Shown here: positions 1-64,000 of the stretch, in pieces
Position numbering within the stretch: the first letter of the stretch is position 1
How the letters are laid out: each line of letters begins with the position of its first letter
From: a virus
Reading direction: 5' to 3' (one strand)
IMG/VR virus record: IMGVR_UViG_3300004807_000018
Location: 1 to 64,000 of that record
Length of the DNA: 64,000 nucleotides
Notes under the pieces: generated by a model
What the model was told of the DNA's origin: nothing
Seen by the model: only the letters and a program-made list of their open reading frames with translations
The model's database searches: none
Made by a program: the position numbers and the translations under genes

Positions 1-333
1 CGTTCCTTATCTCCACTTCCCACTGGTGTGCTGTCGCTGCGGCACCTTGTGGCCCGAATGGGCTCCGATGGTGCCAGATGAAGAGTGGCAAAGAGTTGTG
101 CCTAGGTTGTATTGGCGCGGACTTTTGTGCGCCGATTGCTGGGCACACATATCGCAGCTCGTCGATACCGCCGAGAGGCGTTCTGAACATGAACGGGCAA
201 AACTTGAGATAAAGTAGATCTGTCACCGGTCCATCTTGGACCCTTGTTCCCTGCTAAACACCGGGCGCTGGCACCATGCCACGCGCCCGTTTTACTTTGC
301 GGCATAGGTCCAAAATGTTGCCTACAAATTGTC

Positions 334-368
334 CATATGCTTATTAATGATGCTATAATAAGCATATG
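334..368 (+). promoter_or_regulatory. Extended -10 promoter (TGcTATAAT, 351-359) inside a perfect 13-bp inverted repeat (putative operator); likely leaderless transcript
   Basis: CATATGCTTATTA (334-346) and TAATAAGCATATG (356-368) are exact reverse complements; ATG at 366 lies 6 nt after TATAAT; no SD sequence. Confidence 0.7.
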
Positions 369-788
369 AGCATCGACGATCTAGGGGATCTTGCAATCAT
401 CGTCAAAGGGCGCGTATGGGGAATCGACCTCGGCACCCCTCGAATCTATTTCCAGTCAGCCAAGCACCGGAAAGTCTTCATCGCGTTTGGCGAGTACGAC
501 GGAGAAACGCTTGGCTCACCCTCACTGAACGCGTTCATTGAGCCATGCGGGCAGGCTCCCAAATGGTACGAATCGCAGAAGGCGATCGAGATTCGCAATC
601 ACCAACAAGAACTCTGCGCAGTGCTCGCCGCATGCAAATCGACGACTCCAATTGAAAGCGCTGAGGCGCTGATGGACCTCGATTTCTTTGAAGTGAAGCC
701 AAAGACCATCCAGTCCGCCATCGCGCAGATCGAGTCAGGAAACATCGAAGAAGCCATATCGACGCTTGGAGCGCAGGCGGCAGCCTAG
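366..788 (+). CDS. Hypothetical protein (140 aa), first gene of the accessory operon
   Basis: ORF starts directly after the promoter; plausible protein composition. Confidence 0.75.
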   Translation: MSIDDLGDLAIIVKGRVWGIDLGTPRIYFQSAKHRKVFIAFGEYDGETLGSPSLNAFIEPCGQAPKWYESQKAIEIRNHQQELCAVLAACKSTTPIESAEALMDLDFFEVKPKTIQSAIAQIESGNIEEAISTLGAQAAA

Positions 789-885
789 AACAAGATTGCC
801 CAGGCGAGGCGGCAACCTCCCTGGGCTGAGCCAACGGAACAGACCCAATGACTACTACAATTATCCTCACAAACGGCGGTGCACG

Positions 886-2181
886 ATGAAATACACATGC
901 ACCCACGCCTGCGGGCACACGGGCACCATTCGGCTTTCCGGGCCGACGAAAAGCAGGAAATCGCTTCAGTCCTGGTACGAGTCCAAGGACTGCGAGGAAT
1001 GCCGCAAACAGAAAAGAGAACAGGTGCGCGAGCAGCTTCTAGCCGAAGCTCAGCAGTACGCGTCACTCTGCGGGTTCCCGGCGCTTTCGGGCTCAGAGAG
1101 GCAAATTGCTTGGGCCGAAACCATACGCTATGAGTTTTGCTGCGTGGATTACAGGCTCCAGCAGACCCAGGGCCAGCGCATAGACATCCCCGATCTTGCT
1201 TACGACCGCCTATTCAGATCGCCAATGGGGGCTTTGCGCCAAGGGCTGCTTCATCAACTGAAAAAGGTTCGTTGTTTGCCCGAAGAGGAGGTCGAGGCGA
1301 TCTACGTTCAGACCGTGGACGTCGACAACGAGGTTCTTTCGCAATCGCTACTGAACCGAACCGAGGCTAAGTGGTGGATCGACAACCGCGACAATCTCAC
1401 CTATCTCGCAGGTGAGGCGGCAATGGATACTCTGCAGATCGCCTACACCGCCATCCAGGAAGGGCGAGATTGGCGCGAAGCAATCCTGGAAAAGTCTGAC
1501 GAAGTCGCGCAGGCCCGAGAACTCGCTGAGGAAGCCGCTGAAACCCTGATCGCCGAAGGGGAAAGCGTGACTAAGGGCGCAACTCCGGTTGAGATCGTGT
1601 TGAGCGAAACTCACCGGATGGTGTACGTCCAATACCCACGCAAAGACGATGACCTATACCCCATTGTCAAGGGTCAAGGAACGTACGGGCCGAACGGATG
1701 GGCGATTCCGGCGAACCCGTTCCAAACGCTCGATGACATCGTTGCAGAATTTGCAACCAGGCTAATCGGCGCTGGATTCAGAGTTCTTCTGCCCTCACAA
1801 AAGACCCTCGCGATGGTAAAGGACGCGTCCTTTACGTGGCATCCAAATCGCTGGTGCATCCTGAAAGATGGATTGTTCATTGTTCAGTGGCGCGGAACGC
1901 ACGACGCGCTATACAACGGGCTGAAGCGCTGCGGGGGACGGTGGGAGTCCGGGTGCATGCGCGTACCGGTCAAAGCCTGGGAAATCGTTGAGGGACTCTG
2001 CGACGCTCACAAAGTCACCCTTTCGAAAAATGCGAGCGAGTACATCGAGGCTCAGAAGGCAAAGTATTCCGGCGCATACCTTGTGGATCCCGCACAAGCC
2101 CCGCAAGAGCCAGCACCCAACTCTTTTGACCCTGCATCAGCAGCGCCGGATCCTGCTCTGAGGGACGACGATGAAGATTAG
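886..2181 (+). CDS. Conserved-type phage protein with N-terminal CxHxCGH...CxxC motif and two C-terminal HARP-like repeats; SNF2-associated
   Basis: In-frame ATG at 886 (MKYTCTHACGH), LSGSERQIAWAETIR motif, acidic tail; upstream of the SNF2 gene. Confidence 0.75.
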   Translation: MKYTCTHACGHTGTIRLSGPTKSRKSLQSWYESKDCEECRKQKREQVREQLLAEAQQYASLCGFPALSGSERQIAWAETIRYEFCCVDYRLQQTQGQRIDIPDLAYDRLFRSPMGALRQGLLHQLKKVRCLPEEEVEAIYVQTVDVDNEVLSQSLLNRTEAKWWIDNRDNLTYLAGEAAMDTLQIAYTAIQEGRDWREAILEKSDEVAQARELAEEAAETLIAEGESVTKGATPVEIVLSETHRMVYVQYPRKDDDLYPIVKGQGTYGPNGWAIPANPFQTLDDIVAEFATRLIGAGFRVLLPSQKTLAMVKDASFTWHPNRWCILKDGLFIVQWRGTHDALYNGLKRCGGRWESGCMRVPVKAWEIVEGLCDAHKVTLSKNASEYIEAQKAKYSGAYLVDPAQAPQEPAPNSFDPASAAPDPALRDDDED

Positions 2182-2638
2182 CGAGGTGCCAAGCGCTGGG
2201 GTTGCCTGCGCTTACCGAAACCTCCGTTTAGCTCTGAGCGAGCTAAACGGAGGTTCAATCGACTCGTTTCGCCTGACGCGAGACGGCAGACTGTCCTGCA
2301 TGTGCGAGGTTGCACTCACGAGAGCGCAGCTCATCATCGTGCTGGGGCGCAGCTCCATTGGCATCTCCAGGACCGCCGAAATTCTTAGGCATCTGCCGTC
2401 AGGAGTGATTTGCGTAAGGCTGTGGAGTCTGTCGCAGACGTTTCGGTTCTTCTCAACGTGCCAGCGTGGCTTGTCGAGCTACCTAGGGCAGCGCCGTACC
2501 TTGCAGGTGCCGGACACCATTCACTGCGGAATCGGCTGCAGATTGCCACTCAGACCCCTGACGACAGCGAAGCCCAGGCGCTTGAACCCTGACCGTGTGC
2601 ACCATTCGGAGGCCCTCCTAGATGATCCTGAGGACTGA
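2171..2638 (+). CDS. Hypothetical protein (155 aa)
   Basis: Fills the gap and overlaps both neighbours; composition is atypical. Confidence 0.4.
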   Translation: MKISEVPSAGVACAYRNLRLALSELNGGSIDSFRLTRDGRLSCMCEVALTRAQLIIVLGRSSIGISRTAEILRHLPSGVICVRLWSLSQTFRFFSTCQRGLSSYLGQRRTLQVPDTIHCGIGCRLPLRPLTTAKPRRLNPDRVHHSEALLDDPED

Positions 2639-4091
2639 GCCAATGAAACAGCAGCTCGCGGCAGTGCAGAAGCTGAAGCCGTTCAAGGTGGGCGCTTTGT
2701 TCATGGACATGGGCACAGGGAAATCGCTTGCGGCGATCATGCTCGCGCTCTCAAGGCGAAAGGTGAGGCGCGTTGTGTGGTTTTGCCCCATCACACTCAA
2801 ACCCACCATCGAAGTGGAGATCGAAAAGCACGTCGAAGACGCATCCGTGTACGTCTTCGATGACTCAACGTCGTCGACCCACATTCCGAATGCCTATTGG
2901 TACGTGGTTGGCATCGAGTCGATGAGCAGTAGCGACCGTGTCCGGCTCGCAGTGAAGAAACTGATCGATCCGCACACCATGGTGATCCTAGACGAGTCGG
3001 GCTACTGCGCCAACCACAAAGCTGAGCGCACGCGGTGGATTACGGGACTCTCAAGGCCAGCACTGTACCGCCTGATGCTCACAGGCACACCCATTCAAAA
3101 GGGCATACAGGATCTGTTCAGCCAAATGTTCTTTCTCGACGAAAGGATCCTCGGCTACAAAAGCTTCTACTCGTTTGCGGCGAACCATCTGGAATACCAC
3201 GAGCGCAAACGTGGGCTTGTGGTTAGGGCTCACAACGTGCCGTGGATCTCTGCGAAGATCGCCCCGTACGTGTACCAGGTCACCAAAGCCGAATGCCTTG
3301 ATCTGCCAGAGAAGCTCTTTGAACACCACTGGGTCCGCATGACTTGGGAACAAGAAGAGCTTTACAGCCGGGCAAAAGAAACTCTCTTCGCCGAACTCAT
3401 GGAATGCGACGACTCGGACAAAGAAAGCGTGCTCGTCTACCGGCTCTTCAACGCGTGTCGACAGGCAGCTTGTGGGTTCTGGAACGAATATCCGCGCCTG
3501 AGCGGGCGAAAGGGCGACGTAACCCCTACCGTGCACGAGGCGGAGCATCGGCGGCTCGAAACTCTCGAGTCAGTCCTGAGGCAGATTCCCGAGGACGAGA
3601 AGGTCATCATCTGGGCTGAATGGCTGCGCGACGTCGATGACATCAAAGCCATGATCGCCAGAGTGTACGGAGAAGACCAGGCTAGCGAACTGACCGGCAG
3701 GTACAAAGGCAAAGCTCGCGAGCGTGAGGTTAGCCTCTTCCGTGGCCACAGGCGGTTTCTCGTCGGACTTGCCAGCACAGGCGGCCACGGCTACACATTC
3801 ACTGAGGCTTCTTACGCTGGGTTCTACTCCCTGGGTCTTCAGTACCCACTGTACGTCCAGGCTCAGGACCGAATCCACCGCATCAGCCAGACAAAGCCGT
3901 GCACCTATTTCACGATCAACATGCAAGGCACGATCGACGGCACGCTTATGGACCTCATGTCTCGTAAGCAGAGCATCGCTGAGTACCTGCGAGAAAACAT
4001 AGAATCAATCAAGGACAAGACAACCAGGGTTTCCGCACTTCGGAGACTGATGGGGCAAATCAAGGCAGACGAACAAAAAATAGCATCATGA
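2622..4091 (+). CDS. SNF2-like SF2 helicase/ATPase
   Basis: Walker A MDMGTGKS, Walker B ILDESG, motif III LTGTP, motif VI QAQDRIHRISQ. Confidence 0.92.
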   Translation: MILRTEPMKQQLAAVQKLKPFKVGALFMDMGTGKSLAAIMLALSRRKVRRVVWFCPITLKPTIEVEIEKHVEDASVYVFDDSTSSTHIPNAYWYVVGIESMSSSDRVRLAVKKLIDPHTMVILDESGYCANHKAERTRWITGLSRPALYRLMLTGTPIQKGIQDLFSQMFFLDERILGYKSFYSFAANHLEYHERKRGLVVRAHNVPWISAKIAPYVYQVTKAECLDLPEKLFEHHWVRMTWEQEELYSRAKETLFAELMECDDSDKESVLVYRLFNACRQAACGFWNEYPRLSGRKGDVTPTVHEAEHRRLETLESVLRQIPEDEKVIIWAEWLRDVDDIKAMIARVYGEDQASELTGRYKGKAREREVSLFRGHRRFLVGLASTGGHGYTFTEASYAGFYSLGLQYPLYVQAQDRIHRISQTKPCTYFTINMQGTIDGTLMDLMSRKQSIAEYLRENIESIKDKTTRVSALRRLMGQIKADEQKIAS

Positions 4092-4477
4092 GCACATTTG
4101 AACTAAGGATCATCGAGCACGGAGAGCCGGAGCTGTGGCCAATCTTGGGGCCTCTCATGGCGAGTGAGGAAGTAGCCAAAAAGCGTGGCGGCTACCCCAT
4201 GTTCAGCAAGCCCGGCCAGACGTGGATTTTCGCGATCCGTGACGGCACGGTAGTCGGGTTCAACTCGGTTCTGAACGGCAGGCCAGCCAGGATGCTCTAC
4301 GCCTTTGCCTGGGGAGACTCTGAGGTCTACGAAGCTGTAGTCCGCGCTGCTGACTCGATGGCTTCCCCGCTCCAATCAACGGTGCTCAAAACAAACCTGC
4401 CGGTTCTTCTGGGCCTCGGATTCAAGAAGGTCGGCGACAAGGGAGCTCGGTACGCGATCGTCGTAAAGGGTGGCTGA
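4088..4477 (+). CDS. Putative GNAT-fold acetyltransferase-like protein
   Basis: 129 aa; WIFAIRDGTVVGF strand and C-terminal LLGLGFKKVG resemble GNAT motifs. Confidence 0.55.
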   Translation: MSTFELRIIEHGEPELWPILGPLMASEEVAKKRGGYPMFSKPGQTWIFAIRDGTVVGFNSVLNGRPARMLYAFAWGDSEVYEAVVRAADSMASPLQSTVLKTNLPVLLGLGFKKVGDKGARYAIVVKGG

Positions 4478-5793
4478 TGGGCAAAAAGATTTACCTCGAG
4501 GTCGATACGTACACGGCGGTGCAGCGGAGGCTACAGTTCATCTTTGAGCACTTCGACAACGTGTATGTGTCGTTCTCTGGTGGAAAAGACTCCGGGCTGC
4601 TCTTAAACCTCGTGCTCTCGTACATGAGGGCGAACGGCATCACGAAGAAGATCGGCGTGTTCCATCAAGATTTTGAGGCGCAGTACACCGAGACAACACG
4701 CTACGTCGAGCGCGTGATGACTTCGAATCTCGATCTCATTGAACCGTTTTGGGAGTGCCTCCCCAAGAGTTCGAAGACGGCCACGTCGATGTACGAGCAG
4801 TACTGGATTCCGTGGGATCCAGCCAAACAAGACATCTGGGTGCGTCCCATGCCCGAGTTCTACGGGGTGATCAACGTCGACAACAACCCGTTCGACTTCT
4901 TCACCTTTGGCATGATGCAGGAGGACGTCTATCGGGAGTTCGGCCCCTGGTATCACAGGGTAGTTTGCGGATCCAAAGGGCGCACGATCGGGCTCATCGG
5001 AATCCGTTCAGATGAGTCACTGAACCGGTGGAGAGCTGCTTCGACGGAGCGCGAATCTTCATACCTTGGCGCGAACTGGACATCAGGGATCTCCGAGAAC
5101 GTGTGGTGCGGCTACCCACTGTACGACTGGCCAGTTGAGGACATCTGGACAGCCAACGCCAAATTCGGCTACGACTACAACAAACTCTACGACCTCATGC
5201 ATGCCGCAGGGCTGAGCGTTCACGAGATGCGCGTTGCCTCTCCTTTCCACGACTGGGCAATCAGCACCTTGAAGCTGTACCGCGTCCTGGAGCCCAACAT
5301 CTGGGCGCGAATGGTGGGCAGAGTCAACGGAGCGAACTTCACGGCCATCTATGGCGGTACAGATGCTGTCGCGTGGAAGAACATCAAGCTTCCACCGGGC
5401 CACACGTGGAAGACCTACGCCGAGTTTCTTTTGTCGACACTGCCGGAGGACACGCGAAACACTTACCTATCGAAGATCGAGGCCAGCAAGAAGTCTTGGA
5501 AGGTAGGTGGAGCTCGAAGTCCTGAACTAATCGAGCAACTGATTGCCGAGGGAGCGCCTGTCATCCGCACGGGAGAAACCAACAACCGCGGTAAAGGCGC
5601 ACACGAGGTGATCCGGTTTGATGACTACCTGGATGACACGGGCGTCGACGATTTTCGACTTGTTCCGACATGGAAGCGCCTTGTGATTTGCATCCTCAAA
5701 AACGACCATCTTTGCAAATACATGGGCTTCGCTCAGACCAAGAGGGAGGTTGAGCGGAAGAAAGCGATCATGGAGAAGTACGCGAATCTATGA
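4477..5793 (+). CDS. ibrA: PAPS-reductase-family/DUF3440 protein (IbrA/YbdN-like)
   Basis: PP-loop VSFSGGKDSG, GIRSDESLNRW, YPLYDW, MRVASPF, C-terminal PTWKRLVICILKNDHLCKYMGF. Confidence 0.9.
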   Translation: MGKKIYLEVDTYTAVQRRLQFIFEHFDNVYVSFSGGKDSGLLLNLVLSYMRANGITKKIGVFHQDFEAQYTETTRYVERVMTSNLDLIEPFWECLPKSSKTATSMYEQYWIPWDPAKQDIWVRPMPEFYGVINVDNNPFDFFTFGMMQEDVYREFGPWYHRVVCGSKGRTIGLIGIRSDESLNRWRAASTERESSYLGANWTSGISENVWCGYPLYDWPVEDIWTANAKFGYDYNKLYDLMHAAGLSVHEMRVASPFHDWAISTLKLYRVLEPNIWARMVGRVNGANFTAIYGGTDAVAWKNIKLPPGHTWKTYAEFLLSTLPEDTRNTYLSKIEASKKSWKVGGARSPELIEQLIAEGAPVIRTGETNNRGKGAHEVIRFDDYLDDTGVDDFRLVPTWKRLVICILKNDHLCKYMGFAQTKREVERKKAIMEKYANL

Positions 5794-6047
5794 ACACGAA
5801 CTATGCCAGCGCGTCGGAAGTTATCCGCAACCTCGCGCAGATACGAGCGCCGTACGAGGTCATTCACACCGAAGGCAGATTTAGAGTGGTTCGGTTCTCG
5901 GAGCCGTTCTTCGATGGCTCGGAGTTCTGGGTGGTAAACGACAAGGGTTTCCTCTGGGAGCCCTGCTCCACCGCCCAGGGCGCGATGGATTACCTCTTGA
6001 GTGACGAGGCGCGGGAATACAACCAGGGTGGCCATGCCTCAGATTGA
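5790..6047 (+). CDS. Hypothetical protein (85 aa)
   Basis: ATGA-coupled to ibrA, overlaps the next gene. Confidence 0.7.
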   Translation: MNTNYASASEVIRNLAQIRAPYEVIHTEGRFRVVRFSEPFFDGSEFWVVNDKGFLWEPCSTAQGAMDYLLSDEAREYNQGGHASD

Positions 6048-6396
6048 GACCGTAAAGCTTGAGGAAGCGCAGGCGTTCATTCGGGCTAATCGGCGGGCGT
6101 TTCCTCATGTCGCAGTGCCGACTGCGGGTCAGTTCTACGGAGTGCGCGAAGAGGACATGCTTGTCTCGATCCTTGGAGTCGCTGCCCTCAAATCGTCGAC
6201 GCGCATCAAGGCCATGGCCACACTTCCGGCTCACCGGCGCCGGGGGCTTTCGAGCGCACTTTTGGCTCACGCGATGGCAGGCGGAACGAGATTCTCAGCG
6301 TTCTCCACACAAGACTCGAGGGGGCTCTTCGAGCGTGCAGGATTTACGGCCGTCATCGAGAACAAGCACGGCATCGCCTTTATGACGAAGAACTAA
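6034..6396 (+). CDS. GNAT family N-acetyltransferase
   Basis: Acetyl-CoA motif A TLPAHRRRGLSSALL and motif B SRGLFERAGF; ATG at 6034. Confidence 0.85.
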   Translation: MPQIETVKLEEAQAFIRANRRAFPHVAVPTAGQFYGVREEDMLVSILGVAALKSSTRIKAMATLPAHRRRGLSSALLAHAMAGGTRFSAFSTQDSRGLFERAGFTAVIENKHGIAFMTKN

Positions 6397-6397
6397 C

Positions 6398-6964
6398 ATG
6401 CAACAGAACTTATTCAACTCGAACTTTGTGAGCCCTGTATACGCGGTTCAAGCCGTGCCAGTGGAGAAGCTTCGGGCGAACGCGTACAACCCTAACTCTG
6501 TCGCGCCTCCGGAGATGAAGCTCCTCGAACTCTCGATCTGGGAGGACGGGTTCACGATGCCCATCGTTTGCTACAAGCTCCCCGAAGAGGATGCCTACGA
6601 GATCGTGGACGGGTACCACAGGTACACGGTGCTCAAGACAAGTAAGCGCATCTACGAGCGTGAGAATGGCATGGCCCCGATCGTGGTGATAGACAAGCCT
6701 ATCAGTGAGAGAATGGGCTCCACGATCCGGCACAACAGGGCAAGAGGATCGCACTCGATTGAGCTCATGCAGAAGATCGTGGCAGAACTCGTGGAGTCCG
6801 GCATGGGCGACGCGTGGATCATGAGGCACATCGGGATGGATGCAGACGAACTGCTTCGCTTGAAGCAAATCACAGGCCTTGCCGCACTGTTTGCTGATCG
6901 GGACTTTGCAAGCGCCTGGGTTCCAAACATGGAAGAGGCGGACTTTTACGAAGGAAACAAATGA
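6398..6964 (+). CDS. ibrB: ParB/Srx-domain protein (IbrB/YbdM-like)
   Basis: ANAYNPNSVAPPEMKLL, GFTMPIV, IVDGYHRY, STIRHNRARGSH motifs. Confidence 0.9.
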   Translation: MQQNLFNSNFVSPVYAVQAVPVEKLRANAYNPNSVAPPEMKLLELSIWEDGFTMPIVCYKLPEEDAYEIVDGYHRYTVLKTSKRIYERENGMAPIVVIDKPISERMGSTIRHNRARGSHSIELMQKIVAELVESGMGDAWIMRHIGMDADELLRLKQITGLAALFADRDFASAWVPNMEEADFYEGNK

Positions 6965-7383
6965 GCGCAATAAGCACCAGCAATAACGGACCGAGGATCG
7001 TCAGCAGCACCTACTGGGGTAGCGACTATGACAAGAAAGGCGCGGTCTATCTCAGCGTGAATGCAGGTACATGGAGGCTCATGCTTCCGACAGCGTTTGA
7101 TTCGCTGACCGAACTGCTCGCGGCTGAAGGCGTGGCCATCACTCGCGGCATATGGCGCGAACGTGGAGTGCTGGACGCCGTCGAGATCCTGTTCGATGAT
7201 GGATCCGAAAGCCCGTTCGCGTTTCACATCGGCACATCGCAGGTGGACAGACTCCCACCAGGCGATGACCGGACAGAGCGCAAGATCGTGCTTTATGGAC
7301 CTGGGCCAACCGAGCTTGGCGAACTGCCGTGCTTCTACCGGCGCGGCAAGATACCCTGTCTCAAAGAGTGGAAACTGCCATGA
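6961..7383 (+). CDS. Hypothetical protein (140 aa)
   Basis: Coupled ORF; YLSVNAGTWRLMLP...EILFDDGSESPF. Confidence 0.75.
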   Translation: MSAISTSNNGPRIVSSTYWGSDYDKKGAVYLSVNAGTWRLMLPTAFDSLTELLAAEGVAITRGIWRERGVLDAVEILFDDGSESPFAFHIGTSQVDRLPPGDDRTERKIVLYGPGPTELGELPCFYRRGKIPCLKEWKLP

Positions 7384-7559
7384 AAGAGCGCAAGCGAGCG
7401 CCAGGCGGGGGCCGTAAATTCCTCAGCGAGAATGAACCGACCGTGAGGCGAGTGTGCTCGATGCCAGCCTCCTACGCCGAGTTTCTTCGGACCATTCACC
7501 CATCGCAGAGCGAAGCCATCCGCATTCTCATCAAACGCGCGATGGCAGCGAAAGAATGA
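7380..7559 (+). CDS. Small ribbon-helix-helix (CopG-like) DNA-binding protein
   Basis: 59 aa, basic N-arm RAPGGGRK, beta-strand then helices ending SEAIRILI. Confidence 0.65.
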   Translation: MKERKRAPGGGRKFLSENEPTVRRVCSMPASYAEFLRTIHPSQSEAIRILIKRAMAAKE

Positions 7560-7605
7560 ACCTAAGGTTGTAACTCTCCACCGAAAATTAAAGACCCATA
7601 AACGC

Positions 7606-7658
7606 AAAAAGGCCCTCAGCTATCCGGAAATTCCGGATAGTTGAGGGCGCTTTGCTTT
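7606..7658. terminator. Bidirectional intrinsic terminator between convergent operons
   Basis: GCCCTCAGCTATCCGGAA-A-TTCCGGATAGTTGAGGGC hairpin (7612-7648), A-run on the left and T-rich tract on the right. Confidence 0.8.
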
Positions 7659-7661
7659 GAG

Positions 7662-7919
7662 TCATTCGCCGCGCTGGATCTTGTCAGCCACCCCGACGTA
7701 ACCCGCGATGTCAATCCAAGAATCCTTGTGGCCGGGCGTGTTGCAAAGCCTTGCCAGCTTGACCCCGACCATGCACATGGCCACCTTCTCGGGCGACACG
7801 TCAATCCCTAAGATCACCGACCAAATGGTCGCGATGCGCTGATGGTTCTCGGACGCCGAGCCGTAGTCTTTGGCCCTTGGCCCGTCAATGAGTTCGTTTG
7901 CTTGTTCCAGAAATGTCAT
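7662..7919 (-). CDS. DUF6378-like small phage protein
   Basis: GPRAKDYG...NHQRIATIWS...KLARL...HKDSWIDIAGY pattern. Confidence 0.8.
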   Translation of the reverse strand: MTFLEQANELIDGPRAKDYGSASENHQRIATIWSVILGIDVSPEKVAMCMVGVKLARLCNTPGHKDSWIDIAGYVGVADKIQRGE

Positions 7920-9331
7920 GCCGCTCCTTTCTTCAAAACTTTGACCCTCGCCTGGTTGAGGTTGAACATAAGCTGTGCAACCGGCCCCTCAGTCGGATGG
8001 AACACACGGGCGATTCCGCTGCGCCGGGATCCCACGTAAAGGTTGTTGTGGTGGTAGGCGTCGACTCCTGCGAGCGATGGCAGTTTGAGAACCTGCGTTC
8101 CCATCACGTCTTTGGCCGTGTAGTGATGCTTGTCGCCGGTCTGCGCTTCCCTGTAGATCGTCCTGCCCAACATTTCGGGCTGCTCGGTCGCCATCACTAA
8201 GGGCAGTTTCTCGACGTTGATCTTATTCCCGTGGACGTGGCAAAACATGTTCTTGTGCCACTCGAAGTACTGCCGGAGGTTAGGTGAATTGATGATTTCG
8301 ACCTCGTTTGCCTTGTGGTAGTGACACTCGATCGCCACGCCAGCGGTGAAGCAACTCAAGGTGTCGTGGTTGCCAGGCAGAAACATGACTGAGACAGGAG
8401 CCACGCTGAGCGCTCGGTCGATGGTCGCGATGAGAAGCTGGATCCCGCGCCGGTAGATCTTGTGGAACCGCCCGTCGTTGTCTTGCGGAGTGCCGGCCGT
8501 CGTCGTGCCAATAATGTTGTCTGAGTTGAAAAAATCGTGACCGATGATGAGATGCATGAGCGAGATCGGATAGACGTTGATCTTGCGCAGAAGGTCCTCG
8601 ACGGCCAGCATCCATATCTGCTCGGCTATCGCTAGATCGTAGTCGTTACCCACCTCTTCGGCCCAGCAGAGCTTGCCTAGGTGAATGTCAGTCAGGTTGA
8701 GGATCGCCAGGTGCCCTTCATCCTCAAAGGGTTCGCGCTGCAGATCGAAATAGACAGGCGCGTGGGCTTTGCACTCGTCAATCAGCCATTGGAAGTCTTC
8801 ACGGTCGCTGGCTGCCTGTTTGCGATAGACAAAGGTCGCCTCGATCTTCCATTGAGGCGTGATTTGAACGTCGTGTTGCGCGTTCTTGGACGCCTGTTCC
8901 CACTGGCCGCACTTCCAAGTCTTGACCTCCCAGACGGTAAGGTCTGCCTCGCAGTACTCAAGAAGCTCCTCAAGAGTTCGGATACGCTTGTTGACAACCG
9001 CCGAGAACTTCCACTCGTCTTCCGAGAATGTTTCGTTGCGCCACTCTTTGGGCTGATCGTCCTGCTCGCTGAGCGCCAACGATTCCGCTTCTTTGGCCAG
9101 TCGCTCGAACTCGGCCTCCTCTTCTAGGCTGAACGACCTTTTTAGGCTGTACAAGCATTGAAAGCCTTCGCGCCGGTCAATACGGTTTAGGTTCTGGGCA
9201 ATCGAATCGAGCGACCGACCAGGGAAAAGCGCGTGCAGCCGATCCGCAGCAGCCTTCTTTCCTTTAATGTTGGCGCACGGGCGCAAAAGGCGCAGTCGCC
9301 TTATCTCTGCTTCTGAATAGTTCGGACCCAT
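7916..9331 (-). CDS. Calcineurin-like metallophosphoesterase
   Basis: DIHLG, GHDFFN, GNHD, HVHG, GDKHH metal-binding motifs. Confidence 0.85.
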   Translation of the reverse strand: MGPNYSEAEIRRLRLLRPCANIKGKKAAADRLHALFPGRSLDSIAQNLNRIDRREGFQCLYSLKRSFSLEEEAEFERLAKEAESLALSEQDDQPKEWRNETFSEDEWKFSAVVNKRIRTLEELLEYCEADLTVWEVKTWKCGQWEQASKNAQHDVQITPQWKIEATFVYRKQAASDREDFQWLIDECKAHAPVYFDLQREPFEDEGHLAILNLTDIHLGKLCWAEEVGNDYDLAIAEQIWMLAVEDLLRKINVYPISLMHLIIGHDFFNSDNIIGTTTAGTPQDNDGRFHKIYRRGIQLLIATIDRALSVAPVSVMFLPGNHDTLSCFTAGVAIECHYHKANEVEIINSPNLRQYFEWHKNMFCHVHGNKINVEKLPLVMATEQPEMLGRTIYREAQTGDKHHYTAKDVMGTQVLKLPSLAGVDAYHHNNLYVGSRRSGIARVFHPTEGPVAQLMFNLNQARVKVLKKGAA

Positions 9332-9345
9332 TCGGCCTCCTAGTC

Positions 9346-9482
9346 AAAAAGGCCTCGAACTTGTAAGAGTCTCTTACAGGTTCGAGGAGCAGTAGTCAAG
9401 GATTCCTTGATTGCTAGTGAAGGAGGGGCAGTCGGCCCTTGGACGAGCCCCAAGTATTCGGAAAATTCGAACAGTTGGGGGC
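9346..9482. repeat. Cluster of three intergenic palindromic hairpins (the first is terminator-like on the - strand)
   Basis: Inverted repeats at 9353-9387, 9394-9412 and 9447-9482. Confidence 0.7.
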
Positions 9483-9500
9483 AAGTGTTTTAGGGTGTCG

Positions 9501-11387
9501 TTACTGAGCGTGAGCGTTGACCAGGGTGTTCAAAACCTTTTGAGCCGTGGGGTTGTACACAGCGCAATAGGCAAAACTTCTGGCCGTCGAATCACCGATG
9601 TTGACCGACACGGGATAGCTTTGGTTCGCAGGTTCTGGATACCATTTGAAGGAACCATCCGCGCGAAACGACCACCGAGGACCGTTCACGTTGTATTGCA
9701 AGTTATAAAGATTGTCCTGAACACTAGGAATGGCTATTCCAATGAACACGCCAGCTAGCCACGATTTAGAGCTATAAGCCGCGCCCCAGGTTGAGGCACC
9801 ACCGTAGTACAGCGTGTCCGCAGAATTGTAGGGTGGCGACTGTGCCAGCGTTGCCGTCAGCCAGCCGGTGTTTCCCGTAGCCACCTGATCGAAATAGGTC
9901 GCCATAAGGATGTGCTGGTTGGTAGGCGGCAGGGTGCTTGAAACACCAAGCGCCAGCATCCCCGCGTAGTCCTCGCCCGTCTGCATCGCTTGTTGCCACA
10001 AAGGGGACACCGTGGCTTGCATCACGCTCGTTCGATCCGAGCGAAACGACAATTTGGTCGTCAATTTGCACACGGAAGCCCGAATGGTTGCGCCATTTGC
10101 AATGGTCGCCGAAGAGCTGATCGTCAGCGTTCCCGCCCCGCTTGTGGCCGACGTAGCAGTCACAGCGTAGGCCGTTCTGGTCGCGGTGTTGCCCGTTCCA
10201 GACTCCACAACGAGATAAGGGTACGTACCGTCAGGCTGCAACGGAAACAGAGCACAGTTGCCAATCGGAACCGACGTTGAAGCCGTGACCGTTGACGTTG
10301 TGGTCGTGCTCGTAAGCGACGGGTGAACTAGAGCCTCGACGTTGGCCCAGTCAAACTCTTGGCAAGGTTGCCACTGCCCAGCGACTGGCGTGTAGGCTGA
10401 CCCGTCAATTAAGACCGTGTTGGAAATCGGAGCCTGGTAGCCATGGACGTTAGAAAGGAAAGTCCAAGTTCCACCTGACGGGGTGCAGTTGATTGCCGAG
10501 ACGATAGCCGATCCGTCGCTCCACCAGTCGTTCTCGACCCCGATGTACATGGGATAAGCGTTAGGCCCAGGCTGAAGACCAGGATACGAGCAATAGATCC
10601 CGTTAATCGTGACTTGACTGCTTGACGATCCCGACTCGTTGGTTCCTGTGGGCGCGATGACAATCGTGTGATTTGCGCCCGTGGTTCCAAAGTTGCCAAG
10701 GTAATACTGATTGGACCCGTTTGCAAACCCAGGGTCGTACAACTCAATGAACGATGAGCCGATCTGCCCGGAGGAAAACCAACCAGACGAAACCATCGCG
10801 CTGGTGACCACCGGAAGACCCGGAGCTGGGTTGCCGTCCACTGTGACGATTGCAAACCCACCGCCCGACCGGCACACACCGTCAATGGCGAAGTCAGTCC
10901 CGTAACTTGTGAATGTTAGGGTTGCACTTGACGATGTGGAATAGGTCGCAGTGCCGCCAGCAATCGAGCCACCCGCGGAGACAGCGCCTCCGCGGACGAA
11001 TAGACCGCTGGTCGTATAGCTTGTCCACGTACCGCTCTTAGTCGCAGTGGACTGGTTTTGAAGCTTTGCGATCTTCGCGACACCCTGGCCGGTACACCAC
11101 TGCACACCGTTACCAAGCCCATCCCGAAACCAGAAATCCTGATACAACCCTGGCCCAAACTGGCAAAGAACATGATTCGTTTTGTAGTGCGGATCAGCCG
11201 ATATCGTCGTGTTTGGGTCATACCACAGCCAAGTCGTGCCCTTTGGCGCAGGGCTTGATCTGAGCACGTCGGCGGGCGAAGATAAGCTCGTATACCGGGA
11301 ATCCCCCGCGCCGTAGGTTAAGCCGCTTTGCGCCATATCGAGACATGAAAGCAGCAAAGCAAAAAGAACAACGAAACGCCTAACCAC
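9501..11387 (-). CDS. Ser/Thr/Gly-rich beta-rich protein with signal peptide (628 aa); virion-appendage or exported protein
   Basis: N-terminus MVRRFVVLFALLLSCLDMA; carbohydrate-binding-like beta segments; end of the tail region. Confidence 0.65.
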   Translation of the reverse strand: MVRRFVVLFALLLSCLDMAQSGLTYGAGDSRYTSLSSPADVLRSSPAPKGTTWLWYDPNTTISADPHYKTNHVLCQFGPGLYQDFWFRDGLGNGVQWCTGQGVAKIAKLQNQSTATKSGTWTSYTTSGLFVRGGAVSAGGSIAGGTATYSTSSSATLTFTSYGTDFAIDGVCRSGGGFAIVTVDGNPAPGLPVVTSAMVSSGWFSSGQIGSSFIELYDPGFANGSNQYYLGNFGTTGANHTIVIAPTGTNESGSSSSQVTINGIYCSYPGLQPGPNAYPMYIGVENDWWSDGSAIVSAINCTPSGGTWTFLSNVHGYQAPISNTVLIDGSAYTPVAGQWQPCQEFDWANVEALVHPSLTSTTTTSTVTASTSVPIGNCALFPLQPDGTYPYLVVESGTGNTATRTAYAVTATSATSGAGTLTISSSATIANGATIRASVCKLTTKLSFRSDRTSVMQATVSPLWQQAMQTGEDYAGMLALGVSSTLPPTNQHILMATYFDQVATGNTGWLTATLAQSPPYNSADTLYYGGASTWGAAYSSKSWLAGVFIGIAIPSVQDNLYNLQYNVNGPRWSFRADGSFKWYPEPANQSYPVSVNIGDSTARSFAYCAVYNPTAQKVLNTLVNAHAQ

Positions 11388-12705
11388 CGTACGCCTCCAC
11401 TCCTAGACCCGTGCCCGAAGACGCAAGTGTCAACACACCGCTCGTGGTTGACCACGCATACCAAAGCCCGGTGCTGTTCGTAATCCAGTCCTCGCCGAAC
11501 TGCCTCACGTTCTCTGTGGGCGACGTCGAGATTCCGAACGGAACCATCACCTGAGCGATTGGCACAGAGTTGTTTGCGGGGAGGCTTGACGCATCGAACA
11601 CCATGAGATACAGAGTCGTACTGCTGGCGTTGTCACCTATAAGCCTCGAGAGGAAGTGAGCCCCGCTTGCAATCTGTCCGTTTGTAGCACCCAAAGCCGC
11701 ACCTAAGAGGGTAATGGCCTTGCCAACCTTGAGCTTTCCGCTACCTACCGTGCCTGCCAGAGTCGCGAGGTTGCCGCCTTCTTGAGCAGCGCCCGATGGC
11801 AACGGAAGTGATGCGGCAGAAATAGGTTGAGCACTTGCGAACTGGGTGTAAAGGGGGTTGCCCGATCCGACCGCGCTGCCACCCTGCAATTGGGTTACCA
11901 GGTCGTTCAGCGTTTGAGCTGTCGTAGAACGCAGAGTTCCACTTACGCTTCCGCTGCCAGTCCAAGAAAGCTGGACGTTTGAAACGCCGCCCATGGCCAC
12001 AATCGAGTAGCCGCCCGTGGAAGTAGCCACCGCCTGAATCGCACCTGAGGGGGTTACGAAGTTAGTCGCAATCCAGTGAGATCCGCCGTCGTATGAAACG
12101 TAAGGAGTGATCGTCTCGGAACCGGTCACCGTGAGGTAGCATCCCGCGCCGTAGTAACCGACCAGTGAATTTGAGGCGGTGCCGGTCGCGCCTGCCGTCA
12201 GAGTCGTGATCAGGTCTGAGGAAATGACTGAGACGTTCGAAGCGCCACTTGTCGATTTGGCATAGGTCTGCAGCCTCGTGCCAGCCGACGCCGGAGCAGT
12301 CTTTTCGACAATGGTGGCCGCCTGCGTCCCAGAGTTCGATGCGAGGTAGATGACGCTCGTCTGCCCTGTCTCTGCTCCGCCGATGATCTTGTCGCCGGGG
12401 TTCAGGTAATAGGCCAGCGGATTGGAAGTGACCGCGGCAAGGTTTGCCGGTGGCGTGGCTGCAGCCGGAAGGATGAGCACCCACACGCCATCGGTGTTGG
12501 TTGTGGCCGTGCCGATGTCGGCGGCTACTCTTGAACTGGATCCAGCGACCGAGCCCGAGAAAGCTTGGTAAGGAGTCGTCGAAAGCGCCGACTGGTAGTC
12601 GATCGATCCGATTTTGGGAATCTGCCTCGCAAAGTTTGCGCTTGCCAAAATAGGCAGCAAAGCCAGCGCCAAGATGGCCGCGAGGATTTGTGTCTTGAGT
12701 TTCAT
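11380..12705 (-). CDS. Ser/Thr/Gly/Ala-rich protein with signal peptide (441 aa)
   Basis: MKLKTQILAAILALALLPILASA signal peptide; QPISAASLPLPSGAA segment typical of phage fibre-like proteins. Confidence 0.7.
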   Translation of the reverse strand: MKLKTQILAAILALALLPILASANFARQIPKIGSIDYQSALSTTPYQAFSGSVAGSSSRVAADIGTATTNTDGVWVLILPAAATPPANLAAVTSNPLAYYLNPGDKIIGGAETGQTSVIYLASNSGTQAATIVEKTAPASAGTRLQTYAKSTSGASNVSVISSDLITTLTAGATGTASNSLVGYYGAGCYLTVTGSETITPYVSYDGGSHWIATNFVTPSGAIQAVATSTGGYSIVAMGGVSNVQLSWTGSGSVSGTLRSTTAQTLNDLVTQLQGGSAVGSGNPLYTQFASAQPISAASLPLPSGAAQEGGNLATLAGTVGSGKLKVGKAITLLGAALGATNGQIASGAHFLSRLIGDNASSTTLYLMVFDASSLPANNSVPIAQVMVPFGISTSPTENVRQFGEDWITNSTGLWYAWSTTSGVLTLASSGTGLGVEAYGG

Positions 12706-12725
12706 GGGTTGAGCCTCGGATAAAC

Positions 12726-12752
12726 AAAAAGGCCCAGCTTAGAAAGCTGGGC
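12726..12752 (-). terminator. Intrinsic terminator
   Basis: GCCCAGCTT-aga-AAGCTGGGC stem followed by CTTTTT on the - strand. Confidence 0.7.
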
Positions 12753-12793
12753 GAGGCGGGCAGGCAGAATCCTGCGGGCTGGACAGGTGGACC

Positions 12794-13111
12794 CTAGTAG
12801 TAGTTGGTTCCGTCCGAATCGACGACGCCTTTTGCGCCGTTTGCGACCGTGACCGTTGCGCCGGTAGCACCACCGACAACGAGGTTGTGCCCACCAGTGG
12901 TCGCGTTGATGACCGTAAAGTGTGCGCCTGCCACGAGAGGCAGGGTGATGTTTCGGTCAGCCGTCAAAGCTCCTGTGAGCTTGATCGTCGGATAGACAAA
13001 CTGAGCCGCAGAAAGGACGAGGTTGGCGTCAGTCATCGCGATTGACAGGAAGCCGAACGCGAGAGGCACCGAAGCGCCAGGGTTGCCGTTAAGGGAGTCG
13101 GTTTGAATCAT
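12794..13111 (-). CDS. Tail fibre-associated small protein
   Basis: IKLTGALTADRNITLP...VINATTGG...VDSDGTN domain typical of fibre proteins; probable ATG at 13111. Confidence 0.65.
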   Translation of the reverse strand: MIQTDSLNGNPGASVPLAFGFLSIAMTDANLVLSAAQFVYPTIKLTGALTADRNITLPLVAGAHFTVINATTGGHNLVVGGATGATVTVANGAKGVVDSDGTNYY

Positions 13112-13115
13112 GATC

Positions 13116-13889
13116 TTAGGATTTGACACGTAGGAGCCCAGTTGCCACGACAACCGAACCAGGGGGAGAACTTAGAGGCCCGATGACCTCTTTGGAGTAG
13201 CCTGCGGGGATGAACACTCGGTCTCCGGAGACCAGTGAGACTTTGTCCGGCATGATCGTCCCGCCGAGAAGCGAGTACCGGGAGCCATCCCAAAGCCACA
13301 CGCCCGAAGGGCAATCGGTGATAAACGCCGTCGATGCTGAAGGGGAATCTCCGGGCATGCCCTGGTCAGCCGTAAATCTGACCGCGATGCCACCAATGAG
13401 GTACGTGACCCCGCTCATGTCCACCGAGGTGATGTTGCCGCCCGAAGTAGCGCACTGCCCGAGGTAGATCGCGCCTGTTGCAGGCGAAGCGGTCGTAGCC
13501 GTCAGGGTAATCGTCTGATTCCTCAGCAGCCAAACGTAGGTGTTCGCCGTGTTGTTTGGCACTACGACAGTGCCTCCGGCATACTCGATAGGACCAAGAG
13601 ACGAGCCGTGACCGGCTGCAATGGGCAAGCTTAGACCGCTGCCAGGCACCGAGAGCAGACAGTCGCCATAGTTCAGCCCAACACCGTTGCCACCGATCGC
13701 CGACGCGATCGACGCCTGCGAGAGGACTTGATTGAGAAGGGTTGGAACCCCACTCGTCATGTTCGTCGCAAAGCTTGAGTACGGAGGGCTAGGTGCTGTG
13801 GAAAACGTGGCCGTGCATCCTGCGACGGACGGCAATGCTCCAACAGGAGATGGCACAGGAACCTGCGCAGCGGTGAAAAGGTAGCTCAT
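13116..13889 (-). CDS. Minor tail/baseplate protein (257 aa)
   Basis: Position in the tail cluster, beta-rich. Confidence 0.6.
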   Translation of the reverse strand: MSYLFTAAQVPVPSPVGALPSVAGCTATFSTAPSPPYSSFATNMTSGVPTLLNQVLSQASIASAIGGNGVGLNYGDCLLSVPGSGLSLPIAAGHGSSLGPIEYAGGTVVVPNNTANTYVWLLRNQTITLTATTASPATGAIYLGQCATSGGNITSVDMSGVTYLIGGIAVRFTADQGMPGDSPSASTAFITDCPSGVWLWDGSRYSLLGGTIMPDKVSLVSGDRVFIPAGYSKEVIGPLSSPPGSVVVATGLLRVKS

Positions 13890-13890
13890 A

Positions 13891-16800
13891 TCAGTAGTCC
13901 CGGATCCAAGATCGAGCGTTGTCGATCGAATGCCAAATCGAAGGAGCAGTCTCGCCGTCTATCACTGGCGTCCACGTCAGATACCTCGGTGAGTTGGCTG
14001 CAGCTTCAACGTCAGACCACCCGCCGTCAGCGACGTGAATCGGGTTGCCCGAGTTGTTCACAAAAGTGAAAGGGCTGCTCCAACTCGTATTGCCGTCTCC
14101 ATCGCGGTAGATGGCTTTCTGCACTCCGCGCCCTGAGGTGCCGGAGTCGTATTCAAACCATGTGACGCCGGCAGAGCCTCCAATGGCTTCGTGCCAGCCG
14201 TCCGGAGCGATAGCGTTGCTCATAAGCAGAGTCCCCGAGTCAAAGTTGTTTCCGTCGTCGTCCGAATACAGTTCATAGATGCTGTAGGTGCCGGTGTGGC
14301 TCAGCCGAAGCACGAGGAGGTAGATCCGCATGGATCCGTCGAGGAACATTCGCGCATACTGGACGTCGCCGAAGCTCGTAACCACTCCGCTAACCGCCCA
14401 CCCTGTGCGGGCATTGACTGTGTCGGCACGCTGGTAGAGCACGTCACCGTCCGAGTTCACCGAAGCGACGTGAATGCGGCCGTACTGGTCCTGAATGTGC
14501 CACGGGCTATGGCTGACGACGTGCTTCGAGAGGATCCCAAAATAGCCATGCCACGGGGCAACGTGCGCCCAGGTTGTTGATCCCGTCTTGAGGTTGAAAG
14601 TCGAGTCCTCGGAGTCTGTAACCGAGTGGATGTACTTGGCAATTGCCCATCCCGCAGGAGCTGTGTCGGATGAACTCCAAGGAGAACTGGAAGGAGGAGA
14701 AATCGAGGGAACGTTGGCACCCTGGGCCACGAGGTACCGGGCTTCCTGTGACCAATCCCAGACCACACCCGTGTACGGATCGCTCGGCGACCAGTCAGCG
14801 GGAGAGCGCCCACGAAACGGGAAAGCCCCGATAGGCGGAATCTCCGCGAACGAGTTGCATAGCGCGAACCGAACGGTCTTGTCGCCCGAGACGCTACCGT
14901 TCGGCAGAACAAACGAGATTCCGTCTTCGTCGCACTGAGCGATTGACTGTCCTTCGTAAGCATCGTACAAACTTGCGATCTCCGTGGTCAGAGAAGGCGC
15001 TCCGGTCGGCCCTCCGCCCGTGAGAGGATCAGCCGCAAGGAACACTGCCCGCTTGGTACATAGCGCGTCGACAATCGTAGATTTGTATCCGAGCCCGATC
15101 ACTTCAGGCGGCTGCTGGAACCCTAGCATTGGATCGTAGAAGATCCAGTTGCCCCAGCGAACTCCAGGCCCTGACGGGTAAAGCCAGTCCACGCACTGCC
15201 CAGATTCCCACACCTGCGTGGGTGGCTCGCTTGGGCCAATCCACTGCGGGTAGTGCAGCGTCATCGTGTGCGTGTGATCGGTTGGCGTTAGGGTGAACGT
15301 CAGCTTCGCGCAAGTCTTTCCTGGAAGGAGCTCAAATGCAAAACAGCGCGTTGGATCGGCCATTGTTGCCGCCGAGAGTCCACCTGATGGAACGTCCGTG
15401 CCTTGATCGCCTCCCGTGTAGCCGTCACCGTTGTCGATACCCCACGATCCCGCGTAGGCCGACGCTGTGACCGTTGGCCGCGAGTAAGTGCCCGCAGCGG
15501 TCGCAATCTGCTGACTTGTCCCATCGACGCCCACCATGGCCACGGATGCCGAAGCCACGTTGCCAGGCTCCCAACCTACCGTGATCTGGTTGCACAGATG
15601 CGGGTAGAGGTAGGGCATCACCGTCCAACTTGCGCAGTTCAAGGTCACCGTGCACGGCCCCGAGCCTGTCGGAGTGATCACGATGCCGCCACTGATGTAC
15701 GAGAGCGTGCAGTTTGTCCCGGAGAAAAGGGATGCCGACGCCGAGGTGTACGTGTAGCTCGATAGAGGGCTAACGTTCTCCGTGATCCAGCGATGGACGC
15801 CGATCAGCCTGAACGAACCGAACTCGGCATCAAGAAGGGGCGTGAGGCCGCCCTCGTCCCAGATCGAGGCGATGTTCGAGACCCGCGTGTGCGTGTTCTC
15901 TCCGCTTGGGAGGCTTGCCTGCTGGCTCTTTTGGTCCCTGATGCCCTTCCAATAGGCGTTGTCGACTGAACCGTCATCGAGTGGCCACTGCGTCTGCTCG
16001 CCGCTTCCATCGTTGGGTGGAAACCAGTGCGCGTACTGCCAGAGCGGATTGCCCCAGTAGTTCCAGTACCGCGCGATCGGGTCCTGATGGTATTGCCAGC
16101 CGGACATCTGCGGGTTGGACGTGGAGTCCTCAACTGTTGCCGGGAAGCTGAACGAGACGCTCTCGCTTTGGTTCACAAGATCGGCAAGGCCCGGCCAAGT
16201 CAGGATACAGTTTGCGGTTGGCGGTAGGTCAGGGTCGGGACATGTGAATGAGCCAGGCCCAGGCTGCCCAGGAGGCGGGCAGGCACAGAACGCGTACTCG
16301 TACACATACTCGTAGCCCTGAGACTGGCTCTTGCTGTGCCCCTGAGTCATCGGAGCGTAGCAGTTCAGTCCGAGCGGCTGCTCAATTGTGTGCGTACTGT
16401 CCGTGACTGATGCGAGGAACGCCGAGCCGGTTGGGTGAACCGTCGACGTGAGGCTTGCCGAGGTTGTGACGCCGTTGATGGTGCATGTCCGGCTGCCCGA
16501 ACTCGTGGTTTTGGGAAACCCGATCCGGTACCAGATCGAACGGTAGCCGCTTTGCATGCGGGCCACACCACGAGGGAGATCGGGCATCGCATAAGCTGAC
16601 CCGCCGTAGCTTTCCGAGATCGTGGTGTCCTTGTACACCTTGCGCTTTGCGACACCTGAAGATCCGTCGAGGTTGGTGCAGTACGAGGTGACTGTCACCG
16701 GCCCGTAGATCGGAGTCGTTCCGCAGAGGACCTCGTACTGCGTTTGTCCGGTCTGCTCGGTCACATACTCTCGTTTGGACTCGGAATAGCTGTACTGGCT

Positions 16801-17517
16801 GATGCTCACGCCATCCGTGCCGCTCGAAGAAACGTAGCCAAGGCCCAGTCCGTAAGGGCAGCCCGAGCCGGAAGGCAGCGAGACGCCTAGGATGGTCATG
16901 GGCAGTGACTGATCGCCAAACGCGTCACTGAATCCCCAGCCTCCGACAATCGACTGCGAAATCGAGCTCGAATAGTCGTAGGTCGTGGGCATCGTGCCGG
17001 GCAGCCCGTCCGTGGACGCTCCGCAAGAGCCCGAGACGAGCCCTGGAATGCCGCAATAGTTGATGTAAGACGGCCCGCAGCCGTTCGAAACCACGTCAAA
17101 CCCGCTGAGGGTTACGAGCAGGGTTCCGTTCATGTAGATGCCGATCGACGACACCACAAACCGCAATAGCCCTCCCGTGAGCTTGCAGTACACCTTTGTG
17201 CCGTTGAACTGCACCCTGCCACTGACCGCGCTCGAATAGCCGCTGATCGTGTGGCTGTACCCTCCGAACGGTGCACTGGGACCGTTGTAGGTCAGCGTCT
17301 GTGATCCGCCGCTGACGGTCGTGGCTGACACCTGAAGCGACACGAACGTAAGCAGCTCTGACCAGGCCGTACCGATCGCATCAGGCGTCCAGTTGGTCTG
17401 GATCGATGCCGAGTGAGAGTACTCCCCGGTGCCGATGCCGCTGTGCGACCCGGACGCGCTCGACTGGATATCGAAGTGATACGACGCCGAGTCAAAGATT
17501 TTCCCGTTGATGGGCAT
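13891..17517 (-). CDS. Large minor tail/host-specificity protein (1208 aa)
   Basis: Long S/T/G-rich ORF in the tail cluster, with a propeller-like C-terminus (YSDDDGNNF, HSIDNARSW Asp-box-like motifs). Confidence 0.7.
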   Translation of the reverse strand: MPINGKIFDSASYHFDIQSSASGSHSGIGTGEYSHSASIQTNWTPDAIGTAWSELLTFVSLQVSATTVSGGSQTLTYNGPSAPFGGYSHTISGYSSAVSGRVQFNGTKVYCKLTGGLLRFVVSSIGIYMNGTLLVTLSGFDVVSNGCGPSYINYCGIPGLVSGSCGASTDGLPGTMPTTYDYSSSISQSIVGGWGFSDAFGDQSLPMTILGVSLPSGSGCPYGLGLGYVSSSGTDGVSISQYSYSESKREYVTEQTGQTQYEVLCGTTPIYGPVTVTSYCTNLDGSSGVAKRKVYKDTTISESYGGSAYAMPDLPRGVARMQSGYRSIWYRIGFPKTTSSGSRTCTINGVTTSASLTSTVHPTGSAFLASVTDSTHTIEQPLGLNCYAPMTQGHSKSQSQGYEYVYEYAFCACPPPGQPGPGSFTCPDPDLPPTANCILTWPGLADLVNQSESVSFSFPATVEDSTSNPQMSGWQYHQDPIARYWNYWGNPLWQYAHWFPPNDGSGEQTQWPLDDGSVDNAYWKGIRDQKSQQASLPSGENTHTRVSNIASIWDEGGLTPLLDAEFGSFRLIGVHRWITENVSPLSSYTYTSASASLFSGTNCTLSYISGGIVITPTGSGPCTVTLNCASWTVMPYLYPHLCNQITVGWEPGNVASASVAMVGVDGTSQQIATAAGTYSRPTVTASAYAGSWGIDNGDGYTGGDQGTDVPSGGLSAATMADPTRCFAFELLPGKTCAKLTFTLTPTDHTHTMTLHYPQWIGPSEPPTQVWESGQCVDWLYPSGPGVRWGNWIFYDPMLGFQQPPEVIGLGYKSTIVDALCTKRAVFLAADPLTGGGPTGAPSLTTEIASLYDAYEGQSIAQCDEDGISFVLPNGSVSGDKTVRFALCNSFAEIPPIGAFPFRGRSPADWSPSDPYTGVVWDWSQEARYLVAQGANVPSISPPSSSPWSSSDTAPAGWAIAKYIHSVTDSEDSTFNLKTGSTTWAHVAPWHGYFGILSKHVVSHSPWHIQDQYGRIHVASVNSDGDVLYQRADTVNARTGWAVSGVVTSFGDVQYARMFLDGSMRIYLLVLRLSHTGTYSIYELYSDDDGNNFDSGTLLMSNAIAPDGWHEAIGGSAGVTWFEYDSGTSGRGVQKAIYRDGDGNTSWSSPFTFVNNSGNPIHVADGGWSDVEAAANSPRYLTWTPVIDGETAPSIWHSIDNARSWIRDY

Positions 17518-17524
17518 GGATCAC

Positions 17525-17761
17525 CTAGGCGTTCGGGGTTGCGGCCACAGTTCCACCACAGCCCGAGCAGGGCTGATTGGGGAGAATTGTCTGAGTGCTA
17601 GCTTTGGGCAGACCTTTGATGTACCGAGCAAGCTCCGCCGCGATAAGCGTTTGAGCGTCCTGCATGCGGCAAGTGCATCCAGTAATGGTGATGGTGAGCG
17701 TTCCGACCTCTTGGCCAGGATTCGCAACGCCAAGGTCGACGCTGATGGTTCGTGTTTCCAT
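17525..17761 (-). CDS. Hypothetical protein (78 aa)
   Basis: Fits between tail genes with short spacers. Confidence 0.6.
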   Translation of the reverse strand: METRTISVDLGVANPGQEVGTLTITITGCTCRMQDAQTLIAAELARYIKGLPKASTQTILPNQPCSGCGGTVAATPNA

Positions 17762-17763
17762 AC

Positions 17764-18744
17764 CTACCGTCCGAGAGGGGCCATGCCGAGTCCGTCGTAG
17801 CCAGGCTGGTAGTAAAACTGCCCAAAACCTGAACTCGAAGGGTCTAAGTCCTGGATTGGATCCGCATAGGCCACAGGGAGGGGCATTGCCCTCGAAAGGC
17901 TTGGCCGTGCCTGGTTGTGCGCCGCCGATGTGCCCGGGTTGTAGGGCCCGATGGAACCGCCCATAAGTCTCTCAAGTGCTTTCTTCATGCGGGCAAGCAT
18001 CGAGTGAGGATCCCGTAGCGCAGCAATCGAGTTGATGTTCGACTGAGTGACGAGCGAGTAGTTGGCCATCTGCAACGAGTCCTTCGTGTAGGCAGGGCTG
18101 CACGAAAGCACGAGGAACTGGCTGAGATCCCCGTTGGGCATCCGAAGCTGCACCGGGTCGTAAAACCGAAGCCTTCGAGGTGCCACCTGTCTTCCGTCCG
18201 TCACGTCTGTGACCAGCATCATCGGCCCAGTGAAGTTGAAGTAGAACCGCGACCAGCAAGCCTTGTCGTAGATCCTGCGAGCGCGTACGTCTACAGCCTC
18301 TTGTGTCTGAAGCTTAAAGTCGACGACCTCGATCGGCACCGCATGGCCAAAGTATTCGGGGGAACTGCCGTCCGGGAAGTGAGGATTCGTGTCTGGAAGG
18401 TTGAAGAAGTTGCACGAATCGACTTTGTAGATGGTCCGTGTGATGAGTCCGGCATCCTGGAAGCCAGCCTTCGAAGCGTTCTCCGCGACAGCCCCACCTG
18501 TGACGATGACAACGTTGCCTTCTGCCGCGTCGCGAGCAGTTACGACCGTGCCAGCTTGTACAAATCCATGCTGGATGACCTGGTCGCCGACCTTCGTCGT
18601 TCCGTAGGCAGCGCACCACTGAGGCACCCTTTCCTGCCCATCCATCGCGAGCAAGGTGGGGTGATCAATCTCGAAGATGGCCAGGTTGTTGTAGGGTGGA
18701 CGCTTTTGCTCAAGCATCCGCAGTACGCCGGTGGGAGTAGGCAT
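17764..18744 (-). CDS. Minor tail protein (hub-like, C-terminal part)
   Basis: TAATG-coupled to the upstream tail gene; LRFYDPVQL motif. Confidence 0.65.
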   Translation of the reverse strand: MPTPTGVLRMLEQKRPPYNNLAIFEIDHPTLLAMDGQERVPQWCAAYGTTKVGDQVIQHGFVQAGTVVTARDAAEGNVVIVTGGAVAENASKAGFQDAGLITRTIYKVDSCNFFNLPDTNPHFPDGSSPEYFGHAVPIEVVDFKLQTQEAVDVRARRIYDKACWSRFYFNFTGPMMLVTDVTDGRQVAPRRLRFYDPVQLRMPNGDLSQFLVLSCSPAYTKDSLQMANYSLVTQSNINSIAALRDPHSMLARMKKALERLMGGSIGPYNPGTSAAHNQARPSLSRAMPLPVAYADPIQDLDPSSSGFGQFYYQPGYDGLGMAPLGR

Positions 18745-20768
18745 TAGCTTGCCGCCTCGTCAAAAAGCATGTAGCCGCCCGTGAAGTCGGCGCACATCTC
18801 AGACATGATGTCGATCATCTGGGTGCCGAACTCAGCGACGTATGCGTCGCCGTCTGCCGAGAACAGTTGAACGTCGAGGTCTGGCACATCGACCATCCAT
18901 GAGGGGTAGATCGTCGAAGCGCAGATCCGAATGACGTCGGTCGCCTTGAATGGCTGGCCCGTGACCGGATTGGTCCACGTCCTGAAGTTCGGCACTCGCA
19001 CCTGTGCAGCCCTTGACCACTCGCCGTCGCATTGAAGGGTGTATTCGCTCCAGTCGGTCGCCGGGTACACCTGGAACGGGCTTGAGCGGTGGATCTTGCG
19101 CGAAGCTGTACGGATGTAGCCACGGAACAGGCACGCAACGTTGCCATGCGAGTCGTACGTCGTCCAGATTGCGATTGGCAGGCGGTTGACTTCCTGGATG
19201 TACTGGAGTTCGTTCAGGTAGTCAGCCACCACCACCGTGGCGCTCTCGGCACCAGGATCGGCTTGCTGAGGGGTGATCGTAATCGACTCGACAGCGTTTT
19301 TGAGAAGTGCTGGCAGGCTGCCCCGGGCAGAAGGAATCGTGACGGGGGTAACCGGACTCGCGCCGGCGTAAACAACCGTGCGATCGACTTCGTAGCCCGT
19401 GATCGTCGGAGTTTGAGAGAAGTCGGAGTTCGAATTAAGCGTGAACTCCAGTTGAATGTATCGCTGGCCGACTCCGGAGATCGTCGTGGGCACAAAGGAG
19501 ATCGTTGCGACCTGGCCTGTCTTTGTGTTGGTCGTCGTCAGTCCCGAATTGACGGCGAGCATTGTGCCGTTCTCGTCGTAGGCTTTGACGTTCCAAGACG
19601 TACCGGATGGAAGGACGCCCGAAAGGTACACATAGATCGGCTCGTCGGTCGTGATCGCGTGCTGGAAGCACAGGTAGTCGTCGCGAATGGTCGCGCTTGC
19701 GTAATAGATATGGCGCGAAACCTGGATAGATGCTCTGCAGTCGCGAGCAAGATCTACTCGAATCGGAACCTTGGTCGTCGGCTGGTCCGAGAGGCGCGGA
19801 ACGTTGTAGGTCGGCACGTCTCCAGTCGCAGTCTTGATCGCCGCGTGAGCTAGGCCCACCATGGCGTCGATGGTGCCGTAATGGCCGGGAGTGACCGTCC
19901 AACCCGCCTGGTTGAACGTGATACGGTCACCCTGGTAGTTCTCGTGGGCGTCCTGCCACATTCGCGACTTGACGCAGATTCGTTCAACTCCCCATGAGAC
20001 AGCGTTGGCGTTATAGCGCCAGGGGAAGCTAAACCGCTTCTTCCACGTTTGGTTGTTGAGCAGCTCGTAAACGTAGGCCTTTCCGTCGCCTCGAATCTTG
20101 GCGCAGTAGTCGCCCGTGCCAAGAAGGCCAGAATCGTTGACCGCTGCCTGATCGGATCCCGCAGGACCCATAAAGTAAAGGTTCGCTAGTGTGGACCTAG
20201 GCGAGATCGCCGATCCAGGAGCGATAAACAGGAACGTGATATCGTCCCACGGGTTCACCGCGGACGTTGAGGAAACCAACACTCGGTCAAGCGGGACAAG
20301 GTCCTCTGAAGGGTTAGGGCCAGGAAACGCCGCCTGGTCGCTCGACATCGCATTGTTGCCCCAGTTGGTCTCAGACGTCGGGTAGCGTGCCGTGAGGTAC
20401 GGTGCGCCCGTTGTCTGTACGCCCGAGCCGTACGACATCCCAGGGATCGTCTCCTGCGTGAATGCCGGAGCTTCGAACATGTAGCTCCCAGCCGACGCGT
20501 TGCCCGCAGCGGGAGTGAGCACGCCTGACTGAGCAGCAGTCAGCCACGTCGCGGATCCTGGGTCAAGCTGGTAGGAAGCAATTTGCCAGCCAATTCGAGG
20601 AGCCAGAATCGCGTCACTGATGACTGCGGCATTCGAGTGGCACATCTGGTCCGCATCGCGCTGAATGCTCACCCACGGCTGTAGAGTGCCCGGAAGGTAG
20701 TCACCAAACACGACGTAGGTCGTGCGATCGGCAAAGGTGCCAATGGGGGACACAAGAGGCGTTGGCAT
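18744..20768 (-). CDS. Minor tail protein (674 aa; distal tail/hub-like)
   Basis: Long ORF, RYIQLEFTL..TPTI and CLFRGYI motifs typical of tail proteins. Confidence 0.7.
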   Translation of the reverse strand: MPTPLVSPIGTFADRTTYVVFGDYLPGTLQPWVSIQRDADQMCHSNAAVISDAILAPRIGWQIASYQLDPGSATWLTAAQSGVLTPAAGNASAGSYMFEAPAFTQETIPGMSYGSGVQTTGAPYLTARYPTSETNWGNNAMSSDQAAFPGPNPSEDLVPLDRVLVSSTSAVNPWDDITFLFIAPGSAISPRSTLANLYFMGPAGSDQAAVNDSGLLGTGDYCAKIRGDGKAYVYELLNNQTWKKRFSFPWRYNANAVSWGVERICVKSRMWQDAHENYQGDRITFNQAGWTVTPGHYGTIDAMVGLAHAAIKTATGDVPTYNVPRLSDQPTTKVPIRVDLARDCRASIQVSRHIYYASATIRDDYLCFQHAITTDEPIYVYLSGVLPSGTSWNVKAYDENGTMLAVNSGLTTTNTKTGQVATISFVPTTISGVGQRYIQLEFTLNSNSDFSQTPTITGYEVDRTVVYAGASPVTPVTIPSARGSLPALLKNAVESITITPQQADPGAESATVVVADYLNELQYIQEVNRLPIAIWTTYDSHGNVACLFRGYIRTASRKIHRSSPFQVYPATDWSEYTLQCDGEWSRAAQVRVPNFRTWTNPVTGQPFKATDVIRICASTIYPSWMVDVPDLDVQLFSADGDAYVAEFGTQMIDIMSEMCADFTGGYMLFDEAAS

Positions 20769-20780
20769 GGCGGTCGAAAT

Positions 20781-20814
20781 GAAAAAGGCCCACGCCGTTT
20801 AGGGCATGGGCCTT
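20781..20814 (-). terminator. Intrinsic terminator at the end of the island
   Basis: AAGGCCCA..TGGGCCTT stem with a T-run on the - strand. Confidence 0.65.
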
Positions 20815-20841
20815 GTCGATAGATGTGCGGGCTAGTGGACT

Positions 20842-21021
20842 CTAGTCAAGAATTTCGGATGCCAGAGCGGCTATCCCTTTCAGGATGAGCGGAGTGTCCG
20901 GGTTCGTGGCCCGTCGCTGCGCTTCTCTCATGAGCGCCACCATACGGGGATTGCTTTTGAGCTTTTGGCAAGCATCCTGATATGCGGCTTCGGACATCGG
21001 CTCCAAACTAATACTGTTCAT
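20842..21021 (-). CDS. Hypothetical protein (59 aa, MNSISLEPMSEAAY...)
   Basis: Manually translated ORF below the track cut-off. Confidence 0.5.
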   Translation of the reverse strand: MNSISLEPMSEAAYQDACQKLKSNPRMVALMREAQRRATNPDTPLILKGIAALASEILD

Positions 21022-21060
21022 CGGGGTCTCGTCAGGGTCTTTTGATCGTCCGATTAGGAT

Positions 21061-21582
21061 CTATGAATTCTTGATAACGTAGATCCTCGCCGCGTTAACA
21101 GACTTTCTAAGCTTCCGGTTTTCCTCGGTAAGTTCGCTAATTCGATCTGCCAAGCGGTTGTTTTCTTTTATGACGTCGAGATAAAGCGCGTGCGAACTAT
21201 CAAGATCAAACATGATGTCCCGAGCGATATTTGACCCATCAGCTTCGCCTGTGGCGACTCCTTCCACCTCTCTGGCTGGAATCGTCTCACACTTTTCATT
21301 AGTTTCGCTGTATCCCGCCAATCGGATCCATAATGCGATTTTCTCGGGGTTTGGTAAGGATTCTAAGCTGTGAAATCGACGCCACAAAGAATCTTGTAAC
21401 CTGTGAAGTCGACGATAAAGACTTGGGCTAGTCCAGTATTCAAGGACTGCAGATTTGATTGTTGTGTATTCAGATTTAGGGATTTTTCCGGAGTAGCTCG
21501 CAAACACAAAAGAAGCTTCTTCGTCCAAGCTCCTAAATTGGCGACGGTTGAACTGAGTGTCATGGTAGTTGATTCTTAGCAT
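21061..21582 (-). CDS. Hypothetical protein with C-terminal coiled coil; lower GC
   Basis: 173 aa ORF; visibly more AT-rich than its flanks. Confidence 0.65.
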   Translation of the reverse strand: MLRINYHDTQFNRRQFRSLDEEASFVFASYSGKIPKSEYTTIKSAVLEYWTSPSLYRRLHRLQDSLWRRFHSLESLPNPEKIALWIRLAGYSETNEKCETIPAREVEGVATGEADGSNIARDIMFDLDSSHALYLDVIKENNRLADRISELTEENRKLRKSVNAARIYVIKNS

Positions 21583-21788
21583 ACTAATCGCATCCCGTTG
21601 CTTATCCCGTCCATCGTCTCTCCCTGCTCGCTGGCCGCGCTGTTATCATAAAAAAGGCTTATCGGAAAGGTTCCCGCGCCTTCTTGAGGACTTGTGACGA
21701 CCTTATCGACGGCGCACCCTTTCTTCGCTCCGCACGATAAGCAAACGTTATGAAACACCGCTTTTAACCAGTTCATAGGAGTCTCCAT
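21576..21788 (-). CDS. Hypothetical protein (70 aa)
   Basis: Overlaps the next ORF; CxxC motif. Confidence 0.4.
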   Translation of the reverse strand: METPMNWLKAVFHNVCLSCGAKKGCAVDKVVTSPQEGAGTFPISLFYDNSAASEQGETMDGISNGMRLVC

Positions 21789-21855
21789 GCGCCAAGCGTT
21801 TTCGTGCGCTTCGCGCGGTCGCCCTAAAGGGCTGAAATCTGAGGATTGGCTTTGC

Positions 21856-21888
21856 CGCCCTTCACTTCTAGTCCAGAAGTGAAGGGCG
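21856..21888. terminator. 14-bp stem hairpin
   Basis: CGCCCTTCACTTCT-agtcc-AGAAGTGAAGGGCG just downstream of the 21898 ORF. Confidence 0.6.
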
Positions 21889-21897
21889 TCTAGCAGA

Positions 21898-22347
21898 CTA
21901 CGAGAAGGGCAAAACTTCGACTTCGAGCGCGTTCCGCGCGTCCGTGGCTACGTCCACCCTGCACGGGTAGCCAGGCGGATACCCGGCGACTGAAAGCCAG
22001 CCTTCGACAAGTTGTCCAGGGATGTCAGCCCCGATGCACTCTTCGAGCAAGTAGCCCTTGCGAGCCGTGAGGGTGAAATGTCCACCGTACGACAGATCGC
22101 GCAGCGTCCAGTTGTGGACCTTCCGGTCGTCAAACCAAACCTCAAGGGTCGCTTCTGTCTGGCTTACGTCGACATGCCCTTCGAGTCTGATCTTCGACTG
22201 GTCGAATCTGTAGGTTCGGTCAAGAACTCGACTCAGCGATGCCTGGACTTCAGGGAACCGCACGAGGTCGATCTCGTTGCCCCGTGCGGGGCGATGACAA
22301 TTCACATATGGGCTCGAGATTTTCTTTCTCGGCTTTTTCTCGCTCAC
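21898..22347 (-). CDS. Unknown protein, paralog A (149 aa)
   Basis: Aligns end to end with 23759-24208 (EIDL..PE.QASL, LEVWF, L.DL.YGG.F, WL.V.GYP.GYPCR.DV). Confidence 0.8.
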   Translation of the reverse strand: MSEKKPRKKISSPYVNCHRPARGNEIDLVRFPEVQASLSRVLDRTYRFDQSKIRLEGHVDVSQTEATLEVWFDDRKVHNWTLRDLSYGGHFTLTARKGYLLEECIGADIPGQLVEGWLSVAGYPPGYPCRVDVATDARNALEVEVLPFS

Positions 22348-22401
22348 GTAATATCTCCTTCAACAGGTACCTTCCTGTTGGTGAGATTAGTATACAAACT
22401 T

Positions 22402-23232
22402 CTACTTGTTTTGGAGTCCGATTTCAACGGCGTCTTTCTCTGACCACTTCTTCTGCAGCCAGATGAGGCCCTTGCCCGTAACAAGGGTTCGGCAGTAAAC
22501 GTGCGTTTCACCTGTCTTAGCGTGCTTGTAGGACTTTTCCACAACCCGGAAGTAGCCACGCTCCACATACTCTTGCTTCGGCACCCAAGAGCGCCCTTCC
22601 ATCATCACGATGCCTTGCGCCTGAAGGAACTTCCACAACCGCTGCTCGCCGGTCTTCAGCACCTTGGCAACCTCGTTAACCACCTGAGCCTCGACTGCGC
22701 CCGCTACGTGGTCATGGAACTCCACGACAGGAGCAAGCGCCTTCATCTTCATCTCTAGCGCCTCTTTGGCCTCCAGTTCGGCGGCATAAGCTCGCAGCGC
22801 CTCAGGCAGAGACTTCGGCAGATCGGTCTTGAGCTCCGCCTCACGGGTCTTAATCGCGAAGTAGGTTTGAGCGGCTGCAATCTCGGGCTTGCGAGGATCG
22901 CCGTTCATCGCCACGAGGTAAGCAGCGTAGCGGGTCAGGTGGAAATCGGCTACGGGTATCTGTATCCCGCCGTGTCGATTGCGACTGTCCTTGATTTTCG
23001 TGGCGTCACGAAAAGCTAGAACTACATCTTGTCCAACGTTCGAGGCGGCTGCCCTTGCGCGGTCGATGCTCTCGGAGAAGTTTTCCCACCGGTCGTACCC
23101 AAGAATGGGCATCAAGTCTCGAGCGCTCCAATACTCGGAGCCGTCTTCTCGCACTTTCCGAATCAAGTCAAACGGAGACGTAATGGCGGAGGATTGACCT
23201 CCTGTGGCAAGATAGGTTTCTTTTGTGTTCAT
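22402..23232 (-). CDS. Phage antirepressor: BRO/DinD-like N-domain plus KilAC (ANT) C-domain
   Basis: EYWSARDLMPILGY.RWENF, LTRYAAYLVAMNGDPRKPEIAAAQTYF; LPKSLPEALRAYA; PKQEYVERGYF, TLVTGKGL.W. Confidence 0.9.
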   Translation of the reverse strand: MNTKETYLATGGQSSAITSPFDLIRKVREDGSEYWSARDLMPILGYDRWENFSESIDRARAAASNVGQDVVLAFRDATKIKDSRNRHGGIQIPVADFHLTRYAAYLVAMNGDPRKPEIAAAQTYFAIKTREAELKTDLPKSLPEALRAYAAELEAKEALEMKMKALAPVVEFHDHVAGAVEAQVVNEVAKVLKTGEQRLWKFLQAQGIVMMEGRSWVPKQEYVERGYFRVVEKSYKHAKTGETHVYCRTLVTGKGLIWLQKKWSEKDAVEIGLQNK

Positions 23233-23338
23233 GGCTGTTACCCCCTCGTACGGGTATTGGCTCACGGGCGGTGGTAACGACACCGCCCGCTTTGTTCTAG
23301 AACCAGGGCCGAGCCTAGGCCCAAATCATGAGTGCTCG

Positions 23339-23560
23339 TTAAAAGGCGCTACGTCGATCGACATGCAATTTCGTGCTCCCCGATATTGGGGACCTCAAAT
23401 CTTCATAGTCGACGCTCAGGACGTACTCGGTTCTGACTCCTCGATTTCCCGCTCCCCGATTTTGGGGAGCGGTGTCCTCATATGTCGCATAGCCAGCGCC
23501 GTCCACAAAACCGTATTGATGGAACCGATCTCGTGGCGAACGATTGCCGAGTTTAAGATG
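23339..23560 (-). pseudogene. Remnant of an AntA/AntB-type antirepressor N-terminal domain
   Basis: Start-less frame reads DRFHQYGFVDGAGYATYEDTAPQNRGAGNRGVRTEYVLSVDYEDLRSPISGSTK. Confidence 0.6.
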
Positions 23561-23790
23561 TGATTGCTCAAAATTGTCCTCGCAAATAGAACGACAAAAA
23601 TGCCCAAAAGGGGCACCAGATCATTTTCCCGGCGCCGGGAAAATGATCTGGTGCCAGTCGCCGAGCCTGTCCGTGGCGGATCATCTTGCTGGTGTCAGCA
23701 AGATGATCGCCATCCTCGATGACCAAGTCTTTCGCGTGTGTGTTCATCGTCGTCAGCGCTAGTTGAAGGGAGCTACGTCGATCGACATGC
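23348..23790. repeat. Array of palindromic antirepressor-like segments bracketed by a 19-bp direct repeat
   Basis: Palindromes at 23377-23392, 23449-23472, 23612-23655 (perfect 44 bp) and 23679-23708; GCTACGTCGATCGACATGC at 23348-23366 and 23772-23790. Confidence 0.85.
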
Positions 23791-24208
23791 CGTTCTTGGC
23801 GTCTACAGACACGTCGATTCGGCAGGGATAACCTGCGGGATATCCCGACACTTCTAGCCACTCATTGGCGAATCGGTCTGGCAGATTGCGCTTTGCGCTT
23901 GCATCTAGCGACCTTCCGGGGCGAGCGATCACGACAAAGTCGCCACCGTAAGCGAGGTCCTTTAGGTTCCAGTAGTGGACTCTTCTTTCTCCAAACCAGA
24001 CTTCAAGATCGGCTTCGGTTTCGCCAGGGTTGACGATCCCGCTGATCTTCAAATCGTCAAGATTGAATCCGTAGGTCTTTTCCAAGATTCGCTTTAGCGA
24101 TGCTTGTGCCTCTGGATAATGGGCAAGGTCAATTTCTCCGACCGTGACCGGGCGTCCGATTTTGACGAAAGGACTAATACTCTTTGCCTTGGCTGTTACA
24201 CTCTTCAT
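23759..24208 (-). CDS. Unknown protein, paralog B (149 aa)
   Basis: Probable ATG at 24208 (MKSVTAK); paralog of 21898-22347. Confidence 0.8.
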   Translation of the reverse strand: MKSVTAKAKSISPFVKIGRPVTVGEIDLAHYPEAQASLKRILEKTYGFNLDDLKISGIVNPGETEADLEVWFGERRVHYWNLKDLAYGGDFVVIARPGRSLDASAKRNLPDRFANEWLEVSGYPAGYPCRIDVSVDAKNGMSIDVAPFN

Positions 24209-24287
24209 GTGCTTGCGCTCAGTTCGCAGGCATCGCGCCTCGGGATGGTCGAGCATCGCCGGGGCTTTTCTTTGCCTGACTGATCGT

Positions 24288-24325
24288 ATTATACACGTAT
24301 ATAAACGTATTCATGCGTGTATAAT
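24288..24325. promoter_or_regulatory. Back-to-back divergent promoters / operator
   Basis: ATTATACACG (24288-97) and CGTGTATAAT (24316-25) form a perfect IR, each arm containing TATAAT facing outward. Confidence 0.7.
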
Positions 24326-24331
24326 GCTTTT

Positions 24332-24553
24332 ATGAGCGATATGACGCTAAAATCATCCATGCCTCGGAAGGCCACGGGAATCAAGCGAAAGCCAGTCACT
24401 GTCACCCTAGACACGGACACAAGAACCAAGCTTGAATTTGTCGCCTCCGAATACGGGTATAGCTTGAGTCTGTTCCTTGAACGAGCCGGCTTGTGGTACG
24501 CCAAAGAGATCGAAAAGGACCCTTCTAAACTGCGCCAGCCTGCGGAAGACTGA
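24332..24553 (+). CDS. Ribbon-helix-helix transcriptional regulator
   Basis: MPRKATGIKRKPVTVTLD..TRTKLEFVASEYGYSLSLFLERA. Confidence 0.7.
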   Translation: MSDMTLKSSMPRKATGIKRKPVTVTLDTDTRTKLEFVASEYGYSLSLFLERAGLWYAKEIEKDPSKLRQPAED

Positions 24554-24574
24554 CTCGTGGCGTAAAATGCCGTC

Positions 24575-25366
24575 GTGCTTCAACAAGCAAAGTACTGCGC
24601 TCGTTGCCGTTCTGCATGCCATCCATCAATGGCTTTTTGTCCTCAGTGCGGGCAACCTTTCGCGGTTGCGCAACCGACCTATGCGCCGGTCCAGCCTGCA
24701 GCAGCGATTCCACGAACGACCAAAGATCCGGTCGAGTGGAGGTTGTCTGTCGTGTGGCACTGGATCTTTCTCACGATTGCCACTCTTGCGGCTATCGTGA
24801 CACTTCAGTACGTCTGCGGGACTTTTCAGGCGTTCTACGCTGAGCGATCGACCGGTGTCAGCAATTCGTTTGCTGACTGGTTCATCTCAAGAATGGCTTG
24901 GATCGCAGCGCTTGGTTTCGTGGTCTCATGCGCGGCTGTCACCTTCATAGGCACGCGCCTAAGGCGACTCTACGTCTATGAAGCGCCTTATTATTCGGAG
25001 TGGAAGAACGCTTTCTGCGGCTACGCTTTTGCGCTCTTTGTGTTTGTTGTTGGAGACGGCCTGCTGACCCACACCCTTGGAGGCCTTACCCCTTCCTCTG
25101 ATGGTCAAGGATTCAAACAGGGAATGTCCGAACAAGAAGTGATGAGGGCATTTCCAGATCAGTCGCTCACGCCTCGCTCGTATCCTCCAAACAGCCAGAT
25201 CGAAACCTACGGCGTGTTTGTTGGAACTGGAGACGAGTCGATCGCGGCTGACCTATCGTCGAAGAAGACTGCCATGTTTGTGTTTTCTCAAGGGCGTCTT
25301 GTTTCAGAGTCGGTTTGCACCTTTACTGACGGCTCAAATATGCCTACCGTCGAACGAGTCTTTTAG
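24575..25366 (+). CDS. Zinc-ribbon membrane protein (moron; possibly superinfection exclusion)
   Basis: CARC...CPQCG at the N-terminus, three hydrophobic segments, GMSEQEV (BamE/SmpA-like) C-terminal domain; opposite strand to the tail genes. Confidence 0.65.
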   Translation: MLQQAKYCARCRSACHPSMAFCPQCGQPFAVAQPTYAPVQPAAAIPRTTKDPVEWRLSVVWHWIFLTIATLAAIVTLQYVCGTFQAFYAERSTGVSNSFADWFISRMAWIAALGFVVSCAAVTFIGTRLRRLYVYEAPYYSEWKNAFCGYAFALFVFVVGDGLLTHTLGGLTPSSDGQGFKQGMSEQEVMRAFPDQSLTPRSYPPNSQIETYGVFVGTGDESIAADLSSKKTAMFVFSQGRLVSESVCTFTDGSNMPTVERVF

Positions 25367-27024
25367 AGGATCCCCCAGCTTGCCGACTGCCATCCTGGCG
25401 TCAGCCCAGGAATTACCTTCCCTGGCATTGAACTACTTGCTCGCGGCCCTCCTCCGAATTGTCCTTCTCGCACGGCATTGTTCAGGCGGTTCACTGCATC
25501 AGTGTTCTTTTCGACTGCTTCCTTATGGCTGTCGAGCGGTAGGTGAAGCGCCGTCCTGATGTTGTCAACGATATTGTTGACCGCACTTAGGATGTTGCCA
25601 TAGATCCGAGAAACAAAGGACAGAATGAGCTGTCCGGCCTGAATGAACGGGTCAATGATCGGCTTGACAAGAAGGTCGTAGCCTCCAATCACAAACTTCT
25701 GAATGGCATCGCCAAGCGTCTGGAACATCCTGCCAACCGTTTTCAGCGTTGGCCCGAATGTATCGCTCAACCACTCCGACGTGGTCTTAATAGCGGTGTT
25801 TAGCGTGCTAATGAAGTACGCGAACTGCTTCATGTCGTTGCCAAACAGGATGACAATGAAGTCCTTGATGCCTTGAGCGGCCACGGCCATGCTCGCAGAG
25901 AAATCTGCTGCAGCCCTCATGTTTTCAAAGGAGCCTGATCCTTGTCTCTGATTGCGCATCACGTCGTAGACCGGTTGAGACAAGAAGTAGGCACCGGCCG
26001 CATCGGGCGAACCAGCCATCTCTGCGCGCTTTCTTGACTGGTTCAAGTCTTTTGAGTTGCGGATCCAGTCGAGAACCTTGAGTCCCTTGGTGTTGTAGTT
26101 GTTGTCACCGAACGGGCCGCCGAGCGGATTGACGCCTGCACCGGCAGCAGCGATCGGCCCAAATCCACTTAGCAAGTTGCTACCAAGCCCCGCGACATCA
26201 ATTCCTAGAGCTGCCCCAAATAGGTTTGCCGACCGAGCTTCGCCAACAGTGCCTCCGCCCCGTACAAGCGACGTGCGCACTTCATTCAACGTGCTGACCG
26301 TTGATTTCATGGCCATTGCAAGCGCCAGGGATTGTGCAGCAGCAGCAGCAAACGGCGCTGCAACCCCAGCAGCAGTTCCCGCCAGACCAGCAGTTCCCCC
26401 GGCAGCACTCGCGGATCCCGCCAGGTTCAGAATGCCGCCGATGGTTGGGTTCATGCCCATCGAAAGCATGTGCCCAAATATAGGCATGAGTTGCAATTTC
26501 CCGTTGGGACCGATTGCGGCCCTGCTGTTGTTGATCAGCTTCCTGATTGGGTCCACTACTGGCGGAGCTTTGGGAGAAGACTTTTTGATCAGATTGTTGT
26601 AGGCAGTGTTCACCTGCTGCTGCGCAATCTTCGTCGCATAAGGATCTCCCGCAACACGAGCGTCATGTAGTGCCCCGTAAGCCTTTCGAAGGTTGGAATA
26701 AATCGGCAGGTTAAGTGGGCCATTGTAGCCTGAACCACCACCCGAGCCTCTCCTACCTCCGCCACTCCCCCCTGAGGATCCTCCAGAGGAAATCTTCGGG
26801 ATTTTGATTCCCTGCATGCCGCCGATCGAGGCGACCATTTTTTGAAAGGCAGTCGCGACCTCATTGGCCAGGAACTTTGTGTTCGCAAGGGAGATGTTCA
26901 GCTTGTGAATTCCAGCGTTCACATCACTCGTCGACTTCTTGACCGCCTCCATACTGGATTGAAGGCTTCGAATCGCCGCAAAGGCGGTTTGATCCTTGAT
27001 TTTTGCATCGACAATAATCGCCAT
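25363..27024 (-). CDS. Tail tape measure protein (553 aa)
   Basis: Ala/Gly-rich helical protein directly after the tail chaperones. Confidence 0.75.
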   Translation of the reverse strand: MAIIVDAKIKDQTAFAAIRSLQSSMEAVKKSTSDVNAGIHKLNISLANTKFLANEVATAFQKMVASIGGMQGIKIPKISSGGSSGGSGGGRRGSGGGSGYNGPLNLPIYSNLRKAYGALHDARVAGDPYATKIAQQQVNTAYNNLIKKSSPKAPPVVDPIRKLINNSRAAIGPNGKLQLMPIFGHMLSMGMNPTIGGILNLAGSASAAGGTAGLAGTAAGVAAPFAAAAAQSLALAMAMKSTVSTLNEVRTSLVRGGGTVGEARSANLFGAALGIDVAGLGSNLLSGFGPIAAAGAGVNPLGGPFGDNNYNTKGLKVLDWIRNSKDLNQSRKRAEMAGSPDAAGAYFLSQPVYDVMRNQRQGSGSFENMRAAADFSASMAVAAQGIKDFIVILFGNDMKQFAYFISTLNTAIKTTSEWLSDTFGPTLKTVGRMFQTLGDAIQKFVIGGYDLLVKPIIDPFIQAGQLILSFVSRIYGNILSAVNNIVDNIRTALHLPLDSHKEAVEKNTDAVNRLNNAVREGQFGGGPRASSSMPGKVIPGLTPGWQSASWGIL

Positions 27025-27026
27025 CG

Positions 27027-27269
27027 CTAGTTCATTCCTTCTGGAAGCTCAGGTTCGGGTTGCTGAATGGGCCGTGTCGTACGGCGACCGTTCTCGGGGA
27101 ATTCCTGCTCTGCCAGTTCGAGAGCATCTTCGAGCAATTCGCTCACAGAGCACTGATCAAGATCAATACCGCAGGGCTCAGAGCCAAGCTTTTCACAGAG
27201 GGATCCGAGCCGTGCGTTTATGGAGTAAAGAGCATCCAGTTGATACGCTAGGACAGAGGGGTGGCCCAT
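27027..27269 (-). CDS. Tail assembly chaperone, frameshifted (GT-like) C-terminal portion
   Basis: In the -1 frame relative to the upstream chaperone; open from the slippery site. Confidence 0.7.
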   Translation of the reverse strand: MGHPSVLAYQLDALYSINARLGSLCEKLGSEPCGIDLDQCSVSELLEDALELAEQEFPENGRRTTRPIQQPEPELPEGMN

Positions 27270-27292
27270 TCCCTTATAAAGGAAATAGGCAA

Positions 27293-27742
27293 TTACCCCT
27301 GTCCGGAAATCTCTTTTGGGTCCTTTTTAAGCGCCTTCTGGGGGAGCTCGTTGTAGAGCGCCATCATCTGGGCCAGGATGAGCGGGTCAGTCATGAACAG
27401 CACAATCTCTTCCCATGTGTACCGGTCTTCATCTGGGCAGCTTTGCGCTCTGTACAGAGCCGCAGCGATTTCAGCGGCATCTCGCGACACGAGTACGGGC
27501 TCAGCGTTCAGCATCAGCGTCTGAGGTGGCTGATAATCTGGGCTTCCTTTGATGCCAACGCCCGTGCTGTACTCGGCTAGCTTTTGCTCCCTCATGTCTT
27601 TGACGTTTAGGTACTCGGTCGGCGTGAGGTGCCGCACATGCATCGAAAAAGTGACCGACCCGTCTTCAGAAGTGAAGACAGGGTCGGGGGTGACGAACGT
27701 GCGCTCTCGCGCGGTCAGCGACTGTGGAGTAACTTTCGGCAT
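27293..27742 (-). CDS. Tail assembly chaperone (G-like)
   Basis: ATG at 27742 coupled to the tail tube stop; lies between tube and tape measure. Confidence 0.75.
   Translation of the reverse strand: MPKVTPQSLTARERTFVTPDPVFTSEDGSVTFSMHVRHLTPTEYLNVKDMREQKLAEYSTGVGIKGSPDYQPPQTLMLNAEPVLVSRDAAEIAAALYRAQSCPDEDRYTWEEIVLFMTDPLILAQMMALYNELPQKALKKDPKEISGQG
27314..27320 (-). other. Programmed -1 ribosomal frameshift heptamer C CCA AAA
   Basis: X XXY YYZ in the correct frame; the -1 frame continues RDFRTGVIAYFLYKGMGHPS into 27027-27269. Confidence 0.75.
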
Positions 27743-28254
27743 TAGGTGTACGCAACGGAGTATTGGAGCGTGCCGAAATCGGCAGGCCCGAGACTGAGAG
27801 TGGATTCCTGAGCGCCTCGGCCCTGGCCGCCATCGCGGAAGGCTCCTCGGTGTCCTAGGAACGTGTGTGTCTGGATCGATCCAGCGTTGGTGCCGGTCAC
27901 CCAAACGACCTTGATGTAGTCGTAGGTGGTTGCTCCGGCTACACCTTGGAACACGGTGTAAAGCGGGTTGGGATCAGAACCGTTGTTGACTTTGTAGATG
28001 GTGATCTCGGCAGACCAACCATCGGCGATTGGCACCTCGTTGTGACGCGTGGTGTGCATCGCGTTGACTTCTGGCGCTTCGACGTCGATCGAGAACTGAA
28101 TACCCATCAGCTCTCCCACGGGTACGCCCCCGGTAACTGCAGCAAGGCTTACGCCTGTGCCCCAAGTTACGGTGCCATCGCCAGCGACGGTGCCCGGATA
28201 GATCAGGCACGACGTTGTATGCCGACCAAACATCGGCATTGGGATTTTTGACAT
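27742..28254 (-). CDS. Major tail tube protein
   Basis: Synteny, 170 aa, beta-rich. Confidence 0.65.
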   Translation of the reverse strand: MSKIPMPMFGRHTTSCLIYPGTVAGDGTVTWGTGVSLAAVTGGVPVGELMGIQFSIDVEAPEVNAMHTTRHNEVPIADGWSAEITIYKVNNGSDPNPLYTVFQGVAGATTYDYIKVVWVTGTNAGSIQTHTFLGHRGAFRDGGQGRGAQESTLSLGPADFGTLQYSVAYT

Positions 28255-28264
28255 TTAGAGACCC

Positions 28265-28756
28265 TCAGAGGACGATGTCGCGTCTCTCGAATGCGGCTAG
28301 GGCGCTTTCGATATGCGACTCAATCAGTGGTTCGCCGAGAGCTTCAAGCTCGTCGTCTATGGGACGGCGCACCATTTTGCTACGAGGCCGGTTTTTGCCT
28401 GCCAGGTAATCAGCCACGGGCGAAGCGTTGATAAGGCTTGCCGTGATTCCTTCAGAGGTCGTGATCATGGGATCGACCTTCCAAAACGAAATGAACCCGC
28501 TAGGGCTATGGGTGTTGATAATCGCGGGATCGAGCATCGGAACGCTTGGGTTCACGTACTCGTTTGGCATCCGAAGTTTCCAAACGCTCGCCCCGCTCAC
28601 ATGACGCGTCGCGTACGGGTGACCCATCGCCGCAAGCTGAGCAAGGCTGTATCCTCCGCTCGATAGCCCTACGGCTACCTGCTTCATCTCGTCCATCCCG
28701 GAGGACAGACCGAGTTTGAAGGCGGTCTCTAGCTCGTCGCCAAGATCAATGTCCAT
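28265..28756 (-). CDS. Tail completion / neck protein (HK97 gp10-like position)
   Basis: ADYLAG..RSKMVRRP motif; synteny. Confidence 0.55.
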   Translation of the reverse strand: MDIDLGDELETAFKLGLSSGMDEMKQVAVGLSSGGYSLAQLAAMGHPYATRHVSGASVWKLRMPNEYVNPSVPMLDPAIINTHSPSGFISFWKVDPMITTSEGITASLINASPVADYLAGKNRPRSKMVRRPIDDELEALGEPLIESHIESALAAFERRDIVL

Positions 28757-29283
28757 CAGTACATCTGGGTGAGGAGGCCTGGGCTGTATTTGAGTGAGCA
28801 GCCGTACACGTTGGTCTGTGAGACGCTAAAGATCGCGTGAATCAGTGGGTCAGAAAGCGTGCTGTTGACCACTCCCTGCTCCCACACGGTGAAGGTATTG
28901 AAAACTGCGCTGGGGCTGTCCATGGCCGCCCTCATCAGGTTGCCAAAGTTGTCGTTGGACTCCTGAGTGCCAACGGTTGAAGATTGGCCCCACTCTTCGA
29001 GGTAGTAGGCTTTGAAAGGCCTGCGGCATAGTCCGACAGCGGACATGAGCAACTCGCCATCTGCCGATGGAACAGCCTCCCCGATCTCGAGGAGAATGCA
29101 GGGGAACGAAAGGTTTGGATCCGACGAGCGAAGTTGCTCAATAAGCGACTCTTTGGCACCCTCGGTGTTCGTGAAGACGTTGACTCTTCCCGAAGGTGGT
29201 TCAGGCAAGCTGACAGCCGCCGAAAGCACCGCGGTAAGTTCCGCCCGCATGTCGGCAAAGTTTGTGGTGGGAACAAAAGGCAT
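28756..29283 (-). CDS. Tail terminator-like protein
   Basis: Synteny; SFPCILLEIG motif. Confidence 0.5.
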   Translation of the reverse strand: MPFVPTTNFADMRAELTAVLSAAVSLPEPPSGRVNVFTNTEGAKESLIEQLRSSDPNLSFPCILLEIGEAVPSADGELLMSAVGLCRRPFKAYYLEEWGQSSTVGTQESNDNFGNLMRAAMDSPSAVFNTFTVWEQGVVNSTLSDPLIHAIFSVSQTNVYGCSLKYSPGLLTQMY

Positions 29284-29284
29284 A

Positions 29285-29698
29285 TCAGATCAGGGTCTTG
29301 GGTGGCTCGACGGGCACGGTGTAGAAGAACGCATGAGGCAACTTCACTGGGCGCTTGGGCTCGCCTTGCGGTGCACCCCACTCCGTGTCGCCGTTACGGG
29401 TTGTGTAGTGCACCAAATCTCCGCTCTTTACAGGGATCACATACTGGCAGTCCGTCTTGTTGGCGGTGAGGAGGGTGTTTTCCTTCGCGATGAACGAGTC
29501 GGCCATTCCCGTGTTGTAGTTGGGCGTCCGGTGCAGGTTGCAAGGGACGTTCTCTAGAGGCGTAGGGTCATCGGGCGACAATGGGCGAATCGTGTAGCCA
29601 ATGACCGTGAGCGTCCCGGACTTGTAGACGGGCATATAGACCGTCATCGAGTCCAAATACCTTCGGATCTCGCGCGGGGTCAGTGGTGGAAGTGCCAT
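29285..29698 (-). CDS. Head closure / head-tail adaptor
   Basis: ATG at 29698; ENVPCNL, VKSGDLV; synteny. Confidence 0.55.
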   Translation of the reverse strand: MALPPLTPREIRRYLDSMTVYMPVYKSGTLTVIGYTIRPLSPDDPTPLENVPCNLHRTPNYNTGMADSFIAKENTLLTANKTDCQYVIPVKSGDLVHYTTRNGDTEWGAPQGEPKRPVKLPHAFFYTVPVEPPKTLI

Positions 29699-30384
29699 CA
29701 GTAGGAGTGCTCGAGCCTGTACCTGTATAGGTAACGCTCTGCTTGGCCCCGAACGCCTCGGCCCATGCGAAGCAGCAGGGCAGGGTCGTACTCGTCGGAT
29801 TGGTCGATGTCGGTGATCTTGATCAGCCCGGCCATCAGCCCCTCTCGAACTGCCGCAAGCGTGTTGGCCACAGCGAGAAGGAGGATTCCCTCCCACGCGC
29901 CATCGGGGATCGTGCCAGTGCAGTAGCCCCAGACGCCTGTCACAATGATCGACTGAGGTTGCCCGCGCTGGACGTAGGCAAACATGATTGAGGTGTAGGG
30001 TGGGGCTGGCACCACATTGGGGTCGAGGGCCGGTTCAAGCCAGTAATCGGCTCCCTGAATGAGAGTGCTTCCACCTAGGCCCGTCGAGGGGTCGACGCCA
30101 GTCACGACCGACGTGCACGAAAGCAGTCCGTTGGTGAGCAGAAGTTGGCAGTCTCCACCCACAAAGCCGCCAAGCCTATCTGGCCCCGGTGGGTTGAATG
30201 GAATTGACTGAGCAGTACTGCTTGTCTGAAAGAAGGGCCGGTAGCCTGTCCGCTGGTTCCAGTCATCAATCGCTGCTGAAAGCCTCGACGCGACGTCAAA
30301 GCCTCCAGGAACGCTGATGGGAGTGGGCAGATTGGCCAGATAACTGGTCACATCTGATACCGTGGGCAGGCTACCGTGGCTCAT
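29698..30384 (-). CDS. Head-tail connector protein
   Basis: SIIVTGVWGY..IPDG motif and LYRYR end, typical of gp6-like adaptors. Confidence 0.7.
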   Translation of the reverse strand: MSHGSLPTVSDVTSYLANLPTPISVPGGFDVASRLSAAIDDWNQRTGYRPFFQTSSTAQSIPFNPPGPDRLGGFVGGDCQLLLTNGLLSCTSVVTGVDPSTGLGGSTLIQGADYWLEPALDPNVVPAPPYTSIMFAYVQRGQPQSIIVTGVWGYCTGTIPDGAWEGILLLAVANTLAAVREGLMAGLIKITDIDQSDEYDPALLLRMGRGVRGQAERYLYRYRLEHSY

Positions 30385-30813
30385 TTACTTGCTCTTTGCG
30401 GCGGCCAGCGTAGGCTGTGCAGCCGGTGCAACTCCAAGCTCACTCTTGAGGGCCGCGATTTCGTCGCGAAGCTCTTTGAGTTCGGATGCTTGGCTTGCGC
30501 TCGTCTGGGTCAGCGCACTTACCACTTGCTGGTTGCTAATCACCAGTTGGCGGATCATGTCCGCTAGAGGAGCAAAGTCGGCGCTTCCGGCAGTTGGTTT
30601 GCCTGCAACAACGGGCTCGGACTGCTTCTTGAGCTCGAACCACTCGTTGGTGGTCACGAACATCACGTTGGTGTCTTTCTGAAGGATTGCGAGTTCCCGG
30701 TCAGTAAGCACCTGCCTGGTGCCGTCGCTGAAACAGACGCCTGTTCGGTCCTGGAACCGGTCCAGCTTTACGGCGACCTTCTTGCCTTCTGCAATTGCGA
30801 GCTGTGCGTTCAT
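30385..30813 (-). CDS. Hypothetical protein (142 aa)
   Basis: Coupled ORF in the head-tail cluster. Confidence 0.65.
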   Translation of the reverse strand: MNAQLAIAEGKKVAVKLDRFQDRTGVCFSDGTRQVLTDRELAILQKDTNVMFVTTNEWFELKKQSEPVVAGKPTAGSADFAPLADMIRQLVISNQQVVSALTQTSASQASELKELRDEIAALKSELGVAPAAQPTLAAAKSK

Positions 30814-31160
30814 GATCTAGCCTCTGTGCTCTCAGGAGTCTCTTCAGCTGCAGGCTCTGCTGCGGCCTCAGATACGGGTGTGTTGCGAGCCTCAGATTCA
30901 GCGTGCTCGCGTCCGTCTGGGTCTTCGGCGACCTCGGCGACCTCTTCGGTCGCAGGGATGTCAGCCTTAAATTGAAGGGAGTGGGATGCTTTGCTCGAGG
31001 ACTTCTCGCGCAGACTCAGCTCGGCAAGCACGAACTCTTCGTCGCTTCGGAGCCTATCCAGTCCAGCATCATCCAAACGTACAGTCTCGCCCGTGGCAAG
31101 GAGCACGTTGTGCTTTCCCTGGTCGCGGCCAAGAACCTGGAATTTATGTTCTGTAATCAT
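30810..31160 (-). CDS. Hypothetical acidic protein (116 aa)
   Basis: Coupled ORF. Confidence 0.65.
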   Translation of the reverse strand: MITEHKFQVLGRDQGKHNVLLATGETVRLDDAGLDRLRSDEEFVLAELSLREKSSSKASHSLQFKADIPATEEVAEVAEDPDGREHAESEARNTPVSEAAAEPAAEETPESTEARS

Positions 31161-31175
31161 GGGTTTGAAGGGCGT

Positions 31176-31400
31176 TCAGGCAGTGGGCGTGAACGTGTGA
31201 GAGGCCTTCGTCGTGACCTTTTCTAAGGCTTTGCTCACTTTGGCGATGGTGTATTGCCCAGTCTTGAGGTTTGGCAGCTTAGCGTCGGGCACAAAGAAGG
31301 TTTGGGTGGAGAGGGTGTTGCCGTTGGCGTCTTGTGAATCGATGCCGACGAGGTTCTGCCCGTTCTCGCGCCCGAGAGTTCGAAATGGTTGAGCAGGCAT
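31176..31400 (-). CDS. Hypothetical protein (74 aa)
   Basis: Fits the operon. Confidence 0.6.
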   Translation of the reverse strand: MPAQPFRTLGRENGQNLVGIDSQDANGNTLSTQTFFVPDAKLPNLKTGQYTIAKVSKALEKVTTKASHTFTPTA

Positions 31401-31412
31401 GATGTTGAAAGT

Positions 31413-31434
31413 GGCCCGGGGGATCCCCCGGGCC
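31413..31434 (-). terminator. Perfect 22-bp GC palindrome after the capsid/decoration genes (terminator or stabiliser)
   Basis: GGCCCGGGGGATCCCCCGGGCC. Confidence 0.55.
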
Positions 31435-31445
31435 GTAAGCGATCC

Positions 31446-31949
31446 TTACGAAGTCGACAGACTTGGGTTGCTCGCTCTGTCGTAGCCTGGAGTCGACGTG
31501 AGAGTCGAGTGGGTAGCGACGCCGCTTGGAACGACCGCGCCAACGATCGAGGCGTAGCGGAATGCCACAGCGCCCGTGATGACCACGTTGGCCGTAGCGC
31601 GAACGATCTGTCCTCTGACATAGCTCACCAGGGGCTTGAAGATGTCAATGAACAGAAGCGTTGCGGAGTCTCCGGTCGTGGCCTGAGCCTGAACCGTGTT
31701 GCCGGAATCGACGTGCTGGAAGAGTCCAATGGTGCCAGCGCCATATGTGCCGGACGTGTTGGAGCCCTTCGCCTGCAGAGTCGCCGTGCCGGTTGCGGTG
31801 ATCGTGCCAATCAGCGCAAGGAAGAAAACTCCGTTGTACTGCTGACTCATCGAAACCTCGGTGAAGGTTTGAGTGTCGGTTGTACCCGCAGCCACCGCGC
31901 CAAGCGCGAGGATTGGGTCAAGGTCGGTTGTCGGTTGGTGGAAGAACAT
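31446..31949 (-). CDS. Putative capsid decoration/cement protein
   Basis: Follows the MCP; Ala/Thr/Gly-rich jelly-roll-like sequence; GAGG SD. Confidence 0.6.
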   Translation of the reverse strand: MFFHQPTTDLDPILALGAVAAGTTDTQTFTEVSMSQQYNGVFFLALIGTITATGTATLQAKGSNTSGTYGAGTIGLFQHVDSGNTVQAQATTGDSATLLFIDIFKPLVSYVRGQIVRATANVVITGAVAFRYASIVGAVVPSGVATHSTLTSTPGYDRASNPSLSTS

Positions 31950-32015
31950 TGTTTAACCTCGTGTGAAGTGGGCTCCGGAAGACCCGAAGCCCGTGACCCG
32001 CGCTACGAAAGCGCC

Positions 32016-33473
32016 TTAGCTCTGCTGTCCGATGTGGACGGCGCGGCTCTGAACGGTCTGTCCACCGCAGCGGAATCGGAAGTTCCAACCGAGGGCGTTC
32101 TTCTGGATCATCGAGCGGTCTTGAGTACCGTAGGTCTCGATGGTCATGCCAACGCGCTGGCAGAAGATGTACGCATCCTTCGGATCACCGAAAGCGACGA
32201 CATTGTTTCCTGCGCCGGTGTTGGGCATGAACGGCGAGAAGATCACGTCAAAGCCAAGAAGCTTGTGAACGCGCTTGCTTGCCAGACCCTCAGGACCCTG
32301 CGATCGAGCCAGACCAAAGATGAGCTGGCCAGAACCGTCAGTGATCTGCGAGAACGTCGCCCAGGCGTTGATCTTGTTCATCAGCGCCACAGTCGTGTCA
32401 GAATCGGTGTACTGCGGAGGCATGCCCTCAACAAGGTTGATAAGGCCTGCAGCCGTGACCGGGTTACCGCAGTTGACCACTGGGCAGTAGTCGCCCGCGC
32501 CGCCCGCGTTGGTCAGAAGTCCGACGGGCTGGTTGATGCCGGTACCCGACACCAGAGCGTTGTCGAGACCGAGATCGTAGGCCTGGCCACCGAGCTTGCC
32601 GATCACCATCGAAAGAGGAATCTGAGAGTCCTCCAGGAGGTTGCGCGAGCACTCGATGAAGAACTGGCCGGTGTGGATCTCAACCGTCACGTTGCCGAAG
32701 TTCGGGTCAGCCTGACTTGGCGTGGGGCCCTTTTCGCCAATCCACTGGATTCGCGGGCTGTTTGCCACGTAGATGTCGGCCGTATCCGAGTCGTTGTTGA
32801 TTCGGGGCCAGATCACCTGGTCAGCCGAGCACGGAACCGTCTCGACATAGCTCATGAGCCGTGTCGGGTGAGGCTTGCGCTGAATGAGCTGAGCAATGTA
32901 CTGCGGAGGAACGAAGAAGCCTCCGCCGCTGTCCGCGCCCTCAGAAAGGGTTTTCGCGTCCATCAGGACTTGGAAGTCGGCCTTGTCGAGCGCGTCTTGT
33001 CCCTTTCGAGCGTAGATCTCGAACGCCCGCATGTAGGTGGGCTCCTGGATTGCCTTCAGGGTTCGGTCGGAGAGAACCGCACCGTCGCCCTCGATCGGCA
33101 CCATCTTGCCCGTGATGGGATCGACGCCATAGGTCTCGTGACCGCTCTTGCCTTCCCATGTCGTGCGCTGGCCCATGGCCTTTTGAGCTGCATTCTGGAT
33201 GGCTGCAAGTTCTGCCTTAGCAACCGCACCGATCGGCATGAGATTCGCGTTGCCCATAAGTCCCTTTGCGGACTGCATGCTCTTCTCAAGCTCGATTGCG
33301 GACTGAAGGTTGGCCTCAGCCTCCTTGAGTCTTTGGGGATACTCCCTCAGAAGTTTCAACTCGTCGGGGGACCAATTGCCCTTGGCCTGAAGCGTCTCGC
33401 ACTCCGACACGATGCCCTCGAAGGCATCACGCTGCGCCTTGATCAGCGCATTCTCTTGATATGCTGTTGCCAC
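32016..33473 (-). CDS. Major capsid protein, HK97 family
   Basis: N-terminal coiled-coil delta domain, GGFFVPPQ, SRNLLEDS, GTGINQPVGLL, FGDPK.Y, RCGG motifs. Confidence 0.92.
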   Translation of the reverse strand: MATAYQENALIKAQRDAFEGIVSECETLQAKGNWSPDELKLLREYPQRLKEAEANLQSAIELEKSMQSAKGLMGNANLMPIGAVAKAELAAIQNAAQKAMGQRTTWEGKSGHETYGVDPITGKMVPIEGDGAVLSDRTLKAIQEPTYMRAFEIYARKGQDALDKADFQVLMDAKTLSEGADSGGGFFVPPQYIAQLIQRKPHPTRLMSYVETVPCSADQVIWPRINNDSDTADIYVANSPRIQWIGEKGPTPSQADPNFGNVTVEIHTGQFFIECSRNLLEDSQIPLSMVIGKLGGQAYDLGLDNALVSGTGINQPVGLLTNAGGAGDYCPVVNCGNPVTAAGLINLVEGMPPQYTDSDTTVALMNKINAWATFSQITDGSGQLIFGLARSQGPEGLASKRVHKLLGFDVIFSPFMPNTGAGNNVVAFGDPKDAYIFCQRVGMTIETYGTQDRSMIQKNALGWNFRFRCGGQTVQSRAVHIGQQS

Positions 33474-33485
33474 TGAAATACCTCG

Positions 33486-34955
33486 CTAAGTGGTGGTCGT
33501 AGCAGCCTGTCCCTCTTTCAGGGAGGCAAGCATCTGCTTGGCGCTTGCGAGACTCTCCTCAACCGCCTTTGCCGCGGACTGATCCACGGTTGGGGGAATG
33601 AGAGCCTGCAGAGCGTCCATAGACGTCTTGCATGCGTTAGCTGCCTGGTTCAGGAGGTCAATGGCAACAGCACCAAGGTCCGCGCCCCCCTCTTGTCTAA
33701 GTGCTTTGATCGCCTTGAATCTGGCGTGAGTCAAATCGCACTCGGTCTGCAGGTCGTCAGCAAGGGTCAAGACCCTCGCAACCTGCTCAGACGTCCGAAG
33801 CCCACGGGCATCAGGCGTCTGCAATCCTTTCAGGTGCAAATACTTGGATCCGCACGAATGAAGGTCTCTGGACATCAGCCCCTCGTCGAGGGAGTCCAAA
33901 TAGCTCTTGAGGTGATTCTCAAAATGAGACTTGAGTTCACCGTGCTCTGCTCGGTTTACGATTCCGTGCGTGAGCATGTGATCTGCGCCGGCATTGTGGC
34001 AGCGGGTCAGGACGGCATGAAGCGCGTCGCCAACAGTCTTGAGGTGCTCTCCGAGGCCCTTGTAGTCGAGGTCGTACGCGTCCCACTCATCGAGGTTGCG
34101 CTGCGAGACATCGTCATTTAGGCCTGTGTGGTACTGATAGACCGTATCGCCCCACTTTGTGGAGATGTCCTTGTACTCGGCTGGGCTGATCGTCCGATTG
34201 CGGAAAAGCGACTTGACGAGCCCATCGTGCTCGGCTGCCATCTTGGCGCACATCGAATGCCCAACCATGGGCTTCACCGGATACACGTAGTCGCCAACCT
34301 TAGGGTCGGTGAGAACCGAAGACCCTTCAGCCTCAACCTGCATGCCTTCCGTGAGTGACTTCAAAGAAGGAGCGGATCCGAAGTCGTATGACTTGAGCGG
34401 CATAATGTCTTGCCTTGTGCGGGGTTCGCACGGAGTCGGAGTCAAAGACGCGTCGATGCCGAGAGGCCACTTGGTGATCTTCGTGGCGATCACCGTTCCG
34501 TCAGCCGCCTTTACGGGCTCTCTTTCCACGAGGTGCGATGCGGTGCCAGAGCTGGCCCCGATCTTCTTACGGTCCTTCTTGGAGAGGTCGGCAATCTGCT
34601 TGGCGTAGCTGTTCGCTTTGTCAAGCTGGTAGTCCATCCACACGCCCTTGGCGTCAGCCTTGAGCGTGCATGTCCCGATCTCTTCTTTGCGAACGTCGGG
34701 ATCTAGTCCGTGGTGCCAGTACACCGGGGATGTCTTGTGAGATCCGAAATCGGTCTCGGAAGTGAAGAACTCCTTGGCAAGGTCGGGATCGTCCTGAGTC
34801 GAGAAGAGGACCAGGTAACAACCGCCCTTGAAGGGATCTTTTGCGTCGACCTTGATTTCAGCGGTCGAGAAGGCAATTTCGGTCACAGAAACTTCCTGTG
34901 ACTTCACAGCGCTTGACGCGCCCTGTCTTAGTGCGTTGATCGCCTGGCTTGGCAT
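33486..34955 (-). CDS. Prohead protease with C-terminal scaffold-like extension
   Basis: YWHHG, DAKGVW, GASSG, WPLGIDASLTPTPCEPR; directly upstream of the MCP. Confidence 0.8.
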   Translation of the reverse strand: MPSQAINALRQGASSAVKSQEVSVTEIAFSTAEIKVDAKDPFKGGCYLVLFSTQDDPDLAKEFFTSETDFGSHKTSPVYWHHGLDPDVRKEEIGTCTLKADAKGVWMDYQLDKANSYAKQIADLSKKDRKKIGASSGTASHLVEREPVKAADGTVIATKITKWPLGIDASLTPTPCEPRTRQDIMPLKSYDFGSAPSLKSLTEGMQVEAEGSSVLTDPKVGDYVYPVKPMVGHSMCAKMAAEHDGLVKSLFRNRTISPAEYKDISTKWGDTVYQYHTGLNDDVSQRNLDEWDAYDLDYKGLGEHLKTVGDALHAVLTRCHNAGADHMLTHGIVNRAEHGELKSHFENHLKSYLDSLDEGLMSRDLHSCGSKYLHLKGLQTPDARGLRTSEQVARVLTLADDLQTECDLTHARFKAIKALRQEGGADLGAVAIDLLNQAANACKTSMDALQALIPPTVDQSAAKAVEESLASAKQMLASLKEGQAATTTT

Positions 34956-34958
34956 GGC

Positions 34959-35435
34959 TTACTCCCTGTCCCTGTCCCAAATCAGAAGGGCCGCCTGATC
35001 GCCACCGATTTGGCTTAGCCGCTTCAGGTGCCTGTTCAGCGTCTTGATGAGGACGATGTTTTCATCGAGGTACCGGTCGCAAAACTCCTCAAGTGCTTTA
35101 GTCGGACCGGCAGAGGCGGAAACGCTTTGCCAGCCTTCTTGGGCCTCTTGAACGGCAGACATGATCTGCTGGTAGCAGTCCTCAAGGCTGGTCGCGGTGC
35201 AGGGGCAGTCGGCTACGCCAGGCACCGATACGGGCATAGCAGCGTAGTCGGCAATGAACTTGCAGACTCCCTTGACGTGCTTGCGGCATTCCTTGGAAAA
35301 CCGACCAAGCCACTTGTGGGAGCCTTGCCACTCTTCGGTTTTTGCCCACAGGGACAGTGCGAGGCCAAGCGAATGGGCCCGCATCTCGATTTCGGCTTGT
35401 CGCCTTAGCAATGCGCTTTGTTCGGGGGTGATCAT
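34959..35435 (-). CDS. Ferritin-like protein (degenerate ferroxidase centre)
   Basis: 158 aa matching the FtnA layout: Q..IEM.A, W....W.G..KW, KECRKH, IGGDQAALLIWDR. Confidence 0.7.
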   Translation of the reverse strand: MITPEQSALLRRQAEIEMRAHSLGLALSLWAKTEEWQGSHKWLGRFSKECRKHVKGVCKFIADYAAMPVSVPGVADCPCTATSLEDCYQQIMSAVQEAQEGWQSVSASAGPTKALEEFCDRYLDENIVLIKTLNRHLKRLSQIGGDQAALLIWDRDRE

Positions 35436-35518
35436 GATCGTGAGGGAGCAAAATGAGCAGGGGTCCGAAGCGGTATTGCTTCGGACCCCTGGGGGTGTGA
35501 TCAGAGCTAAGCTTTGGG

Positions 35519-35770
35519 TCAGCCGGTCGTAACCGGACCTGGGGCAAGAGGAATGCTTCCGCTTCCAGACTTGTCGCCCTTCACCATCATCGACGCGGCA
35601 ATCAGAGTGGTCGCCAGCGCCTCAGCAGAGGACGGAGAGATCGGGATGTCGAGCTTCTGGTCGTCCCACTCGACAACTACGTGGACGTTGTGGTCGCTGG
35701 CCGTAAGGACCAGGATCTTGACGTCGCTAACCCGGTTCTTTGGCGATAGGTGTTCGTGCGGTACAAGCAT
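35519..35770 (-). CDS. Hypothetical protein (83 aa)
   Basis: Coupled ORF. Confidence 0.6.
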   Translation of the reverse strand: MLVPHEHLSPKNRVSDVKILVLTASDHNVHVVVEWDDQKLDIPISPSSAEALATTLIAASMMVKGDKSGSGSIPLAPGPVTTG

Positions 35771-36009
35771 CAGTAAACTTTTCCTCTGGCCGTCTGGCCC
35801 ATCACCACGTCACGGACGTAGACGTCTTGGCTGTCGCCGTGGTCTTCGATCTTCATGACCCAGGACCAAACGTCGTTGACAAAACAGCGCTCGCCTTCCC
35901 TGGTGTGCTTTGTCGGCCAGTCCTCTAGGACCATCAAGGGAGTGAGAGGCGGATCGCCTTCTTCAAGCTGCGGTGGGTCGTTGTCCCAGTAGCGAATGGT
36001 GCAGGGCAT
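35770..36009 (-). CDS. Hypothetical protein
   Basis: Probable ATG (MPCTIRY) coupled to the upstream stop. Confidence 0.55.
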   Translation of the reverse strand: MPCTIRYWDNDPPQLEEGDPPLTPLMVLEDWPTKHTREGERCFVNDVWSWVMKIEDHGDSQDVYVRDVVMGQTARGKVY

Positions 36010-36455
36010 CAGGCCCGCGCCTTCCGTTTTTTCAGGGTGTAGGCAACCTGCCACAACCCATGTACGCAACGGTAGTCGTGGTCAAGGACGCCGACTTTGG
36101 TAAACCAAGCGAATAGCCCAACCCATAAGAAACTGGCGCACCAAACAAGGGTGAGCCAGACCGAAAGCCGCAACGCATTGAGATTGCCCTCGCAATAGAT
36201 CGAGTTGCACAAGAGCAGCCGCGAACAGGCACTTACGTTTGCTGGAAGTGGAACTTTTACGAAAGCGTGTGGAACAATGCCTTGGCCCTCTAGCTCTCTG
36301 CTCACCGCAATCGGAAGCCAGCGCCATCCGCCGTCTTCATAGGTCAGATGCTTTTGGTGCGGGTCAAACCGACAAATACGAGACCTGACCGAAAACGCGC
36401 CAATTGGGATGCGCGAACAGGTGTACGCGCGATTGACGTGGATTGTACTGGCCAT
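36009..36455 (-). CDS. Hypothetical protein with hydrophobic segment (148 aa)
   Basis: Coupled ORF. Confidence 0.45.
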   Translation of the reverse strand: MASTIHVNRAYTCSRIPIGAFSVRSRICRFDPHQKHLTYEDGGWRWLPIAVSRELEGQGIVPHAFVKVPLPANVSACSRLLLCNSIYCEGNLNALRLSVWLTLVWCASFLWVGLFAWFTKVGVLDHDYRCVHGLWQVAYTLKKRKARA

Positions 36456-37423
36456 CAGTTGCTCTGAACGAAGCCTGAACGTGAAGGCTCAGGGACTGCG
36501 GAATGAAGCAAGTCAATGATTGGCGTCCAGTTTAGAGTGAGCGAAATTCCGTGCTCTTTCAGATGCTTGCACAGCAGACTATGTCGCTCGGCTCCCGAGA
36601 GTGAGGCTAGCAGCGTCTTAGCAAACTCCACGAACCACACGCCTGAGTCCGAAACTCCATGGCAATACACCCTGACCCTGTCGCCCAGGTCGTCCAACTC
36701 AAACTTCGGTTTTTGGTCAGAGCTCTCGCCAGTTGAAACAACAGGCTTGCCCAGTTTTGCTAGTTTTGTCTGCGCTGCAAGTACCGCTAGTTCAACCAAA
36801 TCTGCGACAACTTTCATCTCCTCGCGTCCAGCAGCGCCCGGGCCTTTATTTTCCTGGCAGAACTTGCGGATCTGATCTGCGCCGGTGATCCGTAGGTCCG
36901 CATTGAGTTCGAAACCGGTGATCTTTGAGTGTTTAAGCCCAGATACAAAGACCCTGGCCAATTCATCTGCGATGATGCTGTATTCACACCGGATGTAGCT
37001 GTACGGCGAGTTGGGGTCTGGTTTAAGCTTATGAACACCTACTTGCGCAGCGATGTCCGAAATATATCCAGCGGGTTGCGTGGGGCTGACACTCTCATAG
37101 CATTTGAGGAACTGGTCCTCAGTCAGCACTGACAACGGGCGATAGTGCCCTCGCATCAGCAAAAGATAGTCGCCTGGCTTGCCCTGGTAGTTGGTCCCGC
37201 AAATCCTGAGAAAACGCCCTTGACCATCAAAAGCCGCTTCAACAACATATTCCAACTGGCGCTTCGACCAGTCAAACAAACTTTGAAGGAATTCAGGCGT
37301 GATTAAGTCGTGCGCCGGAATTTGAACCGCTTCAAACTTCTCAGTTTCGCGCACTACTTGGATCTCAAGTCCACTCGTTGAAGGCGTTACGCCGTTGCCG
37401 ACAGATGCTTGGTTTTCGCTCAT
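36455..37423 (-). CDS. Hypothetical mosaic phage protein (322 aa)
   Basis: Contains the common phage motif GKPGDYLL...F.KCYE. Confidence 0.7.
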   Translation of the reverse strand: MSENQASVGNGVTPSTSGLEIQVVRETEKFEAVQIPAHDLITPEFLQSLFDWSKRQLEYVVEAAFDGQGRFLRICGTNYQGKPGDYLLLMRGHYRPLSVLTEDQFLKCYESVSPTQPAGYISDIAAQVGVHKLKPDPNSPYSYIRCEYSIIADELARVFVSGLKHSKITGFELNADLRITGADQIRKFCQENKGPGAAGREEMKVVADLVELAVLAAQTKLAKLGKPVVSTGESSDQKPKFELDDLGDRVRVYCHGVSDSGVWFVEFAKTLLASLSGAERHSLLCKHLKEHGISLTLNWTPIIDLLHSAVPEPSRSGFVQSN

Positions 37424-37489
37424 GGTTTATCGGGAAAGAGCGAGGAAGTACTCGCCGCTCTTTGGGTCAGGTCCCTTGTGAGGGACAAG

Positions 37490-38914
37490 TTAGTCGTCTT
37501 GGTCCGCGAGCACTCCCTCGCCTGGACCGGCCAGTTGATTGCCATCGCCGTTGTCGACCATCGCCGTGGTCGGATCCTTTGGCGCTTCTGCTGCTTGCCG
37601 CTGAGTGCCTTCCGCTTGGCCCATGGGGCGCGTTCCCTTTGGCACCTGAATCTGGTCTCCGCCGTCGACCTTGCCCATGCCGATCCTTGCGCGTCCCTCG
37701 TCGGGGGTAAGGGGAGGCACACCGCAGAGCACTGCGATTTCCTTGAGCAAGATGTCCTTGAGGGCCTCGATCTTGGACTCGTCGTACATGATCACTTGGC
37801 CGTTTTTGCCAAGCTCAGGAATCAGGTTGCTTGTAAGCTGCCGAGCCCGCCTTCTGGCGTAGGGGATCACGAACGAACGGAACGTTAGATCGATCGCGGC
37901 TTCGATCGACGCGCGATTGTTGGACTCTCTGAGCCCGGTGCCCATGCCAACCACGACTGGCTGAATGCCAAACACGGCGCAAAGCCTCTGCTCTGCTTTC
38001 CCGGTCGTGTATTCGAGCCCGAGGGACTTGGGATCAAACTGAAGCTGCCCGACCTCAAGCGGAATGTTCGAGACGAGAACCGACCCTTTGCCGTCGCGCG
38101 TGAGCTGCTGTCTAAACCGGTTTTCGAGTTGCTTTGCTTGACCAGGCCCAAACTCGAAGATCGGCTGGAAGCTGTCTTCCGCGGTGTAGTTGCTCGGATA
38201 CTGTTTAGGTGTGATCAGCGCCGACGCGACTGCCCCGTTCGCAAGGATCGCCGCCTCGTGGCGGGCTGCCAGCATGTCCGATGCTAGTTCAGGGATCGCC
38301 GCGTAAAGCGGAGACATCCCGTAGACCGGCCAAACCGGATCCATCATGTACCGCATGTGCAGGATGTCGCACGGAGGAATGCGGTAGTAGCCGTTGACCG
38401 TGCTGACCCGGTACTCGGAAACGAACTCACCCGTTCCAGGCCAGGTGTAGGGATAGCACGAGTTTTCAGGAAGAAACTCAAGTGCGATCACCTTATTGGT
38501 GCGCGGATGCCTGTGCTTGTAGGCGTAGCTGTTGCCCCAAGCCATCTCCGTGAACACGGAAAGCTGGCTTAGGTCCGTGCCGTCGTACCACGGGTTTGGC
38601 CGCTCCAGGAGCACCGTGGCCGGATGGTGCTCGATGAGCTCGTACTTGTTGCCGCCAAGATCCCAATACGTTTCGAGCGGGATTGCCTCGATCTGCCGAA
38701 CCGCGAACGAGATGATGGAAAAGACGATCGACGAGTTGTAACGAAGGCTTGTTGCCTCGTTCCAGTCGATTCCTCCGGCCAGGGTCTGCTGGTACTGCCC
38801 GAAGTAGGTGCCTGCTCCGTAAGAACCGCCCGTAATGCTTGCGACCGTGTTGCCACGCCTTGCCGCACTGACCAGCGCACTGGCGAACTGGCTGACCCTT
38901 TGTCCAATGCTCAT
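37490..38914 (-). CDS. Portal protein, HK97 family
   Basis: LLERPNP, WGNSY, DILHMR, YGMSPL, LCAVFGIQP, LTPDEGRARIG. Confidence 0.92.
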   Translation of the reverse strand: MSIGQRVSQFASALVSAARRGNTVASITGGSYGAGTYFGQYQQTLAGGIDWNEATSLRYNSSIVFSIISFAVRQIEAIPLETYWDLGGNKYELIEHHPATVLLERPNPWYDGTDLSQLSVFTEMAWGNSYAYKHRHPRTNKVIALEFLPENSCYPYTWPGTGEFVSEYRVSTVNGYYRIPPCDILHMRYMMDPVWPVYGMSPLYAAIPELASDMLAARHEAAILANGAVASALITPKQYPSNYTAEDSFQPIFEFGPGQAKQLENRFRQQLTRDGKGSVLVSNIPLEVGQLQFDPKSLGLEYTTGKAEQRLCAVFGIQPVVVGMGTGLRESNNRASIEAAIDLTFRSFVIPYARRRARQLTSNLIPELGKNGQVIMYDESKIEALKDILLKEIAVLCGVPPLTPDEGRARIGMGKVDGGDQIQVPKGTRPMGQAEGTQRQAAEAPKDPTTAMVDNGDGNQLAGPGEGVLADQDD

Positions 38915-39066
38915 TTTTGCGGTTCATCCTGCCCAGCGATAATGCCGTCCACGACCTTGGTGAAAAACCGGTGTGCGAGAACGGATCCAATGACCACCGG
39001 GGCCAGCGCAAGCAGTCCGGCCGCTACGCCAAGCAGCACGCCGAACACGGGGAGAAAAGTTGTCAT
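38911..39066 (-). CDS. Small membrane protein (51 aa)
   Basis: MTTFLPVFGVLLGVAAGLL...; overlaps the terminase stop and the portal start. Confidence 0.6.
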   Translation of the reverse strand: MTTFLPVFGVLLGVAAGLLALAPVVIGSVLAHRFFTKVVDGIIAGQDEPQK

Positions 39067-40511
39067 CAGTAGACGCCGATCTTCTTGCGGGTTGGTGCGG
39101 TGCGCTCAGCCATCGCGTCGGCCAAAGCGTCTACCCAGTCGTCGTTGCGTCCTCTCGGGAACGCGCGAAGTTCTTCAATGAAGTCTTTCGCGTACTTGGA
39201 GTTTAGTAGCTTCAAATTGCCAGCGTTGACCTGCGCTGCTGAGGGCTCGGCTCTTAGTTCCTTGTCTCCGGAGACAGGAAGCACGACCACGCTGTAACCA
39301 GCGTGCAGAGCAAGGAACTTCTGGGCCGACTCCTTGCCCGCTGCGCCTGGATCCTGAGGACCACGGATGCGCGAAGGCTTTCGAAGGTCGGCTTCCTGCC
39401 GGATGCGCCTGTTGCGCTTATTCGGCTCGTGCTGGAAGCGCACGACGTCCGCATAGAAGATCCCGTCTGAATCCGGCCCGAAAAGCTCGACACCAGCAGT
39501 CCAGTCTCCGTCGTCCTCTGTCGCGCCAAGGTCCCACGCAAGGCAGCTTTTAAGCCCTGCGGGTATCGCCTCGACGATCTCAATCTTGTCCGGATGGAAT
39601 AGCGATCCTTCTGGAGGAGTCGGGTTGCCCTGGAACAAGGCTTCAAACTTATGGGCGCCCGCGTCCTTGAGCTGCTGAAGAATGAACTTCTTCGGTTTTT
39701 GCTCTGGCCACAGCGGCTCGCCGACTTCTCTGCCGAGAACGTCGCCTTCCACGGCAAGAGCCGGGAAGTTGATGACGGTCCAGCCGTGATCAGGCTGGGC
39801 GGTCAGCCGCCCAATGAGGTCGTCTTCGTGCCAGCGCGTGGCAATAATAACGACGATCGTGTCCGGCCAGAACCGCTGGACGATTGCGCCGGTGTACCAC
39901 TCCCAAATGTTCTCCCGAATGGTTTCGGAAGAAGCTTCCTCCCAGCTCTTGATCGGGTCATCAATGATGATCAGCCGGAGCCTAGGGATACCGGTAGGAG
40001 GCGTTCCAACACCCCGAACCGAGACCGTCCCGCCAGTGGTGAAGGACCACTCATCGAGCGCTGTCGCGTCCGAAGAGAGAATGCCACGCTCGTGCGCCAG
40101 GTCCCTTGCAGGTTTGCTAAGCTGCTTTTCGGCAAACCGCTGGTTGTATCCCGTGAGAAGCGCGTTCTCGCCCGGGAAGTGCTCGCCCCAGTAGACCGGC
40201 AAGCGTCGGGTGATCGTGTCAGACTTGGCGTGCTGCGGAGGCATCGAGAGGATGACCCGCTGCAGACGACCCTCGATGATCTCTTGGACTACCTCCTCGC
40301 ACAGCCAATCAATGTGGTGCGGAACGAGGTAGTAGCTGGGAATCGTGGTGTCGTACCACTTCCTGTAGGTTGGCCTTGTGCTAGCTTTCGCCAGAACCTT
40401 AGCCTGAATCTGCTCCTTGATCGGGATCCCGCGCCGGGCCGCTTCCGCGAGCCTCTCGGACAAAGGAATCGCATTGAGGGGAATTCGCGAGCTCCTGCCA
40501 AATCGACTCAA
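39066..40511 (-). CDS. terL: Terminase large subunit
   Basis: Walker A SMPPQHAKS, Walker B IIIDDP, TRWHEDDL, nuclease AWDLG and DDWVDA; exact start uncertain. Confidence 0.92.
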   Translation of the reverse strand: MSRFGRSSRIPLNAIPLSERLAEAARRGIPIKEQIQAKVLAKASTRPTYRKWYDTTIPSYYLVPHHIDWLCEEVVQEIIEGRLQRVILSMPPQHAKSDTITRRLPVYWGEHFPGENALLTGYNQRFAEKQLSKPARDLAHERGILSSDATALDEWSFTTGGTVSVRGVGTPPTGIPRLRLIIIDDPIKSWEEASSETIRENIWEWYTGAIVQRFWPDTIVVIIATRWHEDDLIGRLTAQPDHGWTVINFPALAVEGDVLGREVGEPLWPEQKPKKFILQQLKDAGAHKFEALFQGNPTPPEGSLFHPDKIEIVEAIPAGLKSCLAWDLGATEDDGDWTAGVELFGPDSDGIFYADVVRFQHEPNKRNRRIRQEADLRKPSRIRGPQDPGAAGKESAQKFLALHAGYSVVVLPVSGDKELRAEPSAAQVNAGNLKLLNSKYAKDFIEELRAFPRGRNDDWVDALADAMAERTAPTRKKIGVY

Positions 40512-40968
40512 TGAGAGCCTCGTCCGTTGTATCGTTTAGGGTCAAATCGACCTTGGAAGTGTTGGAGAATTTGCCTCCCACGAGTTGGGCCGCTGTCTCG
40601 ACTGCATTGAGCAGCAAAGCGTGGTCGCCAGCTTCCCTTGCCTTGTTGGCTATCCCTTGGATTTCGAGAAGTTGGCCCTCCAGCGTGGCAATCGGGATGA
40701 TCTTGATGTCCTGCTCAAGGTGCTGCTTTCGCACACGCTCAAACCGCTCAAGGAGCACTTTTCGAGCCCTGGAACCGTTGACTTGAATGTCGAACTTGAT
40801 CGCAGGGTTGTCGAAATTGAGGGCGCTGATTGAGGATCGGACTGGAGTCGTCGTTCCAGGGAATACCGATTGCCAGGATTCACGAATGTCCTTTGCAGAC
40901 TGAAACACCGCAAAGGCATCGACGATGTAGTGAAGCTGGCGCGTTGAAAAGCCGGGGCCTTTGCTCAT
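40399..40968 (-). CDS. Terminase small subunit (putative)
   Basis: Immediately upstream of terL; helical, GGKFSN..VDL C-terminal pattern. Confidence 0.65.
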   Translation of the reverse strand: MSKGPGFSTRQLHYIVDAFAVFQSAKDIRESWQSVFPGTTTPVRSSISALNFDNPAIKFDIQVNGSRARKVLLERFERVRKQHLEQDIKIIPIATLEGQLLEIQGIANKAREAGDHALLLNAVETAAQLVGGKFSNTSKVDLTLNDTTDEALIESIWQELANSPQCDSFVREARGSGPARDPDQGADSG

Positions 40969-41618
40969 TAGATCCGCGCACCGCAGCCGCAGTACGCCTC
41001 CAGTTCGCCTCGCTTAAATCTGGGAGGCCTATTTAGCGCGTCGCCAAACTCTGCAAGCTGTCCGTTCCAAGCGCCGTAGCGACGAACGACGCCGGCGAAC
41101 TCTTCAATATCGTGAGCGCGAGTGCACCAGACAGGGCTACCGTTCCGAAGAACCGGCATGCCGTACTCGGTCATCTCTTGCCCGCAGTGGTAAAGCTCGT
41201 GCTCGATGACTGCGCAGCGGCTCACGATGTCCGCATCGTAGAACCACGGGGCATTAAGCGTAATCAGGAAGTCCGGCCAGTTGTCCTGCGGATCCCAGGA
41301 TTCCCTGCGTGCCCAACTCTGGATCAGTTCTGTCGATCGCCCTTGCGACCACTTTGCAACCTGTCCTTGCGGGACTTCGGCCTGTCCGGCGAGGATCTTT
41401 CCCTTTTCTTTCGCGCCATAGCTTGCCCACACGAACAGAATCTTCGCTTCGAGCAAATGCTGGTGGTCTTCGTTGTAGTACTGCGGGACGTCGCCCGTGA
41501 TGAACATCTCTTCGGCCCATCTCCGAACTTCGGGGGCAGGCTCGAAGTGAATGCCGGAGCTTAAAACCGAGGCAGGAATAACCGGGAACTCAAGCTCAGA
41601 CCCGCTACGCTTAGCCAC
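40968..41618 (-). CDS. Putative phage metallopeptidase
   Basis: HELYH zincin motif, HDIEEFAGVVRRYG. Confidence 0.85.
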   Translation of the reverse strand: MAKRSGSELEFPVIPASVLSSGIHFEPAPEVRRWAEEMFITGDVPQYYNEDHQHLLEAKILFVWASYGAKEKGKILAGQAEVPQGQVAKWSQGRSTELIQSWARRESWDPQDNWPDFLITLNAPWFYDADIVSRCAVIEHELYHCGQEMTEYGMPVLRNGSPVWCTRAHDIEEFAGVVRRYGAWNGQLAEFGDALNRPPRFKRGELEAYCGCGARI

Positions 41619-41627
41619 CTCGCACCT

Positions 41628-41849
41628 TTAGTCGTTGCGGCTTACGCTTTCTCGCGCAAAAAACATGAGCGCAATGCAAATCGACACGGTCGAGACAAGC
41701 AGTTCTTGCTTAATCGATGCTTGATCCAAAGATTGCCCCGAAATCATCCACAGAGCGCAGCAGATCAGCACCGATATCCCAAAGCTGAGCAGCAGAAAAC
41801 AGGCGACCATTCCGACAAACGCGAAACAGTCGCCCAGGAACTTCCACAT
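41628..41849 (-). CDS. Small two-TM membrane protein
   Basis: Two hydrophobic segments. Confidence 0.6.
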   Translation of the reverse strand: MWKFLGDCFAFVGMVACFLLLSFGISVLICCALWMISGQSLDQASIKQELLVSTVSICIALMFFARESVSRND

Positions 41850-42325
41850 TAGAATCCCCAGCTTCCGCCGACGATCAGCCCCGCGTTCGTAAGCGAGAGC
41901 TGATTGATCTGGAATGCTTTCGAGAGGTCCGCTTTCTCGCCGATCCCGCCGAAGAGGGAGAAATTGGAATTGAAGTGGTATCGAACAACACCAGCAAAAC
42001 CAGCGACGGCGCTTTCGTCCTTGACGTCATAACCCCCGAATAGATCGAAACCGACCGTGAGATTCGGTACTTGACCAAAATTGAATCCCAGAAAGGACCA
42101 CCCTTTTGCCAGAGGAGCGTAACTCTTGACCTCGTTGAGTGCGATTACGGCATCGTGGCCGCGCTGGATGAACTCAGCGCCAGACCACGGGCCAGCGAAC
42201 GGGTTAGATGTCGGTGCGGTTGCTTGCAGGCTCACCGCAAGAACTGGCTTTAGGGTTGGGGCACTGTCCGCAAACGAGCAGGCAGAAAGCACGGCGAGAA
42301 GGGCAAGACTAAGGAAGTGTTTCAT
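41849..42325 (-). CDS. Exported protein / lipoprotein with beta-barrel-like C-terminus
   Basis: Signal peptide with LSAC lipobox; alternating beta-strands; ends in SWGF. Confidence 0.6.
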   Translation of the reverse strand: MKHFLSLALLAVLSACSFADSAPTLKPVLAVSLQATAPTSNPFAGPWSGAEFIQRGHDAVIALNEVKSYAPLAKGWSFLGFNFGQVPNLTVGFDLFGGYDVKDESAVAGFAGVVRYHFNSNFSLFGGIGEKADLSKAFQINQLSLTNAGLIVGGSWGF

Positions 42326-42593
42326 AGATGCTCCGCAGCTTTTCGAAGCTGCTTGGTAAACCGCGAAGGCTTTCGCCTGCGGCAATTCCTGGTCATGTCG
42401 ATCGGCACGGACGGTTCTTTAGCGAGTGCAGAGCCTGGCAAGCGCCAAGTCGGGGCCTCTACGCTTGGGATGCATTCACCGGAGACGACTTCTTGCCCCT
42501 GCAAGGCTGGGCATGTGCAGACCGACAACCGCCTGGTGATCGTGTCGGACATGCCATGCCGTGCGGGCATCAAAACGAAGCTGCTTGGCCCCA

Positions 42594-42944
42594 TTAGGCG
42601 CTGCGAACGATCGACAGATCGGCAACGAACTCAAGGCCTGCGTACTCGGCAAGGTCCGCGCCACGGCGAACAAGGTAGGAGGCCTTCGAAAGGTCGATCG
42701 CCTCGACGAGATCGGCGGGAAGACCCTTGACGTTGTCGGTGATCGTCAGAGCGAGTTGCTCAGCGTCCTTTGCGCCCTGAACCTTGGCGGTCGCCTCGAC
42801 GTTGATGCCGCTTCCGACTTCGAGGGAAACGACCTGATCGGGAAAGCTGGTGAGGGTTACCGGGTGACTGGCAAGGTGAAACACCTTGAGCTTGGTGTTT
42901 CCTTCGACGACGTACAGATCAGCGGTTGCGGTGTAGCTTGACAT
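42594..42944 (-). CDS. Hypothetical protein (116 aa)
   Basis: AAGGA SD, good codon usage. Confidence 0.7.
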   Translation of the reverse strand: MSSYTATADLYVVEGNTKLKVFHLASHPVTLTSFPDQVVSLEVGSGINVEATAKVQGAKDAEQLALTITDNVKGLPADLVEAIDLSKASYLVRRGADLAEYAGLEFVADLSIVRSA

Positions 42945-42991
42945 GTTTGTTCCTTGGGGCTAGGCCCCGAATCCTAAAATCGTTTGGATGG

Positions 42992-43351
42992 CTAACGTCT
43001 GCGCCTGCCCGGTGACGCTGAGTCTCGAGCCTGCGCAATCTGTTCGATCTGCTTGTTGAGCGCCGAGATCTCGGCCCTTGGTGAAATCAGATCGCCTTCT
43101 GCTTTGAGATCCGCATAGGGCTTGAGTGCACGCACAAGGACCACCGCTTCATACAGCGGGTCTTTGTGCCGAGTGCCGACGCAAAGCGAGCGAGACCACG
43201 CGGGATCACACTGGCGCGGATACTTGTCAAATTCACCCTCCGGCATGGGGGCGCATCTGACACGCTTGTCGATGACTTCGTTCATTGAGCGCGAGTCCTG
43301 ATTGAATTGACTGTGGGCAGCTTTTGCGCTAGTCGCCGTAGCGCCGAACAA
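42992..43351 (-). CDS. Hypothetical protein
   Basis: ORF; start uncertain. Confidence 0.5.
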   Translation of the reverse strand: MFGATATSAKAAHSQFNQDSRSMNEVIDKRVRCAPMPEGEFDKYPRQCDPAWSRSLCVGTRHKDPLYEAVVLVRALKPYADLKAEGDLISPRAEISALNKQIEQIAQARDSASPGRRRR

Positions 43352-43422
43352 CGTCCCCTAAACGTAGCTGCGAGTCGGTGGTCTCAGGGGACAATCTCCC
43401 ACATGGGCCACAGTCAAACTGG

Positions 43423-43641
43423 TTAGAGAATGTCTCCCGTGAGCATTTCAGCAGGCAAATAGGCAGTCATAAAGCGCATGCCTTCCTCGATCTTGACGGC
43501 CTGCTCGTCCTTGACAAACGTGCATTCAAGGGGCACACCGCGAACGTTCGTTGACCGAATGATAAACAGTCCCAACTCGTAGATCGGGCCATCTTTGCCC
43601 ATTTGGATCTTTTCTGGAAGGCGCTTGCTTGCCATGGTCAA
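43423..43641 (-). CDS. Hypothetical protein (72 aa)
   Basis: Coupled ORF. Confidence 0.6.
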   Translation of the reverse strand: MTMASKRLPEKIQMGKDGPIYELGLFIIRSTNVRGVPLECTFVKDEQAVKIEEGMRFMTAYLPAEMLTGDIL

Positions 43642-43895
43642 CTGGCCTCGGCTGGAAGACAGATTTCGACCTGACCGAAAACTTTGGCCGTGACGGGTTT
43701 GTTTTGGTCTTTAAGGAACAAGCAAGGAACCTGCGTCTTTGCCCCTGCAAGCAGGATCAACACTTCGACCCACCCTTCTTCGTCGTTTGCAGACTTCGTT
43801 ATGTGGGTAACGTCTTGGCCGTTGACTTTGACAACGATATCCCTGTGCTTGCCATTCGGAAACTCTGCCCGTACGGTTTTAGCGTCAATAAACAT
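43638..43895 (-). CDS. Hypothetical protein
   Basis: ATG at 43895 right after the DNase II stop. Confidence 0.6.
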   Translation of the reverse strand: MFIDAKTVRAEFPNGKHRDIVVKVNGQDVTHITKSANDEEGWVEVLILLAGAKTQVPCLFLKDQNKPVTAKVFGQVEICLPAEAS

Positions 43896-43897
43896 GG

Positions 43898-44953
43898 TCA
43901 ACTGGCCTTTTTGTGGCTGGTCTTGATGTGCGCGTGAGTCTCGTGTGTAGACATGCCCGGAGCCGCGATCACAAGGCCCATTCTTGAAAGAGCATTGTGC
44001 AGACGTGGGTTCTGGAACCCTACGCAACCGCCGCCACGCTTGCGCTGCGAGACCATTCGGTTGATGTCACCCACCAAAACCCAGGGGCTTGCAGCGTCGG
44101 CCGAGATTGCCCACTTCGCGTGATCGTGCGCTTCAGAGAAGGTGTAGGGCATGCCAACAGGCTGCATGCTCACGAACTTAATGTCAGCAACGCGGTGAAT
44201 GCCGTCCTTGTCCGCGGTGGGAGCGATCTCACCACGGATCCACGTCTCGACGTCAAGGTCGACGCCAAGAGCACTGCCCACGCCGTCGTTCCAGAAATCG
44301 CCTCCCCACTCGCGGTTCTTGGCGAACAACTTGAACGGCATGCCGCCCAGCGTGGTGAGATCCAGCACGTCAAACGCGGGGTGCGGATGAGGCGTGAGAT
44401 CCTTATGCCAAAGATCAAAAAGCGATTGTGGAACGTCCACGGTCACGGGCTCGACGCCGCCAGCAGAGTAAACCTGCGGCTCTTGGTGGCACAGCATCTG
44501 AGCAGCGATCAGCCCAAGAGTGTCCAGCGAGAGCGAAAGGCACAGGAACGTCTGCCCGTAAATCGGAGTTGGTGCAGCCTTCCCGCCAGGCACCGGAAAC
44601 TTAGGCCACGAGTGAACCAGCAGGAACCCGGTCTTGCTCGCCGTATCCCAGCAGATCACGCCCTTGGTGTGGCCTAGCGATTCGTCGTCCGGGCCACCAG
44701 GCGTGCCGTCTGGCTTCTCGTCGTTGTACAGGATAAAGCTGGACCCAGTCACCCCAACTTGCGCGAGTGTCTCGTGAACTGCGCCCGAACCCTGGTCAAG
44801 CCTGTGAGGCGAAGCCGAAGGCACATCGCTTAGCGAGTCTGCATAGGCATACTCGTAGCCGCTGGCTCCGTTTTCACCCGCTAGCCGAGCGACCTTGTAG
44901 GCGAAAAACCAGTCGACAGGCTGGCCAGATTCATTGAGTGCTTGAATAGGCAT
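43898..44953 (-). CDS. Deoxyribonuclease II family nuclease (PLD fold)
   Basis: GQPVDWFFAYK, GHTKG, GFLLVHSWPKFP, YGQTFLC, DHAKWAIS, GDINRMVSQRKRGGG. Confidence 0.92.
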   Translation of the reverse strand: MPIQALNESGQPVDWFFAYKVARLAGENGASGYEYAYADSLSDVPSASPHRLDQGSGAVHETLAQVGVTGSSFILYNDEKPDGTPGGPDDESLGHTKGVICWDTASKTGFLLVHSWPKFPVPGGKAAPTPIYGQTFLCLSLSLDTLGLIAAQMLCHQEPQVYSAGGVEPVTVDVPQSLFDLWHKDLTPHPHPAFDVLDLTTLGGMPFKLFAKNREWGGDFWNDGVGSALGVDLDVETWIRGEIAPTADKDGIHRVADIKFVSMQPVGMPYTFSEAHDHAKWAISADAASPWVLVGDINRMVSQRKRGGGCVGFQNPRLHNALSRMGLVIAAPGMSTHETHAHIKTSHKKAS

Positions 44954-45033
44954 GGCGGTTCACAAGGCAAATCTCGGGAGCAAAACCCAGAACAGAACGA
45001 AGCTCGTTACACTGCAGCCGACGAGGAACCCAA

Positions 45034-45363
45034 TTACGAACGTGACCCAAGGGCATTTGAGGTCGAGTCGGAACATGGCATCACGGGTTCCAATCCTCTC
45101 GCGCACGAGTCGCAGCGCCGACGCCTGTTGTAATACTTGCGGCCACCCCAAACACGGATCTTCTGCTCGTGTCCGCATTCAAGTTCCTCAAGATCCGGCT
45201 CAGGCACGTTCTGGAACCTGGGGCTCACGTTGATGTGCCGCCCGTGCTCGTCTCCGATGATCGATGGGTTTTCAAGCCAGAACGAAGTGGCCGGGCAGTC
45301 AAACGGTCTCGATCCTTCCACTAGCCAGATGTAGGCTGTGACTCGTCGGAGAACTTGAGCCAT
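45034..45363 (-). CDS. Hypothetical protein
   Basis: LECGH...RRRCDSC pattern; ATG at 45363. Confidence 0.55.
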   Translation of the reverse strand: MAQVLRRVTAYIWLVEGSRPFDCPATSFWLENPSIIGDEHGRHINVSPRFQNVPEPDLEELECGHEQKIRVWGGRKYYNRRRRCDSCARGLEPVMPCSDSTSNALGSRS

Positions 45364-45755
45364 GAGAAACCGAGGATCCAGCGCAAAGCCGCAACGCAAA
45401 ACATGAGCACTGCCGCAAACAAGAAGCCGTCCTTCTCCATCGCGCGTCCTCGTAGGACGCTGAACACGCAGTAGGTTGCTAGGCCAGCGTAGACGTCGCC
45501 GCACAACTCGTTTGCGTCCATTCTGGATTTGCAAAATGTGCAGCCGCCTATCTCGTGCGTGCATCGCTCTCGCGGAGTGCGGACGCCCCAGATAAGCAGG
45601 ATGCCGAGGATAAACGCAAAGTTGCACCAGAACGCATCCCAAAACTCGCTGGTTCTACCAACCAGGCTGAGCACAAATGCATCGAGCTTGGCCGCGACCA
45701 CGGAGCACACCACAATCACGAGTGCGGTGAGCGCTTGCGCAAGGAGCGTCTTCAT
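45321..45755 (-). CDS. Multi-pass membrane protein (144 aa)
   Basis: Three to four hydrophobic segments; lysis region. Confidence 0.6.
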   Translation of the reverse strand: MKTLLAQALTALVIVVCSVVAAKLDAFVLSLVGRTSEFWDAFWCNFAFILGILLIWGVRTPRERCTHEIGGCTFCKSRMDANELCGDVYAGLATYCVFSVLRGRAMEKDGFLFAAVLMFCVAALRWILGFSWLKFSDESQPTSG

Positions 45756-45761
45756 GGTCTG

Positions 45762-45953
45762 TTAGGCGCTTGGCCCCTTCCGAAACTGAACGAACGTCGG
45801 GATGAGCGTTGAGGCGAACGAGATCATTGCCGTCCAGAACTCAAGGTGCGCCGAGTCAGCTCGCGCCACCTGGTGCAGGATCCGGCTCAGGAGCCACACC
45901 ACAAGCGCGAAAGCAATGCACTTGAGCACGTAGCCAAAGAAGTGCGCGTTCAC
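45762..45953 (-). CDS. Two-TM membrane protein (holin candidate)
   Basis: 63 aa, two TM segments, near the lysin. Confidence 0.5.
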   Translation of the reverse strand: MNAHFFGYVLKCIAFALVVWLLSRILHQVARADSAHLEFWTAMISFASTLIPTFVQFRKGPSA

Positions 45954-45956
45954 TGC

Positions 45957-46169
45957 TTACTTCTGCCTTCCCTCGAGGATTCCGAGGATGCGCTCAACCT
46001 TGCCGATAAGGTCCTGAAACAGCGTCGTCGACTCCCGTTGCCCAGATTCCAACCGCTCAATGCGCTCGCCATGCGATTGCTGTTTTGCCCACATACGGAC
46101 GAGCACTGCTCCACCCGAAACGGCGCAGCCTGCAAGGAAAACGCTGATGGTTTGTTCTGACTGTGTCAT
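45957..46169 (-). CDS. One-TM coiled-coil protein (holin/hemolysin-XhlA-like candidate)
   Basis: N-terminal TM then RIERLE coiled coil. Confidence 0.55.
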   Translation of the reverse strand: MTQSEQTISVFLAGCAVSGGAVLVRMWAKQQSHGERIERLESGQRESTTLFQDLIGKVERILGILEGRQK

Positions 46170-46378
46170 GGTTCTGGATCGCAGCAAATTTTGTCAATCG
46201 CGACTGGCGGGCGAAGAATCTGGACGGTCTCATGACCGATAAACTTTTGATTGGAGTCGAGCTCACTTTCGGCAACAATTGCGTACCGGCTAGTTCCGGG
46301 CTCGCGAAGCACCGCAAAGCCGAACCCATTGCGCTCGACTGCCGCGCGGGCCTCTCGAATCGCAACGTCCTTGTCCAT
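46166..46378 (-). CDS. Hypothetical protein
   Basis: ATG at 46378 after the lysin stop. Confidence 0.6.
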   Translation of the reverse strand: MDKDVAIREARAAVERNGFGFAVLREPGTSRYAIVAESELDSNQKFIGHETVQILRPPVAIDKICCDPEP

Positions 46379-46382
46379 GGAC

Positions 46383-47002
46383 TCACGCAGTTGGCAGCCA
46401 AAGGCCAGCCTGATTAGGATCGGAAGCAGCCGCACCGACGAGCGTGTCGACGTCGACATCGAGCCCCGCCACAGTTGTGGTCTGGCCCTGGAGAATGACT
46501 TCCTTTGCTTCGGCCTTGGATCCAGACCAGCCCATCGACTGGCTCAGCCAACCATAGTGAGCAATCCCGGCTCCGATCACCTTGTCCATCACCAGGCCAG
46601 AGCCGTAGACGGTCACGAGGTAACCCGCTGAAGACAGCTCGTTGTGAACTGCTTTGAAGTAGGCCAGGACAGCAGGCAGATCGGACTGAGGCGCGTCGTA
46701 GTCCACCGCAAAGCCAATAGCCTTAGCTTTTGGCAGCTTGAGTGCTTGAGCGACCTTGACGGCTTCCCAGCGTGGACTTTCCCGATCGCAGCAGACATCT
46801 CAGAGGCGGTGCCAGCCACCTCCCACACCAGTCCAACCCAAACGCCAAAGCGAGCGCACTCACGGATCTCAGAGGCGGTGACCCGTTTGTTCGGAAAGCT
46901 CGCAGTGTTGGGGCTGACGTAGCGAATAATGCCGGAGACGCCGAGGCCCTTGAGCTTCGCGACCTTGCCGATGACTGAATTCGGGGTGTCAATGAGCTTC
47001 AT
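46383..47002 (-). pseudogene. DUF1906/GH25-like endolysin interrupted by a 1-nt frameshift near 46767
   Basis: GIIRYVS..K.VTASE..GLVWE in one frame; AVKVAQAL..IGFAVDYD..VYGS..WLSQS..DVDVD in the other. Confidence 0.75.
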
Positions 47003-47285
47003 GTGAACCTCGATGCTCGATGCAAATTGGTGCTCTCGGAAACAGGCGGCTGATAGGGCGACCATGTAGGCCCGTCCGCCTGCTCCAAAGCCACGAGTAA
47101 TACGCCCGTGGCACACGTCCGACTTTCTTGTTGGCGCTCAGATAGCGTGAGCGTGCCGAAACCATCCTGTTTTCCCCATGTCAGGCCACGGTTACTCACC
47201 GCACGGGGTATTCGAAACGCCCCAGGGATCGTAATGTAGGAATTGATTCTCGCGCCAGGGCTCACGTGAGATTTCCCTTCACGTT

Positions 47286-47310
47286 AAAAAGACCTCTTGT
47301 TTAAGAGATC
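47286..47310 (-). terminator. Intrinsic terminator downstream of the tRNA
   Basis: GATCTCTT-aaac-AAGAGGTC followed by TTTTT on the - strand. Confidence 0.6.
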
Positions 47311-47356
47311 CCAGACCGGAGGGTTTGCAACGTGTCTAGTGAGACGCGAGATAGCT

Positions 47357-47433
47357 TGGGAGCAGGGGCTGGATTCGAACCAGCGAATAGATGGTTATGA
47401 GCCATCCGTGATGGACCGCTACACGACCCTGCT
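47357..47433 (-). tRNA. tRNA with CAT anticodon (Met or Ile2), encoded CCA
   Basis: AGCAGGG/CCCTGCT acceptor stem, GATGG-CTCATAA-CCATC anticodon arm, GCTGG-TTCGAAT-CCAGC T-arm. Confidence 0.9.
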
Positions 47434-47690
47434 GCAAATCGGACGCAATATTCCCTGCAAATATGATCACACACGCAAAGTGAAAAATCAAGGGCGTTTA
47501 TAGCTTAGATATAGCTTTGCTTGCCTTTGCGCTCATTATTGCGCCCAAGTGAGCAATTTATACACCTGTCGCATTCATATAGATTGCTGCAATTGAGTGC
47601 TTCGCCACGAATATGGTGTCATTTTGATATCAATTTGATATATAGTTGTTTCGTGCAAAACTTCAACTACTCCATCAAGAGGCGATCACT

Positions 47691-47921
47691 GTGAGCGCCT
47701 TCAACAAGTGCAAGGACTGCGGAGAAGTCGCCCCGGCTAGTGGTTGGCAGACAAACTCCAAATCGCTGTGCAAAGCTTGCGCAGCGCAGCGTGCGCCAAA
47801 AGCTGAGGCGCAATCGTTCGTGGATCCGAAGCAGGCTGCTTTCAGCGATGCCTCCATGGCGCTAGCGATGCTGGCAGGAATGGCAATCGGACGAGGCCGA
47901 CCACGAGGCTACAGGCAGTGA
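47691..47921 (+). CDS. Small zinc-finger protein
   Basis: CKDC...CKAC; GTG start with GAGG SD. Confidence 0.6.
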   Translation: MSAFNKCKDCGEVAPASGWQTNSKSLCKACAAQRAPKAEAQSFVDPKQAAFSDASMALAMLAGMAIGRGRPRGYRQ

Positions 47922-48157
47922 GCCTGGAGTCTTACGACATCGAGAACTACCCGCTCGGCTTCGTGAGCACTCCAGGGGGCGGAGGCTACCAGAAAGTCAG
48001 CTTCCGCACGGCGATGCCCAACCCGTGGAAGTTTCACGCGGCATTCAAGCGCAGTGGTGGCGATCTCATGCCGGTTTGGCGCAACGAGATCAGCGGGAGC
48101 TTGGCTTTCGGAGATCGTCCACCTGCGCTGAACCCTGACCAGAGGAGGACGAAATGA
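47918..48157 (+). CDS. Hypothetical protein (79 aa)
   Basis: Coupled ORF. Confidence 0.65.
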   Translation: MSLESYDIENYPLGFVSTPGGGGYQKVSFRTAMPNPWKFHAAFKRSGGDLMPVWRNEISGSLAFGDRPPALNPDQRRTK

Positions 48158-49173
48158 CATACAGCGATATCGCTAAAGAGAAGATTGCGGAGGCCAAAAC
48201 ACATCTGTCTCCCACCGGCATTAGCCTTCTAGCGGGGCAGCTAGAGTCCGTGTCCGCGAAGCTTGACGATCAGTCCGTCGCCTACGCGGGGATGCGCCCT
48301 CGTGCAGAAGGGAAAGCCAAGCTTGACGAAGTGACAAAAAGGGCAATCGAGCATGTGTGCAAGGGCATGGATGACAACTATGCCGTGGCCCTAGGGATCG
48401 CTCGCGGCATCGACTTCATGCTGGGAGGGACGGGAGAGGATTTCCTCCAGCAGATAAGGAATGAGGTCAACGAGGACCCGGCAGATTCCGAGCCCTTGAA
48501 TAAGATTCGTACGCAGTCACGCAAGAGTTTTGGATACACCATCTGCGACAACCCGAACTGGGCCGTGATTCATACGCGAACAAAGTGGTCTGAACAATCC
48601 ATGGGGGCTCGTGACAAGCCGTATGCCCGAGACTTCCACGAGCTTGCGAGTGCCCTTCAAGACATTCACGGAGTTGTTGACGCCTACGTCAATTGGTACG
48701 ACGTGCATATCGAGAAGGCTACGGCGTTTTCGTGGGACGAGATCTTTGCGGAAGCTGGCGAAATCATCGAGTGCGGCGAGAAGCAAATGTCCGGCGATCC
48801 AGTGCTGTGCTACGTACGCCATCAATGCGCGTGGTTTACAACCCAAAAGGTTTCTCGGCAATGGGGTGACGACTGGGGCGATGCGCCATATGAGACCAAC
48901 GCTGGAGAGCCCTATGCAGACGAGGCCAAAGATCGCGCGCCGATGTGGAGGCTGTTCAAGGTTCGTTTTGAAGGAAGCTTCATCGAGCCATTCGACGGGC
49001 ATTCAAATAGCCCTTACAGCGTCGAAGCCATCAACGCCGGAGTCATACCTTGGCTTAGGTCAGAGTCGGTAACTCCGCAGATCTGCATCCCTGCCGGGAC
49101 GCCCTTGAGCAAATTCAAGGAGCTCATCTTGGCAGGTGGCGGGCAAGTTTTTGAGGAATCCGAGGAGAACTAG
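48154..49173 (+). CDS. Hypothetical mosaic phage protein (339 aa)
   Basis: C-terminal QWGDDWGDAPYE.NAGEPY...PYSVEAINAG.IPWL domain. Confidence 0.8.
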   Translation: MTYSDIAKEKIAEAKTHLSPTGISLLAGQLESVSAKLDDQSVAYAGMRPRAEGKAKLDEVTKRAIEHVCKGMDDNYAVALGIARGIDFMLGGTGEDFLQQIRNEVNEDPADSEPLNKIRTQSRKSFGYTICDNPNWAVIHTRTKWSEQSMGARDKPYARDFHELASALQDIHGVVDAYVNWYDVHIEKATAFSWDEIFAEAGEIIECGEKQMSGDPVLCYVRHQCAWFTTQKVSRQWGDDWGDAPYETNAGEPYADEAKDRAPMWRLFKVRFEGSFIEPFDGHSNSPYSVEAINAGVIPWLRSESVTPQICIPAGTPLSKFKELILAGGGQVFEESEEN

Positions 49174-50076
49174 ATGACAAACGCCGAACAACTTTTGCAG
49201 AGCATTGAAGAGTGGAGCCAATCCAACAACGTCGCAGCATTCTACGTGAAAGCAGAGCTAGAAAAGTTACTCCCTCATATGCGAAAGCTCGACAAATTCG
49301 CGGGCATGAAGACACGGCTGCAGATTGAGATCCAAGTGGTACGAGGTGACTCAATCAGGGAGTTTTGCCGTGGCTGGAACGCAGCTCTGGAGTGGGTTCT
49401 TAGTGAAGAGCAGGATGTACCGCAACTCTCGGCGACTTGCGAAGATCGCGAGTCGCCTGACAAGCTCAACCAGCAATCACAGGTCCATTGGGCCGGATAT
49501 CTGAAGCAAGCCGACTTGATTGTCAAAGGGATCGGTCATCTTCCTGAACTCAACCAAATCTGCGCTTTGAAGGAAGAACTTAGGCATTTTGCCCAGACTT
49601 TGGATGACTACGCGGGGATGCAGACGCGGGCACAGGTTGAGGTATTGATGCGGGATCTTGACGACGACGACAAAGATTACACAGAAGGGTGGAACAATGC
49701 GATTTTGGCAGTCCTGAATTATTTCAAAACACCAGAACCCGCCCCCGAACCAACCCCCGAGTTTGAGCCGTGCGATGCAGGTACGGAGCCGGTTGAGGGG
49801 TTGTACGTGAAAATCAGGAATGAGTATTGCGAACTTAGATGGATCGCTGATCTCTTGACCGCTGGAAATTCTGAGGGTTATTGCGCATCAGCAACCACGA
49901 TCAGTAATCTCCACATCCCCCTCTACCGCCGCGTTTTGCCACCTAAGCCCGTGGTGTGGGAGGAAGAACGAACCATCGAAAGGGATGATAACGATGATTC
50001 GCTTATATACGTGCCCAGCGGCTCATTTAAGCGCGGAGAACTTGTCAAGATTCGCATTGAGAAGGTGATCAAGTGA
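49174..50076 (+). CDS. Hypothetical protein with internal duplication (300 aa)
   Basis: Two LD.[FY]AGM.TR.Q.E...GWN.A modules. Confidence 0.75.
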   Translation: MTNAEQLLQSIEEWSQSNNVAAFYVKAELEKLLPHMRKLDKFAGMKTRLQIEIQVVRGDSIREFCRGWNAALEWVLSEEQDVPQLSATCEDRESPDKLNQQSQVHWAGYLKQADLIVKGIGHLPELNQICALKEELRHFAQTLDDYAGMQTRAQVEVLMRDLDDDDKDYTEGWNNAILAVLNYFKTPEPAPEPTPEFEPCDAGTEPVEGLYVKIRNEYCELRWIADLLTAGNSEGYCASATTISNLHIPLYRRVLPPKPVVWEEERTIERDDNDDSLIYVPSGSFKRGELVKIRIEKVIK

Positions 50077-50221
50077 ACAGGACTCACGCATTAGCCGCAC
50101 TCGGCATGTATTCGTCAACAAGGGCAAAGCCGCACGGACCAGACAAGAAAGGGTCAGGACGGCTCAAGAGATCCAGGCGCGCGATGGCTAAGGCTTCGCG
50201 TAAAGCGAATAGGGGGAAGCG

Positions 50222-50641
50222 ATGAACAACGACCTAACCAAACGCGCTCAGGACCTACTTGCGGTTATGGCCAATTCATACCCTGGGCCGTGGCTTGCGG
50301 TCGCAGGAGACTACGGCGAAGAGCCGGGAGACTTCGCGGACATCCTTGCTAATCCATACAAAGCGTCGTCCACCGAAGACATGCAGCCGATTGCTGAAGA
50401 TGTGTCGATGCACAACGCGGTCGCCATTGTCCATGCGATGGATCACGCCCCCTTGATCATCGCGGAGCTACTGGCCGAAGTCATAAGGCTTCAGAAGGTT
50501 GCGGATCAAATGAGAGAACTTGGGGACTTTAACTATTGCGTAGACGACGTGACTTGCGGAAACGAATGGTTTGACGGAAGTCACTACCCCGAACTGTACG
50601 CCGAGCTAACCAAGGAGGCAGACAATGCGGATCGGAGATAG
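50222..50641 (+). CDS. Ead/Ea22-like phage protein
   Basis: YPGPW...NAVAIVHA....I.ELLAEV.RL pattern. Confidence 0.6.
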   Translation: MNNDLTKRAQDLLAVMANSYPGPWLAVAGDYGEEPGDFADILANPYKASSTEDMQPIAEDVSMHNAVAIVHAMDHAPLIIAELLAEVIRLQKVADQMRELGDFNYCVDDVTCGNEWFDGSHYPELYAELTKEADNADRR

Positions 50642-50790
50642 GGTCATTGTAATCGGTGGACACTGGGCGCACTTGCGCGGTTCCGTAGAAGGATTCATCG
50701 GGCACTACTTCATTAGCGTCACCCTTGATGCATTAAAAGAGCCGGTGCCGATCCATGTGAGCGATTTGAATTTGATTGGGGTGGAAGACA

Positions 50791-51150
50791 ATGCCGGTTG
50801 ATACGAAACAACTCAGAAAGATGGCACGAGAATCCGAGAGCATTGACTTGTTTGAAGATGCCGAAGCCTTGACCGCAGCCGCCGACGAGATCGACGCCCT
50901 GCGCGAACGAGTTGCGGAGATCCCTTCTTGGCAGGATAAGCCGACGTGCGCAGGCAAGTGGATAGGTGAGTGGACAGTAAAGGGCAGCAGTCAAAAGGGC
51001 ATCGAGTGGTTTGAGATTGTAATGGTCGAAGGAGTCTCGCATTTTGTTTGCGAGTTCACCGGAGATTTTAGGCCAGTCCCGTCTGAGACGTTGGCGTCTA
51101 AATGGAAATTCTTTGGCCCGATACCTCTCCTAACTGAAGGGGTCAAGTGA
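50791..51150 (+). CDS. Hypothetical protein
   Basis: AADEIDALR motif; ATG at 50791. Confidence 0.65.
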   Translation: MPVDTKQLRKMARESESIDLFEDAEALTAAADEIDALRERVAEIPSWQDKPTCAGKWIGEWTVKGSSQKGIEWFEIVMVEGVSHFVCEFTGDFRPVPSETLASKWKFFGPIPLLTEGVK

Positions 51151-51214
51151 TGCGGATGTTTCCCGTTTTATGTTCGTACAAAGATCACAAGCCTGGTGAT
51201 CCTGGATCAATACC

Positions 51215-51547
51215 GTGGCCTATTGCCGAACGTGCCTACGACGAATTCAAGAAGGAGAGAGGGATTTGAGCACCGAGCATGAATCAGAAGTCCAGCCGGT
51301 CATCAGAGATCGGGTGAGAGCCGTAGGTATGCGCACCGAGCCGATCTCGGAATCGGTCTCGCACGCTGTCCGGCAGATTGACCGGATGAACGAGTTTCGA
51401 GTCTGGATGTCCGGGCTCAAGTGGTCGCTGTACGAAGAAGGCTCAGGACGCATTGTCGCACTGACGGACGAGCAAGTGATTAACTTCCCCTTGCTCCGCA
51501 ACGCCGAAGCTCGGGCAAGGTTTCTGGACGCGGTGAGCAAGTCATGA
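51215..51547 (+). CDS. Hypothetical protein (start probably further downstream)
   Basis: ORF coupled to the next gene. Confidence 0.5.
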   Translation: MAYCRTCLRRIQEGERDLSTEHESEVQPVIRDRVRAVGMRTEPISESVSHAVRQIDRMNEFRVWMSGLKWSLYEEGSGRIVALTDEQVINFPLLRNAEARARFLDAVSKS

Positions 51548-51933
51548 AAACCGGGCCGATCGTATGCGCCAAGGATCCCGAAGGATATGAGTGGTTCTTC
51601 ATTTGGAGCCCAAGTGTCGACGCTCCTTTGACTCCAGCGATGACCGAGAAAGAGATCGAGCGCTACGTCGTTAGCAATTCTGTTGGGCCAGTGCTCAACG
51701 GTGGTCCCGCAGTCACGAGGGAGCTGGTCATTGAGGTCAAGCACCAGACAGGCAAAGCGCGAAGGTCCATTCAGCGAGCCAGGCGCAACGGTGTGAGCAT
51801 CTGCGACTACGAGAAGACCACATGGCGCGATTACGTTCGGAACAACCGAGCCGGATCAAATGAATCTTGCCTGGATCCCGACGAGCTGCTTCGAGAACTC
51901 GTTGAAGCCCGACAAGAAGGGACCACAGCATGA
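51544..51933 (+). CDS. Hypothetical protein (129 aa)
   Basis: WSPSVDAPLT..MT, NRAGSNESCL. Confidence 0.7.
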   Translation: MKTGPIVCAKDPEGYEWFFIWSPSVDAPLTPAMTEKEIERYVVSNSVGPVLNGGPAVTRELVIEVKHQTGKARRSIQRARRNGVSICDYEKTTWRDYVRNNRAGSNESCLDPDELLRELVEARQEGTTA

Positions 51934-52247
51934 GACTTAGTGAGCACCACCTAGTTGTCCTCGAGGAAGAGTCCATCGAAATTGCACGCGAAGCAATGGA
52001 TCTTGGCCAGCGGTGCAGCAAGGCGCTGCGCTTCGGGCTCGATGAGGTCCAGGCTGGCCATGTGCATTCCAACATCGAACGGATCGAGGTTGAGATCCGC
52101 GACCTGGTCACGATCGCTCACCGTCTAGTCCGTGCCGGCGTCCTTAGCCCAGAGTGCCTGACACCATGCGAGGCGAAGGAACAAAGGATAACCGCAGCCA
52201 TGGCGTACTCGGCCGAGTGCGGCACGCTTGAGGATGTCGACGCTTGA
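51930..52247 (+). CDS. MazG-like nucleotide pyrophosphohydrolase
   Basis: LEEESIEI...SKALRFG...EVEIRDL (EExxE...ExxD). Confidence 0.6.
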   Translation: MRLSEHHLVVLEEESIEIAREAMDLGQRCSKALRFGLDEVQAGHVHSNIERIEVEIRDLVTIAHRLVRAGVLSPECLTPCEAKEQRITAAMAYSAECGTLEDVDA

Positions 52248-52609
52248 ACACTCCCGAGTCTCGAAGCAGGATCCTCGCGTTCGAATCCTCGTGCGCAGTT
52301 CCACGCGGCGAAAAGTTCCTCAGCGATCAAGAGTTCAAAACGCATGTAGCGTCTAGGCTTTCGGAGCGGCCAACAGATACCGCGGCTAAATCCGACCGAC
52401 CCGATATCTCACCTAAAATGAAGCGAATTCCAATCACACTCACGGACTTTGAGCATGCACGGCTCAAGGCCATCAGCCAGGCTCAAGGCATGTCTATGAA
52501 CACAATCATGCGCCTGGCTTTCGAGCAGGCCCACCCACTCCAGAAAGAAACGAAAGCGACGGGCGGAATTGAAAGCACGATCCGGCGCGAAGAAGAGCTG
52601 GCCCATTAG
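52244..52609 (+). CDS. Protein with CopG/RHH-like domain
   Basis: KRIPITLTDFEHARLKAISQAQGMSMNTIMRLA. Confidence 0.6.
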   Translation: MNTPESRSRILAFESSCAVPRGEKFLSDQEFKTHVASRLSERPTDTAAKSDRPDISPKMKRIPITLTDFEHARLKAISQAQGMSMNTIMRLAFEQAHPLQKETKATGGIESTIRREEELAH

Positions 52610-52628
52610 TTTGGGCCGGGTCTTGGGC

Positions 52629-53015
52629 TCACCCTCTGCCGTTGATCTGGGCCATCAGCAGACGCATTGCGCCAGAATTCAGCCGCCAAATAGTGCGATC
52701 AAGCACAAAGATAAACCGGCTGCCCGCGCCTTCTATGTCGATCGGTCCGAAAAGTTTGAAGAAGTCAAACTGGTTGAGAAAAGATCCTCGGAACTCGAAT
52801 GCCCGAGTCCATTTTTCGCCGTCAATAACTTGCACACGGTAAAGCGTAAAGCTCCCCACGGTCGAAGTGCACTTCAAGTCCTTCCGCCATTCAATCTGAT
52901 CGGGAATCGCAGGGAATACAAAAATGTTACGATCGGACTCTTCTGGAATCTGATTCAGGGCGTTCAGGATATCCATCGGTGTCACCTCTCCATTTGGTTC
53001 ATATTGTGGTGTCAT
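52629..53015 (-). CDS. Hypothetical protein
   Basis: ATG at 53015 coupled to the upstream stop. Confidence 0.55.
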   Translation of the reverse strand: MTPQYEPNGEVTPMDILNALNQIPEESDRNIFVFPAIPDQIEWRKDLKCTSTVGSFTLYRVQVIDGEKWTRAFEFRGSFLNQFDFFKLFGPIDIEGAGSRFIFVLDRTIWRLNSGAMRLLMAQINGRG

Positions 53016-53689
53016 TTGAGCTCCTCGGCGTTCTGCACAGATCCCGCGTCCAATCCGATCTCTTTCATTCTCTTGCGCCACCGGTACGCCTTGCTGTCAT
53101 GTGGTGACCGGTGCCGAGCTCTCAGCCTTCTCCATTCACGGATGCTCGACTGCACGACTGTAAGGTCTCTTCGTGAGATCGTGCCGATCTGCTCGGCAAG
53201 GTAGTCGATCAGTGTTTGGGCGTCCGCTTCGACTATCCCTTCCCTCCCCTGGCAGGTGAAGACCTTGAAGCCTGGCTGGTCATTGACCCACTGGGCAACG
53301 AACAGTCCCTCGTAAGGCCCGGTCCAGTTGTCGGGGCGAACATCGTACTCCGGAGCGTGCTCAAAGTCGAGATCTGCGATCGCACGCTCAACCTGGATCA
53401 CCACAAACGCCATCGGGTGTGGATCGTCTGCTGGCCGAAACTGGCCGCCCTTCGATCCCGAGTACCCGGGTCCAGACGATGGCATCACGGGATGCACGTT
53501 CTTCAGGCGTTCCTCTTCAATCATCATGGAAGGGGTCCTGAAGTCGGTCTCCTTCCAGCGCTTGCGCCGTTCCTGAGTCGAAAGCTTTTCGATCCTCCGA
53601 GGAGCGTCGGGCATACGGGCGTGGCGCTGCTCGGCTGCAATCACAAGCATCGACCGGGCTGCTGAAAGCAATTCCTTGCTGGGTTTCAT
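53012..53689 (-). CDS. Hypothetical protein (225 aa)
   Basis: Coupled to dnaB. Confidence 0.7.
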   Translation of the reverse strand: MKPSKELLSAARSMLVIAAEQRHARMPDAPRRIEKLSTQERRKRWKETDFRTPSMMIEEERLKNVHPVMPSSGPGYSGSKGGQFRPADDPHPMAFVVIQVERAIADLDFEHAPEYDVRPDNWTGPYEGLFVAQWVNDQPGFKVFTCQGREGIVEADAQTLIDYLAEQIGTISRRDLTVVQSSIREWRRLRARHRSPHDSKAYRWRKRMKEIGLDAGSVQNAEELK

Positions 53690-55050
53690 GATGTGCTCCT
53701 TGCTAACGATCGGTAACGGGCAAACGACGGTTGAAATCCAAGCTTCACGGTGCCAACGGGCCCCATGCGCTGTTTGGCCAGAATCACTTCGGCTTCCTCG
53801 ACCTCGTGCGGGTTCTCGGACCCACTCCTTTGCTCTTCCTTGGCTTTGTAGTAAGCATCGCGGTACAGGAACATGATCGAGTCGGCATCGTTCTCGATCG
53901 CGCCGGATTCGCGAAGGTCGGCAAGTGTTGGGCGCTTGTCGTCTCGTTGCTCCACCTGACGGTTGAGCTGCGAGAGCGCAATGACTGGCACTCCCAGTTC
54001 CCTAGCCATGCCTTTACAGGCGCTCGATATCGCCGAGACTTCGACCTGGCGGTTCTCCTGCCTGCTGCCCTTTGGTGCCTTGAGAAGTTGGAGGTAGTCC
54101 ACCACGATGAGCCCCAGGCCCTTGTCGGACTGCATAGCCCGTGCTGCAGCGAGCATCTCAGGCACCGTAGTCGTCGGAGACTCCGTGATGCAGATCTGAA
54201 GCTCAGAGAGCGTCTCGCAGGCGTTCTGACAGGCGGTATAGACGTCGTCCGTGAGCCTTCCAGTCTTGAAGAACGAGAGGTTGATTCCCCCAATCATCGA
54301 CACAAGTCGCCGTGTCATCTGCACCTTGGACATTTCGAGGCTGAACACGAGTACGGGCTTTTCTCTTGCGACCGTGAGCGCGATGCCTAGCGCGAAACTC
54401 GTCTTGCCCATGGCAGGCCTTGCACCGACGATCACGAGGTCACCTGCATGCATGCCGCCCATGAACTGGTCAAGATCGACAAACCCGGTATCTACGCCTC
54501 TGATCGGGATGCCAGTTTCACAAATACTGTCAAGCTGGTCGAAGAACTCAATCGCCATCTCCTTACCGGTTAAGATCTTCGGACCCAGGCTTCCAGAGCC
54601 CACAGACTTCAGGATCTTGTCTGCCTGGGCAAGGGCCTCAGATCCCAGATCGACGTCTGGGTCGTAAACAAGCTCGACTATCTTCCTGCCAGCTTTTGCA
54701 AGACGCCGCAGTACCGCTTTTTCCTGAACGATCCGCATGTACTCAAGCGCGTTGCTTGCCGATGGGGTGTAGTTCGCTAGTTGAAGCAGATACTCAGGAC
54801 CACCTACATCGGAAAGCAATTGGCGTGAAATGAGAGCATCCTCAAGCGTAATCTGGTCAAGTTCTCCGCCACGGCCAATGATCGTCCGGGCTGATTTGTA
54901 GATCTCTCGATGCGCTGGCGAGAAGAAGTCCCCCTCGTCGAGCAGCGCCGCGATGTCTTTGGCTGCACGGTCCGAGAGCAGCATCGCGCCAAGCACCGAC
55001 ATTTCGGCCTCAGGGCTGTGCAGTGGTCGCTTTTCGTTTTCGGTGGTCAA
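53686..55050 (-). CDS. dnaB: Replicative DNA helicase DnaB
   Basis: HSPEAEMSVLG, GARPAMGKT, SLEMS, VVDYLQL, LSQLNR, DLRESGAIENDAD, KQRMGP; TTG start at 55050. Confidence 0.95.
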   Translation of the reverse strand: MTTENEKRPLHSPEAEMSVLGAMLLSDRAAKDIAALLDEGDFFSPAHREIYKSARTIIGRGGELDQITLEDALISRQLLSDVGGPEYLLQLANYTPSASNALEYMRIVQEKAVLRRLAKAGRKIVELVYDPDVDLGSEALAQADKILKSVGSGSLGPKILTGKEMAIEFFDQLDSICETGIPIRGVDTGFVDLDQFMGGMHAGDLVIVGARPAMGKTSFALGIALTVAREKPVLVFSLEMSKVQMTRRLVSMIGGINLSFFKTGRLTDDVYTACQNACETLSELQICITESPTTTVPEMLAAARAMQSDKGLGLIVVDYLQLLKAPKGSRQENRQVEVSAISSACKGMARELGVPVIALSQLNRQVEQRDDKRPTLADLRESGAIENDADSIMFLYRDAYYKAKEEQRSGSENPHEVEEAEVILAKQRMGPVGTVKLGFQPSFARYRSLARSTS

Positions 55051-55415
55051 GATCTCTCTCCAGATTTGGCCCGTATTTGCGCCAGGATCGCCGTAGAGAC
55101 GCCTGAAGGCGCTTCCTGCGGTTCTGAGACGGACCCCATGGGCAAACAATCGCTTTCGCTGTAGGTTTTTGGCGGTCTGCTGCGGATGATGCTCGCGGCC
55201 AGCTCGTGGGGGAACGGGGTGTCGGGACCGAACTCGCCGCACAGCCAACGGTCCACGATCGGCCTGATTTCGTGCTGCTGGACGCCCTTCAGGCTCAACA
55301 CCCGGACGTACACGCCGGTCTGTCCCTCGGGCTTACGTCCGTAGGTGTTCAGCCCCGCAAAAAGGTCTTTCACGGCTGCCGTAACCGCCTCGATGAACTC
55401 AATTCCAGGTTCCAT
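55047..55415 (-). CDS. Hypothetical protein (helicase loader position)
   Basis: Between the initiator and dnaB. Confidence 0.6.
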   Translation of the reverse strand: MEPGIEFIEAVTAAVKDLFAGLNTYGRKPEGQTGVYVRVLSLKGVQQHEIRPIVDRWLCGEFGPDTPFPHELAASIIRSRPPKTYSESDCLPMGSVSEPQEAPSGVSTAILAQIRAKSGERS

Positions 55416-56247
55416 TGGCGACCCTCCGCTTGATTTCCTCGGCTTCTCGATCAATCACTTCCGCCACCGAAAGCGCGGTCTCCTTCTGCCGCCTGGAGCC
55501 CTTTGCCTGCTCGTCGTTGATCCATTTTTTGGCCCTGGCTTGCCAGTTCGTGATCACCTGGTTCGAGCCTGTGACCCACTGGCCAAGGTCGTCCCGCTGG
55601 CCGTCGAAGTACAAGAAAAACCCGTCAGCGCAGTCCTGGGTAGATCCGAGCATCGCGAACACGGTCCGGACATCGGCAAGGCTCGGGGCCGGATGCTTGG
55701 CTTTCTTTCCCTCTTCATTCCGTAACGGCGTTACGGGTGCGTTAGCTTTTTCGCTTTTCGACAGGTTGGTACCAACTATTAACTCACCTACTGTCTCTGT
55801 CTTTGTCAATGTCTCTGTCTCCGTCGCGTGACGGGGTAACGCCGTTACGGTGCCGTTACGCGCAGAATTTGGGGCATTTTCTGGACGATTTGAACCTGAA
55901 TTCTCCGCCTTACGCTTCTCGCGCCAACTCTTCTGACGGTCTCGATTACTGGCGTCAACCCCCTGGTAGAGGTCCCAATTTTCGATGATCCACATGTCGT
56001 CTTCGTTACGTAACGCTCCAGACGCGTTAGCAGCCGTTACTAACGCCGTTACGGTGTCGTTAGGTATGTCGTAGCCGCCCGCGAACCGCTCAAGCAGCGG
56101 GGCTTTGCAACGGCCACCCGTGCCGTTGACCTTCACATGTGTGATGATCACCGGCCACACGGCTCGGACGTGCCAAGGCAGTGCAGCGAGCCATTTCGAC
56201 TCGTGCCAATCAACGTTAAGCCTTATCCAGCGAGCGTTCTCTGCCAC
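55399..56247 (-). CDS. Phage replication initiator protein
   Basis: RWIRL N-terminus, IENWDLYQ, RDRQKSWRE, ETETLTKTET linker, C-terminal FFLYF...W...NWQA...W. Confidence 0.8.
   Translation of the reverse strand: MAENARWIRLNVDWHESKWLAALPWHVRAVWPVIITHVKVNGTGGRCKAPLLERFAGGYDIPNDTVTALVTAANASGALRNEDDMWIIENWDLYQGVDASNRDRQKSWREKRKAENSGSNRPENAPNSARNGTVTALPRHATETETLTKTETVGELIVGTNLSKSEKANAPVTPLRNEEGKKAKHPAPSLADVRTVFAMLGSTQDCADGFFLYFDGQRDDLGQWVTGSNQVITNWQARAKKWINDEQAKGSRRQKETALSVAEVIDREAEEIKRRVANGTWN
55720..56056. repeat. Iteron-like GTAAC/GTTAC repeats (putative origin)
   Basis: TAACGCCGTTACGGTG at 55837-55852 and 56041-56056; palindromes CCGTAACGGCGTTACGG (55720-36) and CGTTACGTAACG (56004-15). Confidence 0.7.
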
Positions 56248-56249
56248 GG

Positions 56250-56891
56250 TTATTCCTCAGTCAACTCGTCCGGGAAGCGCCTGACCTTCTGCGATACTCG
56301 TGACTTTCTATCTCCTAAATCGGCGGGCTTTTTCTTGTATTCCTTCGCACAATTGGCCAAAACAATGTACTTGTCCATAAATGTCTCGCCACCTTTCCCA
56401 GCGTCTTCCCCGTATTCCAGGATGATGTGCAGCGCCGATTTCCCCTTGTGCTGCTCCTGCGTTGTTAGCGGGATGAACTCGCCCCACTTCACGTACTTGT
56501 ACGAGTCATTCTTTAGGAGTCCCGAGTCCACAATGCCGTCAATGTGAGGCTTGAGGCATGCAATCGCGTTCTGCTCGTCATGGGGCCTAGCATGAATAGG
56601 ATTGGGCTCCTTTAGCTTTGGCAAACCGTCCCTTTTGCGCCTAGCGTTACTGGATCTGATCTGGTCAATCGAGTCTAGTCGCGCCTGCTCAAAGGGACTG
56701 TAGCCCATGAACCAGACGTGATGAATGATGCATCTGCCCTGAATCTGACCACCAGCCATGTGCGGAAGAGCAGCGACTCTCGCGAGTTCTCGGATGTCCC
56801 TAACCACCTTTTCCTTGCCTCCATGGGCACGCTTATTGACGTTGCAAGACGTCCTCCATGGAGGCAGTGGCAATTCAATAACGATCTGCAT
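56250..56891 (-). CDS. RusA-like Holliday junction resolvase
   Basis: IELPLPP...S.N, D.QNA..LK..IDGIVDSGLLKND. Confidence 0.7.
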   Translation of the reverse strand: MQIVIELPLPPWRTSCNVNKRAHGGKEKVVRDIRELARVAALPHMAGGQIQGRCIIHHVWFMGYSPFEQARLDSIDQIRSSNARRKRDGLPKLKEPNPIHARPHDEQNAIACLKPHIDGIVDSGLLKNDSYKYVKWGEFIPLTTQEQHKGKSALHIILEYGEDAGKGGETFMDKYIVLANCAKEYKKKPADLGDRKSRVSQKVRRFPDELTEE

Positions 56892-56892
56892 T

Positions 56893-58308
56893 TCAGGGCC
56901 TCTTGTTTGAACTCGCAGTCAGCTTTCGCAGCCAATCTTGAATGAAGTCGTTCTTCTTGAATTGAAGGTTCTTGCTCTGGAACTCGACGAACATCTCGCT
57001 GTACGTGTCCCTGATCCACCTGACGCCATCCTTGTCCAGCCGGAACCGGAGGCGCAGTTCGTGAGCCATGGCACCTTCTGCAATCGCCCTAAATGCCGCG
57101 ATGAACTCGGCAGGTTTGAGGTCCTTCGGGTCTACGGAAATGAAAGGTTCGGTTTCCTCTTCCTGGATGGCCGGTTTGGGCTCGTCCTTTGGCTTTGGTT
57201 CCTCGGCTTCGGGGGCCTTCTGCTCGAGTTGTGCAGGGGATCTCAGCAGCGAGACGAGAAGCATCTCATCCTGAGCGCTGCGCACGTTTCGCCCAGATCG
57301 CAGCACGATGGCCTTCAGTTGCTTGTCAAGCAGTTTGTACTTATCCCTGGTCGCAGCCAGACTGTTTCGCATGTAGAAGTCGGCAATGGCCAGATCTGAA
57401 CCTGAAGGAGGACTCCCACTGCTATCGGTCCGAAACATCTTGATTGCACGGCCGAGTTCGGCAACCTCGATTCCGAAGTGGTCGGTCGTGGACTCCGTCT
57501 GATGTGTCTGGTGGTAGTCGAAGATCTTGCGGTACAGCTCTCTCGTTTCCTCAAGGGCTTTTGCGCCTGGCTTCGGCTTCTCCTCTGCCGGAGTGTCTGT
57601 TTCCTCTTGCTTGGGCTCTGAAGTAGAGGGTGAAACAAGGCCTAGGCTGATTGCGGTTTCAGCCAGTTCGCCCGCTAGCATCGTGTCGATCGCCGCATTG
57701 TCCGATTCTTCGGGCAACTCCTCGACCGAAATTGAGATTGCTTCGGGTGAGTCACCTACCCTGAAGTCTTTCCATGGCTCTGGCAAGTGTTGCTCACCAA
57801 CAAAGGGCATCGGTGGTACGATCGGTCGTGCCGGTGCAGTTTGACTATCCTGTCCGGCGATGCCCGCTTCTGACTCTCGGTGATTCTTCACATAGAGCGG
57901 TAGCCGGGGCCTTGGCTCATCGTGCCTTGCGCTCTTGTGCCTTCGAGGACTCTCGGCTTTTGGGCGTGCGTCGATCAGGAATGACCGCTCCCCGCAGAAT
58001 GAGACGCTAAAGTTCTCTCCTGGAACAGCTCTGCTCGCGCACACTTGCCGGAGCGCCCCGAGCAGCCCGCAGCAGGTGGCCTTAGTCCACCTTCGCACGA
58101 TGTTGTGCCCTATCTCGCCGACCGTGCAGCGGATAAAGCCAGCGTCGGCATCTTCACCGATCTCGATGAACAGTTGGCCTTTGCCTCGCTCGGGCAGAAG
58201 GACCGCGCTGAGCGAGTCGGACAAACTGACCGCGGACTTGCCGTAGGTGACTTGCAGGACGCCGGAGAGTGAGTGGACGGGCGATCCGTCGTATGGCTTA
58301 AATGACAT
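56893..58308 (-). CDS. Hypothetical protein (471 aa)
   Basis: Long ORF in the operon. Confidence 0.7.
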   Translation of the reverse strand: MSFKPYDGSPVHSLSGVLQVTYGKSAVSLSDSLSAVLLPERGKGQLFIEIGEDADAGFIRCTVGEIGHNIVRRWTKATCCGLLGALRQVCASRAVPGENFSVSFCGERSFLIDARPKAESPRRHKSARHDEPRPRLPLYVKNHRESEAGIAGQDSQTAPARPIVPPMPFVGEQHLPEPWKDFRVGDSPEAISISVEELPEESDNAAIDTMLAGELAETAISLGLVSPSTSEPKQEETDTPAEEKPKPGAKALEETRELYRKIFDYHQTHQTESTTDHFGIEVAELGRAIKMFRTDSSGSPPSGSDLAIADFYMRNSLAATRDKYKLLDKQLKAIVLRSGRNVRSAQDEMLLVSLLRSPAQLEQKAPEAEEPKPKDEPKPAIQEEETEPFISVDPKDLKPAEFIAAFRAIAEGAMAHELRLRFRLDKDGVRWIRDTYSEMFVEFQSKNLQFKKNDFIQDWLRKLTASSNKRP

Positions 58309-58513
58309 TGTAGAAAACCTCCATCTGGGCTTGCTCGATTGCGGTGAGCTGTCGTAAGTGATTGCGGACGAAAAATGGGCTCACCAGGTGCGACTTTTGG
58401 TCGCGGCCGTCGAGCCACGAAAGCGTTTCGTTTGCGAGTTGCACGGGCGTCCCCTTAGGCGGGAACCTCAAATCGTCGTGAGCCAGGTGCACGATGTGCG
58501 TCAGCCGGATCAC
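58298..58513 (-). CDS. Hypothetical protein
   Basis: GTG at 58513 coupled to the MTase stop. Confidence 0.55.
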   Translation of the reverse strand: MIRLTHIVHLAHDDLRFPPKGTPVQLANETLSWLDGRDQKSHLVSPFFVRNHLRQLTAIEQAQMEVFYNVI

Positions 58514-59640
58514 GCTGGAACCCCGTTGCGCTGGTGACGGGCCCACCCTATGCGCTCCCGAGCGATTTCCATGGCGATGGGATTGCTGTCGCAGCCAGCG
58601 AAATTGACCCCCTCAAGCACGGCTGCCACCCCAGTGGTTCCGCTGCCAAGGAAGGGGTCGACGATCAGTGCACCAGGGGGGGCAACGAGACGGATAAGCC
58701 AGCGCATGAGCGCGATCGGTTTCACCGTTGGCCAGGGGTTCTTGGCGCTTTCCTTCGTCCCCTCAGACTGAAAGCCGCCCATCCCACCATGGCCCCATTT
58801 CAGAAGCCTTTCCGGGAGCTGCTCGCATCCGAGGTCTCGCTCGCGCCGGGACGCCTTAGCGCAGTAAAAGAACCGCGAAGCTCCGCCAGCGTCTTCTAGT
58901 CTCAGTGATGAGCATTCCTTCTGGCCCTCGAACGGCCTGGAGGTGTTCTTGTGCTTCGCGGACGCTCGTCTTCTTGGGTTCGCGCCGGACTTCAGAACGC
59001 CCGTCTGCTCATCAAGCATCGCCGCAGCGGTCTCGTCGAGCGCCACATTAGCAGGCCACCGCCCAATGTCACTTGCCGAACCTCCACCCGTGCGAATATC
59101 GGTGACGGATCCGGTCTCGCGGGTACCTGAATGGCCTCGATCTCTGGAGCAGTTCGCGGAGTACTGCGCGTCCGACACTGGGATCCGAGCAGCGTCGATG
59201 TGCAACGCTCCACAGCCGTGACCTAGAAGGTTTTCCCGAACCGTGCCGGCGAGTGGCCGACGCGCAACGGTGATTGGCTCCCATCCAGGTTTCAACGCAG
59301 TGCCCCATCCAAGCCACCGGCCATGCTGGTTGTGCGACTTGGGATAGCCCTGCCCGTACAGCCATGTGATGTGGTCAAGAACCTCGAAACCCGCATCCTC
59401 GATCCTGCACACCTGACGGTGGAAGGTCCGGGTACCACCGAACGCGAGCAGGTAGCCGCCTGGCTTTAGGGTCTGCAGCGCTTCGGCCCAAACCTCGACG
59501 CTTGGAATCTGCGCGTCCCACTCGCTGTCCATGAACGAGAGCCCGTAAGGCGGATCGGTCACGATTGCGTGAGCCGAGTTGGGCGTCAGGGAGCTCAAAA
59601 ACGACAAGGCATCCTGGTCACGCAGAATTACATCAGGCAT
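58510..59640 (-). CDS. Beta-class amino (N6A/N4C) DNA methyltransferase
   Basis: VTDPPY, WPTVKP, DPFLGSGTT. Confidence 0.92.
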   Translation of the reverse strand: MPDVILRDQDALSFLSSLTPNSAHAIVTDPPYGLSFMDSEWDAQIPSVEVWAEALQTLKPGGYLLAFGGTRTFHRQVCRIEDAGFEVLDHITWLYGQGYPKSHNQHGRWLGWGTALKPGWEPITVARRPLAGTVRENLLGHGCGALHIDAARIPVSDAQYSANCSRDRGHSGTRETGSVTDIRTGGGSASDIGRWPANVALDETAAAMLDEQTGVLKSGANPRRRASAKHKNTSRPFEGQKECSSLRLEDAGGASRFFYCAKASRRERDLGCEQLPERLLKWGHGGMGGFQSEGTKESAKNPWPTVKPIALMRWLIRLVAPPGALIVDPFLGSGTTGVAAVLEGVNFAGCDSNPIAMEIARERIGWARHQRNGVPA

Positions 59641-60862
59641 GCTTGGCCTCCCAGATGTCGAGGGCTGGCGTGACACGCGAGCACCTGGCCCGAATCATCT
59701 CGCAATACTGTGGATTGGCTTCGATCCCCCAGGCCTCGTGACCTAACTCGATCGCTTGCTCGAGTGTCGTTCCCGATCCCGCGAAGAGATCCAAAACCCG
59801 TCCGTGGGGGGGGGTAGTCGCCAGAATGCATGTGCGCGGGATCTCTCTCGGGAACGTCGCGAAGTGAGCGCCTTTGTAGGGGCTCGTGCTGATTTCCCAC
59901 ACCGTGCGCTTGTTGCGCGTACCGGTTGAAAAGGTGTCCTTGCGGTCTGGCCTGTGGCTTGCGTTGGTATGGCCCGGGACTAGGACATGAAGCTGCTTGC
60001 CCGACTCTCTCTTGAAGGAATCGCGAGACCGCTTGGCATAGCCGGATAGCCCCGACTTGGTTCTGAACTGCCCTTCGATGTCCAGCCCGTACTTACCGTG
60101 ATCCACGTTTCCGGGAGGTCCTCCGACAGCCTTTTCTGCGATGGCCGCGCAGTCGTAGAAGTATCTGCTCGACTTCGTCAGATGAAAAATGTATTCGTGA
60201 GCCCGGGTGCAACGATCCTTGACACTCTCAGGAAGGGGCGCAGGCTTTGCCCAAATGATGTCGTTGCGGATGATCCACCCTCGCTCATGGAGTGCAAGTG
60301 CCACTCTCCACGGAATCCCGATCAGGCTCTTCTTGGGAATGCCTTTGAGTGGCATGCGGTTAGGCTGCTGGTCAGGACCGCAATGAGCCCAACGGTCTCC
60401 TTGATGTCCACCTCCTGCATGCTTGCCAATGCGGCCGGCGCCGGTGGCATACGAGTCACCGAGATTCAGCCAGACCGATCCGTCTTTGCGCAGGACCCGC
60501 CAGACTTCGTCGAAGATGCTGACCAGATGCTCAACGTAGAGGTTTGGATGTGGCTCAAGTCCAAGACATCCGAGCCAGCCGCCGCACTTACAGCAGACTG
60601 CCGACTTACTGACTTTGCGCGTCGCGGAGTGGACGTTCTTGGTGCATCCGACCATCGACGTGCTCCCGTTCTTCGCAGGCAGCACCGTCTCTTCGAACTC
60701 ATGGGCGCAATCAGGGTCACCGCCCCAGAACGATGGCTGTATTCCATAGTTTCTGAGTCCGTAGTAAGGAGGGCTGGTCACCACGGTGTGGAAGAAGTTG
60801 TCCGGCAGGCTCTTCACCTGCTCTTGCGCAAACCCCGGAAGGATGTGGAGGCGGTCATTCAT
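59633..60862 (-). CDS. Beta-class N4-cytosine-type DNA methyltransferase
   Basis: TSPPY, WLNLGDSY, HFATFP, DLFAGSGTT. Confidence 0.92.
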   Translation of the reverse strand: MNDRLHILPGFAQEQVKSLPDNFFHTVVTSPPYYGLRNYGIQPSFWGGDPDCAHEFEETVLPAKNGSTSMVGCTKNVHSATRKVSKSAVCCKCGGWLGCLGLEPHPNLYVEHLVSIFDEVWRVLRKDGSVWLNLGDSYATGAGRIGKHAGGGHQGDRWAHCGPDQQPNRMPLKGIPKKSLIGIPWRVALALHERGWIIRNDIIWAKPAPLPESVKDRCTRAHEYIFHLTKSSRYFYDCAAIAEKAVGGPPGNVDHGKYGLDIEGQFRTKSGLSGYAKRSRDSFKRESGKQLHVLVPGHTNASHRPDRKDTFSTGTRNKRTVWEISTSPYKGAHFATFPREIPRTCILATTPPHGRVLDLFAGSGTTLEQAIELGHEAWGIEANPQYCEMIRARCSRVTPALDIWEAKHA

Positions 60863-61599
60863 GCCGCACCGCCAAAGTCGAAGCACATCTGCCCGTTAGT
60901 CGCCTTCGTTGGGGTCAGCGAGTCCAGCAGAGCGCTGATGTTCGAGACAATTTCTGTGATGGCCGAACGCCTGGGCGCTTGCGCCAGGCCCCAGAAAGGG
61001 TTCACCCTGGTTGCCCACGTTTCAGTGGTCAGCGCGTTGCCATGAATCACCGTGGCAGGGATGCCCCAGAGCGTCAGGTTTACGTAACACATGTCGCATG
61101 CCAGGGAGCTGATGTCTGTGCAAACCGCTCTCATGTTCAGCGGGCTGTAGCCGCGATCCACAAGTGCCTCTGCGATCGAAAGCACCATGGCTCCGGATCC
61201 GCACGCAGCCTCCTCGACGTCCAGTGGCCGGTCATCGGGGATATCTTTCACAGTGAGTTGGGCCATCACCCGGCAGATGTCCATTGGGGTGTAGAACTCA
61301 CCGCGGTGCGCGGCATCGCTCCTGGAACTCCACTCCATGTGCACCGGCCCGAGGACGTCCGTGAACGGTCTCTCCTGCATCTCGGAAATCAGTGCGCCGA
61401 GCGCGACGGCAAATTCCTGCATGTGCTCGGGCTGCCACCGCTTGGCTTCCTCGAGGTAGTCGGCTTCCCTCCGCCCCGCCGAGGCAGCGCATGCCGCGAG
61501 GTAAACGAACGCGCGAAACACTTCGTGCGAATAGCGTCCGCTCGCCGTAGCGATGCGCTCCAAGACCTTCGTTGTTGAGGGTAAGTCCTGTGGCTTCAC
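60859..61599 (-). CDS. Short N-6 DNA methylase-like protein (HsdM-like N-terminal half)
   Basis: GEFYTP, EAACGSGAM, DIS, HGNAL; no canonical NPPY/F. Confidence 0.8.
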   Translation of the reverse strand: MKPQDLPSTTKVLERIATASGRYSHEVFRAFVYLAACAASAGRREADYLEEAKRWQPEHMQEFAVALGALISEMQERPFTDVLGPVHMEWSSRSDAAHRGEFYTPMDICRVMAQLTVKDIPDDRPLDVEEAACGSGAMVLSIAEALVDRGYSPLNMRAVCTDISSLACDMCYVNLTLWGIPATVIHGNALTTETWATRVNPFWGLAQAPRRSAITEIVSNISALLDSLTPTKATNGQMCFDFGGAA

Positions 61600-64000
61600 G
61601 CTGCGACTGCCTCCGCATCGAGCCCGAACGCTTTGGCGAGCGCGTCGTAAATTGCCTCAGATGGTCTTGCCATCATGTGGGCACAGTTGGCGCGGATCAT
61701 CGCCCGAGCTGGCCACGGGCTGACCGAGTTGCCGCACATGTGGACCTGCTCTGTCGCAGTCAGCTTTCGGCCGTCAGCACCGCGGTCAATCACGTAAGTG
61801 TCTGGGAACCCCTGGCAGCGGAAAAGCTCGCGAGGCGTGAGCATTCGCATGCGGATGTCACTCACGACGTACCTAGTCCAGCCGATCCACTTCTCGACAA
61901 ACTGGCCTTTTGTGGATCCCGGGAACCACTTTTCCAGCAGAGCAGCGACGAGGGCAGCCTTACCGTTTCCGGTGCCCGTAATCGTGGGTGACGGTAACTG
62001 GAGCGAGGCCCCGACCGAATTGCCGAAGTCACGCTGCATGAACGCACATGTCACGTTGTGCCGGGCACCATCCGCCACGATGGTGTGAAGGGGATCTTTC
62101 CCTGATGAACATGGGTTCCAGCCCGTGTTGTTGTGATGGAAGTAGACGCCAGCAAGCATCTGCTGAGATCCAGTCGTCAGAGTGCTCGATGGATCGTGCG
62201 CCAGGGCCCCTTGATGCCCTCGGCTCTCTGTCAGGATCGTGCCGAGCGGATCACGCAAGGATCGACCTTTGGCACTGTAGAAGCCACCAAAAGCGTGGTC
62301 TAGCCAGACTCCAACCACGGAATGGTTGGCCCCCTTGCCCGTGATCGTCGAAACCGGCGCTCCAAGGTGCTTGCCGTTGCCTGAATTGTCGATCGCATAC
62401 CCGCCGACGTTCGTCGCGAGGAACGATGCGACCACAGATGCATGGTCCCTCGTCGTGACTGTGGGCAATGGTCGGTCAATCCGCGCCGCTTGGGGAGTGC
62501 CATAGTACAAATCAAGGCTCATCGCCGTCAGGGCAAACCTATTCTCTGTGCTTTGGGTCCTCAGAGGCTCGCCGATCTCGCATGATCGAGGAGCGCCACC
62601 GTAGTACTGCGAAAGAAACGCTGAGGCGAGCCCTCCGCCATTGCCATCGCAGACCACCGCAGGATACGGATCACCGATCGAGCGCGTCCGCATCGCTTGC
62701 CCAGGCCTTTCCCCGTATCGAGGAATGAACCAGGACATCGACAGGGCAAGATCGTTCGATCCCGTGACCGAAGCCAGTGGACGAGCGACTTCCTTGCTTC
62801 CGTGCCCCCACCTCTTCGATCGGGCTCCGCCCTCTGAGTGAGCGGTATGGACAAAACAAGGGGACGCGATAACCGTGTCAGCCTTAGCCGTGATCGTCGC
62901 AAATGGTTCCTCAAGAGAACGTTCGGGCGACTGCCCAGCCCGCCCGCCGCAGCCCGCTGTGTAAGAGGCAGAAGCCACCGCAAAGCCATTACTCGTGGTG
63001 ACAGTGCGCAGCGGATCCGAAACGCTCCAATGGTTTGGATCTCTGCCCGTGGTCTTCGAGTTGGCCACGTTCGCGATGATCGGAGAAGCGACCGCGATTT
63101 CACCGCGGTGAGCGGAGGTGATTGTGGGGAACGGCTCGTGAGTCGCTGGGCAACGGCGCGAACCCTGATGAGTGATCGGAACAAAGAATGGAGATGCAGA
63201 TTCGAGAACGTGAATCTTTAGCCCTCGAGCTAGGCGTCCGAACGTGTTGTCAGCCAAAGGCCTGATCGGGCACTGTTTGCCGTGCTCTTTCGCCCATGCT
63301 TTCGCCTCGTCCTTCGTGGCAAACACGGAGCACATCGGGAGCGACCAGTCGATGCACTCGGCTGCAGTCCGCCAAGGCTTGAGCGCTCCGCTACGTACGG
63401 CCGCAGACTTCGGATCTCCGTGTGTGGGTTCGGGCCAAACGATCTGCTCCCCATCGCAGCGAGCGATGCAGAACCAGCGCTTTCGGATGGTTGGAGCGCC
63501 ATAGTCACAGGCCCTGAGTTCGCGCCACTCAACCTTGTATCCTTCCTGGCGCAGAGAGCGAACGAACTTCTTAAAGGTTCTGCCCGCCCGCCCCTTATGA
63601 GGTCTAAGGTTGCCGTCCTTTCCACGAAGAGGGCCCCACTTCACGATTTCCTCGACGTTTTCCATCATGATTACGCGAGGCTTGACCGTTGCGGCCCACC
63701 ACTTGACAACCCAAGCGAGCGAACGCCGACGCCTCAAGTTGTCTCGAATAGGCTTTCCGCCACGGGCTTTTGAGAAAAACGTGCAATCGGGGCTCGCCCA
63801 CAATAAGCCCACAGGACGCCCGCCGCTGGCTTCTCTTGGGCTCACCTCAAACACGTCAGCCTTGTAGTGCTCCGTGAGTGGATGGTTGGCCTGGTGCATC
63901 GCGACGGCAGACGCGTCGTGATTGACAGCTACGTCTACGGGCTGGCCAGTGGCCATTTCATAGGCCAAGCTCGACCCTCCGCCACCCGCGAAGAGCACCA
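61596..64000 (-). CDS. C5-cytosine DNA methyltransferase with repeat-expanded variable region (5' end at or beyond the window edge)
   Basis: LFAGGGG, SPDC, ENVEE, YGAPTIRKR, RMLTPREL..QGFP, GNSV. Confidence 0.93.
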   Translation of the reverse strand, partial: VLFAGGGGSSLAYEMATGQPVDVAVNHDASAVAMHQANHPLTEHYKADVFEVSPREASGGRPVGLLWASPDCTFFSKARGGKPIRDNLRRRRSLAWVVKWWAATVKPRVIMMENVEEIVKWGPLRGKDGNLRPHKGRAGRTFKKFVRSLRQEGYKVEWRELRACDYGAPTIRKRWFCIARCDGEQIVWPEPTHGDPKSAAVRSGALKPWRTAAECIDWSLPMCSVFATKDEAKAWAKEHGKQCPIRPLADNTFGRLARGLKIHVLESASPFFVPITHQGSRRCPATHEPFPTITSAHRGEIAVASPIIANVANSKTTGRDPNHWSVSDPLRTVTTSNGFAVASASYTAGCGGRAGQSPERSLEEPFATITAKADTVIASPCFVHTAHSEGGARSKRWGHGSKEVARPLASVTGSNDLALSMSWFIPRYGERPGQAMRTRSIGDPYPAVVCDGNGGGLASAFLSQYYGGAPRSCEIGEPLRTQSTENRFALTAMSLDLYYGTPQAARIDRPLPTVTTRDHASVVASFLATNVGGYAIDNSGNGKHLGAPVSTITGKGANHSVVGVWLDHAFGGFYSAKGRSLRDPLGTILTESRGHQGALAHDPSSTLTTGSQQMLAGVYFHHNNTGWNPCSSGKDPLHTIVADGARHNVTCAFMQRDFGNSVGASLQLPSPTITGTGNGKAALVAALLEKWFPGSTKGQFVEKWIGWTRYVVSDIRMRMLTPRELFRCQGFPDTYVIDRGADGRKLTATEQVHMCGNSVSPWPARAMIRANCAHMMARPSEAIYDALAKAFGLDAEAVAA

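Follow-up and report, generated by a model that had tools for sequence, protein, structure and literature searches.

Near the start of the window (the whole 64,000-nucleotide stretch of DNA analysed, from an uncultured temperate phage) lies a dense row of genes around an IbrA-IbrB pair, raising the question of what such an assembly does. The initial annotation had read it as a self-contained SNF2-GNAT-IbrA-GNAT-IbrB operon and as a candidate DNA-modification or anti-defence system. The layout of the locus, its proteins and its relatives point to an accessory, moron-like phage operon which most likely encodes an ATP-driven machine for the covalent modification of DNA.

Layout of the operon and its control elements

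ORF analysis confirmed a real operon of 10-11 coupled genes on the plus strand (366-7559), with the following features.

334-346 / 356-368, plus strand: operator-like inverted repeat, perfect, 13-nt arms, 9-nt spacer
366-788, plus strand: g1, 140 aa, orphan; GC3 0.65
886-2181, plus strand: g2, 431 aa, Cys/His-rich N-terminus; N-terminal match to phrog_16123
2171-2638, plus strand: g3, 155 aa, uncertain gene
2622-4091, plus strand: g4, compact SNF2-family ATPase, 489 aa; PF00176, PF00271, phrog_62
4088-4477, plus strand: g5, GNAT-fold protein by predicted fold, 129 aa
4477-5793, plus strand: g6, IbrA; PAPS_reduct and DUF3440
5790-6047, plus strand: g7, 85 aa, orphan; GC3 0.74
6034-6396, plus strand: g8, canonical GNAT acyltransferase; Pfam above cut-offs
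6398-6964, plus strand: g9, IbrB, mini-ParB/Srx protein; ParB_N, phrog_2159
6961-7383, plus strand: g10, 140 aa, orphan
7380-7559, plus strand: g11, possible RHH-type regulator by sequence pattern, 59 aa
7612-7648: hairpin terminator, 17-bp stem

Eight of the ten gene junctions overlap by 1-17 nt (ATGA at g10/g11), g8 and g9 are one base apart and the sole true gap is the 97 nt between g1 and g2, in agreement with the earlier description of the genes as mostly translationally coupled. The GC3 excess typical of confirmed genes is present in all 11 frames (0.65-0.74). As had also been stated, the operon lies on the strand opposite to the late genes, which are encoded on the minus strand (e.g. 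the capsid gene, 32016-33473) and run convergently to it.

The claim that the operon is self-contained stood in part. A strong terminator, whose 17-bp stem occupies 7612-7648 ahead of a T-run, was found as proposed, and it is common to the operon and to the convergent minus-strand late operon. At the other end, the perfect inverted repeat, which occurs only once within the window and appears operator-like in sequence, spans an extended -10 element and the g1 start codon (366). No two-hexamer promoter was found by promoter scan, and the extended -10 (TGcTATAAT, 351-359), recognised by eye, is the sole promoter-like element; were it the promoter, g1 would be leaderless, and g1 may thus be translated from a leaderless mRNA. 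Consequently, of the promoter and operator that had been claimed, the operator has a candidate while the promoter is unconfirmed. The terminal RHH regulator is likewise unconfirmed: g11 shows an RHH-like pattern, but Pfam, PHROG and PDB gave no match, and it is retained as a possible RHH-type regulator.

The proteins of the operon

IbrA (g6) matches DUF3440 (1.7e-73) and the N-terminal part of PAPS_reduct in Pfam. Its residues 1-270 display a PAPS-reductase/FAD-synthase/CysD fold (VIA Z 15.3, rmsd 3.0 and 175 aligned residues with 8ron; Z 14.0-14.2 with 1zun and 4bwv; Foldseek match to CysH, E 7e-7), and its DUF3440 half gave no recognised fold match. The PP-loop SGGKDS (residues 34-39), of the ATP-pyrophosphatase type, is intact and invariant across relatives, as is a C-terminal motif, KNDHLCKYMGF; the conserved cysteines are only three (C94, C405 and C413). 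Likeness to DndC/BrxP is weak, with 20.5 bits against the DndC model for a cut-off of 290.

IbrB (g9) matches phrog_2159 (3.6e-78) and, at 24.9 bits (2e-5), falls slightly below the Pfam cut-off of 26.3 for ParB_N. It carries DGYHR at residues 71-75, RHNRARG and an HTH-like segment, and it aligns with both Noc/ParB and the serine kinase SerK across the DG[YF]HR segment. Binding between IbrA and IbrB is supported by a predicted complex with an ipSAE of 0.74, the best of three controls giving 0.00. Among solved complexes 58 of 80 attain this mark, as do 2 of 110 mismatched pairs; because our own alignments were used, these counts apply only roughly. Agreement between runs covers 59% of contacts or more, with a partner pLDDT of at least 61, and the model places the conserved C-terminal tail of IbrB on IbrA.

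The SNF2 protein (g4) is well matched by Pfam (PF00176, 8e-17; PF00271) and by PHROG (phrog_62, 2.7e-89), with intact GTGKS, DESG, TGTP and QAQDRIHRISQ motifs. For g8, Acetyltransf_7, _10 and _1 all score above their Pfam cut-offs, the acyl-CoA loop RRRGLS is present and the start at 6034 is backed by alignment with relatives. g5, on the other hand, has no Pfam match, and its assignment comes from a confident AF2 model (pLDDT 90.5) whose top Foldseek matches are all GNATs (ElaA, TM 0.77, E 2e-6); it is without the usual acyl-CoA loop and may be non-catalytic. Thus, SNF2, IbrA, IbrB and one GNAT of the proposed domain set are recognised by databases, and the second GNAT by fold only.

The other genes were compared with 160 related loci (80 viral, all from phages, and 80 bacterial). 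g1 gave no family match in Pfam, PHROG, NCBIfam or PADLOC and no homologue in these loci, g7 likewise gave neither family match nor homologue there, and g10 had no usable match in Pfam or PHROG. g3 is the least certain gene because none of the 160 loci has a homologue of it and a perfect 16-bp hairpin (2219-2255) lies within it; the spacing between g2 and the SNF2 gene in related loci is only about 100 bp. The g2 ORF opens at 766 and its PHROG match begins at ATG 886. Its homologues immediately precede SNF2 in 11 other viral loci and in 3 bacterial loci (cluster c25), two of these three being also found by tblastn. Within the subclade of the window, g2 is a conserved partner encoded upstream of SNF2. 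In structure comparison, g2 residues 225-415 weakly resemble the N-terminal parts of phage SNF2 proteins.

Conservation and function of the module

At the core of the operon is the IbrA/IbrB pair, known (E. coli IbrAB, K-12 YbdN/YbdM) but uncharacterised. IbrB adjoins IbrA in all 160 loci, and the two form a single chain in P0161 and five others. The SNF2 gene is immediately upstream of IbrA in 63 of the 80 viral loci and just upstream in 14 of the 80 bacterial ones, with a single-chain SNF2-IbrA fusion in P0272. The g5-type GNAT, a family of 641 representative clusters, was found only beside ibrA, with IbrA-IbrB directly downstream in 17/17 loci examined; it occurs in 16 of 301 Bacteroidales genomes, all 16 being among the 20 with DUF3440, and in each directly upstream of IbrA-IbrB. 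This family is dedicated to ibrAB loci, though rare in phages. The g8-type GNAT is repeatedly fused to IbrB (L009, P0213, P0228, P0231 and P0234), and natural fusions of IbrB with an ectoine-synthase-type cupin and with DUF2000 also exist. The conservation of GNAT and SNF2 genes beside ibrAB, on which the initial annotation had staked its reading, is thus largely favourable, and because of it and of the fusions the enzymes are regarded as one functional unit, whose linkage would fit the covalent modification, in several steps, of a substrate associated with DNA. GNATs are nevertheless missing from 74 of the 80 phage versions, and the operon is not unique: it represents an elaborate form of a module that is very widespread.

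The preferred reading, given a probability of roughly 0.4, is that IbrB acts as a DNA-bound hub recruiting the adenylating enzyme, the motor and the group-transfer enzymes, and that DNA is modified, probably to the phage's benefit; from the gene order, domains, conserved neighbourhoods and fusions observed, it goes on to a substrate, a chemistry and a benefit that we infer. As a mini-ParB/Srx protein that combines an NTP pocket with an HTH-like segment, IbrB would sit on DNA and hold IbrA by its conserved C-terminal tail. The intact PP-loop of IbrA would adenylate the target group, the invariant C413 being a candidate for the nucleophile or carrier. Probably aided by g2, the SNF2 motor would make duplex DNA accessible or confer processivity along it. 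The activated intermediate would then receive an acyl or aminoacyl group, added or handed on by the two GNAT-fold proteins, which are accessory parts present in some lineages. Phage (or host) DNA would carry the resulting mark, most plausibly as a means of evading host restriction-type defences.

To our knowledge, no modification is on record for any IbrAB system, which speaks against this reading, and Sandt et al. reportedly described in 2002 the activation of prophage eib genes by IbrAB, the only phenotype on record. The operon is also without a sulfur-mobilising gene, methyltransferase or nuclease, which counts against DNA modification, as do the low score of IbrA against DndC, its DUF3440 half without a recognised fold match and a g5 that may be non-catalytic. 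Because IbrAB mostly stands alone among the 80 bacterial loci, in variable chromosomal contexts, and the E. coli K-12 pair of this type is a repressed chromosomal operon (PMC9068703), the module is unlike classic anti-restriction cargo. As precedents in favour of the preferred reading, a ParB-like protein and a DNA-modifying enzyme work as a pair in DndB/DndC and DpdB/DpdA (PMC12839542), a vibriophage PAPS-domain::Dam fusion gives escape from Dnd (bioRxiv 10.1101/2021.05.05.442762) and Aca-regulated anti-defence operons include PAPS-reductase genes (PMC13551039).

Alternatively, DNA could remain unmodified and the module could control transcription or counter silencing, with IbrB binding a site, spreading or clamping and altering phage or host expression while IbrA and SNF2 load or remodel it; this is judged unlikely. 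VirB and KorB are ParB-family regulators, IbrB has the ParB N-domain and the HTH-like segment, SNF2 proteins can remodel protein-DNA complexes and operator-like palindromes occur in the operon. A regulator, however, would need neither an invariant PP-loop adenylating enzyme nor recurrent fusions with GNAT, cupin and DUF2000 enzyme domains. In addition, the ParB CTP motif GERR is replaced in IbrB by DGYHR, the version of the enzymes SerK, SbnI and DndB, and no parS-like repeat recurs within the window.

A role in prophage or chromosomal defence or exclusion, by which the module would mark or attack foreign DNA or stop its replication and so shield the lysogen, is quite improbable. SNF2- or ParB-containing defence systems do exist (DISARM, Dpd and Zorya ZorD), and the best PADLOC matches of g4 are ZorD, DpdE and DrmD. 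The layout is moron-like, with its own candidate operator/promoter and terminator beside the end of the late region; in temperate Streptococcus phages the module occupies a typical cargo position after the lysis genes, and bacterial copies lie in variable contexts. Yet PADLOC system models recover IbrA and IbrB only by weak superfamily matches, a nuclease or other effector is missing from the module, and homing-endonuclease fusions to ibrB suggest a conserved phage gene rather than a host defence gene.

It is decidedly doubtful that the target is a protein or small molecule, whereby IbrA would adenylate a carboxylate or carbonyl on a defence protein, nucleotide signal or metabolite, a GNAT or cupin would finish the conjugation and IbrB would be merely an NTP-using partner, a Srx/SerK-like kinase. 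PP-loop enzymes such as the QueC-like Cap9 act on proteins this way, and Cap9 (9nto, Z 8.3) is among the fold neighbours of IbrA; DGYHR fits the kinase/sulfiredoxin branch (SerK, SbnI), and GNATs and ectoine-synthase-type cupins are typical small-molecule enzymes. The dedicated SNF2 translocase in most phage loci, the SNF2-IbrA fusion and the HTH-like segment of IbrB indicate DNA instead. Lastly, that IbrA is a true PAPS reductase boosting host sulfur assimilation, as IbrA-type genes are annotated in many virome papers and as its PAPS_reduct match, CysH-like fold and PHROG label ('phosphoadenosine phosphosulfate reductase, auxiliary metabolic gene') might suggest, is hardly credible given a Pfam match limited to residues 29-82, no matching CysH model in NCBIfam, a PP-loop of the ATP-pyrophosphatase type, DUF3440 in place of the CysH tail, and a ParB-like partner gene always (160/160) and a SNF2 gene usually alongside.

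Comparison with known systems

Under the preferred reading of DNA modification, several systems offer partial parallels. Phage Mu Mom is a GNAT-fold DNA adenine hypermodifier which decorates DNA against restriction (cited in PMC13551039). Mom works alone, whereas the GNATs of the phage operon are accessory to IbrAB, g5 lacks the acyl-CoA loop, and the likeness considered is one of fold. The vibriophage PAPS-domain::Dam protein of Piel et al. is likewise a phage-borne PAPS-reductase-fold domain, located in a variable anti-defence region with counter-defence shown experimentally (bioRxiv 10.1101/2021.05.05.442762), but it is fused to a methyltransferase, has no DUF3440, ParB or SNF2 partner and belongs to another branch of the fold.

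Dpd, the 7-deazaguanine DNA modification system, also combines a ParB-like protein with a SNF2 helicase, DpdB being a ParB-like ATPase that assists the DNA-modifying enzyme (PMC12839542), and g4 has DpdE among its best PADLOC matches. Unlike Dpd, the phage operon has no TGT (DpdA) or preQ0 pathway genes, and its enzyme is a PP-loop adenylating protein. Dnd/Ssp (DndB/DndC, SspD) and BrxP of BREX type 4 similarly join a DGxHR ParB/Srx-fold protein to a PP-loop PAPS-reductase-fold enzyme, which acts on DNA using ATP (PMC12839542, PMC10853773). Here, however, cysteine desulfurase, DndD/DndE and a restriction partner are missing, IbrA has DUF3440 in place of the Fe-S region of DndC and only three conserved cysteines, and the ATPase partner is a SNF2 motor rather than an SMC-like protein.

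The same core of a PAPS_reduct and DUF3440 protein beside a small ParB_N protein is found in E. coli IbrA/IbrB (ECOR-9 island) and in K-12 YbdN/YbdM, in which YbdN is the PAPS reductase/DUF3440 protein and YbdM is ParB-like (PMC9068703). Those pairs reside on the chromosome or on an island and are controlled by LysR/H-NS, with an effect on gene expression as the only one reported, whereas the phage operon adds to this core a dedicated SNF2 motor, g2, two GNAT-fold proteins and four orphan genes.

Organization of the operon and its surroundings

The region 366-7559 is occupied by eleven plus-strand ORFs (g1 to g11), and the translational coupling proposed for most of them in the initial annotation was borne out: overlaps of 1-17 nt occur at eight of the ten junctions, a single base lies at another and g1 and g2 alone are separated (97 nt), with a third-position GC excess, as in confirmed genes, in all eleven frames. 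Family identities were obtained from Pfam, PHROGs and NCBIfam for four genes, those of the SNF2 protein (g4), IbrA (g6), a GNAT (g8) and IbrB (g9). The record is linear, of 82,169 bp with a CheckV completeness of 88%, and the window covers its first 64 kb. The operon lies at its extreme left end, convergent with the late operon, whose virion genes run on the minus strand from about 7.7 kb on, in keeping with the opposite orientation first described. The remainder of the record (L164, counted from the end of the window) holds SbcC-like, RecT-like and PIF1-helicase genes together with a tyrosine integrase, which indicates a temperate phage. Megablast of positions 1-8000 against 50,697 phage records gave no match, and an Rfam search of 1-8200 gave nothing at E <= 0.1.

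Features of the operon and its surroundings (window positions unless stated)
334-346 / 356-368: operator-like perfect 13-nt inverted repeat, unique in the window, spanning the -10-like element and the g1 start codon
351-359 (+): TGcTATAAT, extended -10-like and the sole -10-like element, ending 6 nt ahead of the g1 ATG
2219-2255: perfect 16-bp inverted repeat (loop of 5 nt), unique in the window, within ORF g3, which is doubtful and lies between g2 and the gene for SNF2
7662-7919 (-): first gene of the convergent operon, a DUF6378 protein (1e-29) whose PHROGs label, 'phosphofructokinase', looks like an annotation artefact
7916-9331: SbcD-like 'DNA repair exonuclease', encoded second in the convergent operon
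32016-33473 (-): major head protein
L164:13747-15123: tyrosine integrase
L164:16901-17530 (-), record 80901-81530: 209-aa Sulfotransfer_3 protein (E 1.2e-7, 32.6 bits, cut-off 27), past the integrase

The terminator attributed to the operon was found downstream of its last gene, with a 17-bp stem. Its own promoter and operator were recovered in part, a candidate operator being the palindrome at 334-368, while no sigma-70 two-hexamer site was found in the promoter scan; if TGcTATAAT is the promoter, the operon mRNA would be leaderless. The RHH candidate g11 (59 aa) had no RHH match in Pfam, PHROGs or PDB sequences, its sequence pattern alone hinting at one strand followed by two helices. No relatives were found for g3, and the inverted repeat within it, which is followed by no T-run, might bind a protein or form a structure in RNA. 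The genes g1, g7 and g10 are orphans, g10 being without a usable Protein Atlas match, and g2 met hypothetical clusters only in the same resource. The Sulfotransfer_3 gene, of a family whose enzymes use PAPS, lies close to the opposite end of the record from the operon encoding IbrA with its PAPS-reductase fold, and may belong to phage cargo or to host DNA flanking it.

Family assignment of IbrA and IbrB

IbrA consists of an N-terminal PAPS_reduct part followed by DUF3440 (PF11922 1.7e-73, 246.7 bits, cut-off 25; PF01507 36 bits) and also matches phrog_2302 (6.8e-102). The SGGKDS motif read at the outset is present at residues 34-39, and such a PP-loop is the signature of ATP alpha-phosphate chemistry, that is, adenylation. 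Structure search of the model gave residues 1-270 a PAPS-reductase / FAD-synthase / CysD fold (Z 13-15), and Foldseek and VIA-wide searches with the whole model aligned residues 1 to about 300, of which 2-270 were spanned by at least a fifth of the rows; searches of PDB sequences, single or profile, returned PP-loop fragments only. Invariant across IbrA relatives are the PP-loop, H63/D65/E67/Q69/Y70, R177/E180/S181/R184, RVAxP (252-256), C94 and a C-terminal KNDHLCKYMGF containing C413, with C405 nearly so. A cluster site may be formed by C94, C405 and C413, or C413 may act as a carrier.

Two better-known identities were considered for IbrA. As DndC/SspD it scored 20.5 bits with TIGR03183 against a cut-off of 290.4, and the PADLOC DndC match (E 7e-5) had no stretch passing alone; neither a desulfurase nor a DndD/E-like gene was found in the operon with Pfam and NCBIfam. 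As CysH, with which fold searches show the N-terminal domain to be common, the PF01507 match is limited to residues 29-82, the C-terminal half is DUF3440 and no CysH model is among the NCBIfam hits. With model scores far short of the cut-offs and no partner genes, the module is not a member of Dnd, Ssp or CysH. The reading of IbrA as an auxiliary gene of sulfur metabolism is rejected.

IbrB (188 aa) is a ParB_N protein by phrog_2159 (3.6e-78), its Pfam ParB_N score of 24.9 bits being just below the cut-off of 26.3 and the NCBIfam ParB scores far below theirs. The expected DGYHR motif lies at residues 71-75; the conserved motifs of the family are DG[YF]HR and an invariant RHNRARG, accompanied by an HTH-like segment. 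Across the DG[YF]HR segment, alignments of IbrB were obtained with Noc/ParB and also with two kinases, SerK and SbnI. A canonical ParB CTPase clamp of the Spo0J/Noc/KorB kind was rejected on the alignment to Noc (7ol9), in which DGYHR stands in place of GERR, and on the short length of the protein, whose C-terminal tail is modelled on IbrA.

Partners of IbrA and IbrB in related loci

Relatives of IbrA (46-62% identity) were compared in 80 viral loci, kept from 126 confirmed phage-contig hits, and 80 bacterial loci. IbrB adjoins IbrA in all 160; it is the most conserved protein of these loci (59-78% identity in viral loci, given as 62-78% in the family test, and 51-77% in bacterial ones), and in all 80 viral loci the adjoining protein is of the IbrB type. 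Well over a hundred phage contigs carry IbrA/IbrB-type pairs, as do many gut Firmicutes, Bacteroidales and Alphaproteobacteria. The pair is also present in control genomes, where DUF3440 was detected in E. coli, B. thetaiotaomicron and L. lactis. Of cultured phages, Streptococcus phage Bsingle has helicase, 'PAPS reductase' and 'ParB-like' genes following the lysin, and IbrA-IbrB occupies this site in S. thermophilus phage CHPC1230.

The g4 product is a compact SNF2 ATPase (PF00176 61.6 bits, PF00271 33 bits, both over cut-offs) with both lobes and intact Walker A/B and motif VI elements (GTGKS, DESG, TGTP, QAQDRIHRISQ). Such a gene lies immediately upstream of ibrA in 63 of the 80 viral loci, usually preceded by an unnamed protein of about 107 aa (c3, 37 viral loci; e.g. 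L066:6166-6489), or, in the window's subclade, by a homologue of g2 (in 11 further viral loci and three bacterial ones, Xenorhabdus japonica included). A split SMARCAL1/HARP-like annealing helicase made of g2 and g4 was rejected, as its support went no further than phage SNF2 proteins whose N-terminal parts weakly resemble the g2 C-terminus in structure. In a second architecture (15 viral loci) SNF2 is replaced upstream of ibrA by another unnamed protein of about 140 aa (c5; e.g. L032:7407-7832) with a conserved NRKAW..GxAxC segment; neither c3 nor c5 has a Pfam match. Downstream of ibrB an HTH_3 regulator is frequent (19 loci). Bacterial loci of the sample, mostly Lachnospiraceae, carry ibrAB as a stand-alone pair in variable contexts, and a bare three-gene SNF2-IbrA-IbrB cassette was seen in uncultured gut Alphaproteobacteria MAGs (L085, L087-L090, L092, L094).

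The g8 product is a canonical acyl-CoA GNAT (Acetyltransf_7 31.3, cut-off 27; Acetyltransf_10 28.8, cut-off 23.6; Acetyltransf_1 23.5, cut-off 20.7), and its acyl-CoA loop RRRGLS aligns with RNQGIG and RGRGYG of relatives. For g5, the first GNAT of the initial annotation, the fold was upheld. An AF2 model from an alignment of eight relatives reached pLDDT 90.5 and pTM 0.84, and the best 50 Foldseek matches listed against the PDB were all GNATs (ElaA, TM 0.77); no Pfam GNAT hit or family match was obtained, and in a family alignment of 40 the Q/RxxGxG/A acyl-CoA loop was not found, W46 being the sole invariant residue. The assignment rests on the fold search; hhalign of the g5 family with the g8 family gave a probability of 9%.

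Seen from the IbrA side GNATs are scarce, the g8 type occurring in two viral loci and the g5 type in four viral and three bacterial ones. With 641 representative clusters at E <= 1e-3 the g5 family itself is large, and its neighbourhoods were examined in a sample of 301 genomes, all Bacteroidales. The g5 type was present in 16 of these, all within the 20 carrying DUF3440, and in all 17 g5-type loci examined IbrA and then IbrB lie directly downstream of the GNAT gene. By this arrangement and the co-occurrence with DUF3440, the g5-type GNAT is in some lineages an accessory subunit dedicated to IbrAB. Conservation of the GNAT and SNF2 genes beside ibrAB, which had been named as a check on the original proposal, is thus largely upheld, for SNF2 in viruses and for g5-type genes viewed from their own side; in bacteria SNF2 is present in 14 of 80 loci.

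Further associations were found by searching longer relatives of IbrB and of IbrA and then checking their domains (P-numbers are clusters from these searches).

Fusions involving IbrB or IbrA
IbrA + IbrB: single chains, P0161 and five others
g8-type GNAT + IbrB: GNAT N-terminal in locus L009, C-terminal in P0213
GNAT + IbrB, both domains in one chain: P0228, P0231, P0234
Ectoine-synthase-type cupin + IbrB (PF06339, 5.6e-44 in P0216): about a dozen clusters (P0215, P0216, P0219, P0221-P0225, P0232, P0239)
IbrB + DUF2000: one cluster, P0229
SNF2 + IbrA: one chain, P0272, 903 aa
HNH/NUMOD homing endonuclease + IbrB: many chains of about 332 aa among P0173-P0230

Judged by these domain combinations, the cupin and DUF2000 are, like the GNATs, interchangeable enzyme partners of IbrB. 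In P0175 an N-terminal NUMOD4 / HNH_3 / I-HmuI-like homing endonuclease sits on an IbrB relative, and chains of this kind suggest that ibrB may be a favoured homing target in phages. Against a best control of 0.00, the IbrA-IbrB complex model scored 0.74 (ipSAE). Of 80 solved complexes 58 attained that mark, as did 2 of 110 mismatched pairs, counts that are only rough as own alignments were used. Contact agreement between runs was at least 59% and partner pLDDT at least 61. The modelled contact places the conserved IbrB C-terminal tail (155-184) on the N-terminal helix and residues 217-248 of IbrA. Together, the fusions and the complex model point to IbrB as the hub of a multi-enzyme assembly.

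Possible function and comparison with known systems

A covalent DNA modification benefiting the phage is the favoured reading, with a probability of about 0.4. It would combine a DNA motor and a ParB-fold DNA/NTP protein with an adenylating enzyme and group-transfer enzymes that are interchangeable. A fuller scheme, in which IbrA-IbrB-SNF2 installs a DNA modification not known before via an adenylated intermediate, the two GNAT-fold partners extend it here to an acylated or aminoacylated mark and cupin, DUF2000 or glycosyltransferase partners act elsewhere, is put forward tentatively and is rather unlikely as a whole. The foremost alternative, a ParB-type role in transcription or anti-silencing, would agree with the sole known phenotype of IbrAB, which reportedly activates prophage eib genes. 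The literature search found no paper giving a mechanism for IbrAB, Sandt et al. 2002 being outside what it covered. The operon might also serve in defence of the lysogen; PADLOC gave no system-level match for it, with SNF2 superfamily hits and faint DndC/BrxP hits only. The last alternative is the same kind of chemistry directed at a protein or small-molecule target.

IbrA/IbrB pairs are very common, yet their chemistry is not known, and they are routinely mislabelled as auxiliary genes of sulfur metabolism or as partition proteins. The module is widespread and already known but unexplained, and the window adds an unusually complete version, among the most complete in combining the motor with GNATs of both types and a regulator-like gene. 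To our knowledge three lines of supporting evidence are new here: the GNAT family dedicated to IbrAB, the fusions as a set and the model of the IbrB tail on IbrA. The dedicated GNATs, the fusions (IbrB with IbrA, GNAT, cupin or DUF2000; IbrA with SNF2) and the modelled contact provide a testable model with named residues. Should the product be a new DNA mark, a class would be added to phage counter-defence and an orphan operon of E. coli K-12, whose copies are YbdN/YbdM under YbdO repression (PMC9068703), would gain a function. If the fuller scheme is true, IbrAB would represent a class of DNA hypermodification systems that is new, modular and very widespread, K-12 YbdNM included.

The anatomy of the operon is parallel to that of Dnd (DndB/DndC) and of Dpd (DpdB/DpdA with the SNF2 protein DpdE) (PMC12839542). 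Phages also offer precedents, since a PAPS-domain::Dam fusion defeats Dnd (preprint 10.1101/2021.05.05.442762) and Aca-controlled anti-defence operons include PAPS-reductase genes (PMC13551039). Consequently, in view of these parallels and precedents, covalent DNA modification is preferred over the other readings.

Follow-up and report, generated by a model that had tools for sequence, protein, structure and literature searches.

The locus lies in an 82-kb IMG/VR virus record with a CheckV completeness of 88%, and the phage sequence is present in freshwater metagenomes of two studies. We analysed positions 1 to 64,000 of the record, and in what follows the window means this whole stretch of 64,000 nt. 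It contains an accessory-gene block of ∼4.5 kb, flanked by tail-type genes, in which the genes on the minus strand run in the order pA165 (24256–23759), a 440-bp spacer, an antirepressor gene (23232–22402) and pB149 (22347–21898). The spacer holds four palindromes, which we term the array. The features of the locus are collected in Table 1.

Table 1. Annotated features of the antirepressor locus, with positions counted in the window; the strand is left empty for features not assigned to one
Feature	Position	Strand	Remarks
pB149	21898..22347	-	pA165 paralogue, downstream of antirepressor
Intact antirepressor	22402..23232	-	Pfam Bro-N and ANT/KilAC; PHROG 'anti-repressor Ant'
Antirepressor coding palindrome	22995-23014	-	Reads AFRDATKI; 21.3 bits with covariance model R1
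Leader hairpin	23265..23289	-	9 bp, just upstream of antirepressor ribosome-binding site
Direct repeat, copy 1	23326..23376	-	Apparent last 13 codons (ARNCMSIDVAPFN, 23338-23376) of a lost pA-family paralogue
Class-2 palindrome, AntA-type	23377..23392	-	5-bp stem, in partial duplicate of AntA segment
Apparent remnant of AntA N-terminal domain	23408..23620	-	No start codon; domain start and end missing
Class-2 palindrome, AntA-type	23449..23472	-	9-bp stem, 6-nt loop, inside the apparent AntA remnant
59-aa ATG ORF	23568-23747	-	Best gene candidate in the spacer; contains the class-1 palindromes
Terminator-like tail	23590..23617	-	Small hairpin and T-rich run directly after the 44-nt dyad; from consensus scan
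Class-1 palindrome, Bro-N/DinD-type	23612..23655		Perfect 22+22 nt dyad (44 nt), no loop
Class-1 palindrome, Bro-N/DinD-type	23679..23708		13-nt arms, 4-nt loop, 100% complementary
Direct repeat, copy 2	23750..23790		True pA165 3′ end (..AKNGMSIDVAPFN, then stop)
pA165	23759..24256	-	165 aa, upstream of the array; final codons make up one of the two bracketing repeat copies
Inverted repeat	24288-24325		Adjoins divergent small gene 24332-24553 (+)

The proteins pA165 and pB149 are paralogues with 45% identity. Neither a Pfam nor a PHROG match was found for pA165, and its family is rare and unannotated: a search of 1.84 billion representative proteins gave just 14 homologues, all of them distant, and none of the 10 that were scanned had a Pfam match. 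An identical pA165 is present on a second contig, of 87 kb. Relatives of the phage were sought in viral contigs, using pA165, the pA165/pB149 alignment and a tail protein, and none was found; an exact palindrome search of viral contigs and a search of metagenome contigs with the pA165/pB149 alignment also gave no match. The 15-member alignment of the pA family is too divergent for genome scanning. On the other side of pA165, the small divergent gene has no Pfam match, and by inspection of its sequence its product looks like a ribbon-helix-helix (RHH) repressor. Together with the inverted repeat that it adjoins, it is a possible controller of the pA165–antirepressor unit.

The palindrome within the intact antirepressor gene encodes a small β-hairpin (strands 74–76 and 79–81) that follows a helix in the AlphaFold model, whose mean pLDDT is 85 overall and 88 for residues 71–80. 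No solved structure was matched by the antirepressor sequence. The N-terminal domain had no clear fold match for the whole model (Foldseek best E 0.09), and the best VIA-align result (Z 7) is confined to the KilAC part at the C terminus, with a resemblance to domains of the MerR/excisionase type.

The original prediction described the spacer as an array of at least four palindromes in two classes, with a start-less frame among them and a direct repeat bracketing the whole; the four palindromes that it listed, the frame and the repeat are all present where it placed them. On the minus strand the class-1 palindromes read DHFPGAGKMI (23612–23655) and DHLADTSKMI (23679–23708), and the two class-2 palindromes lie within a 25-nt direct repeat (23368–23392 and 23444–23468, 88% identical). 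The window has 11 perfect-stem palindromes with a stem of at least 9 bp and a loop of at most 8 nt, and 4 of the 11 fall within the 444 nt from 23265 to 23708. As was also predicted, the spacer holds no credible gene: the best candidate, the 59-aa ORF, has no homologue or family match, and neither this ORF nor the AntA-like frame gave a tblastn match among 50,697 phage records.

What the palindromes are can be seen from the genes that carry them. We collected 80 loci with homologues of the antirepressor, 34–57% identical to it, and extracted the codons aligned to AFRDATKI. Nearly all Bro-N loci have a palindrome at these codons, with arms that differ between genes. At least 9 pairs with no more than one mismatch are found at the motif in 70% of 64 distinct homologues, as against 1.6% of 320 control windows from the same genes. 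In an ungapped alignment of 54 sites, each centred on its best palindrome, which biases the alignment and was done identically for the control windows, 88.6% of the cells are paired, compared with 60.8% after shuffling (0 of 500 shuffles reach the observed value) and 36–59% when the partners are slid. Double-sided changes in this alignment number 166, where 58 are expected. Homologue comparisons also place the hairpin within a fast-evolving, variable segment of the Bro-N domain, as had been proposed.

In 38 of these genes the dyad is centred on a codon boundary, and in 15 its centre lies one base later; the core TTCCCGGCGCCGGGAA encodes LPGAGK in one gene and SRRRE in another. Since one core is read in two frames, the constraint is not on the protein, and a protein-level cause of the palindrome was rejected on this ground. 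Among the non-Watson–Crick cells on the sense strand 22 are G-U and 16 are A-C, with no G-U excess, which is weak evidence that a symmetrical constraint at the DNA level fits better than an mRNA hairpin. The findings thus speak for a constraint that acts on the DNA of the in-gene dyad, rather than on the protein or on the mRNA as such.

A second gene family has its own version of the element. One of the Bro-N loci also contained an AntA gene, with which 80 AntA loci were collected, and between YGF..DF and GGRP..EY.L these genes have a mean best stem of 9.3 bp, against 5.5 in controls. In a centred alignment of 43 AntA sequences, 92% of the cells are paired, versus 57.5% in shuffles (0 of 500), and there are 120 double-sided changes where 30 are expected. 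Bro-N/DinD and AntA genes each keep a dyad of ∼9–13 bp per arm, at a fixed place in the DNA-binding domain, whose arms change together, and this coding-palindrome element is widespread. At the codons that correspond to AFRDATKI, Escherichia coli K-12 dinD, a gene studied for >40 years, carries a dyad of 13/15 bp (DDHFEEILDMV). Neither our literature searches nor Rfam gave a description of such a palindrome for antirepressor, Bro-N, AntA or dinD genes. A signal at the DNA level, strong enough to dictate amino acids and readable in two frames, is hidden in the coding sequence of two large families of DNA-binding genes from phages and bacteria.

The palindromes of the array were classed with two covariance models. 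R1 was built from 54 Bro-N/DinD genes, with the resident antirepressor in the training set and the array outside it, and represents a class with ∼9–13 bp per arm, a T-rich 5′ arm and an A-rich 3′ arm; R2 was built from 43 AntA genes of other phages. Run over the window without filters, R1 has only three significant sites in 64 kb, namely the resident gene and the two class-1 palindromes (23614–23653, 31.6 bits, E 1.7e-5; 23674–23713, 30.6 bits on the plus strand and 26.7 on the minus strand, E ∼3e-5), and it gives the class-2 palindromes only 12 bits. The best R2 site in the window is 23441–23480 (24.9 bits, minus strand, E 2e-4) and the second-best is 23365–23404 (16.9 bits, minus strand, E 0.04); both score higher on the minus strand, on which the AntA-like frame is read. 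By these results the array consists of two Bro-N/DinD-type and two AntA-type palindromes. That the two models together pick exactly the four array sites upholds the claim that these palindromes derive from antirepressor genes, and the significance of R1 at both places supports the further claim that the hairpin of the intact antirepressor and the class-1 palindromes are one and the same element. The window has both family-specific palindromes free-standing side by side, adjoining a live antirepressor gene, and the locus offers a compact test bed for protein binding, transcription termination and rearrangement.

Such clusters are not the rule. Over 528 kb from 68 loci, R1 finds one in-gene site per locus, except in a single lineage (L036/L037), where two free-standing palindromes lie upstream of an antirepressor gene that is seemingly truncated at its 5′ end (N-terminal part missing), and where the first of them has the inner sequence of that gene's own palindrome. 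Over 261 kb of AntA loci almost all R2 matches are in-gene; one of the off-gene matches belongs to a broken second AntA gene, which leaves one off-gene match in 75 loci as an orphan candidate near AntA genes. In these sets, then, clusters of orphans are the exception at antirepressor loci and no standard part of them.

The two classes differ in their surroundings. The class-1 palindromes lie outside any Bro-N/DinD frame in all six frames, which makes them orphans. An HMM of the Bro-N family made from 72 homologues found no similarity in the six frames of 23240–23800, and BLASTP of ORFs from either strand against E. coli DinD was not significant (E 0.05–0.2). In its core, the palindrome at 23612–23655 agrees at 28/30 positions with the palindrome inside the gene of locus L018, which comes from an unrelated phage.

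The class-2 palindromes, by contrast, lie in or beside a recognizable piece of coding sequence. An open frame of 93 codons without a start (23339–23620, minus strand) reads ..QYGFVDG..EYVLS..EDLRSPISGSTK.., with no ATG, GTG or TTG before the AntA domain. It matches Pfam AntA (PF08346) at 17.3 and 16.6 bits, below the cut-off of 27 bits, over profile positions 22–57 of 68, and it aligns to AntA N-domains from about residue 10 to EY.LS.D (E ∼1e-5 in a small database). Pfam and the homologue alignment agree with the prediction that an arrangement of YGF, hairpin and EY.L is the AntA layout. Because the domain is partial and below cut-off and the frame has no start codon, we regard the frame as a remnant and not a gene. 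Directly after the AntA-like stretch the palindrome segment is partly repeated, as ..DYEDLRSPISGSTKLHV, before the pA-family 3′ end described below; this peptide resembles ..DYVKTEDLRSPNSGSTKSRV of locus L123, to which it has 53% identity over 32 aa by BLASTP. These alignments indicate that both AntA-type palindromes belong to what is left of an AntA gene, truncated and duplicated in part. Of the two domains that the original prediction read in the spacer frames, HMM searches recovered AntA, as this sub-cut-off match, while Pfam Bro-N matches the intact antirepressor alone.

The borders of the array also appear to be pieces of genes. The bracketing direct repeat, exact over 19 nt, extends to 41 nt with 83% identity (23326–23366 and 23750–23790). 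Its copy 1 differs from pA165 by synonymous changes and a mutated stop (tblastn 11/13 identity), which argues that it is the stump of a third, diverged paralogue and not a fresh duplication. The comparison indicates that a pA-family 3′ end stands at each border of the array, and that of one of these two genes only the last 13 codons survive. A decayed third pA gene filling the whole spacer was also considered, and was rejected since these 13 codons alone are present.

In our preferred reading, to which we give a probability of roughly 0.55, the 440-bp spacer is filled with the debris of antirepressor genes, in fragments that are each centred on the coding palindrome of their family. The block would once have held tandem modules, each made of a pA-family gene and an antirepressor gene, and the middle modules would have been lost through deletion/duplication at or near the palindromes. 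The orphans may have stayed perfect, one having grown to 44 nt, because without coding constraint intrastrand template switching would equalise their arms; alternatively, selection may keep them perfect. Correction of quasi-palindromes by intrastrand template switching is a known mutational mechanism. It would explain the co-changing arms, the longer perfect orphans and the duplications and truncations centred on dyads, but it gives no account of a dyad at fixed codons in two families, from actinobacterial phages to E. coli dinD. The original prediction had named the decay of whole antirepressor genes as the outcome that would speak against it; the AntA part of the array, being a truncated and partly duplicated remnant, looks like such decay, whereas the class-1 pair has no detectable coding flanks. 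In annotation, palindromes of this kind in phage spacers should be considered first as relics of antirepressor genes, and not as operators, CRISPR-like repeats or new systems.

The order of events in this scheme is drawn from a single genome. Being without demonstrable gene flanks, the class-1 palindromes could have come by a route other than gene decay. Their perfection amid unrecognisable flanks could also mean selection for function.

One such other route is insertion. The palindromes might be mobile hairpin elements (REP-, MITE- or attC-like) that have inserted in genes and spacers alike, and class-1 orphans without any gene flanks, as well as near-identical cores in unrelated phages, are what such elements could leave behind. 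We nevertheless judge this highly improbable. The in-gene copies are in frame and at one homologous position in every family member, which points to vertical inheritance and not to repeated insertion; the class-2 copies retain AntA coding flanks; the rest of the 82-kb genome has no additional copies; and no transposase or integron integrase lies nearby. CRISPR-like and REP-like repeats were rejected as candidates on the same lack of further copies.

The interpretation first put forward was of a stored library, in which gene conversion would draw on silent cassettes in the array to exchange the variable segment of the antirepressor that the palindrome encodes. Some properties of the gene families agree with this. 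The palindrome segment turns over independently of the rest of the gene, hairpin and protein identity having a rank correlation of only 0.13. The proteins of L045 and L075 are 89% identical, yet they have unrelated palindromes in different phases, in a mosaic tract of ∼120 nt, while those of L035 and L069 are 52% identical and share an identical 24-mer. The near-match of one array core to the gene of L018 is of the same kind. In the array itself, however, flanks that could guide conversion are absent, the array and the resident gene having only chance matches of 7–14 nt, and the AntA-type copies have no recipient, the sole AntA-like sequence in the 82-kb record being the remnant itself. In close gene pairs, moreover, the divergent tract far exceeds the sequence kept by the orphans: across 14 independent pairs, the DNA between roughly −90 and +40 nt of the palindrome has a divergence of 0.14–0.25 (one bin has 0.11), and the nearer flanks mostly have 0.05–0.09.

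Contigs from the two freshwater metagenomes have identical sequence, with no variant or joint and with none of the array hairpins at 22990–23020, where exchange had been expected, contigs being a source that drops rare variants and cannot show them. The genome has no match to the RVT_1 or Resolvase profiles; the absence of a reverse transcriptase or invertase, which the prediction had noted for the neighbourhood, extends to the whole genome and here counts against conversion. The sole tyrosine integrase is at 78.4 kb, 55 kb from the array. We therefore find a working donor library not supported, and the gene-conversion reading as a whole very hard to credit, since flank similarity to the resident gene, an AntA recipient and variants in the contigs are all missing.

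Silent-cassette gene conversion is known from Neisseria pilE/pilS and Borrelia vlsE/vls. As in those systems, promoter-less partial copies are clustered beside one expressed gene, and the variable segment and the remainder of the gene do not evolve in step. Here, however, there are no conserved flanks, the copies come from two source families, one of them without a recipient, and no population variants are seen in contigs of two metagenomes. A related scheme, in which the coding palindromes are recombination signals for swapping the β-hairpin 'wing' segment and the orphans are stored or spent partners, seems to us improbable as well. If true, it would be a hairpin-guided diversification system needing neither reverse transcriptase nor a dedicated invertase.

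A regulatory role in cis has more to be said for it, and we regard it as a doubtful but serious candidate. The orphans could be operators or decoys for a Bro-N/AntA-type or RHH protein, or hairpins in a leader RNA that set the stability or translation of the antirepressor mRNA. They lie on the transcribed strand, in the leader between pA165 and the antirepressor, and the spacer is far more structured than shuffles (minus-strand RNA fold of 23240–23775, z = −8.3). The palindromes are perfect amid unrecognisable surroundings, and the upstream orphan at L036/L037 shares the inner sequence of its gene's own palindrome. Bro proteins bind DNA, and bro genes are associated with regions of genome rearrangement (PMC2830988). 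On the other hand, the four array palindromes are four sequences from two families, all differing from the resident palindrome in their inner arms, which makes a single sequence-specific binder unlikely; the array and in-gene palindromes share no common half-site sequence. Nearly all homologous genes are without adjacent orphans. For an RNA role in particular, the spacer matches no Rfam family (Rfam 15 over 20800–25400, best scores 15.8–20.1 bits against gathering scores of 40–108), and in the gene copies G-U is not favoured over A-C, giving no sign of an mRNA-specific constraint.

Arrays of palindromes in viral genomes have a counterpart in the homologous regions (hr) of baculoviruses, where imperfect palindromes of 30 bp are arrayed and the genomes have many bro (Bro-N) genes (PMC2830988). 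The likeness is in palindromes of ∼30 bp arrayed in viral genomes with Bro-N genes. The hr, however, are many near-identical copies dispersed genome-wide, acting as replication origins or enhancers, whereas here a single spacer holds four different palindromes, and each can be traced to an element of coding sequence.

The preferred reading also gives one of the relic palindromes a probable present use. On the minus strand the 44-nt dyad is followed by CC, then TTTT and a second T-run, with nothing comparable on the plus strand, and a consensus terminator scan flags 23617–23599 (minus strand). To judge from this arrangement, the dyad with its T-run probably terminates or attenuates transcription between the pA165 and antirepressor genes. 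It resembles Rho-independent terminators in having a T-rich run after the dyad on the transcribed strand. It departs from them in its 22-bp loopless stem, far longer than usual, and in a T-run that begins 2 nt after the stem and is interrupted; the other three array palindromes have no T-run.

Control of a phage antirepressor through its leader is known from immI-type systems, as in P22 mnt/arc/ant with sar RNA and P1 c4-icd-ant. As in these, the antirepressor here is transcribed after an upstream gene and has a structured leader, and the locus has a small divergent RHH-like gene with an operator-like inverted repeat. It differs from them in having no match to C4 or to any other Rfam family and in leader hairpins that copy coding palindromes, where those systems have a dedicated antisense RNA. 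The 44-nt dyad is also where the contigs break, as expected for a palindrome in de Bruijn assembly.

Three paralogues, one of them reduced to a stump formed by its last 13 codons, bracket the antirepressor genes in the window. Proteins of this family (the pA family) are 135–165 aa long and found no match in Pfam or PHROG, and only 14 distant relatives were present among 1.84 billion representative proteins. Because a W, a G..YP.GYPC motif and a C-terminal P.F motif are conserved, the sequences suggest that the pA family is a real folded protein accompanying antirepressors.

The product of the small gene divergent from pA165 reads like a ribbon-helix-helix repressor, and a Pfam search with it gave no match; together pA165, the inverted repeat and this putative repressor gene recall the mnt/arc/ant arrangement of P22. 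The stem-loop that follows pB149 is probably its terminator, and neither covariance model of the in-gene palindromes (Bro-N/DinD or AntA class) gave it any score.

Features of the window and of L036, a locus fetched for its antirepressor homologue
Feature	Position	Strand	Description
pB149	21898-22347	-	pA-family paralogue
Stump	23338-23376	-	pA-family paralogue
pA165	23759-24256	-	pA-family paralogue
Inverted repeat	within 24288-24553		13-nt arms ATTATACACGTAT / ATGCGTGTATAAT, between pA165 and small divergent gene
Small divergent gene	within 24288-24553		divergent from pA165
Stem-loop	21856-21888		perfect 14-bp stem, 5-nt loop, immediately 3' of pB149 on - strand
Classical Bro-N gene	L036 2905-3693		5' of DinD-like gene
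Coding palindrome	L036 3066-3090		GGGGGTGAT..ATCACCCCC, codons for RGVMKFITP

Many prophage-derived loci (L017, L019, L026, L031, L057, L058, L062, L067, L069, L072 and L076) share a second palindrome just 5' of the antirepressor gene, ∼250 nt 5' of the in-gene one. It consists of GGCCGCCAGCTG, a 6-nt loop and CAGCTGACGGCC, with variants; for genes of this class it may serve as a conserved operator or terminator. Since the classical Bro-N gene of L036 has its own coding palindrome, other Bro-N subfamilies may also carry the element.

Compared with L091, some genes of loci L094–L097 match the AntA query at 65–70% identity beyond about residue 67, whereas their N-terminal domain differs and has its own palindrome, AAGGGTCGCA..TGCAACCCTT; in L097 homology begins exactly at the AntA palindrome position. 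These observations hint at domain swapping, with a junction close to the dyad.

In the predicted structure of the antirepressor (22402-23232), the KilAC/ANT C-terminal domain (residues 181–273) reaches Z 5–7 in alignments to DNA-binding domains of the MerR, excisionase and RacA types, which weakly hints at a winged-helix-like DNA binder.

Follow-up and report, generated by a model that had tools for sequence, protein, structure and literature searches.

The DNase II gene and its surroundings

The gene under study lies on IMG/VR virus record IMGVR_UViG_3300004807_000018, a linear sequence of 82,169 bp that CheckV estimates to be 88% complete. The window analysed here, meaning the whole stretch of 64,000 nt to which all coordinates refer, is the first 64 kb of that record. 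Its structural and packaging genes encode a large terminase, a small-terminase candidate, a portal protein and an HK97-type capsid protein, and its replication and DNA-related genes encode a DnaB helicase, two DNA methyltransferases, an SNF2-type helicase, a PAPS-reductase-family protein and an exonuclease. The part of the record beyond the window adds an HNH endonuclease, an SbcC-like protein, a Dda-like helicase and an integrase, and the presence of the integrase indicates that the phage is temperate. The best cultured relatives of the terminase, from Microcystis phages, are only 45% identical and are uninformative about the host; a small lipoprotein or β-barrel-like gene in the late block suggests that the host is Gram-negative.

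Near-identical DNA is present in four sequencing runs that are labelled as freshwater metagenomes, carry four study codes and are all dated 2017; one of these runs may be the source of the IMG/VR record. The labels give freshwater as the setting, with no indication of acidity or low pH, and no RNA run is listed among those that contain the stretch. Read depth shows gaps over parts of the DNase II gene in runs X2–X4.

The late genes form a block on the minus strand. Read in the direction of transcription, the order is tRNA-Met, a glycoside hydrolase, small membrane proteins, small ORFs, DNase II, further small ORFs, a metallopeptidase, the terminases, the portal and the capsid. The features that surround the DNase II gene are as follows.

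47357..47433, minus strand: tRNA-Met (CAT), the first feature of the late gene block on the minus strand
46392..47008, minus strand: endolysin candidate, an Rv2525c-like glycoside hydrolase whose coding sequence is divided between two frames in the record; a homologue is present on the related contig L087
45957..46187, minus strand: 76-aa protein, a single transmembrane segment with a coiled-coil-like tail behind it; resembles a holin or spanin in hydrophobicity and size
45762..45953, minus strand: 63-aa hydrophobic small protein, holin-like by size and hydrophobicity
45321..45755, minus strand: 144-aa protein, predicted to span the membrane three times
45034..45363, minus strand: 109-aa ORF rich in Cys and His that belongs to no known family; codon-position GC indicates coding over most of its length
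44960..45076, minus strand: 38-aa single-transmembrane peptide in the DNase II frame, whose stop precedes the DNase II start by 6 nt
43898..44953, minus strand: DNase II, 351 aa, bacterial-type, of a phage-associated clade (from Pfam, PDB and AlphaFold2 comparisons and the tree)
43638..43895, minus strand: 85-aa ORF starting 2 nt past the DNase II stop and flanked by a 16-nt direct repeat
43423..43635, minus strand: 70-aa ORF, directly after DNase II in the variant from run X2
41849..42385, minus strand: lipobox-bearing, β-barrel-like protein of outer-membrane type with the C-terminus GGSWGF
40968..41618, minus strand: putative phage metallopeptidase (PF18894)
40399–40968, minus strand: terminase small-subunit candidate
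39066–40511, minus strand: terminase large subunit

The intact L087 homologue of the endolysin candidate matches PF08924 with 84.8 bits and the PHROG family phrog_13480, annotated as ‘endolysin’, with an E-value of 1e-18. In the record the candidate gene is split by a missing G behind position 46767. An extra G is present at this point in Logan contigs from X1, X2 and X3, and its addition yields a single endolysin ORF of ~200 aa. Since the extra base is found in independent contigs, the frameshift is an error of the record, and the idea of a broken endolysin in a decaying prophage can be rejected on the strength of the frame-restoring G in contigs of the three runs.

A same-strand endolysin and three small transmembrane proteins thus adjoin the DNase II gene, which is the arrangement looked for in a lysis module. 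The holin and spanin labels are assigned from size and hydrophobicity only. The stop codon of the 38-aa ORF lies so close to the DNase II start that translational coupling is possible. Downstream of DNase II the block continues with ORFs of 85, 70, 119 and 116 aa, followed by the lipobox-bearing protein and a 73-aa membrane protein. The 85-aa ORF is missing from one contig of run X2 through a 260-nt deletion (seen in one low-depth contig), and this loss, together with the direct repeat that bounds the ORF, marks it as a variable cassette. Searches of PHROGs and Pfam with the small neighbours (43423–43895, 42594–43351, 41628–42385 and 45034–46187) returned no match. The first-pass annotation had placed the gene between lysis or membrane genes and the terminase, and this placement stands: endolysin and membrane proteins lie upstream, and metallopeptidase, terminases, portal and capsid lie downstream.

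Catalytic residues and predicted fold of the phage DNase II

The minus-strand ORF at 43898–44953 opens with an ATG codon and encodes 351 residues. The product matches the Pfam family DNase_II (PF03265) with an E-value of 6.5e-71 and a score of 239.6 bits (cut-off 23), with protein residues 6–325 aligned to model positions 3–319 of 326; no other Pfam family is matched. A phmmer search of the PDB returns the DNase II of Burkholderia thailandensis (5i3e/5unb) with an E-value of 3.4e-93 over residues 3–350. The AlphaFold2 model, built on a 24-sequence alignment (A1), has a pLDDT of 79.4 and a pTM of 0.84, and a Foldseek search with this model again places 5i3e/5unb at the top (E-value 3.9e-34, TM 0.82), with the next match at 8e-3.

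Residues were mapped onto the B. thailandensis enzyme through the phmmer alignment to 5i3e/5unb, with roles taken from the description of that structure (PMC5449587), in which the histidines of the two HxK motifs serve as nucleophile and general acid and the lysines bind phosphate. The motifs are GHTKG at residues 94–98 and DHAKW at residues 277–281, so that H95 and K97 correspond to H100 and K102 of the B. thailandensis protein, and H278 and K280 to H279 and K281. The W–W–R triad is formed by W238, W281 and R299 (W239, W282 and R298 in B. thailandensis), and further equivalent pairs are D103 and D108, P117 and P122, N298 and N297, and Q303 and Q302. All of D103, P117, W238, W281, R299, N298 and Q303 are invariant in A1. 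The equivalent of the second ‘structural’ aspartate, D288, is ambiguous, as the phage-associated clade described below carries a 2-residue insertion in this region and an invariant aspartate, D286, lies a few positions upstream. The N-terminus contains no hydrophobic stretch that could serve as a signal peptide, and the protein has no basic C-terminal tail. Taken together, these comparisons indicate that the product is a full-length DNase II that is apparently catalytically intact.

Several statements of the first-pass annotation are borne out at this point. The identification as DNase II, for which it had asked for a profile search, is confirmed by the PF03265 score; both HxK motifs and the other family signatures, which it had called intact, are so in the alignment to 5i3e/5unb, with D288 as the only ambiguous position; and the signal peptide that it had found wanting is indeed absent.

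The biochemistry of the family in bacteria is known from the B. thailandensis enzyme (Varela-Ramirez et al. 2017, PMC5449587), which has no signal peptide, was produced in Escherichia coli without a partner protein, is active at pH 4–5 without metal and is inactive at neutral pH. Salvage can make little use of the 3′-phosphate ends that DNase II leaves unless a phosphatase is present (PMC5449587). The phage enzyme resembles this protein in fold, in the HxK motifs, in the W–W–R triad and the Asn, Gln and Pro positions, in length class and in the missing signal peptide. It differs in being encoded within a late/lysis operon, in belonging to a separate, long-branched clade, and in carrying the 2-residue insertion and a tryptophan in place of a phenylalanine.

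DNase II genes are rare among viruses and in bacterial genomes

The protein has no tblastn match in 50,697 phage records and belongs to no PHROG family, and a megablast search of the whole region against phages was likewise empty. With the window's own record set aside, a scan of IMG/VR with the single DNase II protein gave no match, and a scan with conserved DNase II peptides gave five loci only, at ~28% identity. These five (L002–L006) lie on giant-virus-like contigs of 71–248 kb, one of them labelled GVMAG; they align over residues 71–327 of the phage protein and resemble eukaryotic DNase II. Our literature searches found no paper that places DNase II in a phage.

In 185,579 bacterial species genomes the protein matches 120 loci, none above 52% identity, in groups as diverse as Bacteroidota, Acidobacteriota, Verrucomicrobiota, Burkholderiales and Methylobacter. 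A phmmer search of 1.84 billion cluster representatives yielded 1,791 matches at E-values up to 1e-3, and 171 at up to 1e-30. The DNase II family is therefore small on these counts. The view that DNase II is not a standard phage gene accordingly holds for the 50,697 phage records and for PHROGs, with the five distant giant-virus homologues as the only other occurrences found in IMG/VR. The label ‘eukaryote-type’, which had been attached to the protein, fares differently from the family name: DNase II is correct, and the phage enzyme falls on the bacterial branch, being 50–55% identical to bacterial enzymes.

A phage-associated clade with an endolysin linkage in two lineages

The identical protein is also encoded on a second contig, of 87,408 bp. 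The next closest proteins to the phage DNase II are metagenomic singletons (P0002–P0007) with 56–64% identity. In the IQ-TREE phylogeny they form a clade with the phage protein and the protein from contig L087, with UFBoot and SH-aLRT supports of 100 each, a long stem and a position apart from all genome-derived sequences. A quick tree with the giant-virus homologues L002–L006 as outgroup to the bacterial and phage sequences agrees with this arrangement. The clade is marked by the 2-residue insertion after DHAKW and by a tryptophan (Trp102) in place of a phenylalanine after GHTKG. Addition of further sequences with these marks, namely L095, L121 and another three metagenome proteins, gives a 13-row clade with an SH-aLRT of 100. 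No member was found among the 185,579 species genomes, where none of the 120 matches has the signature of insertion plus Trp102.

Gene context is readable in three lineages of the clade, namely this phage, L087/L152 and L095, and is phage-like in all of them. The DNase II proteins of L087 and L152 are 57–60% identical to that of this phage. In both contigs an intact 228-aa homologue of the glycoside hydrolase, followed by a one-TM coiled-coil protein, lies ahead of DNase II, so that in L087 and L152, as here, the endolysin is followed by a protein of the latter kind. The two contigs are 90–94% identical to each other at the hydrolase and at the DNase II region, with unrelated DNA in between; hydrolase and DNase II have therefore been kept while the middle was exchanged. 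Downstream of its DNase II, L087 also encodes a 127-aa protein that ends in GGTFKF and resembles the lipobox-bearing protein of this phage by eye, with no significant BLAST match. The third lineage, L095, is a contig of 39% GC with tightly packed same-strand genes, three of which match PHROG families. No endolysin is seen on this 4.5-kb contig, and linkage to lysis genes is thus not universal in the clade. Among the other DNase II loci none shares phage genes with this phage.

The linkage from endolysin to DNase II is thus kept in one further lineage besides this phage. The association with lysis genes that had been proposed from the window is strengthened by this second phage lineage, in which the arrangement of endolysin followed at some remove by DNase II is retained. 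The tree and the gene contexts together define what appears to be a new, small branch of DNase II, seen so far only on phage-like DNA.

Some bacterial relatives lie in metabolic gene neighbourhoods

Chromosomal DNase II proteins from Flavobacterium, Saprospiraceae, Verrucomicrobiota, Acidobacteriota, Burkholderiales and others are 46–52% identical to the phage protein, retain all catalytic residues and, like it, have no signal peptide. A signal-free start is the rule in this family: of the 119 closest homologues, 112 begin without any extension at the N-terminus, and only one carries an extension that resembles a signal. The missing signal peptide therefore does not set the phage protein apart, as the first-pass annotation might have been taken to imply, since these homologues and the solved B. 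thailandensis enzyme are alike in this respect. The chromosomal proteins differ from the phage enzyme in their C-termini, with K/A/P-rich tails in 49 of the 119, and in their surroundings, which have no phage genes in common with this phage and at some loci include metabolic gene clusters.

These surroundings were compared by clustering the flanking ORFs at ~140 bacterial DNase II loci. At ~20 of them, in Flavobacterium, Saprospiraceae and Verrucomicrobiota, DNase II shares a recurrent same-strand operon with a fused xanthine dehydrogenase of ~1,460 aa, XdhC and, immediately downstream, a PF04185 phosphoesterase. At another 10 bacterial loci a DUF6986 malate-synthase-like protein adjoins DNase II. 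The bacterial neighbourhoods point to nucleic-acid and purine catabolism. A testable hypothesis for the bacterial enzymes in their own right is that DNA is broken down to purines.

The gene is an integrated member of the late operon

The DNase II gene has a GC content of 0.595 and a GC3 of 0.688, both within one standard deviation of the phage genes (0.570 ± 0.028 and 0.658 ± 0.058). No promoter-like or terminator-like sites bracket it, and the overall counts from these scans do not exceed those of shuffled controls. A moron would be expected to carry its own promoter and terminator and to have a foreign composition; the gene instead has gaps of 6 nt and 2 nt to its neighbours and phage-like GC and GC3 values. 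The DNase II gene is an integrated member of the late operon and not a typical moron.

Other readings of the locus were considered and set aside. A recent transfer from the host leaves no compositional sign, and no sequence in the 185,579 bacterial species genomes is closer than 52%. The 85-aa ORF is not retained as an immunity protein: it is gone in the variant contig and has no homologue beside the DNase II genes of L087 or L095, and the production of the B. thailandensis enzyme in E. coli without a partner is a further reason for rejecting this idea. A search of DNase II and nine neighbours against the PADLOC-DB defence models gave no match, which leaves a defence reading unsupported. The secreted prophage DNase type exemplified by Spd1 and Sda1 does not apply either, as the protein has no hydrophobic N-terminus and DNase_II is its sole Pfam match.

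Proposed role at lysis

The most likely role of the enzyme, although we put the chance of its being right at about one half, is the late destruction of DNA left outside capsids, during lysis or afterwards. By homology, His95 would attack the phosphodiester and become covalently linked as a phospho-histidine intermediate; His278 would then activate a water molecule, and products with 3′-phosphate ends would be released without the participation of a metal. The missing export signal and the place in the late operon suggest that the enzyme is made in the cytoplasm late in infection, alongside the lysis and packaging proteins. Its targets would be the host chromosome and unpackaged phage DNA, cut at or after lysis, with packaged genomes spared by physical protection. 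The one bacterial homologue that has been characterised shows no activity at neutral pH, so that at cytoplasmic pH the enzyme may be largely latent and need no inhibitor. The benefit to the phage may lie in lower viscosity and freer virions, as proposed for streptococcal Spd1, a phage DNase for which chromosome breakdown after lysis has been put forward as a way to ease virion diffusion (Broudy et al. 2002, as summarised in PMC2658872). Counting against a lysis role, the samples are labelled as freshwater, with no sign of low pH, and an enzyme with a strict pH optimum of 4–5 might do little there.

The first-pass annotation had envisaged that methylation spares the phage genome while unmodified DNA is degraded. 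The phage does encode two DNA methyltransferases, and the suggestion nevertheless finds no support: DNase II is directed at the backbone and is sequence-nonspecific. Physical protection inside capsids is the simpler explanation.

A further elaboration, which we consider rather doubtful, makes the enzyme a pH-gated, DNA-clearing component of lysis. It would be harmless in the neutral cytoplasm and would be switched on when the holin collapses the pH gradient or releases the enzyme into acidity; it would then destroy non-encapsidated DNA and free the virions from the viscous chromosome. Action of the released enzyme on extracellular or biofilm DNA is also plausible.

Three other explanations make different use of the same observations. 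The enzyme could degrade the host chromosome in the living infected cell, for shut-down or for nucleotides, in the manner of the T4 and T7 nucleases. Its cytoplasmic location without a signal peptide would suit such a takeover function, the phage has replication genes and methyltransferases of its own, and the nucleic-acid and purine catabolic clusters of the bacterial homologues indicate that the family can serve nucleotide turnover. The gene, however, lies in the late lysis and packaging block and not among the replication genes, and the characterised homologue shows no activity at neutral pH. In addition, 3′-phosphate ends are poor material for salvage without a phosphatase (PMC5449587), none is encoded in the adjacent genes, and no mechanism of self-protection is apparent. 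We therefore regard host takeover as unlikely. A benefit to the lysogen, which we consider improbable, would require the enzyme to be freed when some lysogens lyse, so that environmental DNA becomes a nutrient or the eDNA matrix is remodelled. The integrase marks the phage as temperate, a place beside lysis genes is typical of lysis-released cargo, and the proximity of bacterial DNase II genes to those for xanthine dehydrogenase, XdhC, the PF04185 phosphoesterase and DUF6986 suggests a nutritional role of the family. Against cargo of this kind stand the absence of a moron signature (no promoter or terminator of its own, tight packing and phage composition) and the retention of the gene across diverged phages of very different GC, which argues for a benefit to the phage itself.

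The third explanation is that the substrate has changed and that the enzyme disrupts membranes by acting on an envelope phosphodiester, a phospholipid or another polymer instead of cutting DNA. The PLD superfamily includes phospholipases (PMC5449587), and the clade has a long stem with changes near both HxK motifs (Trp102, Cys310 and the 2-residue insertion after DHAKW). Full-length identity of 50–55% to enzymes of proven DNase activity and conservation of the residues proposed to position DNA (N298, Q303, P117 and both lysines) nevertheless make such a change highly improbable.

Comparison with other phage nucleases and implications

The late nuclease favoured here has partial counterparts among known phage enzymes. 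Spd1, Sda1 and their relatives are secreted, metal-dependent DNases of other folds that carry signal peptides, occur in Gram-positive pathogens and are treated as virulence cargo. The phage DNase II, in contrast, has the PLD fold, is metal-independent by family, lacks a signal peptide and is encoded by an environmental phage. The two groups are alike in that Spd1 and Sda1 are also DNases of temperate phages whose genes adjoin lysis genes, with chromosome breakdown after lysis put forward as a function (PMC2658872). EndoII and EndoIV of T4 and gp3 and gp6 of T7 are likewise phage-encoded cytoplasmic nucleases able to destroy the host chromosome. These T4 and T7 nucleases come from families unrelated to DNase II, are produced early or midway through infection and are paired with DNA modification or timing that spares phage DNA. 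The DNase II gene differs from them in its place in the late block and in showing no sign of a mechanism that would spare phage DNA.

DNase II has hitherto been treated as a eukaryotic lysosomal enzyme with a few bacterial oddities. What is new here is a distinct branch of the family on tailed phages, tied to an endolysin gene in at least two lineages. Metal-independent, EDTA-resistant phage DNases could serve as reagents. If the pH-gated reading is true, lysis accessories would gain a new functional class, and a prokaryote-type DNase II would for the first time be assigned a physiological role. If the enzyme acts at lysis, a metal-independent and possibly pH-gated nuclease would join the lysis accessories, and its action there would provide a concrete setting for the question why prokaryote-type DNase II has no export signal.

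Genes flanking DNase II in the phage late operon

The late operon around the phage DNase II gene includes an endolysin gene and, between the membrane-protein genes and DNase II, a Cys/His-rich ORF:

46392-47008, minus strand, Rv2525c-like endolysin with an apparent frameshift in the record
45034-45363, minus strand, 109-aa ORF rich in Cys and His, containing ECGH and CDSC motifs and belonging to no known family

The endolysin frameshift is a record or assembly error, because contigs from three freshwater metagenome runs (X1, X2 and X3) contain one G, behind window position 46767, that is missing from the record; the gene is not a pseudogene. Codon-position GC supports the 109-aa ORF as coding. 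The 85-aa ORF that follows DNase II is removed in one X2 contig, which skips exactly 260 nt (window 43633-43892). Both junctions of this skip share the 16-nt sequence AGGCCAGTTGACCATG, which takes in the final codons, the stop and the following ATG. The 85-aa ORF resembles a cassette that was either acquired or deleted between repeated gene junctions.

A small signal/lipobox-bearing protein is encoded downstream of DNase II in both the window phage (41849-42385) and a second phage lineage (L087:4005-4388). Its C-terminus is β-barrel-like with a final Phe (GGSWGF and GGTFKF, respectively). The protein recalls Lom/Ail-type outer-membrane proteins, a hint of a Gram-negative host.

Lifestyle and possible DNA-modification genes

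Three further features bear on lifestyle and possible DNA modification:

Genome 77747-79123 (L163:13747-15123, in the part of the record outside the window), tyrosine-integrase-family gene (phrog_1)
Window 4477-5793, PAPS-reductase-family gene (phrog_2302)
Window 58510-60886, two side-by-side DNA methyltransferases (phrog_67)

The integrase-family gene makes this a temperate phage. No flanking host DNA was identified. DNA modification is a possible function of the PAPS-reductase-family gene together with the two methyltransferases.

DNase II homologues in giant-virus-like contigs and bacteria

The only other DNase II-family matches found in IMG/VR are distant (~28% identity) and lie on five giant-virus-like contigs of 71-248 kb (L002-L006). 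A Lys/Ala/Pro-rich, histone-H1-like C-terminal tail of at least 20 aa occurs in 49 of the 119 closest bacterial homologues (proteins P0010-P0114, C-terminal columns of alignment A1), and is absent from the phage clade.

At ten bacterial loci (L122:9577-11025 and nine similar ones), a convergent gene for DUF6986, a malate-synthase-like TIM barrel, lies ~220 nt downstream of DNase II. In a different set of loci, a recurrent same-strand cluster, for which we know of no published description, combines DNase II with a fused single-chain xanthine dehydrogenase (~1,460 aa), XdhC and, directly downstream, a PF04185 phosphoesterase (L067:7-9651, L029:7195-11769 and ~20 other bacterial loci). This arrangement suggests a DNA-to-purine catabolic operon.
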